64,000 bases of DNA from positions 415,276,001-415,340,000 of the forward strand of contig OZ024740.1 in the NCBI GenBank assembly GCA_964016885.1, read 5' to 3'. Under the pieces are notes generated by a model. That model worked only from the letters and a program-made list of their open reading frames with translations, did not search any database and was not told where the DNA came from. A program made the position numbers and the translations under genes. The stretch is from Eledone cirrhosa. Lineage: Eukaryota. This document shows positions 1 to 64,000 of the stretch, piece by piece (position 1 is the stretch's first letter; every line of letters starts with the position of its first letter).

Positions 1-149
1 TGTGGTTATATTAGAATAAATAGTAAAGTTCTTTCCCACAGTTAGGTATTTCTACCTATTATGATGTCACACCTTCTGAGAAAGTGTGTGGCTGATACTT
101 TAATAAAGTTAACTGAAGTAATTAAGGAAAGTATATTACTTATTTATTA

Positions 150-857
150 CAGCAGGGATTTGCATTGGATGAAGCACATCTCTAAAATTGTCAAGAAGGC
201 CGAGGGTGTCTTAGCATCACTCAGCAAGACCTTTGTTAGCCGCTCTCCAGCTATCTATTTAAAGCTGTATATAGCTATGGTGTGGCCACACTTAGAATTT
301 GCATCACCAGTCTGGAACCCTTATCTTGCTCAGAACATTGACCCCCCCTGGAAACTGTTCAGAGACGTGCAACCTAGCGAATACCCTCCATCAGGCATCT
401 ACCATACTCTGAACGCCTTGCTTCCCTGGGCATGGATACATTGAAGCTCAGACGCTTGGCAACTGACTTCGTAAGCACCCACAAAATTATTAACCATCTT
501 GCCAGACCATGTGTCAAACACACGTGGGCATGCCCACAAAGTCAGAAAACAGCACAGCTCCCATGACTTTCGGAAACATTTTTTCACGCTCAGAGTTGCT
601 GAAGTATGGAACAAACTACCTGCATCAGTTGTTAACTGTTGAGACACTGCATCCTTTAAAACCTCCATGCTTCCTGAGATTCACCAACACTACACCTAAT
701 ATTCCCCCTCCATATACATGCACACATGTATATCATGACTCACACACTATTCACTTCCCTGACATTTGTATATTATTCTATGTACTATATATGCACCTTT
801 GATGAGTTGTAGTGCACCTGAGCACTGTACATAATAATTTCCTTATTATTATTATTA
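150..857 (+). mobile_element. CR1/L2-group LINE 3' fragment (decayed)
   Basis: Translation LYIAMVWPHLEFASPVWNPY...HFFTLRVAEVWNKLPASVV resembles the C-terminus of CR1-type ORF2; broken frames; ends in an (ATT)n tail at about 843-857. Confidence 0.7.
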
Positions 858-1040
858 TGGTCTTAATGAAGCTGAGATTTGGATTAAAAATTAACCCTTT
901 TGTTACCAACCTGGCCAGTTAAGATACAAAGCTTTGTTTATATCACTAAAGTTGAACAGATAAGTTTAGAATTAGACGGGTAATCAATGAGAGGAGTTTG
1001 AAACTATATTGTAATGAAGGAGAGGATTGAAAATAAACAC

Positions 1041-1270
1041 TCATCATCATCATCATCATCACCGTTTTACGTCCGTACTTCCACGCTAGCATGGGTTAGA
1101 CGGGTTGTCCTGTTGGGGGCAGTGTCTGGTCGGCTGACCTTGTCTTGCTCATACGGGAACTGATCTGGCTTGATTTCTACAGCTGGATGCCCTTCCTAAC
1201 ACCAACCTTATTTACAGTGAGTGCTGGGTGCTTTTTTGCCATGGTGCCTCCACGACCACTTTGCAGTGGG
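1041..1270 (-). mobile_element. RTE 3'-end-derived short repeat with (GAT)n tail
   Basis: Reverse complement matches the 3' UTR and tail of the RTE at 26903-29256 (ggatgcccttcctaacaccaacc, gcatggg, (CAT)n). Related copies at about 5600-5845, 13615-13740, 62905-63070 and 63680-64000. Confidence 0.6.
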
Positions 1271-1311
1271 AGAGGGTGGGTGCATATTGTCAGCACACTG
1301 TGTCACATTAA

Positions 1312-1539
1312 CCCTTTAGTTACCAACCCAGCCAAAACCTGCTCTGGTTCTATGAAATAAAGTCAACCATTTTAAAGTTTTCCAATTTAAATTAAAATGT
1401 CCCACCATAATTTTATATAAAAACCTTACATTAAATTACTGTCTTAGTAATGAAATAATTAATAATTTTAGTAAATCCTGCAAAATTCTTCTTTAATTAA
1501 AATAGAGTGTAGTTCATTAGAAATGTGGTCATTAAAGGA
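1312..1539. mobile_element. piggyBac-like MITE
   Basis: TTAA at 1308-1311 and 1540-1543 flanks imperfect TIRs ccctttagttacc / ggtcattaaagga. Confidence 0.5.
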
Positions 1540-1589
1540 TTAAGGAAATTCATAATGAAAGATGGGGAGGGGAGAGAATATTGGTGCAT

Positions 1590-1945
1590 ACACACACACA
1601 CACACACAAACACACATACACACACACACACAAACACACACACACAAACACACATACAAACACACACACAAACACATACACACACAAATACACACACACA
1701 AACAAACACACACAAACACACGTACACAAACACACACACACACACCCATGCGCACACAAACACACACACACACATGTGCACACAAACACACAAAAACACA
1801 CATGCACACAAACACACATACACACACACACACACACAGACACACACACACACACACAAATGCACATACACACAAACACACACACTCACACAAACACACA
1901 CACAGACAAACACACACACTGACAGACAAAAACATACACATACAC
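1590..1945. repeat. Degenerate (CA)n microsatellite
   Basis: Seen directly; it accounts for the overlapping HT/CV-repeat ORFs. Confidence 0.95.
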
Positions 1946-2033
1946 CATACATATGTGCATATTTCAAAATTATTAGTAAAAACTATTAGAGCTGAAAAGA
2001 ATGAAGAAATGCATAAATCATAGAGAAACTTAC

Positions 2034-2071
2034 CATTTCAACTCTCTCTGTGATACTATAGAGGATGCTAA
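2034..2071 (-). CDS. TMEM104: TMEM104 coding exon 5, (V)SILYSITERVEM; gene continues beyond the left edge
   Basis: tattttcag acceptor and ATG|gtaag donor; 38 nt with phase-1 start matching exon 4. The peptide resembles FEITDRVEMG of vertebrate TMEM104 as recalled. Confidence 0.85.
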
Positions 2072-2738
2072 CTGAAAATAATAGAATTATATATAATGTT
2101 TTTCTTCTGTACTATACATGTAACATGTATGTAAAGGAAATACACATTAGGTGCTTTTTCAAATCTTTATCATCTTTTTCCTATATATAAAGTTGTAGTT
2201 CCTGTCTGTTTATTTGTTTGATTGTTCACAAACTCCTCCTATGATTTTGGAGATAGAGCCCCATAACCATATATATTCTGAAACTACATTGCCCAGGGTA
2301 CTTGGATAAGTATATTTCATTTTAATCAAAGGGTTCCCCGGGGGCACAAGTCCCCACTGAAAAATGTTTCCCTTTGATTTATATGAAATTTAAACCATAG
2401 GTAAATGACAAGATATGATGCCTATTTACAACATTTCAGCAAATTTCAATAATATTAAGACACCCTAATAGGGGTTAAGTCCCCTATAGTGAAAATTTTG
2501 GCCAACAGCTAGATCCAATCTAGCTGTTGAAACAGCAGAAGCTCAGCCGTTGAGGTCCTGAATCCTTTATATATATATATATATATATATAACGGCGATG
2601 AATTAGTTTTGCGAGGTTTTTTATATGAAATCGTTTGTCGAAACAAATATTGTTATACTTGGGGAGGGTGATATTTGTGTAATAATATTGCCAGAAATAA
2701 TAACAGAACACACTCACTGTTTGTAATCTGTTAGTTTA

Positions 2739-2772
<34 letters not shown>

Positions 2773-2780
<8 letters not shown>

Positions 2781-2917
2781 TAAAATAACAGATTAAAGTT
2801 TAAGCAAAGAATCGCTGCTTTCACCCTTAACGGGATCTTCTGAAACTCAGAAGATCCCGTTAAGGGTGAAAGCAGCGATTCTTTGCTTAAACTTTAATCT
2901 GTTATTTTAATAAATAT
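2773..2917. repeat. Perfect palindrome with 71-bp arms and a 3-nt loop
   Basis: 2773-2843 is the reverse complement of 2847-2917; loop AAC; abuts (TA)n. Confidence 0.9.
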
Positions 2918-3030
2918 TTGCTCTACAGTTCTTATATATATTTATCCTTATCGAGCCCTCTTTGGATTTTAGTCTTCAAATTTATTATTATTATATATAT
3001 ACATATATATATACACATATATATATATAT

Positions 3031-3085
<55 letters not shown>

Positions 3086-3088
<3 letters not shown>

Positions 3089-3134
3089 ATGATATTAATA
3101 AATGGAAAGTATATTTATAAAACCATATTTTATT
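3086..3134 (-). mobile_element. Short 3'-terminal remnant of the Penelope-like family found at 6511-12961
   Basis: ataaatggaaagtatatttataaaaccatatttt matches about 6609-6641; abuts (TA)n. Confidence 0.5.
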
Positions 3135-3323
3135 GCGGTGGATTGGCAGTATCGGTAGAGGGTCGGACGCCTTGCTTTGACGCATAGAGTTACGGCCCTT
3201 GCCATTCTGAGTTCAAATCCCGCCAAGGTTAACTTTGCCTTTCATCCTTACGGGGTCGATAAAATAAAGTACCAGTAATACACTGGGTAATTGCTGGCCT
3301 TGTGCCAAAAGTAAAAACAATTA
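3135..3323 (+). mobile_element. tRNA-derived SINE, family A
   Basis: A-box-like tggcagtatcgg, B-box gagttcaaatccc, conserved core gcctttcatccttacggggtcgataaaataaagtaccag, and AATT tail; many copies in the window. Confidence 0.85.
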
Positions 3324-4130
3324 TACATATTTCAAGGGTACCAAAAAAATCTGTAGAGTGCTTCGAATCTGTTATAATAAATAAATTTGTTGAATTACCA
3401 GCAAATTAATTATCTCATTGCTTATATATATATATATATGAATTTTCATAAAATTGTAGGAGTCTCAGCACGGCGGTGGGGGTCTGTGAACAGCTGATTG
3501 CTATATGTACAGTAAAAAGTCGGGTTAAAATATTATCACATATTGGGCAGAAGAATGGCGAGAGGGAGAGAATGGGAGAAAGAGAGTCTAAAGTATGAAA
3601 TGAGAGAGAGAGAGAAGAGAAGAAGATATATATATATATAAATGGTAGTTGTCTGTGTGTGTGAGTCTGCCTTGTACTCAGAAACCAAACACCCACAAGA
3701 CCACATATGTTATGGTTCCAAACAGATAATGGTAACAAATATGAAACTTTAATTTATATTAAATTTAATAGTTTATGTTTCCATAGTCATATAACAAGAT
3801 GTGTCAATACACATCAGATTTTTCCACTAACTGGAGCAGTTGTGTCAACCTCAACCTATTGTCAAATTAATAGTTGATCATCTGTGATGACACTGGTGTT
3901 CATGACACTGAGGTCATCTAATTAAACTGATGATCGTTGTATGAGCTACTGCTTACTATGAGACAAGCAAGATTTCTATTGAGCCTTACTCCTCTAGATC
4001 TGACCTGTTCTGCTAGACTATCCTATTGTAGCCATATCAGAGGCACCTTGTGTAGGATGTCACTTTTCACCACACTAATACAAATGTTTATAAAAAAATA
4101 AAATTAAAAAAATCTATGAAAATTCTTCAC

Positions 4131-4212
4131 CATTATCATCATCAATAGGTTCTTCCTCCAAAAGTGGTTGCTCTTCCTGGTTCTCATAGACAAGCACATC
4201 TTTCTTACGTCT
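4131..4212 (-). CDS. TMEM104: TMEM104 coding exon 4, RRKKDVLVYENQEEQPLLEEEPIDDDN
   Basis: ttattatag acceptor and G|gtgaag donor; 82 nt, phase 0 to phase 1, fitting exons 3 and 5; acidic loop with ExxxLL. Confidence 0.8.
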
Positions 4213-4575
4213 CTATAATATAATATTAAAAAAGACATTAGCAAATATATAGCTATGCAGGTCACCTCTCAGCTCTTCATCTTCATACATGAAATATATC
4301 TGGAGTCATTAATGAAAATATCACTGAAATATTTTGTCAACTTTATGGCTTATAGCTTGACTCAAACCCAGATCTTGAGGTTTTAACACGCTAAGTAAGC
4401 TCTACAATGTACCCCCCCCCCCCCTCCAATATGCAGCCATTCTCCAAAATAAAATTATTTCAACTTATAGTTTGGTAAGTTGATGAACCTAGTTTTTGAC
4501 TAGAAAGAAAAATTACTAAGCCTGCATTTTCCAGTGCACTGTCCACACTCACCTGTGCCAAATCATGTGACATTG

Positions 4576-4760
4576 GTGGATTGGCAGTATGGGTAGAGGG
4601 TCGGACGCCATGCTTTCTAGCATAGTTACATCCCTTTACAGACTGAGTTCAAATCCCACCGAGGTTAACTTTGCCTTTCATCCTTACGGGGTCGATAAAA
4701 TAAAGTACCAGTAATGCACTGAAAAATTGCTGGCCTTGTGCCAAATGTAGAAACAATTAT
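4576..4760 (+). mobile_element. SINE family A copy
   Basis: Same head, core and tail as 3135-3323. Confidence 0.85.
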
Positions 4761-5887
4761 ATGATCCTTTCAGCTGTTTTGGATATTTCTACAATGATGT
4801 TATGCAGCAAAGATATTTAGCAATTTATTTATTTATCTTGGGAAATTATATATTTAATTTAATTATACATATTTACATAAAACTGTGATACATTAAAGTT
4901 CAGTAATGTGTCTCTCTGTGATCTGCACTGCTAATGACTGCCTAGCTGGCCTTAATAGTAACACTGGCTTTGGCTGGAGTATAATGAAATATTTAGAAAC
5001 ATCATTGTAAATTATATTAATTAAGTATTAATTAATCATGTTAATTCCCTGGTAAATTGCAATACAAAACTTACAAAATGAGTTAACTGAAGAAAATTAA
5101 ATATAATATATGAAAAACTATATGTTTGTTGTGATATTCTGATAAAATTAAGGTAGAATGACATGTCATCATGATAAATTTGTTCCGGCTAAGCCAACCT
5201 ACAGCTCAATATGCAAATGAGGCTAATCAGCCCATATACATAAGTGTTAAAACTGTATGTTTACACCTATTTGAGTTCCAGCAGGAACGAAGGTAAAGGA
5301 GTGATAACGGCCAGATAACTGTCAGTAACTTCTCTTTGTTTCTGTTGGAACTCAATAGGTGGCGCCTGCTACCACCTTTTAAAATTCATAGCTAAAGACT
5401 TTCATGTTTATTCGTAAACATATCGTATATTATTCAGTATACAAACATTACATAATTATTAATAATATTACAAGGAGGAAACTTTGGTTGTTTAATATTA
5501 CACAACAGAGTATCAATATAACAGATACAGGTAATAACAGGTAATATATCAATATAACAGACAAAGGTAGTACAAATGTTCTTCAGTTTATTCAGAGTCA
5601 TCATCATCATCACCACCACCGTTAAACGTCCATTTTTCCTCGTTAGCATGAGTTAGATGAGTTGTCCAGTTGTCAGACAGGCCAGGTCAAATGATCATAT
5701 CTTGCTCATAAAGAACTGTTTCTGGCTAGGTTTCTACAGTTGGATGCCCTTCCTAATGCCAACCACATTTACAGGGTGGACTGGGTGTTTTTGTTATGTC
5801 ACCAGCACAACCACTTTACAAGGTGGACTGGGACCACTTTACAGTTAATCTATTTTAAAAAACTTCTGAATCTATATTTCAGTTTGT

Positions 5888-6475
5888 ACACGCAGACACA
5901 GACACATATACACACACATACATACACACACACAGGCAGATGCACACACATACACACACAGACAGACACACACATACATACACACACACACAGACAGACA
6001 CACATTCACATGCACATATACACAGACACATACACACACAGACAGACAGACACACACATACACACACAGGCAGACACACACATACATAGATAAGACATAG
6101 ACGGGTATTTAATAAGGAAAGATGTAAAAGTGAGAGAGTAGAAGGTGGAAATGAAATACATACATATATACACACACAGATACATACATATATACACACA
6201 CAGATACATACATATATACACACACAGATACATACATATATACACACACAGATATATACATATATACACAGATATATGCATATACACACAGATATATACA
6301 TATATACACAGATATATACATATATACACAGATATATACATATACACACAGATATATACATATATACACAGATATATACATATATACACAGATATATACA
6401 TATACACACAGATATATACATATACACACAGACATATATATGCATATATACACAGATACATACATATACACACAG

Positions 6476-6510
<35 letters not shown>
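5888..6510. repeat. Compound (CA)/(CAGA) microsatellite, about 20-bp cacagatatatacatata minisatellite, and (TA)n
   Basis: Tandem structure seen directly. Confidence 0.9.
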
Positions 6511-6511
<1 letters not shown>

Positions 6512-9500
6512 GGAAAGTTATATTTAAATTGTTGGGTTACAACTAGTAAATATTTATAACTGATATAAAAGCACTCGACAAATATTTGGAGTATATTTAC
6601 AATATTAAATAAATGGAAACTATATTTATAAAACCATATTTATTTCATTATATATATTTCAGGGATATCATATTAACAATATGCTATGCCTTCCTCAGAC
6701 AAAATACAATATAAACAGTTTTATAGATAAATAGATTCGACATACCGTAACAACATCGACTTGAATTTGAAAAGGTTGATTTGGTAGTGAAAAAATTGTA
6801 CACAGAGAGAAAGAAAGAGAGAAAAAAAAGGAAAGAAAGACAGAAAACGAAGAAAAAGAAGAAAAAGAAGAAATGCATGGAACAAAATAGAGAGATGGAA
6901 AGATAGATAAAGAGAAGAACTTCATGTAAAGAAACAGAAAGAGATATATATATATAGAGAGAGAGGAAATAGAGATAGATACATATATATAGAAAACTGG
7001 GTAGTGGGACGTCTGTTGAATAACGTATCAATGATACATTTATTTATTTATTTATTTATTTAGCTCTAGTATTAATGTAAGGGAGATATATGGAGAGAAA
7101 CCAGCTGTTATATAGAGAGAGAAAAAAATATAGAGAGAGAAAAAATATAGAGAGAAAAAATATAGAGAGAGAAAAAATTTTAAAATATCCAGACACAGGC
7201 GAGGCGTAAAAAACCTCTGTTTTAATGTAGAGGTATTAGTATTTACAAAACCAGCCACTACATTGTAAATATCAGTATTCCTGAATGAGACATGTATCCA
7301 CAATGTGTGAAAATTAATGATCTTATGTTTAGTTTTTTAAAAAAATTCATATGTTTATGTGATAATTACAAACATCTATGTGAATCTACATGATCAACTC
7401 TGCAAACCCTGGGTTCACGGAAAACATTCTCAATGTGGTATAAAAATTTAAGTATACATATATGTGTATATATATACACACAAATATATATAGAGTCAAT
7501 ATTACTATTTCTGTCTTTACTCTACAAGATTATCTATCAAGCAAAAATAGAGCAGGTTTCAATATACTAATAAAAATAAAAATATATCAGAAACAAAACC
7601 AAAAATAACAATAATAATAATAAGTAATAATAAAATAGAAAACTAAAAAATATTACGAAAGAATATTACATATTAAAAATATTACATATTAAAAAATTTT
7701 ACATATTAAAAATATAAAAAATATAAAAAATATAAAAAATATAAAAAATAATTAAAAATAAAAATATTAGGAAATACTACAATAATAAAAATAAAATAAA
7801 CCACAAAGATCAACCCTTCAAAATTAATTGACAATATATTGCCAAGTTCATTATAAACATCAGAGTCAAAAACTATCTATCAAAACGCATCTAGCAAAGA
7901 TCATTTCAAAAAGTTTAGGATGCCCAATTTGGTCTACTTGTGTTCTTATATTTAATATAGAAGTTTATCTAGTGTAACGTTTATTCGAAATATTTGGAGC
8001 ATCAACTTTTAGGGTAGCTTAATTTTTCATGAAGAATGTTTAAATAAAAATAAAAATAAAATTAAAATAAAAAGAATAAAAAGAGGATCAAAGATTTATC
8101 GGCTAGTTTCCCATATAATTATAAATCAAACTAAATATACTACATTTTAAATTTAAATTTATATTTAAACGTTGAATTTAATCTATGTTTGCAACAACTG
8201 AATAAATTTGTCCGTAGATTAAGGGAATTTTTAGATTTTAGTATAAAGAATATCTCCTCTGCGCAGAGGTCACATGTCTCAGAGGATGAATTAAAAGGAA
8301 TCTCTCTTGAGACTATATTCCAAGCCGTCGAATATCTAACGTTATCTAGCTTAAGTTGCCAGAGTACGCCTGATAGTGCCGTTGAAGATTTTTTGCTTGG
8401 ATCTGTGAAAGAATTCTTGTGGTTATTATAGCGAAGTTTAAATTCCGTCGATGTGGAACCGACGTAGTTAAAAGAATTAGAGTCAGTATTAACATTACAA
8501 TTGTATACTATATTTTTAACTAAGCAGTTGTTATTTAACGGACAATTAGATCTATCTCTACAGTTACATTTCTTAACTTGTATATTATTTATGCTATTAT
8601 CACTAGGTTTTAAGTTCCTATTATTTATTCTATTGATATTTTGTGCTAAATTTTTGGTGGATGAGTAGATTAATTTTATTGTATGTCTATTGAAAATTGA
8701 GTGATATCTATGTGTTCTAGGGAAGCGATTATCAAGAGCTTTAAAAAATAGTTTAGCGATGTGGGTTTTAATGTTTAGTGAGAAAGGGGGGGGCAAACCA
8801 AATTATGTTCCTAGTTCTATTTCTTCTTTGGCCTTTGGAATTATTGTAATGCTTTCTATTATAGTTGTTAAGGATGTTGCCGTAATTAAAAAAGTTGTTA
8901 CTTTGTTTAGTTTGTCTATCATTATCTATGTACATAATCTTATCAGCATATCCTGCTCTAGCTAATGCTTCATTGTAGTATTGGGCTTTTTCGTCGAAAA
9001 TCTTTCTATTCGACGAGATCCTAGAGATACGCTTTTGAACAGAGTTTACTATAGTGTTTTTGACAGATCTGGGGTGGTTAGAGTTAAAGTTGACATAGTT
9101 TAAGTTTTCATTCAACTTGTGAAAAGGATAGTGAAGACATGTGTTGAGATTTAATGTTATATCTAGGAAATTGACTATTCTATGGTTGTTCTCAATTTCT
9201 ATTTTAAGATTAAAGTAATTAAAAAATTGTGTAATTTGTTTACATTTTCTATTTAGTTCAGAGTTATTATTATCAATAAGTAAAAGCATGTCATCTCTAT
9301 ATAAACCTCCGGTAGTACCAGGTATTTTCCTATGTAGCGAATTGATTAAAAATAAGCCCACAAGGTCAGTTACCTGAGCTGATTCGGATGATCCCATAGT
9401 AATGTCAAAATTGCTATCTCTATCTGCTCTGGTCCATAGTTGGTCATTAAATTCTATCAAAGTGTTCCTAGCCGATAATATAATATGCATTTCATTGCTA

Positions 9501-9608
9501 GTTAGGTCAGTATGTTTGAATGCGTAATTTAGTGCCTTATTTAGTAGATTAGGGGTAATAGAAGAATAATAGTTAGCAATATCAAGTTGAATAAACTTAT
9601 TATTATTG
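6511..9608 (-). mobile_element. Penelope-like element 1, inverted arm with frameshifted RT/GIY-YIG
   Basis: About 6599-9608 is the reverse complement of 9958-12961 at about 99% by eye. An extra G in the run near 8786-8793 splits the ORF (8768-9769 and 8140-8796). About 90 nt of additional 3' sequence (6511-6598) precedes (TA)n. Confidence 0.9.
6641..6706 (-). ncRNA. Minimal type I hammerhead ribozyme motif (mirror of 12854-12919)
   Basis: The reverse complement contains the same stem I, CUGAGGA, stem II, GAAA, U(AUAU)A, UA core. Confidence 0.7.
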
Positions 9609-11425
9609 GCCTCATACTGAAGGAACTGAGGAAAAAGTACAAGGTAGCAGATAAGGCCGAGCTTGAGAAAATGAATGTCGAAGCATCTTGTATAATGCAC
9701 GAGTTGGAAATTGAGAACAGAACACAACCTTTCGTGCCCAGGAAACCGAAGATCAATATGAAAGATCACAAGAGGAATTTTGAAAATGACTTGCCAGTTA
9801 GATTGATCGCACCATCAAAATCGGACCTGGGCAAATTAAGCAAAAACATTCTTGACAGGGTGATACAGCAAATTAAGAACTTGGATTGTTTATCTAACCT
9901 GAGCTTGTGGAAGGGAACTGGAGAGGTTGTTGAGTGGTTTAAGCAAATTAAATATAACAATAATAATAAGTTTATTCAACTTGATATTGCTAACTATTAT
10001 TCTTCTATTACCCCTAATCTACTAAATAAGGCACTAAATTACGCATTCAAACATACTGACCTAACTAGAAATGAAATGCATATTATATTATCGGCTAGGA
10101 AAACTTTGATAGAATTGAATGACCAACTATGGACCAGAGCAGATAGAGATAGCAATTTTGACATTACTATGGGATCATCCGACTCAGCTCAGGTAACTGA
10201 CCTTGTGGGCTTATTTTTAATCAATTCGCTACATAGGAAAATACCTGGTACTACTGGAGGTTTATATAGAGATGACATGCTTTTACTTATTGATAATAAT
10301 AACTCTGAACTAAATAGAAAATGTAAACAAATTACACAATTTTTTAATTACTTTAATCTTAAAATAGAAATTGAGAACAACCATAGAATAGTCAATTTCC
10401 TAGATATAACATTAAATCTCAACACATGTCTTCACTATCCTTTTCACAAGTTGAATGAAAACTTAAACTATGTCAACTTTAACTCTAACCACCCCAGATC
10501 TGTCAAAAACACTATAGTAAACTCTGTTCAAAAGCGTATCTCTAGGATCTCGTCGAATAGAAAGATTTTCGACGAAAAAGCCCAATACTACAATGAAGCA
10601 TTAGCTAGAGCAGGATATGCTGATAAGATTATGTACATAGATAATGATAGACAAACTAAACAAAATAACAACTATTTTAATTACGGCAACAACCTTAACA
10701 ACTATAATAGTAAGCATTACAATAATTCCAAAGGCCAAAAAAGAAATAGAACTAGGAACATAATTTGGTTTGCCCCCCCTTTCTCACTAAACATTAAAAC
10801 CCACATCGCTAAACTATTTTTTAAAGCTCTTGATAATCGCTTCCCTAGAACACATAGGTATCACTCAATTTTCAATAGACATACTATAAAATTAACCTAC
10901 TCATCCACCAAAAATTTAGCACAAAATATTAATAGAATAAATAATAGGAACTTAAAAACTAGTGATAATAGCATAAATAATATACAAGTTAACAAATGTA
11001 ACTGTAGAGATAGATCTAAATGTCCGTTAAATAACAACTGCTTAGTTAAAAATATAGTATACAATTGTAATGTTAAAACTGACTCTAATTCTTTTAACTA
11101 CGTCGGTTCCACATCGACGGAATTTAAACTTCGCTATAATAACCACAAGAATTCTTTCACAGATCCAAGCAAAAAATCTTCAACGGCACTATCAGGCGTA
11201 CTCTGGCAACTTAAGCTAGATAACGTTAGATATTCGACGGCTTGGAATATAGTCTCAAGAGAGATTCCTTTTAATTCATCCTCTGAGACATGTGACCTCT
11301 GCGCAGAGGAGATATTCTTTATACTAAAATCTAAAAATTCCCTTAATCTACGGACAAATTTATTCAGTTGCTGCAAACATAGATTAAACTCAACGTTTAA
11401 ATATAAATTTAAATTTAAAATGTAG
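9609..11425 (+). CDS. Penelope-like reverse transcriptase / GIY-YIG endonuclease, 5'-truncated but uninterrupted
   Basis: RT motifs QLDIANYYSSI, ITMGS, GLYRDD, NFLDITL, SNHP; linker CNCRDRSKCPLNNNC (CxCx5Cx5C); GIY-YIG IVYNC...YVGST...FKLRYNNH...CDLCAEE...LN. The first ~7 aa of track ORF 9587 come from the inverted arm. Confidence 0.9.
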
Positions 11426-12853
11426 TATATTTAGTTTGATTTATAATTATATGGGAAACTAGCCGATAAATCTTTGATCCTCTTTTTATTCTTTTTATTT
11501 TAATTTTATTTTTATTTTTATTTAAACATTCTTCATGAAAAATTAAGCTACCCTAAAAGTTGATGCTCCAAATATTTCGAATAAACGTTACACTAGATAA
11601 ACTTCTATATTAAATATAAGAACACAAGTAGACCAAATTGGGCATCCTAAACTTTTTGAAATGATCTTTGCTAGATGCGTTTTGATAGATAGTTTTTGGC
11701 TTTATCTGTTTTTGACTCTGATGTTTATAATGAACTTGGCAATATATTGTCAATTAATTTTGAAGGGTTGATCTTTGTGGTTTATTTTATTTTTATTATT
11801 GTAGTATTTCCTAATATTTTTATTTTTAATTATTTTTTATATTTTTTATATTTTTTATATTTTTAATATGTAAAATTTTTTAATATGTAATATTTTTAAT
11901 ATGTAATATTCTTTCGTAATATTTTTTAGTTTTCTATTTTATTATTACTTATTATTATTATTGTTATTTTTGGTTTTGTTTCTGATATATTTTTATTTTT
12001 ATTAGTATATTGAAACCTGCTCTATTTTTGCTTGATAGATAATCTTGTAGAGTAAAGACAGAAATAGTAATATTGACTCTATATATATTTGTGTGTATAT
12101 ATATACACATATATGTATACTTAAATTTTTATACCACATTGAGAATGTTTTCCGTGAACCCAGGGTTTGCAGAGTTGATCATGTAGATTCACATAGATGT
12201 TTGTAATTATCACATAAACATATGAATTTTTTTAAAAAACTAAACATAAGATCATTAATTTTCACACATTGTGGATACATGTCTCATTCAGGAATACTGA
12301 TATTTACAATGTAGTGGCTGGTTTTGTAAATACTAATACCTCTACATTAAAACAGAGGTTTTTTACGCCTCGCCTGTGTCTGGATATTTTTTAATTTTTT
12401 CTCTCTCTATATTTTTTCTCTCTCTATATTTTTTTCTCTCTATATATAACAGCTGGTTTCTCTCCATATATCTCCCTTACATTAATACTAGAGCTAAATA
12501 AATAAATAAATAAATAAATGTATCATTGATACGTTATTCAACAGACGTCCCACTACCTAGTTTTCTATATATATGTATCTATCTCTATTTCCTCTCTCTA
12601 TATATATATATATATCTCTTTCTGTTTCTTTACATGAAGTTCTTCTCTTTATCTATCTTTCCATCTCTCTATTTTGTTCCATGCATTTCTTCTTTTTCTT
12701 CTTTTTCTTCGTTTTCTGTCTTTCTTTCCTTTTTTTTTCTCTCTTTCTTTCTCTCTGTGTACAATTTTTTCACTACCAAATCAACCTTTTCAAATTCAAG
12801 TCGATGTTGTTACGGTATGTCGAATCTATTTATCTATAAAACTGTTTATATTG

Positions 12854-12919
12854 TATTTTGTCTGAGGAAGGCATAGCATATTGTTAATATGATATCCCTG
12901 AAATATATATAATGAAATA
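12854..12919 (+). ncRNA. Minimal type I hammerhead ribozyme motif
   Basis: Stem I uauuuugu/augaaaua; CUGAGGA at 12862-12868; stem II AGG-c-AUA-g-CAUAUU(guu)AAUAUG-a-UAU-c-CCU; GAAA at 12900-12903; short stem III with palindromic loop AUAU; predicted cleavage after AUA at 12911. Confidence 0.75.
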
Positions 12920-12960
12920 AATATGGTTTTATAAATATAGTTTCCATTTATTTAATATTG

Positions 12961-12994
<34 letters not shown>

Positions 12995-13254
12995 TATGTA
13001 TATATATAATTATACACACACATACATATATAATCATATCAAAAACACCTAGATATGCTTACAAATTAGCCATAAAGTATATATAAAGGTTGTGATTAAC
13101 AGTTTAGATAAAATTATAAAAGAGATCAATTTATAAGGGACTAGGCAATGTCCAAGGTGACTAAATATATTAATACATAAAGCAGTTAATTTAAAATATA
13201 TATCATACAACAAAAATCAAACTTGCATCTCATAACAACAATATGGCACAATTA

Positions 13255-13520
13255 TTTCACCTCAATTGACCCCGCTCTCTTTAACATTACACCAAAGGAC
13301 ATTAAAACAGAAACAGACCTCATAAAGTTAAAAAAGTCTTTGGACAAATTCCTTCAAGAAACCCGGATAAACCTCCTACACCTGGATATGTCTCCATAAA
13401 CAATAACTCTCTATTTGAGTGGGCCATGGTGTCCAAATACTGATTTGAAAGACTTTGCCAGGTGGTGCTATTAAGTTAGACATGGCCTGGGCCAATACTG
13501 GCCGAAACCTATCAAAGTTA
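13255..13520 (+). mobile_element. CR1/L2-group LINE 3' fragment
   Basis: Translates to PALFNITPKDIK...KKSLDKFLQE, then DKPPTPGY after a frameshift; typical ORF2 C-terminus. Confidence 0.55.
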
Positions 13521-13869
13521 GTTACAGAAAAAAACATTTTCCCCAGTTTTTGTTTAACCAAATCTAGAACACAATAAAAAATATTCCCTAAACAAAGGCA
13601 TTAAGGAATGGAACTCATCATCATCATCGTTTAGTGTCCATTTTCCACACTAGCATGGGTTAGACGGGTTGTCCCATCAGAGGCAAGTTAGGTCAGGTGA
13701 CAATGTCTTGCTCATCAGAACTGTTTCTGGCTAGGTTTCTATATCATTGAAAATACACCCCGGCAAAATTTCATTAAAAAATATATATTATTAAAGAAGT
13801 TATGAGGGAACAGAGTTGGAAGGGTCAGTAAACTGTAGTTAGGCCACATTACAGACAATACTGGGGCCT

Positions 13870-14070
13870 GACTGACCATTTCCTCTTTGCATCAGTCTCC
13901 ATCAAGACCTCTGGCATCCTTGGTCCCTGCACTGCTGATTTCTTCCATAAAGTCGGAAAGACAGTGACCCGTATGAGGGGGGAGCCCCATGAGGTAGGGT
14001 GGCTGTTGCAGCAGGTGTCTCTGGCCATTCTAGGCAGTAACACTTTTACCCTTTTGTCTGTGGGGCATGG
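13870..14070 (+). mobile_element. CRE-clade non-LTR retrotransposon 3' fragment
   Basis: SVSIKTSGILGP...GWLLQQVSLAILGSN, homologous to the C-terminus encoded in 31347-32315. Confidence 0.55.
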
Positions 14071-14462
14071 CTGAGACACTGCTCAAATTAGGGAGTAGTG
14101 ACTGTCCCTCAACCTCTCCCTTGATCCTTTTTTTTTCTCCTTTTCATTTTCTTTTTTCTTCTTCCTTTTTTGATTTCCTTTAATAGTGTGTTTTGTTTTT
14201 ATTAGATACTGTTTAATTATTTGTATATAATGTCAATGGCCTTTCATGAAATTGTGAGATTTTGTATATTAAATAAATCAAACATTGAACTCCCCCAGCC
14301 CCAAGTGAAAGTGAATGAAACAGAAAGGAAATGAAAATAATCTGCTCCTTCACAACAGACTGTAGTCATTTGCTGCCCACCAATAAATTAGTTCAACTCC
14401 ACAAAACAATAGGATATGAGTCCCAGAAAAGAAAGAATCTTGCCTAAGGCTGCTATGTTAAG

Positions 14463-15169
14463 ACCTACATTAAATTCTTCTTAGATTTTCTAATATATTC
14501 TGTATTGTGTATGAATATTAATAAATCATAACAATGACAAATAGCCATTACACCAATCAGACTGCCCATTTCAGTCAAGTCCTAGTTTGTGTTTAATAGA
14601 AATAGCGTTTGACTATAGATCTCTTTGTTTTGTTTTACTGTCATTTTTTTTTCCTGTTCACTTTAATTCTATTGTCTGTTATTTTATATAGTTAACGTGA
14701 TATGGTATAATGACAATTCAATGACCCCTCTCCATCCCAAATCCCGCCAAAGTTAATTTTGCCTTTCATCCATTTGAGGTCAATAAAAAAAAAAAGTAGC
14801 AGTCTAATACTAGGGTTGATTCTTCCTCTATATATATCTCTCTCTCTATCCTACTCTGAAAGAAATCTACTGTATTCAGACTTGGAGAGGATTGGGCTCC
14901 GCCAGGTTTAAAAACTGGAAGTGAAGTAGTGTTGCTGTTTTCTCTGTACCTAAATAAGGAATTAGCTATTTAACTGTGAACAAGTACCTTTATCCTTCTG
15001 GCCATAAAGAGATCTATAGTCAAATGCTATTTATATTAAACACAAACTAGGACTTTACTAAAATGGAAGGTCTGATTTGTGCAATGGGCATTTGTCATTG
15101 GTATGATTTATTAATATTTATGTATAGTACAGAATATATTAGAAAATCTAAGAGGAATTTAATGTAGGT
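14463..15169. repeat. Fold-back element with about 165-bp diverged inverted arms
   Basis: 14463-14626 versus 15007-15169 (acctacattaaattc...gactatagatctcttt / aaagagatctatagtc...gaatttaatgtaggt); SINE fragment in the spacer. Confidence 0.8.
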
Positions 15170-15459
15170 ATAACTAAAAAAGGAAGGGTATCCAGTTGTA
15201 GAAAACCTGCTAAATAAAGGGTTGGGAAGACTCTTTAGCTGTATAAAAAACATTAACCTTCCTAGTGTTGGTGATCTACATGATAAACGTACACAGTATA
15301 CTTTATAAAGTGGTTGGTGATAGGAAGGGCATCAAGCTGTAGAAAACCTGCTAAATAAAGGGTTGGGAGGACTGTTTAGCTGTGTAAAAAACATGTCAAC
15401 CTCCCTAGTGCTAGTGACGTTTCTCCCAGGGATGCTGCAGTTAGGACAAGTGCCACAGC

Positions 15460-15675
15460 TGTGATCTGTTGGCCAACTACATTTTTCAGCCTGTGGCTTT
15501 CAAAACATTTGGGGGAGTCAGGCCGCTGACTGCGAAGTTGCTCTCTTCACTACCGGCTCGCCTAATAGAGGTAACTGGCAAATCTCGCAAGGGCGCTTGG
15601 TTGTTCCAGCGCATTAGCCTCGCCATCACCCGAGGCAACGCTGCGAGTGTGCTGGCTTGCCTCAAAAATCATTAG
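15460..15675 (+). mobile_element. CRE-clade 3' fragment
   Basis: YIFQPVAFKTFGG...AWLFQRISLAITRGNAASVL matches the restriction-like endonuclease C-terminal pattern. Confidence 0.65.
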
Positions 15676-16214
15676 AGAGGTTGCCCGGTACTCCTCGCGA
15701 CGCTGCTGTCTTTTGCTCTGGTGTTGGCTCGGTTGTTCACCCCTTCCTTTACATTTTCTTTAATATTGCAACATTAAAGGAATATATCTTTCTGTATCAG
15801 CAATAGAAACATGGTTTCCTTGGTCTGATCTGACAATAAGCTCCTCATATTTTTTCTTACCCTAAGTCTTATGACAGTCAACTGTAGGTAAGTCAAATAA
15901 GAAAAAAATATTACTATTCACTGAACAAATAAAATGTTAGATTTGCTTATATTATTTCCTGTTTTTATTTTTGTTTTATATTTTTACTGTTTTAATTTCT
16001 CTTATCAACTATTCAGGGATTTAGATTCCAAAGGGGAGAAAACAATACAAATAATTATGGATGATATTTTGGTAAATAAAAATTATCAGCTGAATTGATT
16101 ATTTTAAAGATTTTACCTATAAAAACTGAAACACAGAAGAAAAAAAAAGCAGGGCTGGTTGAAGCAGCATTATGCTTAAAGTATACTGAAATGGAATGAA
16201 GGTGAACTGGAGGG

Positions 16215-16625
16215 AAAGAGTGGGATTCCATTGAGTGGGGTAACAGTAATGAGTGGGATAACATTAATGAGTGGGATAACATTAATAAGTGGGATAACAG
16301 TAATGAGGGAATGAGTGGGATAGTAATGAGTGGGATAACAGTAATGAATGGGTAACAGTAATGAGGGAATGAGTGGGATAGTAATGAGTGGGATAACAGT
16401 AATGAATGGGTAACAGTAATGAGGGAATGAGTGAAATAACAGTAATGATTGGAATAACTATAATGAGTGGGATAACAGTAATGAGTCAGATAACAGTAAT
16501 GAGTGGGATGACAATAATGAGGGAATGAGTGGGGTAACTGTAATGATTGGGTGAACTGGAGGAAATGAGTTGGATAACAGTTATGAGTGGGATAACATGA
16601 ATGAGTGGGATAACAGTTATGAGGG
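16215..16625. repeat. About 18-bp minisatellite (gagtgggataacagtaat)
   Basis: About 20 degenerate tandem copies. Confidence 0.85.
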
Positions 16626-17989
16626 TAAAGTGGAAATGTCAAATAACATGGTTGAACAAAAGCAAAATTATTGTTGAAGACTAATGAATGGTTTATAGGA
16701 ACATTAAATAGAAACTGTCTCCTATATCACCCTGATCTATATCAGAGTTATACTGAGAGTTATGATAAATTAAATATATCATAAAGAACCTCTTTATTAT
16801 TTCAGTTTATGGATTTGTGACCGATAGATAGTATTAACAATTGGAAAGACCAATGGAAACATTGTTCCCTCGGTCCGATTTGACAAGCTCCACCCCACTC
16901 GTTAAGTGAATGAGGTTTGGGATGAGGATTGGCAGCAAATTTGTGAAGAATTCACCCTGGAGTAAATCACCCATCACCACCACTATTATGCAAGCATGGT
17001 GACCATCAAGAAAGCAAAGATACCTTCATGAATGCACTGCCTGCAAGCTCTCTCTTCCTCAAGTGTAGTTAGGTTTTCCAGTCATTTGCTAAAAGGTTCT
17101 CAACAAACTTCACAGAATACTTGTCTCTATTTAACCAATACGACTATCTAAACAATTCCCTTGAACTAATATGGCTATCTAAGCAGCCCCCATAAACCAA
17201 TATGGATATGTAAGCCACTTTCCTGCTTATAAAGTCACTAAATTTCCTATAATGTTTGCTTTAAATTCTGCTCTGCACAAATACAATAAAAAAAATAATT
17301 ATTCCATACTCATAAGGCTCAAGCCCTGAGGCCTCACCATCACTATCACCAACTCTAAATACTTCTCCAGTCACTTCAGATCATTCCCTTTATCAACCTC
17401 AAACAATATCCTCCTAAGTTAGGACCTATCCCTACAAATCCTTTTGATTTCTTTCTCTCTTAGTATATATCTACCCTAATATATAGACAGAAACCTATGA
17501 CAGTGTGTCTCACTTCCTGAAATGGCAAACCCTTTAATCCCGCCAGCTTCATTTCTCCAGTATCTCAAATGTAATCAAGACTTGTACATGAACACCTTTA
17601 TCATTTTAAATCTCGTTCACTTCTTAGTGACCATCATTACAATAACCATAACTACTAAATATCTTAGCTAATACATCAGTGGTCTCACACCTTTAACAAT
17701 GATGTTGAATGTTGAACTATGCCTGGCATGAGACCTAATATAATTCCTATGAGATCTACCTATCTCTTGGATTGGATTGGATGTTCTCTGTCAGATGTTT
17801 CATCTCAATCTATCAACTTTAGTGAGCCACAGAACTTAGTTATATCTCCCACTTTCTTCTATACTAATGACTTACATGCCATTATTTCTATCTCAACATA
17901 TTCTAATCCAGATGATACCACCCCGATGATCTTTCATACAGACATCAGCTACACAGCCGAAACACCTCACATCAAACATGCATTATTTC

Positions 17990-18178
17990 TAGGATTGGCG
18001 GTTTCGGTAGAAGGTTAGACACCATGCTTTGCAGCATAGAGTTACAGCCCTTTACGGTCTGAGTTCACATCCTGCCGAGGTTAACTTTGCCTTTCATCCT
18101 TACGGGGGTCGATAAAATAAAGCACCGGTAAAGTACTGGGATAATTGCTGGCCTTGTACCAAAAGTAGAAACACTTAT
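17990..18178 (+). mobile_element. SINE family A copy
   Basis: Head, core and tail as in 3135-3323. Confidence 0.8.
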
Positions 18179-18604
18179 TTCTAAGAACATAACTCATGAA
18201 ATCATCCTCCAAAGAGGACATGATAATGTGATCTTTTTCAGCACTATACCTTCACTAGAAATAGCAGCTAAATCTCTCTCATATTACATTTAGTGATTAT
18301 GAAATGAAGAAATGCTGGATGATGTGGTCCTGAATTCTCTGTACATAGAAAAAAGATGGATGGTGATAACTGGATTACCTCTGATCATAGATATGCTCGA
18401 TGGGCTAAACAACAACAACTTCTACATTTCATAATCCCTGCTGTGTCTTATATCCCAAATTTCCACACAGGATTCTGCCTAAACCATTATTCTTAATATT
18501 GCAGTCTACTAAAAGTCTATAATTGCCCAAGATTTCTATACATTGTTCATATCAACCTCAACAGTCTGTAAATGTCATAGGAAGCGTCCCTCTTTCATGA
18601 AGTA

Positions 18605-19065
18605 TCATCATCGCTTTTATGTCTGCTCTTCCACACTTGCATAGGTTGGACGGATCCTTCTCAGCACAGCATTTCTCCATACAATGCGATGTTTTGTCAT
18701 TGCCTCTGTGAGTCTCAGTGATTTGAGGTCAACTCTTACAACCTCTGCCCAGATCTTTCTTGGTCTAAATCTACTGCGACTTCCTTCCACTGGCATTTCT
18801 TCATGCATCGGTCATTGTCCATGCGCATCACATGTCCATACCAATGTAGTTTTCTCTCCTGCACACTACCTCAGATTTCTCATAAACCTAGCTTCCCTTT
18901 CAACTTGTCCAAGCTTTGCCTCTCTCTCACACTTACATTGTACATCCAACAGAGCACTGTTGCTTCATTTCTCTCCAGTCTACACACATCCGCTGCAGTC
19001 ACAGCCCATATTTCACTACCATGCAGCATTGCACTTCGCACACAGGTGTCATACAGTAACTTGTG
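18605..19065 (-). mobile_element. RTE LINE 3' fragment
   Basis: LHWYGHVMRMD and RFRPRKIWAEVVRVDL motifs; short (GAT)n tail. Confidence 0.75.
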
Positions 19066-20018
19066 AAAAAGAAATTAGTGGTGCTCAAGATAAATTCTTC
19101 TACAAAATATCAGTACACTAACCAAATACCAACATACCAAATTCCCTTTATAAGACAACTATACTAGTATACAAAATTACTTCACAGTACAAGTATATCT
19201 ACATACTAATTCCCTTCACAATTCATATATAACAATATGCCAAATTTTTCTGACTAGATATAAAGATCTTATTCCTGATATGGGAAATGCAATGTTTTCC
19301 CTATAAGTTGTAGTAAAATCTCTGAACTAACAAAACGCCAATCAATTTTATAGTATTGCCATAGATCTTTTGTTAGTTTCAACACTAGCCTAGTAAAGTT
19401 CAGAGGTTAATGAAACACCAAACAGACTTCTAAACTGTTGAAATTTAATAAAATGAAGTGGAATGTTTCAAATGTGTGATATATAGTTATGGCACAGTTT
19501 TGTTCTAATTCAACAGAAACCATAGGATTTTATATGATTGTGATAACACGTCTCTACTTCACTGTGGTAATACACCCATATAAAGATGAGAGGTCATAGA
19601 TTTATACAAGGGAGACAGTAAGAACTAGTCATAACCATATCTTTCTTCAACAACAGGAGCGATGTAAATGAAATGGTCTCAACTATGAAAAGAAACTGGT
19701 TTGAGCATTGATAATCTAAGACCATATCCTAATATAGGATATGAAAAGTGATATACTGTATGTCTTTTCTAATTAACCCTTTAGCTTTAACATTACACTA
19801 TATTTACTATTGTATTTTCATGGTAAAGGCTTTACCTTACATAATCCGGAATCTATGAGATTTTGATGACATTCTAGCTGGATACATCCAGTTTAAATTA
19901 GGGAAGATACAGTACAGTTTTCCTATTACATAAGTCTTGTTTTGTTGCAGCATAACAAAGAAGGTTGTTAGTTTAATAAGAAAAGCAAAAATATTCAGGA
20001 GACAAGAAAATCACTTAC

Positions 20019-20069
20019 AACTGGTTTCCAACCAATTACAGTATCTCGGCGAACAAATGCCAAAGAAAT
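20019..20069 (-). CDS. TMEM104: Candidate TMEM104 cassette exon, ISLAFVRRDTVIGWKPV
   Basis: T-tract plus gaag acceptor and strong gtaagt donor; 51 nt, stop-free, phase 0/0 between exons 3 and 4; no homology support. Confidence 0.45.
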
Positions 20070-21047
20070 CTTCAAAAAAATTTAAATGGTTGGCTATTTA
20101 ATCATACATTCTTAGTTTCAACTACAAACCTTTAAGTGATCAAAATATTTAAAAAATGAACAAGAAAAGGTAATTAAAATGAGAAAAGAAAAAGCTAGAC
20201 AAAGAACTGAAATGAAATTATAATGTTCACTATTGCTAATAATTTTATTGAAGTTATACAAATATACTCAATAAATATAAGTTTTTGTGAAACATATTTT
20301 GTTTGCTAAAAATCAACTCTAGCTCCTGATTATCTCTTGGAAATAATAAAAATCCTATATTCATGAACACATAAGTATCCTGAGATAAAACAGAAACCTG
20401 TTCTTGATTCAATAAAAAATATTGGTATAAAATGAATAAGACCTGAAATTTGAATTTGCTCAATGAAATGTTTTTCTAAAAAATAGTTTTAGTTAATTTT
20501 TTAACACAATACATACAAAAATATCTACTCTACATGCAAGCAAGAAAGAATGCTCTACATGCATGCACATGCATATAGACATGAGAAAAAGTTAGAAAGC
20601 CAGCAGAGAAATAGCTTGGTTGTATAAATTAATAAGGAAGCTAAGCAAATAGCTGGCCATTAATGTTATTGGTTAATGTATGTAGGAGAGGTTCCAACAT
20701 GTTTAATGACATGAAATGTAAATGGTTGACACATGAAGAAAGAAGCAGTGTTGTATGATAACAAAGAAAGGTATCCATGGCAGAGAAAGACCAAGGAAGA
20801 CATGGGAAGATGTGATGAATTTATATCTCAAGATGAAACCAAACAGGATCAAGTGTTGTGATATCCTCCACCCCACCTCACCCACCCCCCACAAACAACA
20901 ACAACAACAACAAAAACAACCAAAAGTACAATGTTATATTTTTCCAGTTTTCAAGACATGATAAAAATAACATTAGGTTTTAAATGTTATCATCACCATC
21001 ATCATCGTTGTCAGCGTCGCCATCCTTCTCATCATCATCATCATCAT

Positions 21048-21110
<63 letters not shown>

Positions 21111-21789
21111 AATTAAACGGAGAACATCTAAATTATCAATATGTAGAATGAAATTATTTTTTTATTTTTCAGCTAAGTAATATATAAAAAAAATAATAAT
21201 AATTTTCTGACATTTGATTAAAATGTCAATAATTTTGTAACAGCTGTCGTCTCTTATAATTGTTTGGATGCAGGAATATAGTTCAAAACATCCTTACACC
21301 TTGTCTAAAGTCTGTGTCGAGCCAGAAGTGTCATTACGACAGAGCTTATCCTGGTTTCTCTGGCATTAAGCGACTGAGAGTACAAGACTCCCCATCCTGG
21401 ATAGGACACCAGTCCATCGCAGGGTTAAAACCTCCCCAGCTATTGCTGATACTCATTTTCAGCTGTGTATATAGAGTATATTCCTTCAAATCACTCACTA
21501 CCATCTTGAGAAAGGAAATACACATCAGGTAATGTAGTCTTAGATGCACTATGCCTGTAAGAAAGATGATGATAGGTCTGCTATCTGCTCCTGTGGAGAT
21601 AACCTGGGATGAAATAATAACAGAAACACTAAATAAATGAGAAACTAATAAGAGAGGTATTTTAATATAATTAAAATACATTACTCAATTTACTACCATT
21701 TCTCAAAAGTCTGTCTTGAGACTGGAGGCTCACCAGGTCTGTGCTTATCCTAGTTACCATAGTGTGAAGTGACTGAGGGGTGCATGACT

Positions 21790-21980
21790 CCCCCCTGGAC
21801 AGGATGCCCGTCCATCACAGGGTTAAACCCTCCCCCACCCCAGCTATTGCTGCTGGTATTCATCTTAAGCTGAGTGTATTGGATCAACGTGAAATAAAGT
21901 GTTTTGCTCAAGAACACAACATACAACCCAGTCCAGGAATTGAACCCACAATATTATGATTGTACATCCAACACACTTAC
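21790..21980 (-). mobile_element. tRNA-derived SINE, family B (CORE-like)
   Basis: Reverse complement shows gtggcctagtggtaag (A box), ggttcaattcc (B box) and tcttgagcaaaacacttt; related copy at about 63100-63240. Confidence 0.65.
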
Positions 21981-22202
21981 CACTAGGCCACGCACATCTA
22001 CCTTAGAGCTTGTACAAGCTGTAGATTATGTTGTTTTCTTCCCACAAGAACATAGTATTTGAAGCATCAAAAAGCATTAACTATAGTTTGTTGTAAAAGT
22101 TAATGGCACATAGAAAGCAGGTAGATATGAAGCAAAAACAAACAAATTAAAGATAAAGAAAAGAAGAAAGCCAGCAAGAATGTTTTAAAAATATATTCAT
22201 AC

Positions 22203-22278
22203 CTTATTTTTATGAATCATCTTTAATTTAAAATTAGCGACAGCCATGGCCTCTGTGACAAATGTTACTGTGAGATAA
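22203..22278 (-). CDS. TMEM104: TMEM104 coding exon 3, (S)YLTVTFVTEAMAVANFKLKMIHKNK
   Basis: tttacaccag acceptor and AAG|gtatga donor; 76 nt, phase 2 to phase 0; resembles SFMTTTFVIEAMAAANA of vertebrate TMEM104 as recalled. Confidence 0.9.
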
Positions 22279-23455
22279 CTGGTGTAAATATAGAAACAGA
22301 TGTAACTGTGAGATAACTGGTGTATATATATATACAGATGTTACTGTGAGATAACTGGTGTATATATATATACAGATGTTACTGTGAGATAACTGGTGTA
22401 TATATACAGATGTTACTGTGAGATAACTGGTGTATATATATATAGATGTTACTGTGAGATAACTGGTGTATATATATATAGATGTAACTGTGAGATAACT
22501 GGTGTATATATATATAAACATATGTAACTGTGAGATAACTGGTGTATATATAGAGATGTAACTGTGAGAAAACTGGTGTATATGCAGATGTAACTGTGAG
22601 ATAACTGGTGTATATATACAGATGTAACTGAGATAACTGGTGTAAATATACAGATGTAACTGAGATAACTGGTGTATATGTACAGATGTTACTGTGAGAT
22701 AACTGGTGTAAATATACAGATGTTACTGTGAGATAATTGGTGTAAATATATAGAAACAGATGTAACTGTGAGATAACTGGTGTATATATATATATATATA
22801 CAGATGTAACTGTGAGATAACTGGTGTATATACAGATGTAACTGTGAGATAACTGGTGTATATACAGATGTAACTGAGATAACTGGTGTATATATATATA
22901 TATAGAAACAGATGTAACTGTGTGATAACTGGTGTACATATGCAGATGTTACTATGTGATAACTGGTGTATATATAGAAACAGATATAACTGTGAGATAA
23001 CTGGTGTAAATATAGAAACAGATGTAACTGTGAGATAACTGGTGTATATACAGATGTAACTGAGAGATAACTGGTGTAAATATAGAAACAGATGTAACTG
23101 AGATAACTGGTGTATATACACAGATGTAACTGAGATAACTGGTGTATATATAGAAACAGATGTAACTGTGTGATAACTGGTGTACACATACAGATGTTAC
23201 TATGTGATAACTGGTATATATATAGAAACAGATATAACTGTGAGATAACTGGTGTAAATATAGAAACAGATGTAACTGTGAGATAACTGATGTAAATATA
23301 GAAACAGATGTAACTGTGAGATAACTGGTGTAAATATAGAAACAGATGTAACTGTGAGATAACTGGTGTAAATATAGAAACAGATGTAACTGTGAGATAA
23401 CTGGTGTAAATATACAGATGTAACTGTGAGATAACTGATGTAACTGTGAGATAAC
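22261..23455. repeat. 34-42-bp minisatellite derived from the exon-3 splice acceptor junction
   Basis: Minus-strand unit tctgtttctatatttacaccag|TTATCTCACAGTTACA with a variable (TA) tract, about 30 copies; the last copy is the real junction. Confidence 0.9.
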
Positions 23456-23655
23456 ATGTGTGGATATAGAAACAAATGAAGAGTTAAGTGAAAATATATA
23501 TATACAAAAGGACAACAATATTCATCATATTAGAGAGAGAGAGGGGGGGGGGGGAGATGGGTACAGAAATTATTAGAGAAATAGATAAATATAAAGAGAG
23601 GGAGAGAGAGAGAATGAGAGAATGAGGAAAAGGGGGATAGATAGATAGCTAGATA

Positions 23656-24310
23656 TGTTTCTTTATTAGCCACAGGGGCACAAAAGAAGGGGACAAATAC
23701 AAAGGGGGAAGTTTACATACAATAAAAACGTGTAAAATATTATCACAAATGCAATTTAAAAATTTAGTCGATTTTCCCCAATAGGGGGAGACAGTTCATA
23801 TGGGTAACACATACCCCCGAAAAAATGTGCAACCCTCATCTCCAGGAGTACGAAGAGTTTGTACCCCTTTCCTTTCTTCCTCTTTTTCCTCAACCTACAG
23901 GCTGATATAGAGAGAAGGCCCATTCACTCGGGCCATTCTCGCCACTTTCACCCACCTTTCATAAAACTTGCTGGGGTACAGTACCTCTCTCTCCATCCTG
24001 ATTCTTCTTCCAAAGTGGTATTTGAAAAAAAGAATCAGTTGTTGGCCGGAGAGAAAGGTGTCTGACCTCAGCCCTTTCAACCTTGTCCACCATACAACCT
24101 CTTTCACCATAGCTATCACACAAAGGAAAACCGCCTCTCCTTCGTTTTTGAAGGAGGGTGGCGGTTTGATCATGACAATGGACTCGGTGGTCAACCGGAT
24201 TGGTCCCACCCACGACAATAGTCGTTCTACATAGCCCCACAGGTCAGTGATGCCCGGGCAGTGTATGAATGTGTGCGCGACGGTTTCTTCATCTCGCACG
24301 CACCTCGGAC
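23656..24310 (-). mobile_element. Tx1/L1-clade LINE 3' fragment
   Basis: CPRC..DEETVAHTFIHC...LW zinc-binding motif; AATAAA at the 3' end; flanked by a duplicated agatagatagctagata inside (GATA)n. Confidence 0.75.
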
Positions 24311-24339
24311 AGATAGATAGCTAGATAGATAGATAGATA

Positions 24340-24445
<106 letters not shown>

Positions 24446-25449
24446 GATAGAGAGAGAGATGATGGGATGGGGGACTATTTAATTAAGTTATTACATAATA
24501 CAATATGTTCCAAAATAAATAACACTTTTACTTTAGTCACTTTAAATAACACTTCACCTTTGACTCTCTAGATATACTGTATAGATTTTTTTATAAACTT
24601 ATAAAAAACATCTTTACAAACAACAGTCACTCATAAAACTAGTGTAGATTGTTGGACATGATAGTGTGAAATACTGTCTGTATCTGGTTTAGAATAGGTA
24701 CATTGTCGGTACATAGAAGGGCATCTGCTTCCCAAAAAACATTACCCCTCAGAATAGACCCCACGATATGGAACCTGTCCCGCGATATGGCCCACAAGTC
24801 CCCCAAGACCCCTTGATAGGTTCCATATGTTTTAACAGAGAAAATAGCCTTAAACCATCTGTTGTGTAATATTAAATAAATGTTAAATAAATGGGTAGGC
24901 AGGATGTAAGTATTTTAAGTACAAATCCTTGCCAAAGTTAGCTTTGCCTTTCATACTTATGGGGTCGATAAAATAAAGTACCAGTAATGCACTGGGGTTG
25001 ATTTAATCAACTTTTCCCTTCCCTTCAAATTACTGGCCTTGTGCCAAATGTAGAAACTAGTATTTTAAAGGTAATATTCCCAGGAAGACGAGCCAGACAT
25101 GGCTTTCCAGCCATGAGCCCAGTCTATATAAAGTATGCTTAGAACTAAATTATCTTATGTATTATTTCTTTATTTAAGATGGTTGTTGGGTGATTTGAAG
25201 AGTATTTGGCTGTTATTTCTAGCTTGTCAATTGACCACTTAGAGGCTTTCTTGCTGACTCATCATAAGTACTGTTAAAATGTATGCAAAACATTATAATG
25301 TATGTTACTGTGTTTGAAGACACAATACTTGATTCAGTAGAAGGTACCAGATCTTCTGGAAATGTTACTTGCAGTACAGAAAAGAGATTTATTTTTCATT
25401 CACTTTTTTTTCTTTTTAATACTTTGATTAAGATCAGGGTTTCCCAACC

Positions 25450-25610
25450 TGGGTGATATTACCTGCCTATGGGTGATATTACTCACCTGTGGATGATATT
25501 ACCTGCCTATGGGTGATATTACCCGCCTGTGGGTGATACTACCTGCCTATGTTTAATATTACCCACCTGTGGGTGACATTACCCACCTGTAGGTAATATC
25601 ACCTGTTGGG
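25450..25610. repeat. 20-bp minisatellite (ctgtgggtgatattacccgc)
   Basis: About 8 degenerate copies. Confidence 0.75.
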
Positions 25611-26419
25611 TGAGCATGACAGTGGCTTTGATATCCAATTGGAGCAACATACCATATATACTCGGATATAAGCGAAGTAATATGTGAGCAAAAAATCGAT
25701 GCAAAAATAGGGGGTCGGCTTACATTTGAATATATAATTAAATTATTAATTAGTTAATTTAATAATCATTAAATTAGCTAATACCATTTTATATGACAAA
25801 CTCCCACTTCTTATCTAATACAAATCTGAAATATCATATCTATGTAAGTTTCTTGTTGTTCTTCTTCGCCCACTTATTCCTGAGAGGGTTGTTGGGTCAG
25901 AGTCCTCAAACACTCCTTCCAATGGATACTGTCAGAAGCAACCATTCCCAACTGATCCAGCGGGATCCTCAAATGAGACCAGCCAAACTCATGGATGTTA
26001 GCCAACCATCTTGCTCGGGGTCAACCCCTGGGTCACCTGCCAGTTGGTTTTGCCAAATCTATCCAGCGATTCTTTCCTGAGACATTCTAACCACATGCCC
26101 ATAGTACCGAAGATGTGAACTCTCAATTTGGAGAAGTAGTGGCTCTGCCACTTATAAACATTTCAACTTATAAACATTTCAAGACTTCATACTCCATAAA
26201 TAAAACTACATTTTTAGTAATATGACTTATATAAAAATATATCGCTTAGTCATATATTTTTTAGTATATGCAATTCTTGATTAAGAGTCATATGCTTTTT
26301 GATTAATGATAATAATACACCTAGCATTCACACACCTCTTAATTAACAAATATCTAGGTTATATGAAACAACCAGACAGATATAAACAATCATTGATAAA
26401 GAATTATATATGTCATGTT

Positions 26420-26492
<73 letters not shown>

Positions 26493-26593
26493 GTAAAGAA
26501 GAAAAAAACAGTAGAAAATGCTGAAGGGATTTTCTCTCAGAATAACATCAAAACATTTATTTACAAAATAAGAATTTCCGCATTATTTGTATC

Positions 26594-26785
26594 GGCCGTG
26601 GATTGGCAGTATTGGTAGAGGGTTGGACGCCATGCTTTGCAGCATAGAGTTACGGCCCTTTAAGGTCTGAGTTCAAATCCCGCCGAGGTTAACTTTGCCT
26701 TTCATCCTGACGGGGTCGATAAAATAAAGTACCAGTAATGCAATGGGATAATTACTGGCCTTGTGCCAAAAGTAGAAACAATTAT
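26594..26785 (+). mobile_element. SINE family A copy with TSD
   Basis: Flanked by attatttgtatc / attatctgtacc. Confidence 0.85.
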
Positions 26786-26902
26786 CTGTACCAGTTTCAG
26801 CTTGTAGGCTTCTTCATACGACGGAAATGTATAATACAATTAAATTGCATATTTATAAGAACAATAAGAATATGGGGAAAAAATGTTTTTACATACATAT
26901 AT

Positions 26903-29256
26903 CAAGTGGCCAGGAGGGAAGCTAGGCGACAAGTGTACTTCGCAAGAAGGGAAGCAGAGGAAAGAAAGTTCAAGCATGTTCTACAACGTGAGGACCAAAA
27001 ACGTGAGGTGTTCAGGATTGCTAGGCAATGTGTCAAGGAAAACAGTGATATTGTCGGGGAGAAGTGTGTACTTAACGATGATGGCATACTTGCCATCACC
27101 GACGCCGATAAGAAGGTAGCTTGGAAGTGTCACTATGAAAGGCTACTAAATGAGGAGAATAAATGGGAGAAAGACAGTCTCCCCCACATCGACCCAATAG
27201 AGGGACCAGCAGTGTTAGTCGAGGGTAGTATAATAAGTAAGGCAATCAAAGATATGAAGACAGACAAGGCGGCTGGGCCTTCGGAAATAGTTGCCGAGAT
27301 GCTGAAGGCATCTGGTACGGTGGGACACACCATGGTCACCCAGATAGTCAACCAAGTCATACAGAATGGGGTTGTTCCGAAGGACTGGCGTAGCAGCATT
27401 ATCGTTAACTGTTATAAGGGTAAAGGAGATGCCCTAGATAGGAGTAACTATAGAGGCATTAAATTAATCGACCAGGTCATGAAGGTCACGGAAAAAGTAA
27501 TAGCGCAACTAATCAGAGAGCGAATTGATCTAGATGAAATGCAGTTCGGGTTTGTGTCAGGAAAAAGTACCACAGACGCTCTTTTCATTGTACGACAACT
27601 ACAGGAGAAGTACCTAGCTAAAAGTAAACCCCTATACTTAGCTTTCGTCGACTTGGAGAAGGCCTTCAACAGAGTCCCCCATTCCATTATCTGGTGGGCT
27701 CTTAGAAAACTAGGTGTTGATGAATGGCTTGTGAGAGCTATACAAGCCATGTATAAAGAAACAGTCAGCAAGGTTAGAATTAACAACGAATATAGTGAAG
27801 AGTTTAGTGTAAAAGTTGGTGTTCATCAGGGCTCTGTTCTTAGCCCCCTACTATTTATTATTGCCCTCCAGGCTATAACAGTGGAGTTCAAGACCGGCTG
27901 CCCATGGGAACTCCTATACGCAGATGATCTAATGCTCATAGCTGAATCAATAGAAATTCCAAACATGGAAGCACGGCCTAGAATCAAAAGGCCTTAAAAT
28001 TAACCTGGCTAAGACTAAAGTTCTAGTTTGTAAGAAAGAAAATAAGGCGGCGGTCCCCTCCGGGAAGTGGCCATGCGCAGAGTGTAGGAAAGGCGTAGGT
28101 AGAAATTCCATTTTGTGTCCCAAATGCAAAGTTTGGGTGCATAAAAGATGTAGTGGGATCACAGGTAAGCTAACTAAGAACATAGATTTTACATGTGGCC
28201 GGTGTTCTGGGGCAATAAGTATCAGCAAGTGCCCATAAAATACTAGCTCTTTCAACTGCGCAGAGGGTTCTATAGAAATAGTGGACAGCTTCCGTTACCT
28301 GGGTGACAAAATCAGCAGTGGGGGAGGGTGCTCTGAAAGTACAGTAGCTAGAGTCAGAACTGGGTGGAAAAAGTTCAGAGAGCTTATACCACTATTAGCC
28401 GCTAAAGGGTTCTCCCTAAAAATGAAAGGCAGGCTGTACGATGCCTGCATACGAACAGCAATGTTGCATGGCAGTGAGACCTGGGCATTGTGTGCAGAGG
28501 ATATACGCAGACTAGAGAGAAACAAAGCTTGCATGCTCCGCTGGATGTGTAATAGTAATATACGTGAACGACAAAGCATAAACGAACTAAGGAAAAAATT
28601 AGAAATAAGAGGGATCAGATGTTGTTTACTAGAGAGAAGGCTACATTGGTATGGTCACGTGATGCGCATGAAGGACGATAGCTGTATAACAAAGTGCAGG
28701 GCAATAAAGATAGACGGTAGCCACGGAATAGGCAGACCCAGAAAAACCTGGGACGAGCTGATAAACTCCGACCTCACACACTTACACCTCACCAAGACAA
28801 TGTCACTGGACCGAGACCTTTGGCGGTACTCAGTAATAGAGAAGACCCGCCTTACCTAAATACAAAGTAAAACCTACTACAGTCAGTAGGCATCTCTAAC
28901 AAAATACACCCCCGTCCCACCACCCCCACCCCATCCACACCACCCCCTTCTATGTAAAGTTATGTTGGTGCCACACCATCCAGGCCGAAACAAATGAGAT
29001 CGTGTAGGTGTCACGACAAAAAAACACACAGTCCACGCTGTAATGTGGCCGTGTAGGCAACACGGTAAAAACCTCCCAGTCCCACACTGTAAATGTGGTT
29101 GGTGTTAGGAAGGGCATCCAACTGTAGAAAACCTGCCAGACAGTCCTATGCGAGCAAGACAATCACTCTTGCCTCAAGTGGGAAAACCCCCGTCCAAACC
29201 CATGCAAGCGTGGAACACGGACGTTAAACGTTGATGATGATGATGATGATGATGAT
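26903..29256 (+). mobile_element. RTE-clade LINE, 5'-truncated, RT frameshifted near 27955
   Basis: KGKGDALDRSNYRGIKL, QFGF, FVDLEKAF, GVHQGSVLSPLLF, LLYADD, FRYLG, LHWYGHVMR, GRPRKTW; 3' UTR ends in (GAT)n. Confidence 0.9.
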
Positions 29257-29926
29257 ATATAGAGAGAAAAGTTCACACTTTTGTCTGTAGTTTTCTTCTT
29301 TCTCTTAGTGTTGACTGCCACTATTAATGGTAACACGGCTAAGGTCAACACTCAGAGAAAAAGAAAGAAAACTACAGACAAAAATGTGAACTTTTCTCTA
29401 TATATATATATATATGTAAAAACATTTTTTCGCCATATTTTTATTGTTCTTATTAATATACAATCTAATTGTATTATACACTTCTGTCATATGAAGAAGC
29501 CTACAAGCTGAAACTGGTACAAATAATGTGGAAATTCCTATTTTGTAAATAAATATTTTGATGTTATTCTGAGAGAAAATCCCTTTAGCATTTTCTACTG
29601 TTTTTTTCTTTTTTTACTATTTTATATATATCAACACGTATGTCACTTCTCAACATTCTCTCTCTCTCATATATATATATTTATATATATTATATATTGA
29701 AATTAAGTGAGAAAAAACTCTATTTATGGAAGTGCAAACAAGATAGACAAAAGGGGTGGGGGAGAGACGGAACAGAGGTGTGAATGATGAGGAGGGGGGA
29801 GAAGAAGAAGAAGAAGAAGAAGAAGAAGAAGAAGAAGAAGAAGAAGAAGATACACACTTAGAAGGCTAATTTAACAGAAAATAATATATTTTATGATAAT
29901 GCTAAAGAATGGGTCATTCTGCTCAC

Positions 29927-30048
29927 CTGATGAATGCCAATATAACAAGGAATATGATACTAAGCAGCCAACCGGCGCCATGGAAAGACTTGGGCATTGC
30001 TAATGCTCCAGTACCAACAATCAAGTTAAAGATGTAGATTAATCCCAA
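29927..30048 (-). CDS. TMEM104: TMEM104 coding exon 2, LGLIYIFNLIVGTGALAMPKSFHGAGWLLSIIFLVILAFI(S)
   Basis: tatttcag acceptor and AG|gtgag donor; 122 nt, phase 0 to phase 2; FNLIVGTGAL.MPK.F..AGW is the recognisable first transmembrane motif of TMEM104. Confidence 0.93.
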
Positions 30049-30167
30049 CTGAAATATAGAAATAGAGAGAATGAAACATGAACAGATACTGTAAATCAAA
30101 AGTCAGGATTTGAACTAAACTATATTTAACTCTGGACATTTATTCTTTTGGTTTGTTATAAATTGTT

Positions 30168-31050
30168 CAATCCACACTGTAAAGTGGTTGTGTTGGTGTC
30201 ATAACAAAAAGTCCACACTGGAAAGTGGTCATGATGGTGTCATGACAAAACGTACCCAATCTACACTGTAAAGTGGTCATGTTAATGACATGACAAAAAG
30301 TACCCAGTCCACACTGTAAAGTGGTCGTGTTAATGACATGACAAAAAGTACCCAGTCCACACTGTAAAGTGGTTGTCTTGGTGTCATGACAAAAAGTACC
30401 CAGTCCACACTGTAAAGTGGTCGTGTTGGTTTCATGACAAAAAGTTCTGTCTACACTGTAAAGAGGTCGTGTTGGTGACATGACAAAAAGTACCCAGTCT
30501 ACACTGTAAAGTGGTCGTGTTGGTGAGATGACAAAAAGTACGAAGTCTACACTATAAAGTGGTTGTGTTGGTGACATGACAAAATATACCCAGTCTACAC
30601 TGTAAAGTGGTCATGTTGGTGGCATGACAAAAAGTACCCAGTTCACACTGTAAAGTGGTTGTGTTAGTGACATGACAAAAGTACCCAGTCCACACTGTAA
30701 AGTGGTCATGTTGGTGACACAACAAAAAGCACCCAGTCTACACTGTAAAGTGGTCGTGTTGGTGTCATGATAAAAGTACCTAGTCTATTCTGTAAAGTGG
30801 TCATGTTGGTGGCATGACAAAAAGCACCCAGTCCACACTTAAAGTAGTCATGTTGGTGGCATGACAAAAAGTATCCAGTTCTCAATGTAAAGTGGTTGGC
30901 ATTAGGAAGGACATCCAGTTGTTGAATCCAAGCCAGAAACAGTTCTGTATGGGCAAGAAATGGTTATCTGATCTAGCTTGTCTCACAACAGGACTTGTCT
31001 AACCCATGCTAGTGTGGAAAAAGGGATGTTAAATGATGACGATGTCGATG
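30168..31050 (+). repeat. 48-bp minisatellite (about 15 copies) expanded inside an RTE-3'-derived repeat
   Basis: Unit cagtccacactgtaaagtggtcgtgttggtgtcatgacaaaaagtacc, followed by the RTE-type 3' end and GAT tail. Confidence 0.85.
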
Positions 31051-31346
31051 ATCGGTATGAAAAATAAGGCATCAATGTGTGTAGTGAAAAAAATCCATTC
31101 TTACAATTATTATCATAGTCACCTGTATTGATTCAACCAAAAAGGTATTCCAGCAATTAGTAAAGGGCATGGGAGGGTGCAAGAGAGGGATTTATGAATC
31201 TTAGCTCTTTAGTATTTAAACCAGCCATGTCCGGCAAGAATTCTCTCACCTTTTTCTGTACAAACTGGCCGCTCATACTGATGTTAAGGTATTGTTCTCA
31301 AAATAAATAATAACAAAATCTCATAGATTCGATATTATGTGAGATA

Positions 31347-32315
31347 ATTTTTTTTTTTTTTAAAAACACTTTAGTCTTTATTGTGTTGTATCAGATGAAA
31401 GAATGGTATTTAACTAATGTATTGGTACGCGATGGGGCCTACCCACAGCCCCGGTGGACAGAATGGAGAAGGCGTTTCCCCAGAGGACGGCAAGGAAGAC
31501 GCGCTGGAAAAGCTACTCCAACTCGCGGGTTTCACACCTGCGGCTGGCCAGCTCAGCGCCTATGGTGGTGAGTAAAGAGGTAGCCCTGGGGCCGAGGACA
31601 CCAGAAGTCTCCACTGCCTGGGGAACGACGCAAACCTGTTGGAGAGCAACCGGTATTTGAGGAGTTTGGCCCCCTCAGCCCGACGTGCAGCAGAACCTGG
31701 GTCAGTTGCAGACTGCACCAGGTTGCGGCTGCAGAAAGTGTCGGTGCAAGTGGCATCCCAGACGAGGGGTTTGGCCACCGAGGAACGGGAAGATGATCAT
31801 GCCATCTGGCCTTTTGCCGTCCCCTCGATCCAGCCCCACTGGCTCGCGCTGGGAAGGGAAGCCTGCAGCATCCAAGCCATGCTTAATGACCTTGTTGAGG
31901 GCAGCATGGCGTGGAATGCGGCCGGCACTGTGGCGACAGAAAAGCGGGTGGAGGCCGAAAGAGTCCACGGTGGAACCGTAGCGACATTGGTGTGGCTGGC
32001 AGATCCGGAGGCCGAGCCTCAGGGAAACGCCGATTCGCAGGCTATGGTTGTCTAGCTGTGTGCCAGTGGAGAAGGAGGGCAGGGCATGGAGCCAGGCACC
32101 ACTGTAGGTTTATAGGCCGCACGAAAACAAGCAAGGCGGTGCTGGTCGTGCTGGCGCGTGAGCCTGTCTGAGACCAGGCTGCACTGGATGGCATCCCAAG
32201 TGCGTTGAGGGGACTTGACGTCAACAGAGGGAGAAGGAGGAGGGACGTCTACTGGGCTAAGTACCAGCCGGTCCCACGTCTCACAGGCGGCCTCACGTTC
32301 TCTGAACACAGAGGG
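31347..32315 (-). mobile_element. CRE-clade non-LTR retrotransposon 3' fragment with poly(A), inserted in a piggyBac-like MITE
   Basis: GC-rich; RHAALNKVI...REPVGLDRGDGKRPDG...LVWDATCTDT...KLLKY (restriction-like endonuclease). Flanks 31201-31346 and 32316-32385 rejoin to match the MITE at 34239-34456. Confidence 0.8.
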
Positions 32316-32899
32316 TTCTGTAAGATAAAGGCTTTACCGTGAAAATATAATTGTAAATATAGAGTTATGTAAATGGTAATGGGTTTTTATTTTTGATATA
32401 TGATATTTTGATCTCAACATTTCACTTGTAATAGTATAATATAGCTTCAGACACAGTAACTCCAGTATAAACACAGGCAGGCATACAGATGAGGGTCAGT
32501 GGAAAAGTTCATAGGCTGATTATTTTGGAGTGATGCTAGAGCTGTGAAATCGTGCATGCATTAATTTCAACTCTTCTTATTAATAACTGCATTGTTTCTT
32601 TCCAGGACTATGTTGAAAAATAAACCTCATTTGGTCATTTCATGAGAGTATCTTGGTCAGCCTATAAAGGATAGAGCTGTGAAATCTTGTATGTATTAAT
32701 TTCAACTCTTCTTATTAATAACAGCATTGTTTCTTTCTTGGGACCGTGCTGAGACTGTGGAGACAACAGGAGTACTCAATACATGGGAAAGAGCAGAGGA
32801 GTAGAGTGGGTAGAGAGTAAGGTTTAAACCCGACTATTTAAAGTTGTTTGGGCTTGTGTTCAGCCAGCCTTTTCAAGACTATATATAAATTTAAATAAT

Positions 32900-33337
32900 T
32901 CATCATCATCATCATTTTACGTCCGCTTTTCCCTGCTTGCAAGGGTGGGACAGGTTCTTTTCAGCACAGCATCTCTCCATTTGTCACGGTCCTTCATCAT
33001 CTCCTCTGTGAGCTTCAGCGATCTGAGGTCTGCTCTCACCACCTCCGCCCATGTTTTTCGTAGTCTTCCTTTACTGCGTCTTCCTTCCACTGGGATTTTT
33101 TGGCACTTCTTACTCAGCGGTCATCCTCCATACACATCACATGTCCATACCATCTCAGTCTTCTCTCCCACACACTACAGTTTATCCCTCTTATACACAG
33201 TTTCTCTCTAAACTCATCTATGCTTGGTCGTTCACGCACATTTACATTGCACATCCATCGGAGCATGCTTGCTTCATTTCTCTCCAGCCATCGCATATCC
33301 TACGCAATTGCTGCCCGTTTCTCACTACCATGCAGCA
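32900..33337 (-). mobile_element. RTE LINE 3' fragment
   Basis: LERNEASMLRWMC...RRLRWYGHV; (GAT)n tail. Confidence 0.8.
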
Positions 33338-33717
33338 TATATATATATAGTAGTTAAAAATTGGTGTAAAGTTCCATACAATTCAAAGATTATGGGGAGA
33401 AATAAAGTGTATTTAAAAGTTCTTTTCTTTTTTTAATAAGACAAAACAAATATTTCTATATTTGGTACATGAATTAGAATTAAGGGGGAGGGGGTGTAGA
33501 GGTAAAAAGTTCAAATTCCAGTGTTTAGGAATCCATTGAATGGTAGAAGTTTACCAATTTCCCATCAATTGAACAATGGAAACTTCTAGTTGTTAGTTCT
33601 AGTTGATGGTGCTATCTCCCAACACATACTGATACACTCTTTAAACCTATGGTGGGTGTGAGTGTGTGTGTGGTTGTGTTGGGTAGAAGTAGAGCTACTA
33701 ACAGTTACAAGGGCAAT

Positions 33718-34170
33718 AATGGTTTCTCATTTAGGTACAAGGTCAACAATTTTGGGAGAGGAGAAAGTCCATTAAATTGACCCCAGTGTATTATTGGTAT
33801 TTTGATTTATCGACCCCCGTAAGGACAAAAGGCTAAGCTAACCTCGGCAGGATTTGAACTCAGAACATAAAGGACTGTAACTATATGTCACAAAGCATGT
33901 TGTCCGACACTCTACCACCCTTACAAAGATGGTTTCTTATTTAACCATTTCAATGATGGTTTCTTATTTAGGCACAAGGCCAGCAATTTTGGGGAGGGGG
34001 AAGTTGATTAACTTGACCCCAATACATTACTGGTACTTCATTTTATCGCCTCGGTAAGGATGAAAGGCAAAGTTAACCTCAGCGGGATTTGAACTCAGAT
34101 CATAAAGGGCCGTAACTCTATGCAGCAAAGCATAGCATCCGAACCTCTACCGATATTGCCAATCCACCGC
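33718..34170 (-). mobile_element. Two tandem SINE family A copies
   Basis: Reverse complement of head and core, twice. Confidence 0.8.
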
Positions 34171-34238
34171 CCTTACAAAGACAATAATAAAAAGAAAAAG
34201 AAAAGGAATAAGCTAAATATGTTAAATGAAGATTTTAA

Positions 34239-34456
34239 CCCTTTAGTATTTAAACTGGCCATGTCCGGCCAGAATTCTCTCACCGCTTTCTGTTCAAACT
34301 GGCTGTAACCAGCTGCTCATACTGATGTTAAGGTATTGTTCTCAAAATAAATAATATCAAAATCTCATAGATCCGATATTATGTGAGGTAATTCTGTAAG
34401 ATAAACCTTTATCACAAAAATATAATAGTATATATAGTAATGTAAATGCTAAAGGT
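34239..34456. mobile_element. piggyBac-like MITE
   Basis: TTAA TSD at 34235-34238 and 34457-34460; TIRs ccctttagtattta / taaatgctaaaggt; related copies at about 19775-19870 and 31201-32385. Confidence 0.65.
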
Positions 34457-34845
34457 TTAAGGGATCATGTAGTGTGTGTGTTTGTGTGTGGCTGGTGGTG
34501 TTTACAAATGGGTTGATTCAACTGAGTAAAAGATGCTTCTAGTATTTATTCTGGTAAAATATCTGAAGCCCACCAAATAATTTTGAGAGTAAATGGGTTG
34601 TGTATGCTGTGTGTACTGGTATGAGTGTGCATGTGTACGTGTGTGGTATATTAGTTCAGCTCTCTCTCTACACACATACATTTGTATATATATATGTGTA
34701 TGTATATATATATATATATACAAAAGGTAAACAGAGAGATTCAAAACAATTAAAATATATATAATATAATAAGGAAGGTGTGGTAAGATACCGGGTGGAC
34801 CATAACCCACCAGAGTACTCAATATTTAGGGTAGTAGAGTGGATA

Positions 34846-34965
34846 ATAGGAAAAGAGTCAGGGCTCCGACGGCTGAACTCCAGCCGTTTCGACAGCTAGA
34901 TCCAAACAGTCCGGATCTAGCTGTCGAAACGGCTGGAGTTCAGCCGTCGGAGCCCTGACTCTTTT

Positions 34966-34970
<5 letters not shown>
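34846..34970. repeat. Perfect GC-rich palindrome with 58-bp arms and a 9-nt loop
   Basis: 34846-34903 is the reverse complement of 34913-34970; followed by (TA)n. Confidence 0.9.
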
Positions 34971-35012
<42 letters not shown>

Positions 35013-37674
35013 TAGTGTGGAAAATGGATGTTAAACAATATGTCAGGTCACTCTTCAGTGGTACAGGTAACATGTAACCCAGTGCAACCTGTGCATGGTC
35101 AGGTCATAAGCGACTAAACTGACAACCCATCAAGCTCACTTGGCGAGGAGGGTGATTTTGGACACCCTGTGGAATGAAAAACAAAACCTGTCAAAGGGCG
35201 AAGGAACTCAGCCATCCAATAAAGTATTTCTATTTTTGTGGAGTGAGACTCCTAGTCTTCGTTAAAACATCTCTCTAGGAGAAAGTCACTCTGATATAAA
35301 ACCTTGCTGACTGAGAAAAATATATTTTCATAATGAAACAAAAACATTATTTTTCTCTATTTTCCTCTATGAATATATCATAGAGTTGCCATATATCATA
35401 GAATGTCAGACTGTGCTGTTTCAATACTTGTTAATCTTTCATCAATGACACTCATTCTGAACACACTAGCATGAAATAGACTAGAGTCTGTATAGTATTT
35501 TGCATGATGATCACTTGCTGGAGATACTCATTTAGAGTTAATTGAATCAACTCCAATATATGACTGCTATTTTATCAACACAAGAAGAATGAAAGCAAGG
35601 TTGATAAGTTGATAATAGTAGAATATGAACTCAGTATGCAAAAGTATTATACTAAATACTGCAAATCCTTTGATCCAGTGGTTAAGCCAATTCAACTGTT
35701 CTTCTGCCACATATTATATTAGTTGTTCTGTTGTATCGGTGGTGAATTGTTAGAGTTGTTAGAACATCAGATAGAATGCTTTGTGGTATTTGTTCCAGAT
35801 CTCTGCTCTCTCAGTTCAAATCTGCCACGGTCAACTTTGCCTTTCATCCTTTCAAGGTCAATAAAAAAGCACCAGTCTAGTACTGGGGTGAATTCTTCCT
35901 CTATATCTCTTTCTCACTTTCTATCTTTCTCTGGAAGAAATCTGCTGTACTCCAGCCTGGAGAGGGATGGGCTCCGCCAGGCTTAAAATACCCAAGAAAC
36001 ACTGTATATCAATACGGTGCCTCTATGACTCTATCAGGAGTTATGGGACCATATCACACCACTGTTGTATTGGCTTCAGGAATACATAACAGTAATAGTA
36101 GAATCATTTCTTTAAAAGATGAAATCCTTAAAAATGAGATTTTCTGAAAAACTAAGTAATTATTTTAATATAAAAGTTAGGATATAGTTACAATTACCAA
36201 AAATTATTTTTCCTGGAAATTCTGCTAAAATTTGGAAAAAAAAACCTTTAGTGAAATTCTTAAATTTCCAATTGTGAATTCTGTATATTTCTTATCTTGT
36301 CATTGACAATGTTATTTTGAAATTGTAATGATTATTCATTGATCTTGTGATGTGTGTATGAGGTTGTACACACATAGATGCATCACACACACAAACATGT
36401 GCTCTCACACATACATACATGTATGTGTACCTTCTATTTAGAGTTAATCCATTTTGCTGTTTACATCTATAGTTCATTATGTATCACCATTTAATGCTCA
36501 CTTTCCCTCCTAGTAAAGATCAGACAGGTCTACATAGACCAAGCCAGTACTGAAGCGGGGTTACTGATTTTCCAGATAGACCAAGGATCTGTGTCTCACT
36601 TATGTATTGTCTCATGTTCTACTGAGTGCATAGGGGAGGTTGTCATGTCTTTGACATAACTGAGGGTCCTCCCAAACCTTTGTTTGGCAAGCTTTCTACA
36701 GCTGGATACATTTCCTATCACCAACCACTTTACAGTGTGTACTGGGTGCTTTTATTGTCCAGTCTGTCTAATGGAGTTTTCCAGACATCCTCGGCATGTT
36801 ATCACATAGATTAAGTTTTCAAAGTTGCAGTCACAGTTTTCTTTTATTCTGAAGGCTTGTACAGCTTTTAATTTGAAATCTGTTTCTTCAATTAGATATA
36901 AACGTTTTGCTCTTTCCCTTTTGCTTTAAAATTCTATTTTGATGTACAGATAAAAATGAATTATCTTCCTTCCTGTACCATAAGACATGAAGATGTCATT
37001 CACCTTTATTTTTTAGTTCTTCTTCTTCTTCAAAATCACTGTGGAGGAGATGTAGTTCTGGTTATTTCCTCTGCTGATGGATGGCTCAAACAATGCATGC
37101 AAAGACACAAGGTTTTCATTACAACTGGTCTTTATTGTTGCAGAGCTAAAATAATCCCCATCCCCCTCCTCATCATCATTTAATGCTTGTTTTTATAGCC
37201 AGTAAAGGTTGGATGGGTTACCACAGTATTCAAGCAGAGCTACTGACCTCTCAGATGTGAAAGGTCTGCATTTCGCTTATATATGTTTCTGCACTATACC
37301 AAATGTTCAGACAAGCTGGTAGCCTGCATCTCATATGATTCTATGCACTACTAAGTGCATTTTATCATGGCCTGAGCACCAGAAACATTGTTATGTCTTT
37401 GATTTAGCTGAAGAGTCCTCTTGGACCTTTGTTTGGCAAGTTTTCTACTGTTGGATGCCCTTCTTATCACCAACCCATTTTCAGAATGTGCTGGGTGTAT
37501 TTATGATGTAGATCACCAACATTAGAGTTGTTGTCATACCTTTGACACAACTAAAAAATACTTTGACTTTTTTTGGCAAGGTTTCTACAGCAGGGTGTCC
37601 TTCCTATTGTCAACCATTTTACAGAGAGTGCTGGGTGCATTTTTTGTGACAATAGCAATTGAGGTTGTTGGTCA

Positions 37675-37930
37675 TGTGGTTAGAAAAAGCTATCTCACTT
37701 ACCGCTTTTCACAGGCACCGCTAAATTCCACTGCAGGTTACTCCACTTCCACGTGCGTCCAACTGCTTAACACCGGGAGCTGCCCAAAACTCGCGTCCAC
37801 ACCGTGTGCTGGTCACCACTAGAGAGAGGCCCTCTGCTCGCCCTTCCGGTCGAGCATCCTTCCGGCCAAAAACCCCTTCCGGTCGAGCACTCCCCCACCT
37901 CCGGCCACCGCACGCCACACCATACCCACA
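37675..37930 (-). repeat. 3' LTR, 256 bp, TG...CA
   Basis: Direct repeat of 41603-41893. Confidence 0.92.
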
Positions 37931-37943
37931 CGCCCCCCTGATC

Positions 37944-40820
37944 TCAAGGATCAATTTCCCCCTCGTCCCTCTGCATATGAAAGTCTGCTGTCCAGGTCGG
38001 TGGTCTACGACTTCGTTGTGATCTTCGTAGTATTGGGGCAGAGCTCTGGGTTTCCACCTCATCTTGGGTTTCCTCTTCCTCGGAGTCCGTCGACACAGTG
38101 ATTCTTCTTACATCCAGGACATGACGTGGTACCCCGTCCACGGACACATTGTTCTTTGAATTTACGGCCGTCACCGTTCCCCTTCCTCATTGAGATGTGC
38201 AACGTGCATCTGGGGGCTTAACCCAGACTTCTTCGCCCACCTGCACGAATGCACTCTCTCTCCCCACTGGCCATTGTGGTGGCATGCACGGGTGCCGCCA
38301 CTCGTATTTGAATACTGCTCTGTGTGGCACCGATTCCTCGACCTGTCCAACCCGAGGAGACATATTGTACCAGAACACTGCCTCCATTGGTGAGATATGG
38401 CCCCGCTCCGCCATTGCCTTGATCGTCCGGTGGTGGCGCTCCACGATTCCATTCCCGCTCGGCCTGTGCGCCGCTCTGAAGAAACGGTCCACCTTCCATC
38501 CATCGAGCATCTCCCTCAGTGCCTCCGAGCGGAACGCTGCGCTGTTGTCCATCAGCAGTTCGTCCACAGGGCCCCGCTCCAAGAACACCTCTCTCAACAT
38601 CCGCACGATTTCCTCGGCCGTTCCAGTCTTCATCTCCCTCCATATCGCCATTCGACCTGGTCCACAGTCGACCATCGAGAGGTATGTTCCCTGCCGGTAG
38701 TGCGTCACATCCACCGCTAATCGCTTCCAGTCGCGATCCACCGGGAGGCTTTCCGTTTCGTGTATACCCGGAGCGGGATCAATGGACTGACATCGGACGC
38801 AGCCTCTAACCCCCCCTCCCCCCCGAACACTGTGTCTGCTAACGTCCGAGTCGATTCTCCTGGCTAGGAACAGGCTCCTATCCACCCCCATGTGGTGCAT
38901 GTCATGCAACCCCTTCAGGTCTAACTCGGTCAGCCGACACACGGCAGCTATCTCATCCTCTACCTCCTCCGGCGCTTCCATCCAGGCTTTCTTCACTCTA
39001 GTTAAGATGTCTGCTCTATTTTTCTCTGAGGGCACGAACACTACGCTCAGCTTCAGGTCGAACTCGGTGGCCAGCTCTCCTAACGTTCTCAGGCGGCGCT
39101 TTATCAGCATCTCCGCCGCGCCTCTCGTTCGCACTCTCTTCTCACTGGTGAGCACTGATCTTACCCATCCGAGTACAGTAGCCGAGTCGGTGCATATCTT
39201 GATGGTGCGCAGCCCCCACCGCAGGGTGAGGTTCACCCCTCTCAACACCGCGTCCAGCTCGGCCACATTGATGTGGCTGCAGTCGTCCTTCTTTCTAAGC
39301 CAGGCTGCATCCTCGACCTCAACACCTCCTATCTCCAACGTGACACCCAGCGCTATGCTGCTGGCATCGCACCACACGGTCCCGCTCTGTGATTCGGGAA
39401 CGTACCAGCGTCCCCGCACTGGGTCGTCGGCCTTCACCCTCCCCACGATCTCCTGCATCATGGCCACCGTCCTCTCTCCCACTCTGTCACTCCAAGTCAC
39501 CCCTCCCGCTCGTCTCTTGACATAGCTGCATGCCGTCCGGAGCCACCCAGCGATCGGGTAGTGACCCACCAACTTTCCACACACCGAGAAAAGCTCCCGC
39601 CTATTCATATTTGGGCCCAGTTCCGGAACTTCGTTTCCCCTCTGGAACACCAAAACGCCCGTCTTGTCTCGCCGTAGCCTAAGTCCCAGCGCGGCTCCTC
39701 CCTCCAATGCTTCTGATGGCTTCGCAGTCAGTCCATACCTCCACAAATGGCTCGTGACCTCCGCCGTCGACACCACCGACTCGTCCACTAGGATGTCGTC
39801 AATATAGGAGTTAGTAGCCCTCTTTATCTTGTCGGCCCTCCCCAGAGCGGTCTTGAGGACCGCCGCCATGATCTTCGGTGCGGAGCTCAGCCCAAAACGG
39901 AGCCTGGTCAGGCAATATGTCCGGCCCTTATACCTGACCAGCTGATACCGCCAGAGCTTCTCATCTACATGCAACAGCAAGTAAGCCGACTTTAGATCCA
40001 CGATCGCTGAACCCCCCGTCATGCGTCTCCACTCACGCAGGGTTTCCCCACAGACATCCGTGACCTCGCCACCCGTGTGGCATGACACGTGCTCGTTCAG
40101 CTCCCGATAGTCCAGCACCGGCCTCACCTTGCTCTTCGTGGGTTGCACCACCGCCATCAACGACAATACTCCGCACTTCACCTCCTCCTTCCAGGGAAGC
40201 AGTATGCCCTCTTCGATCCATCTCTCTACTTCTCGCTCGAACTCGCTCCTAGCGTTTCCCTTCAATGTGTGTTGATAGCAGCCCACTTTGGTCTTCAGTG
40301 TTGGTGGTTCTCCCTTCCAGTACCACTCAACAACCCATCGCTGCCCATCAAACACGGCCTTGAAGTCTTTGTCCTGTACAGTGTAAGCGGGGTATTTCTC
40401 CTCGTGGGCCTTCTGGTTCTCATGACATGCACTCACAGCGCATACCGATGCAGCGGCGCCAAACGACACACCGACATTGTTCACCGTCACGCTCCCTAGA
40501 TGGCCAATCGCGTCCATGCCCATAACCACGCCGATCCCATCCACCACACTGTCTACCACGATGGCGGAAAGCCTTATCCTCCTTCCCCGTACCGCTATTT
40601 CCATCTCGCTGCGACCTCGGCATTCAATTTTCCTGCCGTCGACTGCCCTTACGCTGCTCTTCCCTCCCCACCTCTGCACCACCCCCGCGGTCACCAGTGT
40701 CGTCGTACAGCCTGTATCCACGAGGGCTCGCTGTGGCTTCCCCCTCATGAAGACTTCCACCACAGGCAGCGCCGCTACTCGTAAGGGGCAACTACCGGCG
40801 CAGTAGTTCCCCTTGGATCG
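37944..40820 (-). CDS. Pol polyprotein (protease, RT, RNase H, integrase) with one in-frame TGA at 38187-38189
   Basis: LVDTGC; VDLKSAY and YIDD; WCDAS, HINVAELDAV, TDS, NRAD; HHCC zinc motif and VD, MDN, NGIVER. Track ORF 37944-38174 is in frame after the TGA. Confidence 0.9.
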
Positions 40821-41536
40821 TTTCCCTGGTCGCAGTTAGTAGCCATGTGGCCTGGTCGCTTACACCGGTAGCAAATTATCTCCGGCTTTGACTCTCTACA
40901 GTCTCTAGCCATGTGCGGGCCCTGGCACCGAAAACAGCGCCCCCTAAACGCACGCGGACGGCCGCATGCCGAGGTTGCCTCCCTTTCACCATTTCGCTGC
41001 CAGGTGTCCTGAGCCTCCGTAGTTGCTATCGCCGCAAAACTCTTTTTGGCAACTTCCGCTATGATCCGGGCTTGTTCCACCAGTGAACGCATTTCCATCT
41101 CTTTATAACCCGGGACTTGCTGCAGTTTCACCGCTATGTCGTCCGGAAATCCATTGATGAACGCCAACCGCACCGTGCGTTCACATTCCGCCTGGTAACC
41201 GGCCAACATAGCCAACCGCCTTATTTCCGCTGCGAAAAGGTCGACGCGCTCACCATTCCACCTGATTCTCGCCAGCTTAGCAAAAGCCGCCAACGGTCCC
41301 TCGGCGAATGCATCCATCAGACGCCTCTCAATCTTCTGCACATCTCTTTGGCTGTGCTCGTCCAACTCAAGGAAGAGTACCAGCGCGTCGCCCTCGAGGT
41401 ACAATGCCATGAGGCCAGCCACGTCCTCTATCTTCTGCAAGCTTGCGACCAGCCGAACCTTCCACAGCCAAGCGACAACATCACCTTCCCCGGTGAATGC
41501 CCTGATAGCTTCGTTCATCTGTAGTCTTGTCGCCAT
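40775..41536 (-). CDS. Gag (253 aa) with two zinc knuckles
   Basis: CFRCQGPHMARDC and CYRCKRPGHMATNC; ATG about 65 nt after the 5' LTR. Confidence 0.9.
   Translation of the reverse strand: MATRLQMNEAIRAFTGEGDVVAWLWKVRLVASLQKIEDVAGLMALYLEGDALVLFLELDEHSQRDVQKIERRLMDAFAEGPLAAFAKLARIRWNGERVDLFAAEIRRLAMLAGYQAECERTVRLAFINGFPDDIAVKLQQVPGYKEMEMRSLVEQARIIAEVAKKSFAAIATTEAQDTWQRNGEREATSACGRPRAFRGRCFRCQGPHMARDCRESKPEIICYRCKRPGHMATNCDQGNDPRGTTAPVVAPYE
40783..40826 (-). promoter_or_regulatory. -1 programmed ribosomal frameshift signal
   Basis: In-frame slippery heptamer G GGA AAC, 5-nt spacer, then hairpin aaggggaactact...ggtagttgcccctt; the -1 frame is open into pol. Confidence 0.8.
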
Positions 41537-41602
41537 CTTCTGATTTGTCTTGCGGCAAGTGTTTTATTTATTTATTTTTTTTCTTCAGTCACCGAAATAG
41601 CT

Positions 41603-41893
41603 TGTGGTTAGAAAAAGCTATCTCACTTACCGCTTTTCACAGGCGCCGCTAAATTCCACTGCAGGTTACTCCTCTTTCACGTGCGTCCAACTGCTTAACA
41701 CTGGGAGCTGCCCAAAACTCGCGTCCACACCGTGTGCTGGTCACCACTAGAGAGAGGCCCTCTGCTCGCCCTTCCGGTCGAGCATCCTTCTGGCCAAAAA
41801 CCCCTTCCGGTCGAGCACTCCCCCGCACGCCACACACCCTTCCGGTCGAGCACTCCCCCGCCTCCGGCCACCGCACGCCACACCATACCCAGA
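41603..41893 (-). repeat. 5' LTR, 291 bp
   Basis: About 7 substitutions and a 35-bp internal duplication relative to the 3' LTR; terminal TG mutated to TC. Confidence 0.92.
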
Positions 41894-42459
41894 GGTCATT
41901 GACTGAACTGAAGAGCCCTCTCTATCATAAGAGATGAGCAGTAAGGATAAATATGATGTCATGGGTGTATGACAAGTGTGATGGGATTTGACAAGGTGAT
42001 GAGTAGGAGACTTCCAATAGCGAGGGAGATACTGTGATGATAACAGCTACTAGGCTGTTATTATTGGTGTGTCAAAATAAGATGCTGTAATTAGTCAAAT
42101 AGCATAGGTCAACTGTGTTAGCTTTGGAGTAGACATCTGATAGCATGGGAGGCACTGTGATGATAATAGCTACTAGGCTGTTATAATTAGTCTGTCAAGA
42201 TAAAACACTGTGTTAGACACAGCATACATATGAGATGGCATAATTCAGACATGTCTAGAAGTCACAATAACAGTGCTTGTTTTTTTCACGTAATATCCAT
42301 GTTATCTTGAATATAACATTGCTTCCTTTATATCAGCCAAATACAAAGACACACATAGTTTCCACCTAGAAGACTTTTACATTGATTTATTTATAATATA
42401 AAATGGAAGGTGTAGTTAGATTAGCTTTGTTGCTTTTGTGATAGAAAATATAGAAATAT

Positions 42460-43050
42460 ATTGATGACTGGGTCAATAAAGTAGTTACTCCTAGAAAATA
42501 TATTGATGTGTCAATAAAGTGGTTAACCCTAGAAATATATTGATGAATGTGTCAATATAGAAGTTAACCCTAAAATATATTGATGAATGGGTCAACATAG
42601 TTAACCCTAGAAATATATTGATGAATGGGTCAACAAAGGTAACCCTAGAAATATATTGATGTGTCAATAAAGTGGTTAACCCGAGAAATTTATTGATGAC
42701 TGGGTCAACAAAGTTAACCCTAGAAATATATTGATGACTGGGTCAACATAGTTAACCCTAGAAATATATTGATGACTGGGTCAACAAAGTTAACCCTAGA
42801 AATATATTGATGACTGGGTCAACATAGTTAACCCTAGAAATATATTGATGTGTTAATAAAGTAGTTAACCCGAGAAATATCTTGATGACTGGGGCAACAA
42901 AGTTAACCCTAGAAATATATTGATGAATGGGTCAACATAGTTAACCCTAGAAATTTATTGATGAATGTGTCAATATAATTAACCCTAGAAATATATTGAT
43001 GACTGGGTCAACATAGTTAACCCTAGAAATATATTGGTGACTGGGTCAAT
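42460..43050. repeat. About 38-40-bp minisatellite (agttaaccctagaaatatattgatgactgggtcaacat)
   Basis: About 15 tandem copies. Confidence 0.9.
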
Positions 43051-43304
43051 AAAGCGTTATATAAAACTTACTAAAAATTAGCTAAAAGCTACAAAACATT
43101 TATTGTAATTTATGCTAATTTTCCCCAGCATTTTCATTTAAGTTAGTTGACAACCCTGTATATGTATGCATATGTTTGTAAGTAGTTGTGTCTGGAATCC
43201 TATCCAGAAATATAATATTATGCCCCTTGCCCTGGAGAAGTCTGCTATCTATTTACTTTTGTTCTAGCACTCTACAATACCAGACTTTTATTATTATTAT
43301 TATT

Positions 43305-44003
43305 ATTGCTTTATGTCCTTACGGAGTCGATAAAATAAAGTACCAGTCACGCATTGGGTCGATAGATTAGCAGTATTGATAAAGCGTCGGACATGCTTTG
43401 CCACATAGAGTTACGCCCCTTTACGATCTGAGTTTACCTTTGCTTTTCACCCTTACGGAGTCGATAAAATAAAGCACCAGTAATGCACTCGCGTCGATTT
43501 AATCGACATTATCTTCCCCTCAAATTGCTGGCCTTGTGCATCAGTAGAGGGTCGGAAACCATGCTTTGCCGCATAGAGTTACGGCCCTTTATGATCTGAG
43601 TTCAAATCCCGCCGAGGTTAACTTTGCCTTTCATCCACGGGGTCGATAAAATAAAGTACCAGTAATACACTGGGATAATTGCTAACCTTGTGCCAAAAGT
43701 AGAAACAATTATTATCATTACCTTTCATCCTTACGGAGTCAATAAAATAAAGTACCAGTAATGCACTAGGGTTGATTGAATTCCCCAAAATTGTTGGCCT
43801 TGTGCCTAAACCAGAAAGTAGATTGGCAGTATCGGTGGAGGGTCGGACGCCATGCTTTCCAGCATAGTTACGTCCCTTTACGATCTGAGTTCAAATCCCG
43901 CCGAGGTTGACTTTGCCTTTCATCCTTACGGGGTTGATAAAATAAAGTACCAGTAATGCACTGGTTATTAGCTGGCCTTGTGCCTAAAGTAGAAACAATT
44001 ATC
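43305..44003 (+). mobile_element. Cluster of nested or tandem SINE family A copies
   Basis: The core gtcgataaaataaagtaccag occurs five times in the same orientation after an (ATT)n run. Confidence 0.8.
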
Positions 44004-44129
44004 ATTTTTCTCAAAGGCATTCCAACTATAACAGTTGCTTGATGTATGACGAGTCCAACTATAACAATGTATGCTTGATGTATTGAGTGTATTCAATATA
44101 TGTGTGAAAGTGATGTCCGAACGAGTATC

Positions 44130-44258
44130 CGCCATCACTAACTTGCTCTCCGCTTCTGGGTCCCAGCCGACAGTTGGAGAATGCATTGCCCCGGAGAACA
44201 GTGAAGGAGACGTGCTGGAACAGCCACTCCATATCGCAGGCCATTGTTTTCCTGTGTG
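44130..44258 (-). mobile_element. CRE-clade 3' remnant
   Basis: EWLFQHVSFTVLRGNAFS. Confidence 0.5.
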
Positions 44259-45990
44259 CACAGAACCCAATACAACGTCATCCAACGTGCAGATGTATGT
44301 ACACGACAGAACCCAGTATAACGTCATCCAACGTGCAGATGTATGTACACGACAGAACCCAGTATAACGTCATCCAACGTGCAGATGTATGTACACGACA
44401 GAACCCAGTATAACGTCATCCAACGTGCAGATGTATGTACACGACAGAACCCAGTATAACGTCATCCAACGTGCAGATGTATGTACACAACAGAACCCAG
44501 TACAACGTCATCCAACGTGCAGATGTATGTACACAACAGAACCCAGTACAACGTCATCCAACGGGCAGATGTATGTACACGACAGAACCCAGTATAACGT
44601 CATCCAACGTGCAGATGTATGTGCACGACAGAACCCAGTATAACGTCATCCAACGTGCAGATGTATGTGCACGACAGAACCCAGTACAACGTCATCCAAC
44701 GGGCAGATGTATGTACACGACAGAACCCAGTACAACGTCATCCAACGTGCAGATGTATGTGCACAACAGAACCCAATACAACGTCATCCAACGTGCAGAT
44801 GTATGTACACAACAGAACCCAGTACAACGTCATCCAACGTGCAGATGTATGTACACGACAGAACCCAGTACAACGTCATCCAACGTGCAGATGTATGTAC
44901 ACGACAGAACCCAGTACAACGTCATCCAACGGGCAGATGTATGTACACGACAGAACCCAGTACAACGTCATCCAACGTGCAGATGTATGTACACGACAGA
45001 ACCCAGTACAACGTCATCCAACGTGCAGATGTATGTACACGACAGAACCCAGTACAACGTCATCCAACGTGCAGATGTATGTACACGACATAACCCAGTA
45101 CAACGTCATCCAACGGGCAGATGTATGTACACAACAGAACCCAGTACAACGTCATCCAACGTGCAGATGTATGTACACAACAGAACCCAGTATAACGTCA
45201 TCCAACGGGCAGATGTATGTACACAACAGAACCCAGTACAACGTCATCCAACGTGCAGATGTATGTACACGACAGAACCCAGTATAATGTCATCCAACGG
45301 GCAGATGTATGTACACAACAGAACCCAGTACAACGTCATCCAACGTGCAGATGTATGTACACAACAGAACCCAGTATAACGTCATCCAACGTGCAGATGT
45401 ATGTACACAACAGAACCCAGTACAACGTCATCCAACGTGCAGATGTATGTACACGACAGAACCCAGTATAACGTCATCCAACGGGCAGATGTATGTACAC
45501 GACAGAACCCAGTATAACGTCATCCAACGGGCAGATGTATGTACACAACAGAACCCAGTATAACGTCATCCAGCGGGCAGATGTATGTACACGACAGAAC
45601 CCAGTATAACGTCATCCAACGTGCAGATGTATGTGCACAACAGAACCCAGTACAACGTCATCCAACGTGCAGATGTATGTACACGACAGAACCCAGTATA
45701 ACGTCATCCAACGGGCAGATGTATGTACACGACAGAACCCAGTATAACGTCATCCAACGTGCAGATGTATGTACACAACAGAACCCAGTATAACGTCATC
45801 CAGCGGGCAGATGTATGTACACGACAGAACCCAGTATAACGTCATCCAACGTGCAGATGTATGTGCACAACAGAACCCAGTACAACGTCATCCAACGTGC
45901 AGATGTATGTACACGACAGAACCCAGTATAACGTCATCCAACGGGCAGATGTATGTACACGACAGAACCCAGTATAATGTCATCCAACGT
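44259..45990. repeat. 46-bp homogeneous minisatellite, about 37 copies
   Basis: Unit cagaacccagtayaacgtcatccaacgkgcagatgtatgtrcacra with no spacers. Confidence 0.95.
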
Positions 45991-46477
45991 ATCCTTTTCT
46001 AAAACTATACTATTTGTAGCAGGTCGAGCGACGATGCGCGCACAGAATACTTCATTGACAGGTGTTCTGAAAGTAGGGTGGTACCAAAAGATAGTATATT
46101 TGGCTAAAAGGATGAGGGTGAAAGAAATGATTGAACTCTGAGAAACATTTGAGTTGATGAATGAGACTAAGATGTGTTTACAAAAGAACAAGACGTCCAA
46201 GCGACAATAACCAAGTTGGTTTATCAGAAGATTCCCAAACAAATTATATTATTAAAATGTCCTTAATGTTATACTTTGTGTCAACCCTTATGGTTAATAA
46301 AGAAAGCATTATTAAAATAACCAAATCATTCCAAAATAGGGAAAACATACAAATTACGCGTGTAAATTAAGAATGAAGTTTATTTTTTTTAAAGAAACAA
46401 GTGTTACATTCTAAAAGTGAAACTCAAAATTTATAGATTATTCTCGTATAGAGTCAATAACTAATTCTATTGTGAAT

Positions 46478-46655
46478 AATAATAATTGTTTCTACTTTTG
46501 GCACAATGCCATAAATTACCCAGTACATTACGGGTACTTTATTTTATCGACCCCGTAAGGATGAAAGGCAAAGTTAACCTCGGCGTGATTTGAACTCAGA
46601 ATGGCAAAGGCCGTAACTCAATGCGTCAAAGCATGGCGTCCGACCCTCTACCGAC
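46478..46655 (-). mobile_element. SINE family A copy
   Basis: Reverse complement of core and head; flanked by a repeated attgtgaataataataa. Confidence 0.8.
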
Positions 46656-46749
46656 GCCATGCTTTGACGCATTGTGAATAATAATAATAAATATAGTAAA
46701 ACAATATAATTGAGAATATGAAACTGATATAATGTTTAAAAAAACTTAC

Positions 46750-46794
46750 CATTGTTGGGTACTGAGCCCCACTGCTTGTTAATTCTCCGGCCAT
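46750..46794 (-). CDS. TMEM104: TMEM104 first coding exon, MAGELTSSGAQYPTM
   Basis: agaATGG start context and ATG|gtaagt donor; 45 nt, phase 0; resembles vertebrate MAGEITETGELYSSY as recalled. Confidence 0.85.
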
Positions 46795-48111
46795 TCTTAA
46801 ATTTACGAGGGTTTAAAAAAAATATAGATGAAGATAAAAGAGGGGAATATGAGAAAAAAAGATGAGAACAGTTGAGAATCTGATACTGAAATTAGTAAAA
46901 CTGGTCTTGTCAGCTGGTGAAATCTCTCTCGAGTGTATATGTCACATGAAGAATATTTAAATAAATATTATGTAATAATATAAGGAGATGACACTGCTAT
47001 TTGGGTTACATCTACAATTACATCTCTCATGAAATGTTGGTTTTGTTGAAATTAAATGACGTACTCGCTATACAATATATTATCGAAGTAAAAGAAAATT
47101 TTTTTATCCTTTATTGACAACAATGAAAAGCTTATCATATATTGTCGTCATTTTACCAATTAAATTCTAATCAAGTCTGCTATCAGTTAAAAGTTCAGAG
47201 TTTTCTCTTGACAAAATTTAGGGAAAAGAAAAAGTCAAGAAAATATAATGAATACATTGTACGACTTTCGTTGATCTAAAAGTAAATAAACCTCCGTCGA
47301 TTTCGACGACGAGTTACCCAGTTTGATTAAGAACGGCCCACTCATTAAATTAACACGTAAGTGGCTGAGTATTCCACAAACACGTAGAAAACTAATTAAG
47401 GCGGTGTTTGATATAATAATCGCTTTGTTTAAAACCATGATACTCAAAAATGGAGAAATAATTGAGTTTAGGAAGGAGTATTTCATTTTTTTCTTTCATT
47501 AATAATATGAAAAAGATATTCTATTTTAAAATGTTTTCAAATAAATTTATTCTAATAGTCATTTTATTTAGCATCATAAGAATGTACAGTAGTGGAATAA
47601 TTTTCAATGGGTATGTAATTTAGACAGGGACCGTAATAATTAAAACGTAACACAAATATTATATCCAGTAGAAAATATAAACACACTGGAAATGGTTGGG
47701 TGAAAATGTAGTTCTCGGTAATATCTGAAATTAAACACATCATTAAAATCAAACCTGATTTCTTGCTTTACTTATGGTTAAGTACATAAAACATGAAATA
47801 ATATACATGTGTCTATACGAGTCAAGCAAAACTGCGGAATGATATTTTGCATTATAAACAAAACAACTGCAATAAGTTGCCTCTGAAGAAATCAATCCCC
47901 TCGAACAACAAACACCAGCTTGCCTGACTTCAAACATCCTTGTAACCAAACAGCGATGCGTGGTTCACTTAAGTGCTCGCTACGTCGACCAGTTTCCGTC
48001 TAGTTGATGAGGACACACACATTGGATTCCGTATGTGTGAATTCATAAATATCACTACAGGAGCTATTGTCAACATCTATGAACTACAGCCGTTCTCTTG
48101 TCTCAGTACAT

Positions 48112-48551
48112 AATATTTGGCACTACCATGCTATTAGCTGTCAGAAATGAAAGTTTCGTCAATCTTCTCAATCGTAAACATCGTTTATTTACGTATTGTG
48201 GAGTTACTTAAATGAAAATATAGGTGGCCCTTAAAAGGGCCAAATTAGAAAACAAATTTAAGTTAATTAGAAAACAAGTCATGGTTATCAAATAAATTGT
48301 ATTTAATCATTTATATGTTCATAGTCATGGTTATCAATTTCATGTATAGGGTTGGTGAAAAAAATTTGATGTTGATAACTATGACTTGTTTTCTAATTAA
48401 CTTAAATTTGTTTTCTAATTTGGCCCTTTTAAGGGCCACCTATATTTTCATTTAAGTAACTCCACAATACGGAAATAAACGATGTTTACGATTGAGAAGG
48501 TTGACGAAACTTTCACTTCTGACAGCTAATAGCATGGTAGTGCCTAATATT
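48112..48551. mobile_element. Fold-back MITE-like element with about 180-bp inverted arms
   Basis: ggcactaccatgctattagctgtcagaa...gtcatggttatcaa versus ttgataactatgac...ttctgacagctaatagcatggtagtgcc, with few mismatches. Confidence 0.8.
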
Positions 48552-49403
48552 TCCTTCGTCACGCTTTTCTGAATCATATCTTGGAAGCCTGACGACCTAT
48601 ATCCCGTTGATATGGGGTATAGCTAGTCATGTGCCCTACCGACTGTTTCCTCATGTTTTTTTTAATAATGCCTTATTTTTAAAATGAAATTTTAGTGGGT
48701 TACATTTTCAAAGATGCAAAGCATAACTGAAAATTTTTTAAAGATTATTATTAATTTTTGGTAATTTATTACATCCATCTCGAGCGATATCCAATTTTAG
48801 TGGCCTAAATGCCACTTACTTCAATGTATGAGGCTATTCCAACAAATTTACATTCCCCCTTTTTTAGCCGTTAAAAGAAATATAGATTTATTTATTGTTT
48901 TTTTTTTGTGATTTATTTGCCACTGGGGCATAGATTTCTTTATTTGCCCCTTTTTTGTTTGTTTGTTTGTTTTTTTGCGATTTATTAGCCTTTTGGGGTC
49001 ACACACAACCCCGTAGAAAGTGTGCGACCTTTCTGCCAGGGAGCACAGAGAGAGGGGGGTGCTCCCTTCTTCTCTTACCTGTACAAGCCGATATAGAGAG
49101 ATGGCCCACTTACACGAGCCATTATTGCTACTTTCACCCATCTTTCATGGAATTGGCTGGGACTGAGTGCCTTTTTATCCACCTTGATCCTTCTTTCGAA
49201 GTGGTATCGGAAGAAGAGGACCATTTGTTGGCCGGCGACATATCCCCACAGTTTCCTCGTTGCAAACGCATCTGGGACATTTCTTTTCCAAGGGGTTTCC
49301 GGAATCCGTGTCTGTAGAGTCTTTCCCGAACGGGCAGGGTCCCTCGGTATAATAGTAAGTATTAGTGGTTGTAATAAAAATGCAATCAAAATGTAATAAA
49401 TAC

Positions 49404-49539
49404 ATTCACTGATTTCTTTCCTTATATTATCAACAGAAGTTGGTATGTCACCCAAAGTTCGCTTTGTATGTTCCCGAATAGCAGTGAATTTTGATAAAAC
49501 TGTTTCTAATTCCTTCTCCACAGTAAGACAAATATCCAT
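49404..49539 (-). pseudogene. RMND5: Orphan RMND5/GID2-like first coding exon
   Basis: MDICLTVEKELETVLSKFTAIREHTKRTLGDI resembles the RMND5A N-terminus MDQCVTVERELEKVLHKF as recalled; 136 nt ending at a weak phase-1 GT; no further exons recognised. Confidence 0.6.
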
Positions 49540-49816
49540 GTGTAGTTGAAGAGGATAAGTATGAAAGAACAGTCATTTAAATTTACAGATGGACAGATGT
49601 GGTATTTGGCAGGGTTTGAGATATATAGAAAAATAATTATTTACAGAAAAAGAAAATAATAATAAAGAATTATTATAATTTTTTTTAAGATTTATATCTT
49701 TTTGGACTACACATGGTCCTCTTCTTCCGATACCACTTCGAAAGAAGGATCAAGGTGGATAAAAAGGCACTCAGTCCCAGCCAATTCCATGAAAGATGGG
49801 TGAAAGTAGCAATAAT

Positions 49817-50006
49817 TGTTTCTACTTTAGGCACAAGGCCAGCAATTACCCAGTGCATTACTGGTACTTTATTTTATCGACCCCGTAAGGATGAAAGGCA
49901 AAGTCAACCTCGGCGGGATTTGAACTCAGATCGTAAAGGGACGTAACTATGCTGGAAAGCATGGCGTCCGACCCTCTACCGATACTGCCAATCCACCGCC
50001 CTTATT
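49817..50006 (-). mobile_element. SINE family A copy with 17-bp TSD
   Basis: gtgaaagtagcaataat at 49800-49816 and 50007-50023; absent from the left arm. Confidence 0.9.
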
Positions 50007-51229
50007 GTGAAAGTAGCAATAATGGCCCGTGTAAGTGGGCCATCTCCCTATATCGGCTTGTACAGGTAAGAGAAGAAGGAAGCACCCCCCTCTCTCTGTG
50101 CTCCCTGGCAGAAAGGTCGCACACTTTCTACGGGGGGGAGGGGGTGACCCCAAAAGGCTAGTAAATCGCAAAAAAAAAACAAAAAACAAACAAACAAAAA
50201 AGGGGCAAATAAAGAAATCTATGCCCCAGTGGCAAATAAATCGCAAAAAAAAACAATAAATAAATCTATATTTCTTTTAACGGCTAAAAAAAGGGGAATG
50301 TAAATTTGTTGTATAGCCTCATACATTGAAGTAAGCAGCAACTACGGCAAGTAAGCGGCATTTAGGCCGCTAAAATTGGATATCGCCCCATCTCGCGTTG
50401 GAGGTGGAATTTATGTTTTTCCTGTGGTTTTTGATGTGTTTTGAACGAATCTGACTTTCAAAACCATCGGAAATTATTCTATTTAACGGGTGTATGGGAG
50501 GTGACTTTCGGAGTTCTTGGGTTTGGAGTATCACACCCGTCTCATTTTGGAGGTGATATTTATATTTTCCCTATTGCTTTTGATGTGTTTTGAACGAATA
50601 AACCCACCAAAAGTGTCAGAAATTATTCGTTTTTTAGTCAACTGAGAGAGAAGTGGTGACGATGTAAAGAACTTCGTTCTCAGCGGACCACCTCCCCCAA
50701 ACATCTCGAACGCCATAGCCTGGAGAAATAGTTTGTCGATAATTCCTAGTATTTCAGATTCATTTTAGATACTTTTGTTATTCTGCTGTCACTTTACTGT
50801 GAACCATTCGCTGAGTTTTATTCACACAGCAAATACTGGGATTCACACTAATAAAATTGATGAGACAAGATCAGTTACCAAATGTAGATTATAGGGCTTT
50901 GTACGCTACATAGGCGACGGATGAAGACGCATCCTTTCCCCTGTCTCATTTCTTCAATAAAATATAACAGATAATATAAAAAATTAAAATGTGTTTTGTA
51001 TTGTGAATTTTGTAATTTGCTTTGTAAAAATCATTTAATAAAACATTAAAATGTGTTTTGTGTAGTGTATTTGGCAGTCTTTTGTTTTAAGTATCATGAA
51101 AGTGATCAACAATAAGACTTGGTTATAAAATTTTATTTGTAAATGATATACCGTTTCTTTTTGGTTTAAGTATTCAATTTATTTATGATAAAAACTGTAC
51201 AAACATGATGTTATTTACAGTAACAATAA

Positions 51230-51660
51230 TAATTGTTTCTACTTTTTGCACAATTATCCCACTGGTACTTTATTTTATCGACCCCGTAAGGATGAAAGCC
51301 AAAGTTAACCTCGGCGGGATTTGAACTCAGATCATAAAGGGCCGTAACTGTTTGCTGCAAAGCATGGCGTCCAATAATAATAATTGTTTCTACTTTTGGC
51401 ACAAGGCCAAATTTCACCTGTGCATTACTGGTACTTTATTTTATCGACCCCGTAAAGATGAAAGGCAAAAATTAAAAAAAGTGAAACAAAAAGAAAGAAA
51501 GAATAGGGAAATGGTTTCTAGTTTAGGCACAAGGCCAACAATCTTTTGGGGGGTGGAGAAAGTCTATTAAATCGATCTCAGTTCGTTACTGGTACTTTAT
51601 TTTATCGACTCTATAAGGATGAAAGGCAAAGTTAACATCGACGGGATTTGAACTCAGAAC
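51230..51660 (-). mobile_element. Three partial SINE family A copies
   Basis: The core ctggtactttattttatcgac occurs three times. Confidence 0.75.
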
Positions 51661-53004
51661 GTAATTATAATGAAAGTTCTTTTTGTTTTTCCTCTGGGAT
51701 GTGTTCTTGTGCCTGTCACAGAGGAGTTTTTCCACTTTATTTCTCACTATAGTTCATATATTGCCAGGCACCTCCTGCACTATAATTGTTGGTGTGCCCA
51801 ACAGCAAACTGCTAAACCGTTCAATGTTAGATCATAGTTTGCACTTCGTTGACCCTAACCATGCAATAACAAAACACAATAGAAGTGACATGAAGCAGAA
51901 TAAAAGAAAATTATCGCGCACCGCTTACGTATCAATCTATTTTCAACATATTTACAGAAATGTTGCTAGGGCCGTTGTCACCAACAGAACGTGTTTAAGT
52001 ATTCTATAAAATGCACATGACATTATTAGCCGGCATAATCTAATTTTACATTCATTAATATCAATTATAACATTTACTGTCGATTGGTTTAATTTTCACG
52101 ACAGCTAAAAGGAGAAAATGCTGTGATTTTGTAATTTATGTTGTTAAAATTCTCCATTAATCAATACAAAGTGAAAATGTGTTTCATAATTCTTGAATCC
52201 AAAACCAAGGCACTAAATCTGAAACTAAATTAATGTGCTGATAGTGTAAAAAATATTAATATAAAAATGTTACAGTAGGTATAGCTACAGGAATTAAAAA
52301 ACATGCAGAAGTGGAATATTTTTCATTAGGTACATAATTTAAGTTGATACCGTGTTTATCAACATGCTTATTAATTCTAACACGAAAGTCATCTCTGACC
52401 ACATAATTTTGGTACCCTATGAAGCTGTTCATGTACCAAAGTAAGTCTTGCTCAACCATACAAAATTATTTAAAATGTTATTTAATAATTTTGAGTTTAT
52501 AGTTGGATCCGTTTTTATTTTTTAGATTTTCATGTAACGTTTATCACAATGACAACTGCCTCGTTTCTCTGTGGAAGAACTATTTTAACCGTTTAAAAAC
52601 ACACGAAGACTATTAACTTTACTTTATATGTATCATTTATTTTCTAGTGTCAACATGTTCAATGTAATCTGCGACCTGGACACTGACACAGTTCTACTGC
52701 AATGGTCTCAGTTCAATTTACTTGCCAGACAAGTCCAACTCCGAAATATCTTATTTTTTCTTTATCAAGAAAACTGATTTTCAGGCTGAATCGGGAGAGC
52801 ATTGACCAAATGCTTTGCAGTTGTGATCCCTTTGTTCTATGTTTGAATCTCACCGACATTGATCTTTTCTTTCTTTTGTAAAATATTTACCAGTTTAGTG
52901 CTAAAGGCGACAACACTACTAACTTTTCGTGGTCCAAGTTGCTTTCATTTTGTTCCGTTTCGGAGAATATGGCTGATGATTTTAATTGCTCATTTCTTTC
53001 ATTA

Positions 53005-53190
53005 TGGATTGGTAGTATCGGTAGAGGGTCGGACGCCATGCTTTGACGCATAGAGTTACGGCCCTTGCCATTCTGAGTTCAAATCCCGCCGAGGTTAACT
53101 TTGCCTTTCATCCTTACGGGGTCGATAAAATAAAGTACCAGTAATGAACTGGGTAATTGATGGCCTTGTGCCAAAAGTAGAAACAATTAT
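53005..53190 (+). mobile_element. SINE family A copy
   Basis: Near-identical to 3135-3323. Confidence 0.85.
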
Positions 53191-54395
53191 TTAAACAACA
53201 TTTCTTTTACTATTTTTTGTTTACAATATTACTGTTGAATTTAGTAACTCATATACAAACCTTTGAAGCATCATTTGACTTTTTGAAGTTAAAAAATGGA
53301 ATTCCTACACGTCACATGTTTCCTACAAATGATACCGGTCAAGCTATATGCTTCCAAGATATATATATTTCTCTTTCACGCGCCTGTTAAAAAGTTAGAT
53401 GGCCTTGAGCTATTTAGACAGATTTATGCGACAAGAGTTATTTAGAAAGAATGGGTCTGGTGTATTTGACTACATTTTACACTTCAAGACTGACAAGCAA
53501 GAGAGTGGGGAAGATATTTCCAAACCTGAGACCCGGCCTGGATACTTGCAACAGATTGGTCTCTACTAAAGCCACTCAAGGACCAGGTGGGGGTGTTAAA
53601 CTGGGTGACTGATTAAGTCTACCACTCACGTAAGCCACAACAGCATTTGAACGCAGAATTCAAAGCGTTTGAACAGATACTGCAAGTCGAATTGTCTGAC
53701 ACTAACAATTCTGTCAACCGACTGCCCTCGACTGGTACTATATTTTATTAATCCCAAACAGTTAAAAGGCAGAATTAATAACTTTTCATAAAAAGCCAGT
53801 AGTGCTTATTCAACACATCTATTCTGAACCTAGTTACATAGCATTGTTTCTCATCGTTAGAAATAAACTAATGACCAATGATGCTATCGTTCACCAATTG
53901 CAATATAAAATCTCAAAATACTAATAAAACAAAAGTGATTGTATATCTTCACCATAATAGTTTGACTAAATAATATAGTCAGCATACACGTACACCAGGT
54001 CCGAACACAGAGGAGATGAAATCCCACTGTCATAACCCCCACACACACCATCTCTCTTTAATTCTAATATATTTCATTGTCATCAAATAAAATAAGTAAC
54101 TTTAACTCTGTATGCTAAAGATCGAGTTGCGTCCCTTGCACTAACGTCGTGTGTGTTTATCCTACTGTTAGATCCAAGCAGAATTAACACTATTTTTACA
54201 TCTCTAGTCCAGTCTTCAACAATGTACGGATGAACCATTGTCTATAATATATATATCTATATATGTGTGTGTGTGTGTATGGTTTCTTGGGTATACTAAC
54301 AATAGACCTATCAGGAAAAACACAACGCGTCGCCCGCTCGATATATCAAACTCTCGATTGTATGGTTGTAAGTTCAGCTTAACCACTGGCCCATG

Positions 54396-54438
<43 letters not shown>

Positions 54439-54488
54439 TAATAAAATAATGAATAAACAAAGAAACAGTTCCTTATATTAAAAAAAAT

Positions 54489-54632
54489 TCATCATTTTAC
54501 GATCGTTTCTAGGATATATATGTGTGTTAGAGTTGGTATGCATATTCTAAAGATCTATGTACAATATTTATACAAACTATCAGAGGGAATATTCATACCT
54601 ACCCATATATATGCTGTCTTCAGAAATAATGA
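54489..54632 (-). ncRNA. Type I hammerhead ribozyme motif with long stem II (mirror of 58698-58841)
   Basis: Reverse complement reads ucauuauuu CUGAAGA ... GAAA C(GAUC)G UA aaaugauga. Confidence 0.65.
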
Positions 54633-55397
54633 TATTTGTTTATTGAAAAAAACAAAGATTCAATACAATGGGTCTGTTTGGGAACAGGTTTTGAATTGAC
54701 CAATAGAGAGATAGTGAGGGTCAAGATAGTAATATAGTAGTAGAAGGTAGATTTCAGTTTTGGATGGAAAAGAATATTATGAATGAAGGATTATTTTAGG
54801 GAAGAAATAGGTCTTATGCTGACCTCAGAAATAATTTTATTTGTTCATTGAATAAAACCAACAAAGATCTAATATATTCTGTCTGTTTGGTAAGAGGTTT
54901 AGAATTAACCAATAGAAAGTTAATAATTGGCCAAATGGTAAAATAGTAGTAATTGAAGCTTATTTTAGGAGTGAAAATAGGTCAGGTGGTCAGTAAAAGG
55001 TATACAAGCAGTTGCTGTTATAAAATAGTAATGCCAATACAAATATCTAAGGTGACTAAAGTTTTACGATAAGAATGTTAGTGAAAAAAATACATCTATG
55101 AAAAGAATATAAATTAATTTAATTGATGGGTATATTTATATTGATAAAATTATACTAATACATATAGATATGATAAATAAGAGTTAGATGCAGTTGAAAA
55201 GTGCTGTTAAAGATGAGGGGAAATTAAAAGAATATAAAAATAATATATATATATACTTATATATATTAATAGTAATAATAATAAAATTGAAGACTAAAAT
55301 CCAGAGAGGGCTCGATAAGGAAAATATATATCAAATATATAATAAATATACTTATATATATATATATATATACATATACACACACACATATACACAC

Positions 55398-55430
<33 letters not shown>

Positions 55431-55838
55431 TGCATATATACATACATATATATATATACACACATACACACTTACATATACATATAATTATTAGGGGGTG
55501 GGGATTAAATTTATTAGTGAGAAATAATAAATATATATAGTTTTCAAGGAACATAGAGTCATAACCTGATGTTAAAGCATTATATATGTTTACTTAATGA
55601 TATCAGTTTTAGGAAATGATAGTTGTAAGAAGGAAAGCAAAATTATGTAGTTCATCAGTAGTAGAGTATTAATTATAGGTTAACTAAATTAAAAATAGTT
55701 TATATATTAATTTCTAAAGTGTATATTAATTAGGTTTATAATATTTAAAGCAGAATTATGTAGTTCATCAGTAGTAGAATATTAATTATAGGTTAACTAA
55801 ATTAAAAATAGTTTATATATTAATTTCTAAAGTGTATA

Positions 55839-57197
55839 TTAATTAGGTTTATAATATTTAAAGGTTTTTCTCAGTTTACGATTACACGATATTATTAATT
55901 CCTGTCGCTTATTTAATAGGATATCCTTAGATTTCATTATTTCAAAAAGTTCTTGGGAACATAATCTACATTCATATCTACTATTTTGATAAGGGGTGGC
56001 CCTTTTGAGCACACTCCAGGTCAGGTCATAATCTATATTCCTCTTTCTATAACTATTAATTATTTCAGCTAGGGATGTATTAGCTGGTGCGACATTTTTA
56101 AAACTATGTTTGTGGGTATTAAATCTTACCTTAAATTTGTTAGAGGTAGCTCCTATATATGAATAAATTGAGTCCTTAGTGTTAACTTTACATTTATATA
56201 CTATGTTATTAACAAGGCAATTTCCTTTTAATGGACAGTTTGCCTTGTTTCTACAGTTACAACTTTTCGTGAATCCTGTATCTGAGGAGATATTATGGTT
56301 AGTTTGATGTACTGGTGGTATACTCATGGTTTTTTTACATTTATATGCATTATAGGCACTTATATTTTGTTTTATGTTTTTGGTTGTTGAGTAGGAGAAT
56401 TTAACCGTTGATCTATTTAAGATTTGATGGTATTTGTGGTTTGGCGGGAAGTTTTTCTCTAGGATATTAAAGAATTTTTTAGGTATATTATCCTTAATTT
56501 GTAAATTAAATGGAGCATTATACCAAGTAACTCGTCTATTACGGTTTCGATGTTGTTTATTGTTTTTATAGGATGCATCCTGATGTTTATTAAGAGAATT
56601 ATTGTTAATGACCTCACCACACACATTTTTAGTTAGATTTATTGATTTAGGTGTTTTAGCTTGTTTATTAGGAGTTTTATTATTAACATTTATTAGAGTT
56701 GTAGGATGAGTAGTTTTTTGAGAGTTACTATACTGTATATTAGAAGAGTTAGAGAAATTTGGTTTTATGTTGGTGTTTTGGGGTATAGTGTGAGTGGCAT
56801 TTAGGTGTGTATGTTTCATTTGGTGTTTGTTGGTAATATTAGGTTGTATGTTTGTAGTGTTATTGGTAGAAGGTATATATACTAATCTATTTTTGTGGCC
56901 ACTTCTAGCTAGAGCTTCGTTATAAAAGGTCGCATTTTTATCAAATACATCTTGGTTAGACGAAAGGTTAGAAATTCTAAGTGATATATTATATGCAAGG
57001 TTTTTAAGGATAGATTTAGGGTGATTAGATTGTGAGTATATGTAGTGTAAATTTTGGTTGGGTTTATGGTAAGGTTGGTAGATACCCGTAGATAAGTCTA
57101 ATGTTATATCTAGGAGATTAACTACTTTACTTGTGTTTTCAAATGTAATATCTAGACTATAATAGTCTTTAAGGAAAGTTCTAATAAGCTTTTTATT
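55839..57197 (-). CDS. Penelope-like RT C-terminus plus GIY-YIG endonuclease (partial)
   Basis: VNLLDITLDL, PYHKPN, SNHP, CNCRNKANCPLKGNC (CxCx5Cx5C), IVYKC...YIGAT...FKVRFNTH, CRLCSQE, LNKRQE. Confidence 0.88.
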   Translation of the reverse strand, partial: NKKLIRTFLKDYYSLDITFENTSKVVNLLDITLDLSTGIYQPYHKPNQNLHYIYSQSNHPKSILKNLAYNISLRISNLSSNQDVFDKNATFYNEALARSGHKNRLVYIPSTNNTTNIQPNITNKHQMKHTHLNATHTIPQNTNIKPNFSNSSNIQYSNSQKTTHPTTLINVNNKTPNKQAKTPKSINLTKNVCGEVINNNSLNKHQDASYKNNKQHRNRNRRVTWYNAPFNLQIKDNIPKKFFNILEKNFPPNHKYHQILNRSTVKFSYSTTKNIKQNISAYNAYKCKKTMSIPPVHQTNHNISSDTGFTKSCNCRNKANCPLKGNCLVNNIVYKCKVNTKDSIYSYIGATSNKFKVRFNTHKHSFKNVAPANTSLAEIINSYRKRNIDYDLTWSVLKRATPYQNSRYECRLCSQELFEIMKSKDILLNKRQELIISCNRKLRKTFKYYKPN

Positions 57198-57203
57198 AAA
57201 AGG

Positions 57204-57910
57204 AAACTGTCCATTAAAAGGAAATTGCCTTGTTAATAACATAGTATATAAATGTAAAGTTAACACTAAGGACTCAATTTATTCATATATAGGAGCTACC
57301 TCTAACAAATTTAAGGTAAGATTTAATACCCACAAACATGGTTTTAAAAATGCCGCACTAGCTAATACAACATCTCTAGCTGAAATAATTAATAGTTATA
57401 GAAAGAGGAATATAGATTATGACCTGACCTGGAGTGTGCTCAAAAAGGCCACTCCTTATCAAAATAGTAGATATGAATGTAGATTATGTTCCTAAGAACT
57501 TTTTGAAATAATGAAATCTAAGGATATCCTATTAAATAAGCGACAGGAATTAATAATATCGTGTAATCATAAACTGAGAAAAACCTTTAAATATTATAAA
57601 CCTAATTAATATACACTTTAGAAATTAATATATAAACTATTTTTAATTTAGTTAACCTATAATTAATATTCTACTACTGATGAACTTCATAATTTTGCTT
57701 TCCTTCTTACAACTATCATTTCCTAAAACTGATATCATTAAGTAAACATATATAATGCTTTAACATCAGGTTATGACTCTATGTTCCTTGAAAACTATAT
57801 ATATTTATTATTTCTCACTAATAAATTTAATTCCCCCCCCCCAATAATTATATGTATATGTAAGTGTGTATGTGTGTATATATATATATATGTATGTATG
57901 TATATATGCA

Positions 57911-57965
<55 letters not shown>

Positions 57966-58008
57966 ATATATATATATATATATGTGTGTATATGTGTGTG
58001 TGTATGTG

Positions 58009-58048
<40 letters not shown>

Positions 58049-59028
58049 AGTATATATATATATTATTTTTATATTCTTTTAATTGCCCCTCATCTTTAAC
58101 AGCACTTTTCAACTGCATCTAACTCTTATTTATCATATCTATATGTATTAGTATAATTTTATCAATATAAATATACCCATCAATTAAATTAATTTTATTC
58201 TTTTCATAGATGTATTTTTTTCACTAACATTCTTATCGTAAAACTTTAGTCACCTTAGATATTTGTATTGGCATTACTATTTTATAACAGCAACTGCTTG
58301 TATACCTTTTACTGACCGCCTGACCTATTTTCACCCCTAAAATAAGCTTCAATTACTACTATTTTACCATTTGGCCAATTATTAACTTTCTATTGGTTAA
58401 TTCTAAACCTCTTACCAAACAGACAGAATATATTAGATCTTTGTTGGTTTTATTCAATGAACAAATAAAATTATTTCTGAGGTCAGCATAAGACCTATTT
58501 CTTCCCTAAAATAATCCTTCATTCATAATATTCTTTTCCATCCAAAACTGAAATCTACCTTCCTCTACCCATAATTTAAGGTTCTTCTACTACTATATTA
58601 CTATCTTGACCCTCACTATCTCTCTATTGGTCAATTCAAAACCTGTTCCCAAACAGACCCATTGTATTGAATCTTTGTTTTTTTCAATAAACAAATATCA
58701 TTATTTCTGAAGACAGCATATATATGTGTAGGTATGTATATTCCCTCTGATAGTTTGTATAAATATTGTACATAGATCTTTAGAATATGCATACCAACTC
58801 TAACACACATATATATCCTAGAAACGATCGTAAAATGATGAATTTTTTTTAATATAAGGAACTGTTTCTTTGTTTATTCATTATTTTATTAATTTATCTT
58901 GACTCTGTTTTCCGTTTATTTTTCACCGAAAGTAGTTTTTGAATGCATCTTCTCTTTTCATGATATCCGGATTAGATTGAGTTCTTCATACGGATTGAAC
59001 ACTACCGTAAACTTTTGGTAGATTTATC
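57204..59028 (+). mobile_element. Penelope-like element 2, inverted arm
   Basis: 57204-58897 is the reverse complement of 54435-56241 with small indels and a stop codon; about 130 nt of extra 3' sequence precedes (TA)n. Confidence 0.88.
58698..58841 (+). ncRNA. Type I hammerhead ribozyme motif with long stem II
   Basis: 9-bp stem I ucauuauuu/aaaugauga; CUGAAGA at 58707-58713; stem II includes auauauaugugu/acacauauauau and gguauguauauuc/gaauaugcauacc; GAAA at 58821; palindromic loop GAUC; predicted GUA cleavage after 58832. The base pair closing stem II is a C-A mismatch. Confidence 0.68.
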
Positions 59029-59094
59029 TATATATATATATATATATATATATAATTGTTTTACGCCGGCTTTTTCATTCTTTCATAAGTAACA

Positions 59095-59290
59095 TATATC
59101 GGTCGCACTCCGTAGCAGTGGAGACTTCTGGTGTCCTTGGCCCTAGGACCTCCTCCCTACTCACCACCATGGAGTTGGCTACCCGCAGGTGACAGCCTCG
59201 CGAGCTGGAATGGCTCTTCCAACGCGTCTCTCTCATCATCCACCGGGGAAACACCTCTATTCTGTCCGCCAGCGCATGGGCTCCCATTTG
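59095..59290 (+). mobile_element. CRE-clade 3' fragment, same family as 31347-32315
   Basis: VAVETSGVLGPRTSSLLTT...ELEWLFQRVSLIIHRGN. Confidence 0.7.
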
Positions 59291-60570
59291 TTTATAATAA
59301 TGAGAACTGGAGAGATTGAGAGAGACGGGGGCAGTGAATGAAAAAGAGAAGCAGTGAGTGAAAGAGAGGAGAGAGAGAACATCAACGCCCACACACATTT
59401 TTCAGTTCGAGTATTTTGACTGAATTATTAGTAACAAGTTATCAACTATTTTTAGAAACTACGTCTGTTGAAGTTTCTAACTTTATGTTAGTTTTCAATA
59501 AATTTATATCCTCTCAACGATCCTATAAATAGATCATTGTTTACATTTTAGTTGATTGATAAGACTTCAAAATAATGGAAAACTTCGTTATCCTCGCTTT
59601 GTTGTATCTGATAGTACGTCTGTCATAAGGCAGATGTGAGTTCGAATCCCATGGCCGGCGCTGTCAACTTATTTCCGTCAAGGGAATTTTATTCTCAATT
59701 TGTTATGCTTAATTTGTTTCATAGTTAAAAAAAAAAAAAACGTGTGTTAAAGCTTCTAACTATAGGTTAAATCCCTCCCTCTATATATAGGGGAAAGTTG
59801 TAGTTTGCTTGAAGCATTGTGTATGGTATAGATAAATGGGGAATTTGAATGCAAAGACGCCTTCAAACTTCACATTTCTCTCTCTCTCTATATATATATA
59901 TATATAGTAAAATAAAACAAGGACGATAGGTTACTACTTCATTACGTTCCTTGGTTGGTGACGCGCGTTACACACCCTGGATATATATATATATATATAT
60001 ATAATCGCCATTTTTCATTCATATATGCTTTCCTCTTTGCTGTGACCTGTCTTTTTCTCTTCCCTTACTGCTATCCTCTTTCTCTCTCTCCTCTCCCTCT
60101 TACTTTCACTCACCCCCTCTGCTAGTCATCCTCTCTCGGCTAGCCTCTTCCTCACACTTTCACTCACTCACTCTCTGCTACTCACTCTCTTCTCACTTCC
60201 TCTATCGTCCCACACCGTACGAGATTCTTTTCCTTGCTCACATCCGCAAGGCCAAGATGTGTCTTTCGTCTTCTCGTCAATATTCGTACGTTCTTATGTT
60301 CGAAATGAATCATTGACTTGATTTTCTCATTTTTTCCTCTCTTTACGTTGCCTCACCATTCGTGTTTGTTTACATGTCTCTCTTTCTCCACCCAATTCTT
60401 TTTATCCCAATAACTTATTTTAGTTATTGTATCGCCCCAGCTGGAGGTATATGGTCTGTAATGCGAAGAAATACCTATGATGGCTAGTAGACCACTGATG
60501 ACGGATATCCTAACTTCTATTTCTAACTCTTCATTTATTATACTTAATTGCAAAAACACAGCTTGCCATT

Positions 60571-60606
<36 letters not shown>

Positions 60607-60609
60607 TGA

Positions 60610-62680
60610 AATGTAATTTTGGTTTGTGCCAGGTAAAAGTACCACAGATGCTCTCTTTCTCGTACAACAACTACAGGAGAAGTACCTAGCTAAAAGTAAA
60701 CCCGTCTACTTAGCTTTTGTTGACTTGGAGAAAGCCTTTGAGAGAGTCCCCCGCTCCATTATCTGGTGGGCCCTTAGAAAACTAGTAGATGAATGACTTG
60801 TGAGAGCTATACAAGCCATGTATAAAGAAACAGTCAGCAAGATTAGAATTAACAATGAATATAGTGAAGAATTTAGCGTAAAAGTAGGTGTTCATCAAGG
60901 CTCTGTCCTTAGCCCCCTTCTGTTTATTATTGCCCTAAAGACTATTACAGAAGAGTTTAAGACCGGCTGCTCATAGGAACCTCTATATGCAGATGATCTA
61001 ACTCTCATAACTGAAATATGGCTAAACTAGAGAAGAAAATCCAAACATGGAAGCATTGCCTAGAATCAAAAAGTCTTAAAGTTAACTTGTCTAAGACTAA
61101 AGTTCTAGTATGTTGAAAGGAAAATAGGGCACAGATACCCTCTGGGAAATGGCCATGCTCAGTGTGTAGGAAAGGAGTAGGTAGAAATTCCATTCTATGC
61201 CCCAAATGCAAACTATGGGTACCTAAAAGATGTAGTGGATCACAGGCAAGCTATCTAAGAATGTAGATTTTATATGTGGCCAATGCTCAGGTGCAATAAG
61301 TGGCAAGTGCCCACAGGATACTAGCTCCTTCAACTACCCAGATGGTTCTATAGAAATAGTAGACACTTTCCGTTCCCTGGGTGACAAAATCAGCAGTGGA
61401 GTAGGGTGTTCTGAAAGTACAGTAGCCAGAGTTAGAATGGGATGGAAAAAGTTCAGAGAGCTTATACCGCTGTTGGTCACAAAAGGTTTCTCTCTAAAAA
61501 TGAAAGGCAGATTGTATGATGCCTGTATACGAACAGTAATGTTACATGGCAGTGCGACCTGGGCATTGTGTGCAGAGGACCTGTGCAGATTGGAAAGGAA
61601 TGAAGCATGCATGCTCCGTTGGATGTGTAATAGTAACATACACGAACAGCAAAACATAAGTAAACTAAGTGAGAAATTAGGAATAGGAGGGATCAGATGC
61701 TGTTTACTTGAGAGGAGATTGCATTGGTATGGTCACGTGATGCATATGAAAAATGACAGCTGTATAAAAATGTGCAGAGGGATCAAACAGAGTAGATAGA
61801 CCCAGATAAACCTGGGACAACATGATAAAATCTGACCTTGCACACTTGCACCTCGTTAAGATAATGTCACTGGCTTGAGACCTTTGGCGCTACACAGTAA
61901 TACAGAAGACCCACCTTCCCCTACGTACAAAGTTAAACCTACAGTCAGTAGGCACATCATCATCATCATCATCAACGTTTAACGTCCGTGTTCCACGCTT
62001 GCATGGGTTTGGACGGGGGTTTTCCCACTTGAGGCAAGAGTGATTATCTTGCTCGCATAGGATTGTCTGGCGGGTTTTCTACAGCTGGATGCCCTTCCTA
62101 ACACCAACCACATTTACAGTGTGGGACTGGGAGGTTTTTACTGTGTTGCCTACACGGCCACATTACAGCGTGAACTGTGTGTTTTTTTGTCGTGACACCT
62201 ACACGATCTCATTTGTTTCGGCCTGGATGTTGTGGCACCAACATAACTTTACATTGAAAGGGGTGGTGTGGATGGGGTGGGGGTGGTGGGACGGGGGTGT
62301 ATTTTGTTAGAGATGCCTTTAACCAAATATACACCCCAACCCACTACCCCTACTCCATCCTTCCACTTCCACCCACACCACCCTCACTCTGTAAAGTTAT
62401 GTTGGTACCACAGAACATCCAGTCCACACTAAAGTGGTTGTGTAGGTGTCATGACAAAAAGCACCCGGTCCACGCTGTAAAGTGATCGTGGAGGTAACAC
62501 GGTAAAAACCTCCCAGTCCACACTGTAAACATGGTTGGTGTTAGGAAGGGCATCCAACCGTAGAAAACCTGCCAGATACAGTTCTATACAAGCGATCAAT
62601 CTTTGCCTCAAGTGGGACAATTCCCATCTAACCCATGCTAGCATGGAAGATAGATGTTAAACGATGATGATGATGATGAT
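60610..62680 (+). mobile_element. Decayed RTE LINE, relative of 26903-29256
   Basis: Colinear with about 27540-29256, with many stops and indels; (GAT)n tail at about 62663-62680. Confidence 0.85.
61955..62318 (-). mobile_element. Young RTE 3' UTR inserted antisense into the older RTE
   Basis: Near-identical to the reverse complement of about 28888-29250; (CAT)n tail at 61955. Confidence 0.8.
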
Positions 62681-63388
62681 AGTATATGGTTTGGTATAGT
62701 TCCGTAACTCCCGATAGAGTTGTAGGAATGCCGTATTGACATACAGCGTTTTGGGGGCATTTTACTCTTGGTGGAGCCCATCACTCTCCAGCAGACGTTA
62801 AAACCACAAGGATGATATATATTTCCAAGAGAAATGAACAGGTCTGCTTTTTCACCAAGAATTTTTTCATTTCTACCACTGCCCACTCTCCTCTATCCTT
62901 GTAATTCATCATCATTTTTACGTCCGCTTTTCCTTGCTTGCAAGGGTGGGACGGGAACTGATTCTGGCTTGATTTCTACAGCTGGATGCCCTTCCTAACA
63001 CCAACCTCATTTACAGTGAGTGCTGGGTGCTTTTTTGCCGTGGCACCTCCACGACCACTTTGCAGTGGAATGATAGGGACCCCAGTCCCTATCATCTCAT
63101 TTCTACAGCTGAGTAAACTGGAGCAATGTGAAATAAAGTGTCTTGCTCAAGGAAACAACACATCACCCGGTCTGAGAATTGAACTCACAACCTTTCGATT
63201 GCAAGGCCAATGCTCCAACCACTAAGCCATGTGCCTCTTCTTTAATTTCTCATTCTATTTTCTGATGAAGCGTTAAGACTTTTCCTACTATATCAAGCAT
63301 GACACTAGTATATATCTTCATAGAACTTCATCTCTCTTTTAGGTTTTTACATTTATTTTTTTCACATACATATATCTATCTATCTATT

Positions 63389-63444
<56 letters not shown>

Positions 63445-64000
63445 TTGGGGGCTGGATGCATTTTATTGTGGCACTACCAATTTAGAGAGTTGGCCTAGGT
63501 GCATTTTATTGTGGCACCAGTACCAGGGTGATCATTGTGTCTTCAGCTGGGTGGAACAACATCTTTTTTCAAACGTGTCTTTTATTAAAGTCATGACTGT
63601 GTTGAAGTTTGATCCTTTTCATTAAAGGGCTATCAAATATCCTTAATAAGAAAGAGATCAAAATCGAACTTAGTCATATCATGCCCTTCCTAATGCCAAC
63701 CACATTTATAGTGTGGACTGGCTGTGGTAAAAAGCACACAGTCTACGCTGTAAATGTGGTTGGTGTTAGGAAGGGCAACCAACGTAGAAACCAAGCCAGA
63801 AACAGTTCTGTGTGAGCAAGACACGGTCATCTGACCTGACTTATCTCACAACTTGTCTAACCCATGTTAGCATGGAAAAATGGACATTAAAATGGACAAC
63901 ACTAGATCATTGTGTCCTCAGCCAGGGAAAAAAAAGCATTCATCATCATCATCATCATCTTCGTTTAACGTCCGTCTTCTACGCTAGCATGGGTTAGGCG

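What the first reader, a model, noticed from the sequence alone, without database searches (positions are those of the whole stretch)
54435..59028. Second, unrelated PLE family with the same palindromic architecture and the same end asymmetry
Seen: a main copy plus an inverted arm of about 1.7 kb, a 962-bp spacer, (TA)n at both ends and hammerheads in both arms. In both elements the inverted arm extends further 3' than the main copy (about 90 nt in element 1, about 130 nt here). The junction has a 12-nt slippage repeat (attaaaaggaaa at 57195 and 57213). Inference: two families sharing these rules suggests a systematic (TA)n-targeted integration route that yields ribozyme-capped palindromes. 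This is the best candidate for an under-described system in the window.
Basis: partly seen in the sequence, partly recalled or inferred. Interest (0 to 1): 0.75.

Follow-up and report, generated by a model that had tools for sequence, protein, structure and literature searches.

The report
Penelope palindromes pair short, long ends
This DNA palindrome is two back-to-back pieces of a known kind of jumping gene (a Hydra-clade Penelope-like retrotransposon) inserted in a TA repeat, and such palindromes almost always pair one short end with one long end, each lying just before a copy of a small predicted RNA hairpin, which likely means two enzymes start copying the same RNA at two marked points from the two sides of one DNA break.

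Summary
The palindrome is real and the coordinates hold: 1694-nt shared arms, 962-nt spacer, 131-nt tail on the right arm, (TA)n flanks, a hammerhead motif in each arm, 12-nt junction repeat. It is a Hydra-clade Penelope-like element (PLE). Inverted 5'-truncated copies, a one-sided tail, hammerheads and (TA)n targeting are all in print. The two window families are related (39-46% protein identity), and the tail is not tied to the shorter arm (longer arm in 30 of 63). Not found in print (7 searches): in five families, 104 of 106 contiguous palindromes pair one short (S) with one long (L) end, none two L. All 10 mapped ends lie 5-11 nt before a copy of one bulged-hairpin motif (background 1-2%; six found after the prediction was noted). 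Arms of one insertion share minority variants 5-7 times more often than arms of different insertions. Likely mechanism (inferred): both strands of a (TA)n break prime reverse transcription on one template, at S and L, and the cDNAs are end-joined. Earlier unreviewed notes of this scan reported the hairpin and twin priming on other DNA of this genome.

The parts
54400..54435 (.). (TA)n tract, left target flank
54433..57197 (-). 5'-truncated main copy of a Hydra-clade PLE (family 2), ending at the short end S at 54433-54436
54489..54632 (-). type I hammerhead motif, left arm; predicted cleavage after 54498
55272..55343 (-). nested tail fragment of another Hydra family (family B), inserted in the internal TA-rich tract of the left arm only
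55634..55863 (-). 113-nt tandem duplication, left arm only
55839..57197 (-). ORF remnant: end of RT/thumb, N-rich linker, CxCx5C motif, GIY-YIG-type endonuclease with CxxC
56242..57203 (.). 962-nt spacer: the part of the main copy that the other arm lacks, plus the junction insert
57195..57224 (+). head-to-head junction: 12-nt direct repeat at 57195 and 57213, with 6 templated extra bases at 57198-57203
57204..59028 (+). second arm: endonuclease C-terminus (57204-57609, one internal stop), 3' UTR, hammerhead and tail, ending at the long end L
58698..58841 (+). type I hammerhead motif, right arm, with 107-nt stem II; predicted cleavage after 58832
58898..59028 (+). 131-nt tail = first 131 nt of the next tandem unit (5' UTR of the ORF)
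58902..58987 (+). copy 1 of the bulged-hairpin motif, starting 5 nt after S (copy 2 lies beyond L and is absent from this insertion)
59029..59054 (.). (TA)n tract, right target flank

Best explanation
The palindrome is one insertion of a Hydra-clade Penelope-like retrotransposon made of two 5'-truncated copies joined head to head, one ending at the short site S and one at the long site L, and it was likely made by two reverse transcriptions primed from the two strands of a cut (TA)n tract on the same RNA template. Shown: two fixed 3' ends per family, S+L pairing, no link between tail and arm length, junction microhomology or inserts, shared variants between arms, a repeated motif just 3' of each end. 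Inferred: the element protein, probably as a dimer, binds the two motif copies in a read-through RNA; each subunit anneals a nicked (TA)n end to the 5-11 nt TA-like linker before its hairpin and copies 5'-ward; each cDNA stops at an independent point (or at the RNA start); host end joining fuses the two cDNA ends by microhomology, sometimes with templated inserts such as the 12-nt repeat here. The hammerhead is carried along because it lies upstream of S; it does not set the ends.
For: S+L in 104 of 106 contiguous pairs, L+L in 0: family 2, 39 S+L and 1 S+S; family 1, 24 and 1; family A, 20 of 20; family 3, 14 of 14; family B, 7 of 7 without an inner TA tract. Binomial p 1e-28 against the 50% ceiling for independent ends; 83 of 84 among loci not picked by an end pattern. 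Tail on the longer arm in 18 of 39 and 12 of 24. Junctions: 32 microhomology, 3 blunt, 28 inserts of 63; 2 nt or more in 23 of 35 versus 20% for random joints. Shared minority variants per kb within versus between insertions: 6.0 vs 1.0, 7.2 vs 1.5, 2.3 vs 0.3 (15 of 39, 21 of 25 and 9 of 14 pairs with enough overlap). Motif at 10 of 10 mapped ends versus 1.1-1.6% of positions in three units; six of the ten came, after the prediction was noted. The outer base pair, which the finder did not require, is A-T in 3 and G-C in 4 of 11 instances; family B copy 2 closes a C(UUCG)G loop. By eye the motif is in 4 of 6 published Hydra consensi, twice in Hydra-1_Ajap and Hydra-1_Crog. In vitro, a Poseidon PLE cuts and extends both strands and starts at two internal RNA sites that bound the tail (PMC11167929).
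Against: No biochemistry or RNA data here. Predicted pairing of the motif is 0.88-0.99 in families 1 and 2 but 0.15 or less in families B and 3; the outer pair is not formed in 4 of 11 instances (one of these, family 3 S, is paired in other copies), and the inner closing pair was required by the finder, so it is no test. Shared variants could come from gene conversion between arms or from two RNAs of one master locus. Two contiguous S+S pairs (L074, L129) and, among 10 interrupted pairs, two more need another route. Half or more of insertions show only one arm. A trailing enzyme must displace the first cDNA to give L arms longer than S arms; L arms stop at S only slightly more often than expected (11 of 58 within -10..+8, about 5.6 expected, counted by hand; 11 vs 4 genome-wide, p 0.12). 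The window's own junction was not bridged in four read sets, and no empty site was found.
Confidence: 0.6

Rival explanations
1. The ends are set at the DNA level: a palindromic or circular DNA intermediate is cut by the endonuclease once at S and once at L, and is then joined to (TA)n (the 'EN-mediated resolution' suggested in PMC8557442).
For: Stated as the likely origin of the tail in PMC8557442. The D. virilis endonuclease needs the tail to recognise its own DNA (as cited in PMC11167929; the original paper was not held). Both sites are TA-like. Would also give arms with shared variants.
Against: The motif keeps base pairs rather than sequence between its feet (4-103 nt inner length) and includes a UUCG loop, which points to single-stranded nucleic acid. 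In vitro start sites on RNA match the genomic ends (PMC11167929). It gives no reason why an intermediate would have arms of independent length.
Confidence: 0.14
2. Twin priming, but on two RNA molecules held together (for example by the palindromic hammerhead stem III), with an asymmetric protein dimer using S on one RNA and L on the other.
For: Stem III is palindromic or nearly so in families 1, 2 and A, and PLE hammerheads are proposed to act as dimers (PMC4209133). It removes the need for strand displacement and fits independent arm lengths.
Against: Needs an extra source of asymmetry to avoid S+S and L+L. Arms share variants more than random copies do, so both RNAs would have to come from one locus. 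Family B is abundant with a CAGAAGA core in 29 of 32 motifs.
Confidence: 0.16
3. Fold-back or self-priming: one cDNA turns back on itself (or an antisense RNA self-primes, PMC3846280) and the hairpin is integrated.
For: Proposed from junction palindromes in rotifer PLEs. A few pairs turn at nearly the same position in both arms (L019, L026, L065). Explains shared variants.
Against: A fold-back arm can hold only sequence of the first strand, so the L arm would always be the longer one. In 33 of 63 pairs, the window's included, the S arm is longer while the L arm has the tail: each arm has sequence the other lacks.
Confidence: 0.06
4. Assembly or library artefact (fold-back reads or chimeras).
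For: The window's junction was not bridged by any listed record; long palindromes are a known assembly problem (PMC8557442).
Against: The arms differ by substitutions, indels and a nested insert; breakpoints differ at every locus while the ends are fixed; other head-to-head joints of this family appear in independent contigs and raw reads.
Confidence: 0.02

Closest known systems
Hydra clade of Penelope-like elements (Craig et al. 2021, PMC8557442), e.g. Hydra-1_Obim, Hydra-1_Ajap, Penelope-13_HM
   Same: C-terminal GIY-YIG, DKT, CxCx5C linker, CxxC/CxH, (TA)n target, 3' type I hammerhead; Penelope-13_HM is annotated with an inverted 5'-truncated copy and a hammerhead on each strand.
   Different: A distinct family: by eye its N-terminus and hammerhead differ from Hydra-1_Obim. 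Unit is 4.1 kb versus generally under 3 kb; RWR for RWK; hammerhead stem II 105-107 nt versus at most about 24 nt in File S2.
Typical EN+ PLE insertion: partial tandem, inverted 5'-truncated copy, optional 30-40-bp tail (PMC3846280, PMC8557442, PMC2377424)
   Same: Head-to-head arrangement, tail at one end, partial tandems (L117, L121, L056, L072).
   Different: Tails here are 66-142 nt. The passages read call the tail optional or 'often only at one end' and give no count; here it is on exactly one end in 104 of 106 pairs, on either arm.
Poseidon PAc internal initiation (Frangieh et al. 2024, PMC11167929)
   Same: Two internal start sites that bound the tail, both DNA strands extended, AT-rich target, RNA needed 3' of the start sites, hammerhead dispensable.
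   Different: Other clade; there the sites lie inside the ORF, here in the 5' UTR. The parts read do not address pairing of the two sites in one event, inverted repeats, or a repeated motif after each site.
L1 twin priming
   Same: Two target ends prime two cDNAs that are joined by microhomology, giving an inversion.
   Different: In L1 the second primer lands at a variable internal site and the pieces do not overlap; here both starts are fixed near the 3' end, so the arms overlap and form a palindrome.

Membership tests
Hydra-clade PLE | single ORF with RT and C-terminal GIY-YIG endonuclease | tested here: met
   Window remnant and fuller copies L012, L117, L121, judged by motifs and by tblastn to the intact family-1 ORF; Pfam gave no hit.
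Hydra-clade PLE | DKT in place of DKG | tested here: met
   SDKT in L012, L121 and family 1.
Hydra-clade PLE | N-terminal RWK motif | tested here: inconclusive
   RWR in families 1 and 2, a conservative change.
Hydra-clade PLE | CxCx5C linker, CxxC and CxH around the conserved E and N, no CCHH motif | tested here: met
   (CxH intact in the right arm, CxR in the left); absence of CCHH judged by eye.
Hydra-clade PLE | insertion into (TA)n | tested here: met
   In loci picked by an internal query, 28 of 28 L ends (family 2) and 61 of 61 ends (family 1) abut TA; 31 of 45 family-2 S-motif calls do, and the other 14 are, by inspection, loose motif hits or ambiguous.
Hydra-clade PLE | canonical hammerhead near the 3' end | tested here: met
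   Core conserved in 118 of 122 motifs found, stems I and III formed, but stem II is 92-116 nt; cleavage untested.
Hydra-clade PLE | length generally under 3 kb | tested here: not met
   Unit 4094-4237 nt, due to a long 3' UTR and N-rich linker; the paper gives this as a tendency.
Hydra-clade PLE | placement in the Hydra clade by RT phylogeny | not tested
   No tree built; published Hydra proteins were compared by eye only.
EN+ PLE insertion structure | tail equals the start of the next tandem unit | tested here: met
   Tandem copies read through S and L into the ORF.
EN+ PLE insertion structure | target site duplication | tested here: inconclusive
   Hidden in (TA)n; the left flank is single-copy, so no empty site.
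Naiad/Chlamys PLE | N-terminal endonuclease, no canonical hammerhead | tested here: not met
   Endonuclease is C-terminal and hammerheads are present.

The most novel reading that the evidence does not exclude
Hydra-clade PLEs carry a duplicated, clade-wide RNA hairpin that docks the two subunits of one RT-endonuclease dimer on a single transcript, so that every two-ended integration starts once at S and once at L. This would explain the inverted repeats and the one-sided tail of Penelope-like elements by one programmed twin-priming step, and name the minimal cis-element for it.
Probability: 0.4. Interest if true: 0.72.

Novelty: new member of a known kind. Interest (0 to 1): 0.5.

Why it matters
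How PLEs, the sister group of telomerase, build inverted repeats and a one-sided tail is named as open in PMC8557442 and PMC11167929. A near-absolute S+L rule in five families and a candidate RNA element after each start site turn that question into two direct experiments (hairpin mutants; pairing of start sites on one target). With thousands of candidate places per family in this 3.0-Gb genome, the route is also a large source of long inverted repeats. The palindrome itself is ordinary PLE anatomy.

Tried and rejected
Rfam found no hammerhead in the window; Pfam found nothing in four PLE proteins. 'Tail marks the shorter arm': rejected, 30 of 63. 'Ends sit at the hammerhead cut': rejected, S is 34-65 nt and L 102-197 nt downstream in the five families (the family-2 value printed is a script error, the 65 nt is). 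Correlated truncation of the two arms: none in unbiased sets (rho 0.13 and -0.28). 5' ends piling up at the hammerhead cut: a cluster 3' of the cut in family 2 only, confounded by a T run; inconclusive. First arm-divergence tests used too broad a mask and were redone. L044 and L045, picked as S+S from pattern lists, are separate or interrupted inserts. DNA search for the family-B end returned nothing. The family-A N-terminal query proved to be another family, C, so copy 2 of the motif is unmapped for family A and the S end for family C. Empty site: flank single-copy. Reads: only 55900-57760 was laid, on contigs and RAD-seq reads; no long reads; no RNA holder listed. Homodimer prediction for residues 1-480 of the family-1 protein: no verdict. 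Two older Penelope papers were not held, and figures and bioRxiv supplements could not be seen, so a prior description of the motif or the rule there, or in Repbase, is not excluded.
Full report
Observation. The structure is in the sequence as described. A PLE remnant runs on the - strand from 57197 to 54433; a second piece runs on + from 57204 to 59028. They share 1694 nt, the spacer is 962 nt, both 3' ends point outward into (TA)n, and the right arm has 131 nt more at its 3' end. The 12-nt repeat is at 57195 and 57213 and reflects a 6-nt templated insert at the joint. A descriptor scan found a type I hammerhead in each arm, and in each arm of element 1; Rfam missed them. The arms differ by substitutions, indels and a nested fragment of another PLE family, which argues against a read artefact.

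Identity. Fuller copies from the genome (L012, L117, L121) give a unit of 4.1-4.2 kb with RT and C-terminal GIY-YIG. The motifs match the Hydra clade as defined in PMC8557442 section 11: DKT, CxCx5C, CxxC/CxH, (TA)n target, hammerhead; RWR stands for RWK, and no tree was built. Families 1 and 2 of the window are 46% identical over 440 aa and 39% over 251 aa. First-look candidates in the 3.0-Gb genome number 3034 and 1142 for two family-2 queries and 2664 for family 1 (these are not copy numbers); exact end-plus-TA patterns match 517 (short end) and 213 (long end) times.

Two ends. In each family copies end at one of two fixed points, S and L. The stretch between them, 131, 88, 66, 142 and 89 nt in families 2, 1, A, 3 and B, is the start of the next tandem unit (shown for families 1, 2, 3 and B). 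The hammerhead cut lies 34-65 nt before S, so it does not define the ends.

Pairing rule. Loci examined: family 2, 39 picked by an internal query (38 of the 40 hits plus the window), 40 by an S pattern (every second unfetched entry of the first 100 listed), 28 by an L pattern and 2 picked as S+S; family 1, 33; family A, 36 plus two found earlier; family 3, 20 of 40 hits; family B, chance finds in all fetched loci. Among head-to-head pairs with TA at both ends and no foreign gap over 300 nt, family 2 gave 39 S+L and 1 S+S, family 1 24 S+L and 1 S+S. Family A gave 20 S+L of 20 (called by eye; several have only a short TA run at one end, one S end is off TA, one has a 480-nt gap against a pooled reference), family 3 14 of 14, family B 7 S+L, plus one S+S with an inner TA tract that I set aside as two inserts. 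Total 104 of 106, no L+L; 83 of 84 without end-pattern selection. Ten interrupted pairs, left out of that count, were 8 S+L and 2 S+S. The tail is on the longer arm in 30 of 63 and arm lengths are uncorrelated in unbiased sets. Joints show microhomology (32), blunt ends (3) or inserts (28). Arms of one insertion differ by 1.27, 0.69 and 0.12% against 2.11, 1.58 and 0.54% between insertions, and share minority variants 5-7 times more often.

Motif. Just 3' of S and of L in families 1 and 2 stands the same pattern: R-CTC, a stem-loop of any length, a 1-2 nt bulge, GAG-Y, and a short family-typical run. I noted it as a prediction and then found it after S in families A, B and 3 and after L in families B, 3 and C (the family-C L end rests on one inverted arm, L185). 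All 10 mapped ends have CTC 5-11 nt downstream, against 1.1-1.6% of unit positions. The two copies in a family resemble each other in the bases after GAGY, as expected if one protein reads both. Folding supports the pairing in families 1 and 2 but not clearly in B and 3. By eye it is present in Hydra-1_Ajap (twice, before the ATG), Hydra-1_Crog (twice, divergent, one with CCC/GGG), Hydra-2_Ajap and Hydra-2_Amil, and unclear in Hydra-1_Obim and Hydra-1_Amil (File S7 of PMC8557442).

Mechanism (inferred). A double-strand cut in (TA)n gives two 3' ends; each primes a cDNA, so both element 3' ends face outward. Independent choice of start site would give at most 50% S+L, so the choices are coupled; one RNA with two motif copies bound by two subunits is the simplest coupling and fits the shared variants. 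Fold-back cannot give the 33 of 63 pairs in which each arm holds sequence the other lacks. PMC11167929 shows in vitro that a PLE extends both strands and starts at two internal sites bounding the tail, and reports a predicted dimer. A corollary is that an insertion ending at S or L lacks hairpin 2 at its 3' end, so only read-through from a tandem, or a circular RNA, would be a full template; this was not tested. Odds: about 0.6 for this model, 0.16 for two paired RNAs, 0.14 for DNA-level resolution, 0.06 fold-back, 0.02 artefact.

Prior knowledge. Seen: PMC3846280 passages; PMC8557442 passages, outline, section 11, supplement parts 2, 52, 53 and searches; PMC11167929 parts 1-2 of 4, passages and a blank search of its text supplements; PMC4209133 part 1 of 4; bioRxiv 10.64898/2026.07.22.740005 passages; PMC2377424 passages. 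These describe the inverted copy, the optional 30-40-bp tail often at one end, hammerheads and (TA)n targeting. Seven searches (listings only for the other papers) showed no count of end pairing and no repeated motif; subscription papers, Repbase, figures and bioRxiv supplements were not visible. L1 twin priming is recalled, not read. Earlier unreviewed notes of this scan, read after my own analysis, report the hairpin, twin priming and stubs ending at the RNA start on other DNA of this genome; they are not independent support.

Limits. The window's junction was not bridged in two contig sets and two RAD-seq runs, though other head-to-head joints of the family were; no empty site was found; no RNA holder was listed.

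Verdict. Interest 0.5.

Noticed in passing
window 2781-2986: 205-nt S+L stub palindrome of Hydra family B in a TA tract.
   Followed up: yes
family B copies, e.g. L036:9200-9260: Hammerhead core reads CAGAAGA instead of CUGANGA in 29 of 32 motifs, so it is predicted inactive, yet the family is young and turned up by chance in many loci.
   Followed up: partly
family 2 about 196 nt before S (window about 58700); family B about 225 nt before S: 5' truncation points cluster here, with unrelated flanks upstream in family 2; may mark the RNA start. The family-B cluster may be an effect of the reference used.
   Followed up: partly
window 58333-58490 and 58567-58720: 76% direct repeat in the 3' UTR; the upstream copy holds a decayed 5' half of the hammerhead.
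   Followed up: no
L214-L253 (family 3): Very young Hydra family (0.5% between copies) whose hammerhead also has a long, about 85-nt stem II.
   Followed up: partly
L012:567-4660: Full unit that starts exactly one base after S and ends at S, with TA at both sides.
   Followed up: partly
L044:1150-8200: About 7 kb of almost pure TA-type repeat between two separate family-2 stubs.
   Followed up: partly
L049, L054, L100, L108, L118, L130, L143: Further Hydra-like families lie near family-1 and family-2 copies.
   Followed up: no
window 48112-48551: Inverted repeat with 180-nt arms and 80-nt spacer; each arm has a Histone3 stem-loop Rfam hit at the gathering score.
   Followed up: no
window 34853-34963: Near-perfect 111-nt GC-rich hairpin.
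   Followed up: no
window 38187-41563 (-): ORFs of 262 aa and 882 aa that look like gag and pol of an LTR retrotransposon (by eye).
   Followed up: no
window 26723-29251 and 61236-62318: LINE-like RT ORF pieces; 364-nt segments at 28888 and 61955 are 98% inverted copies.
   Followed up: no
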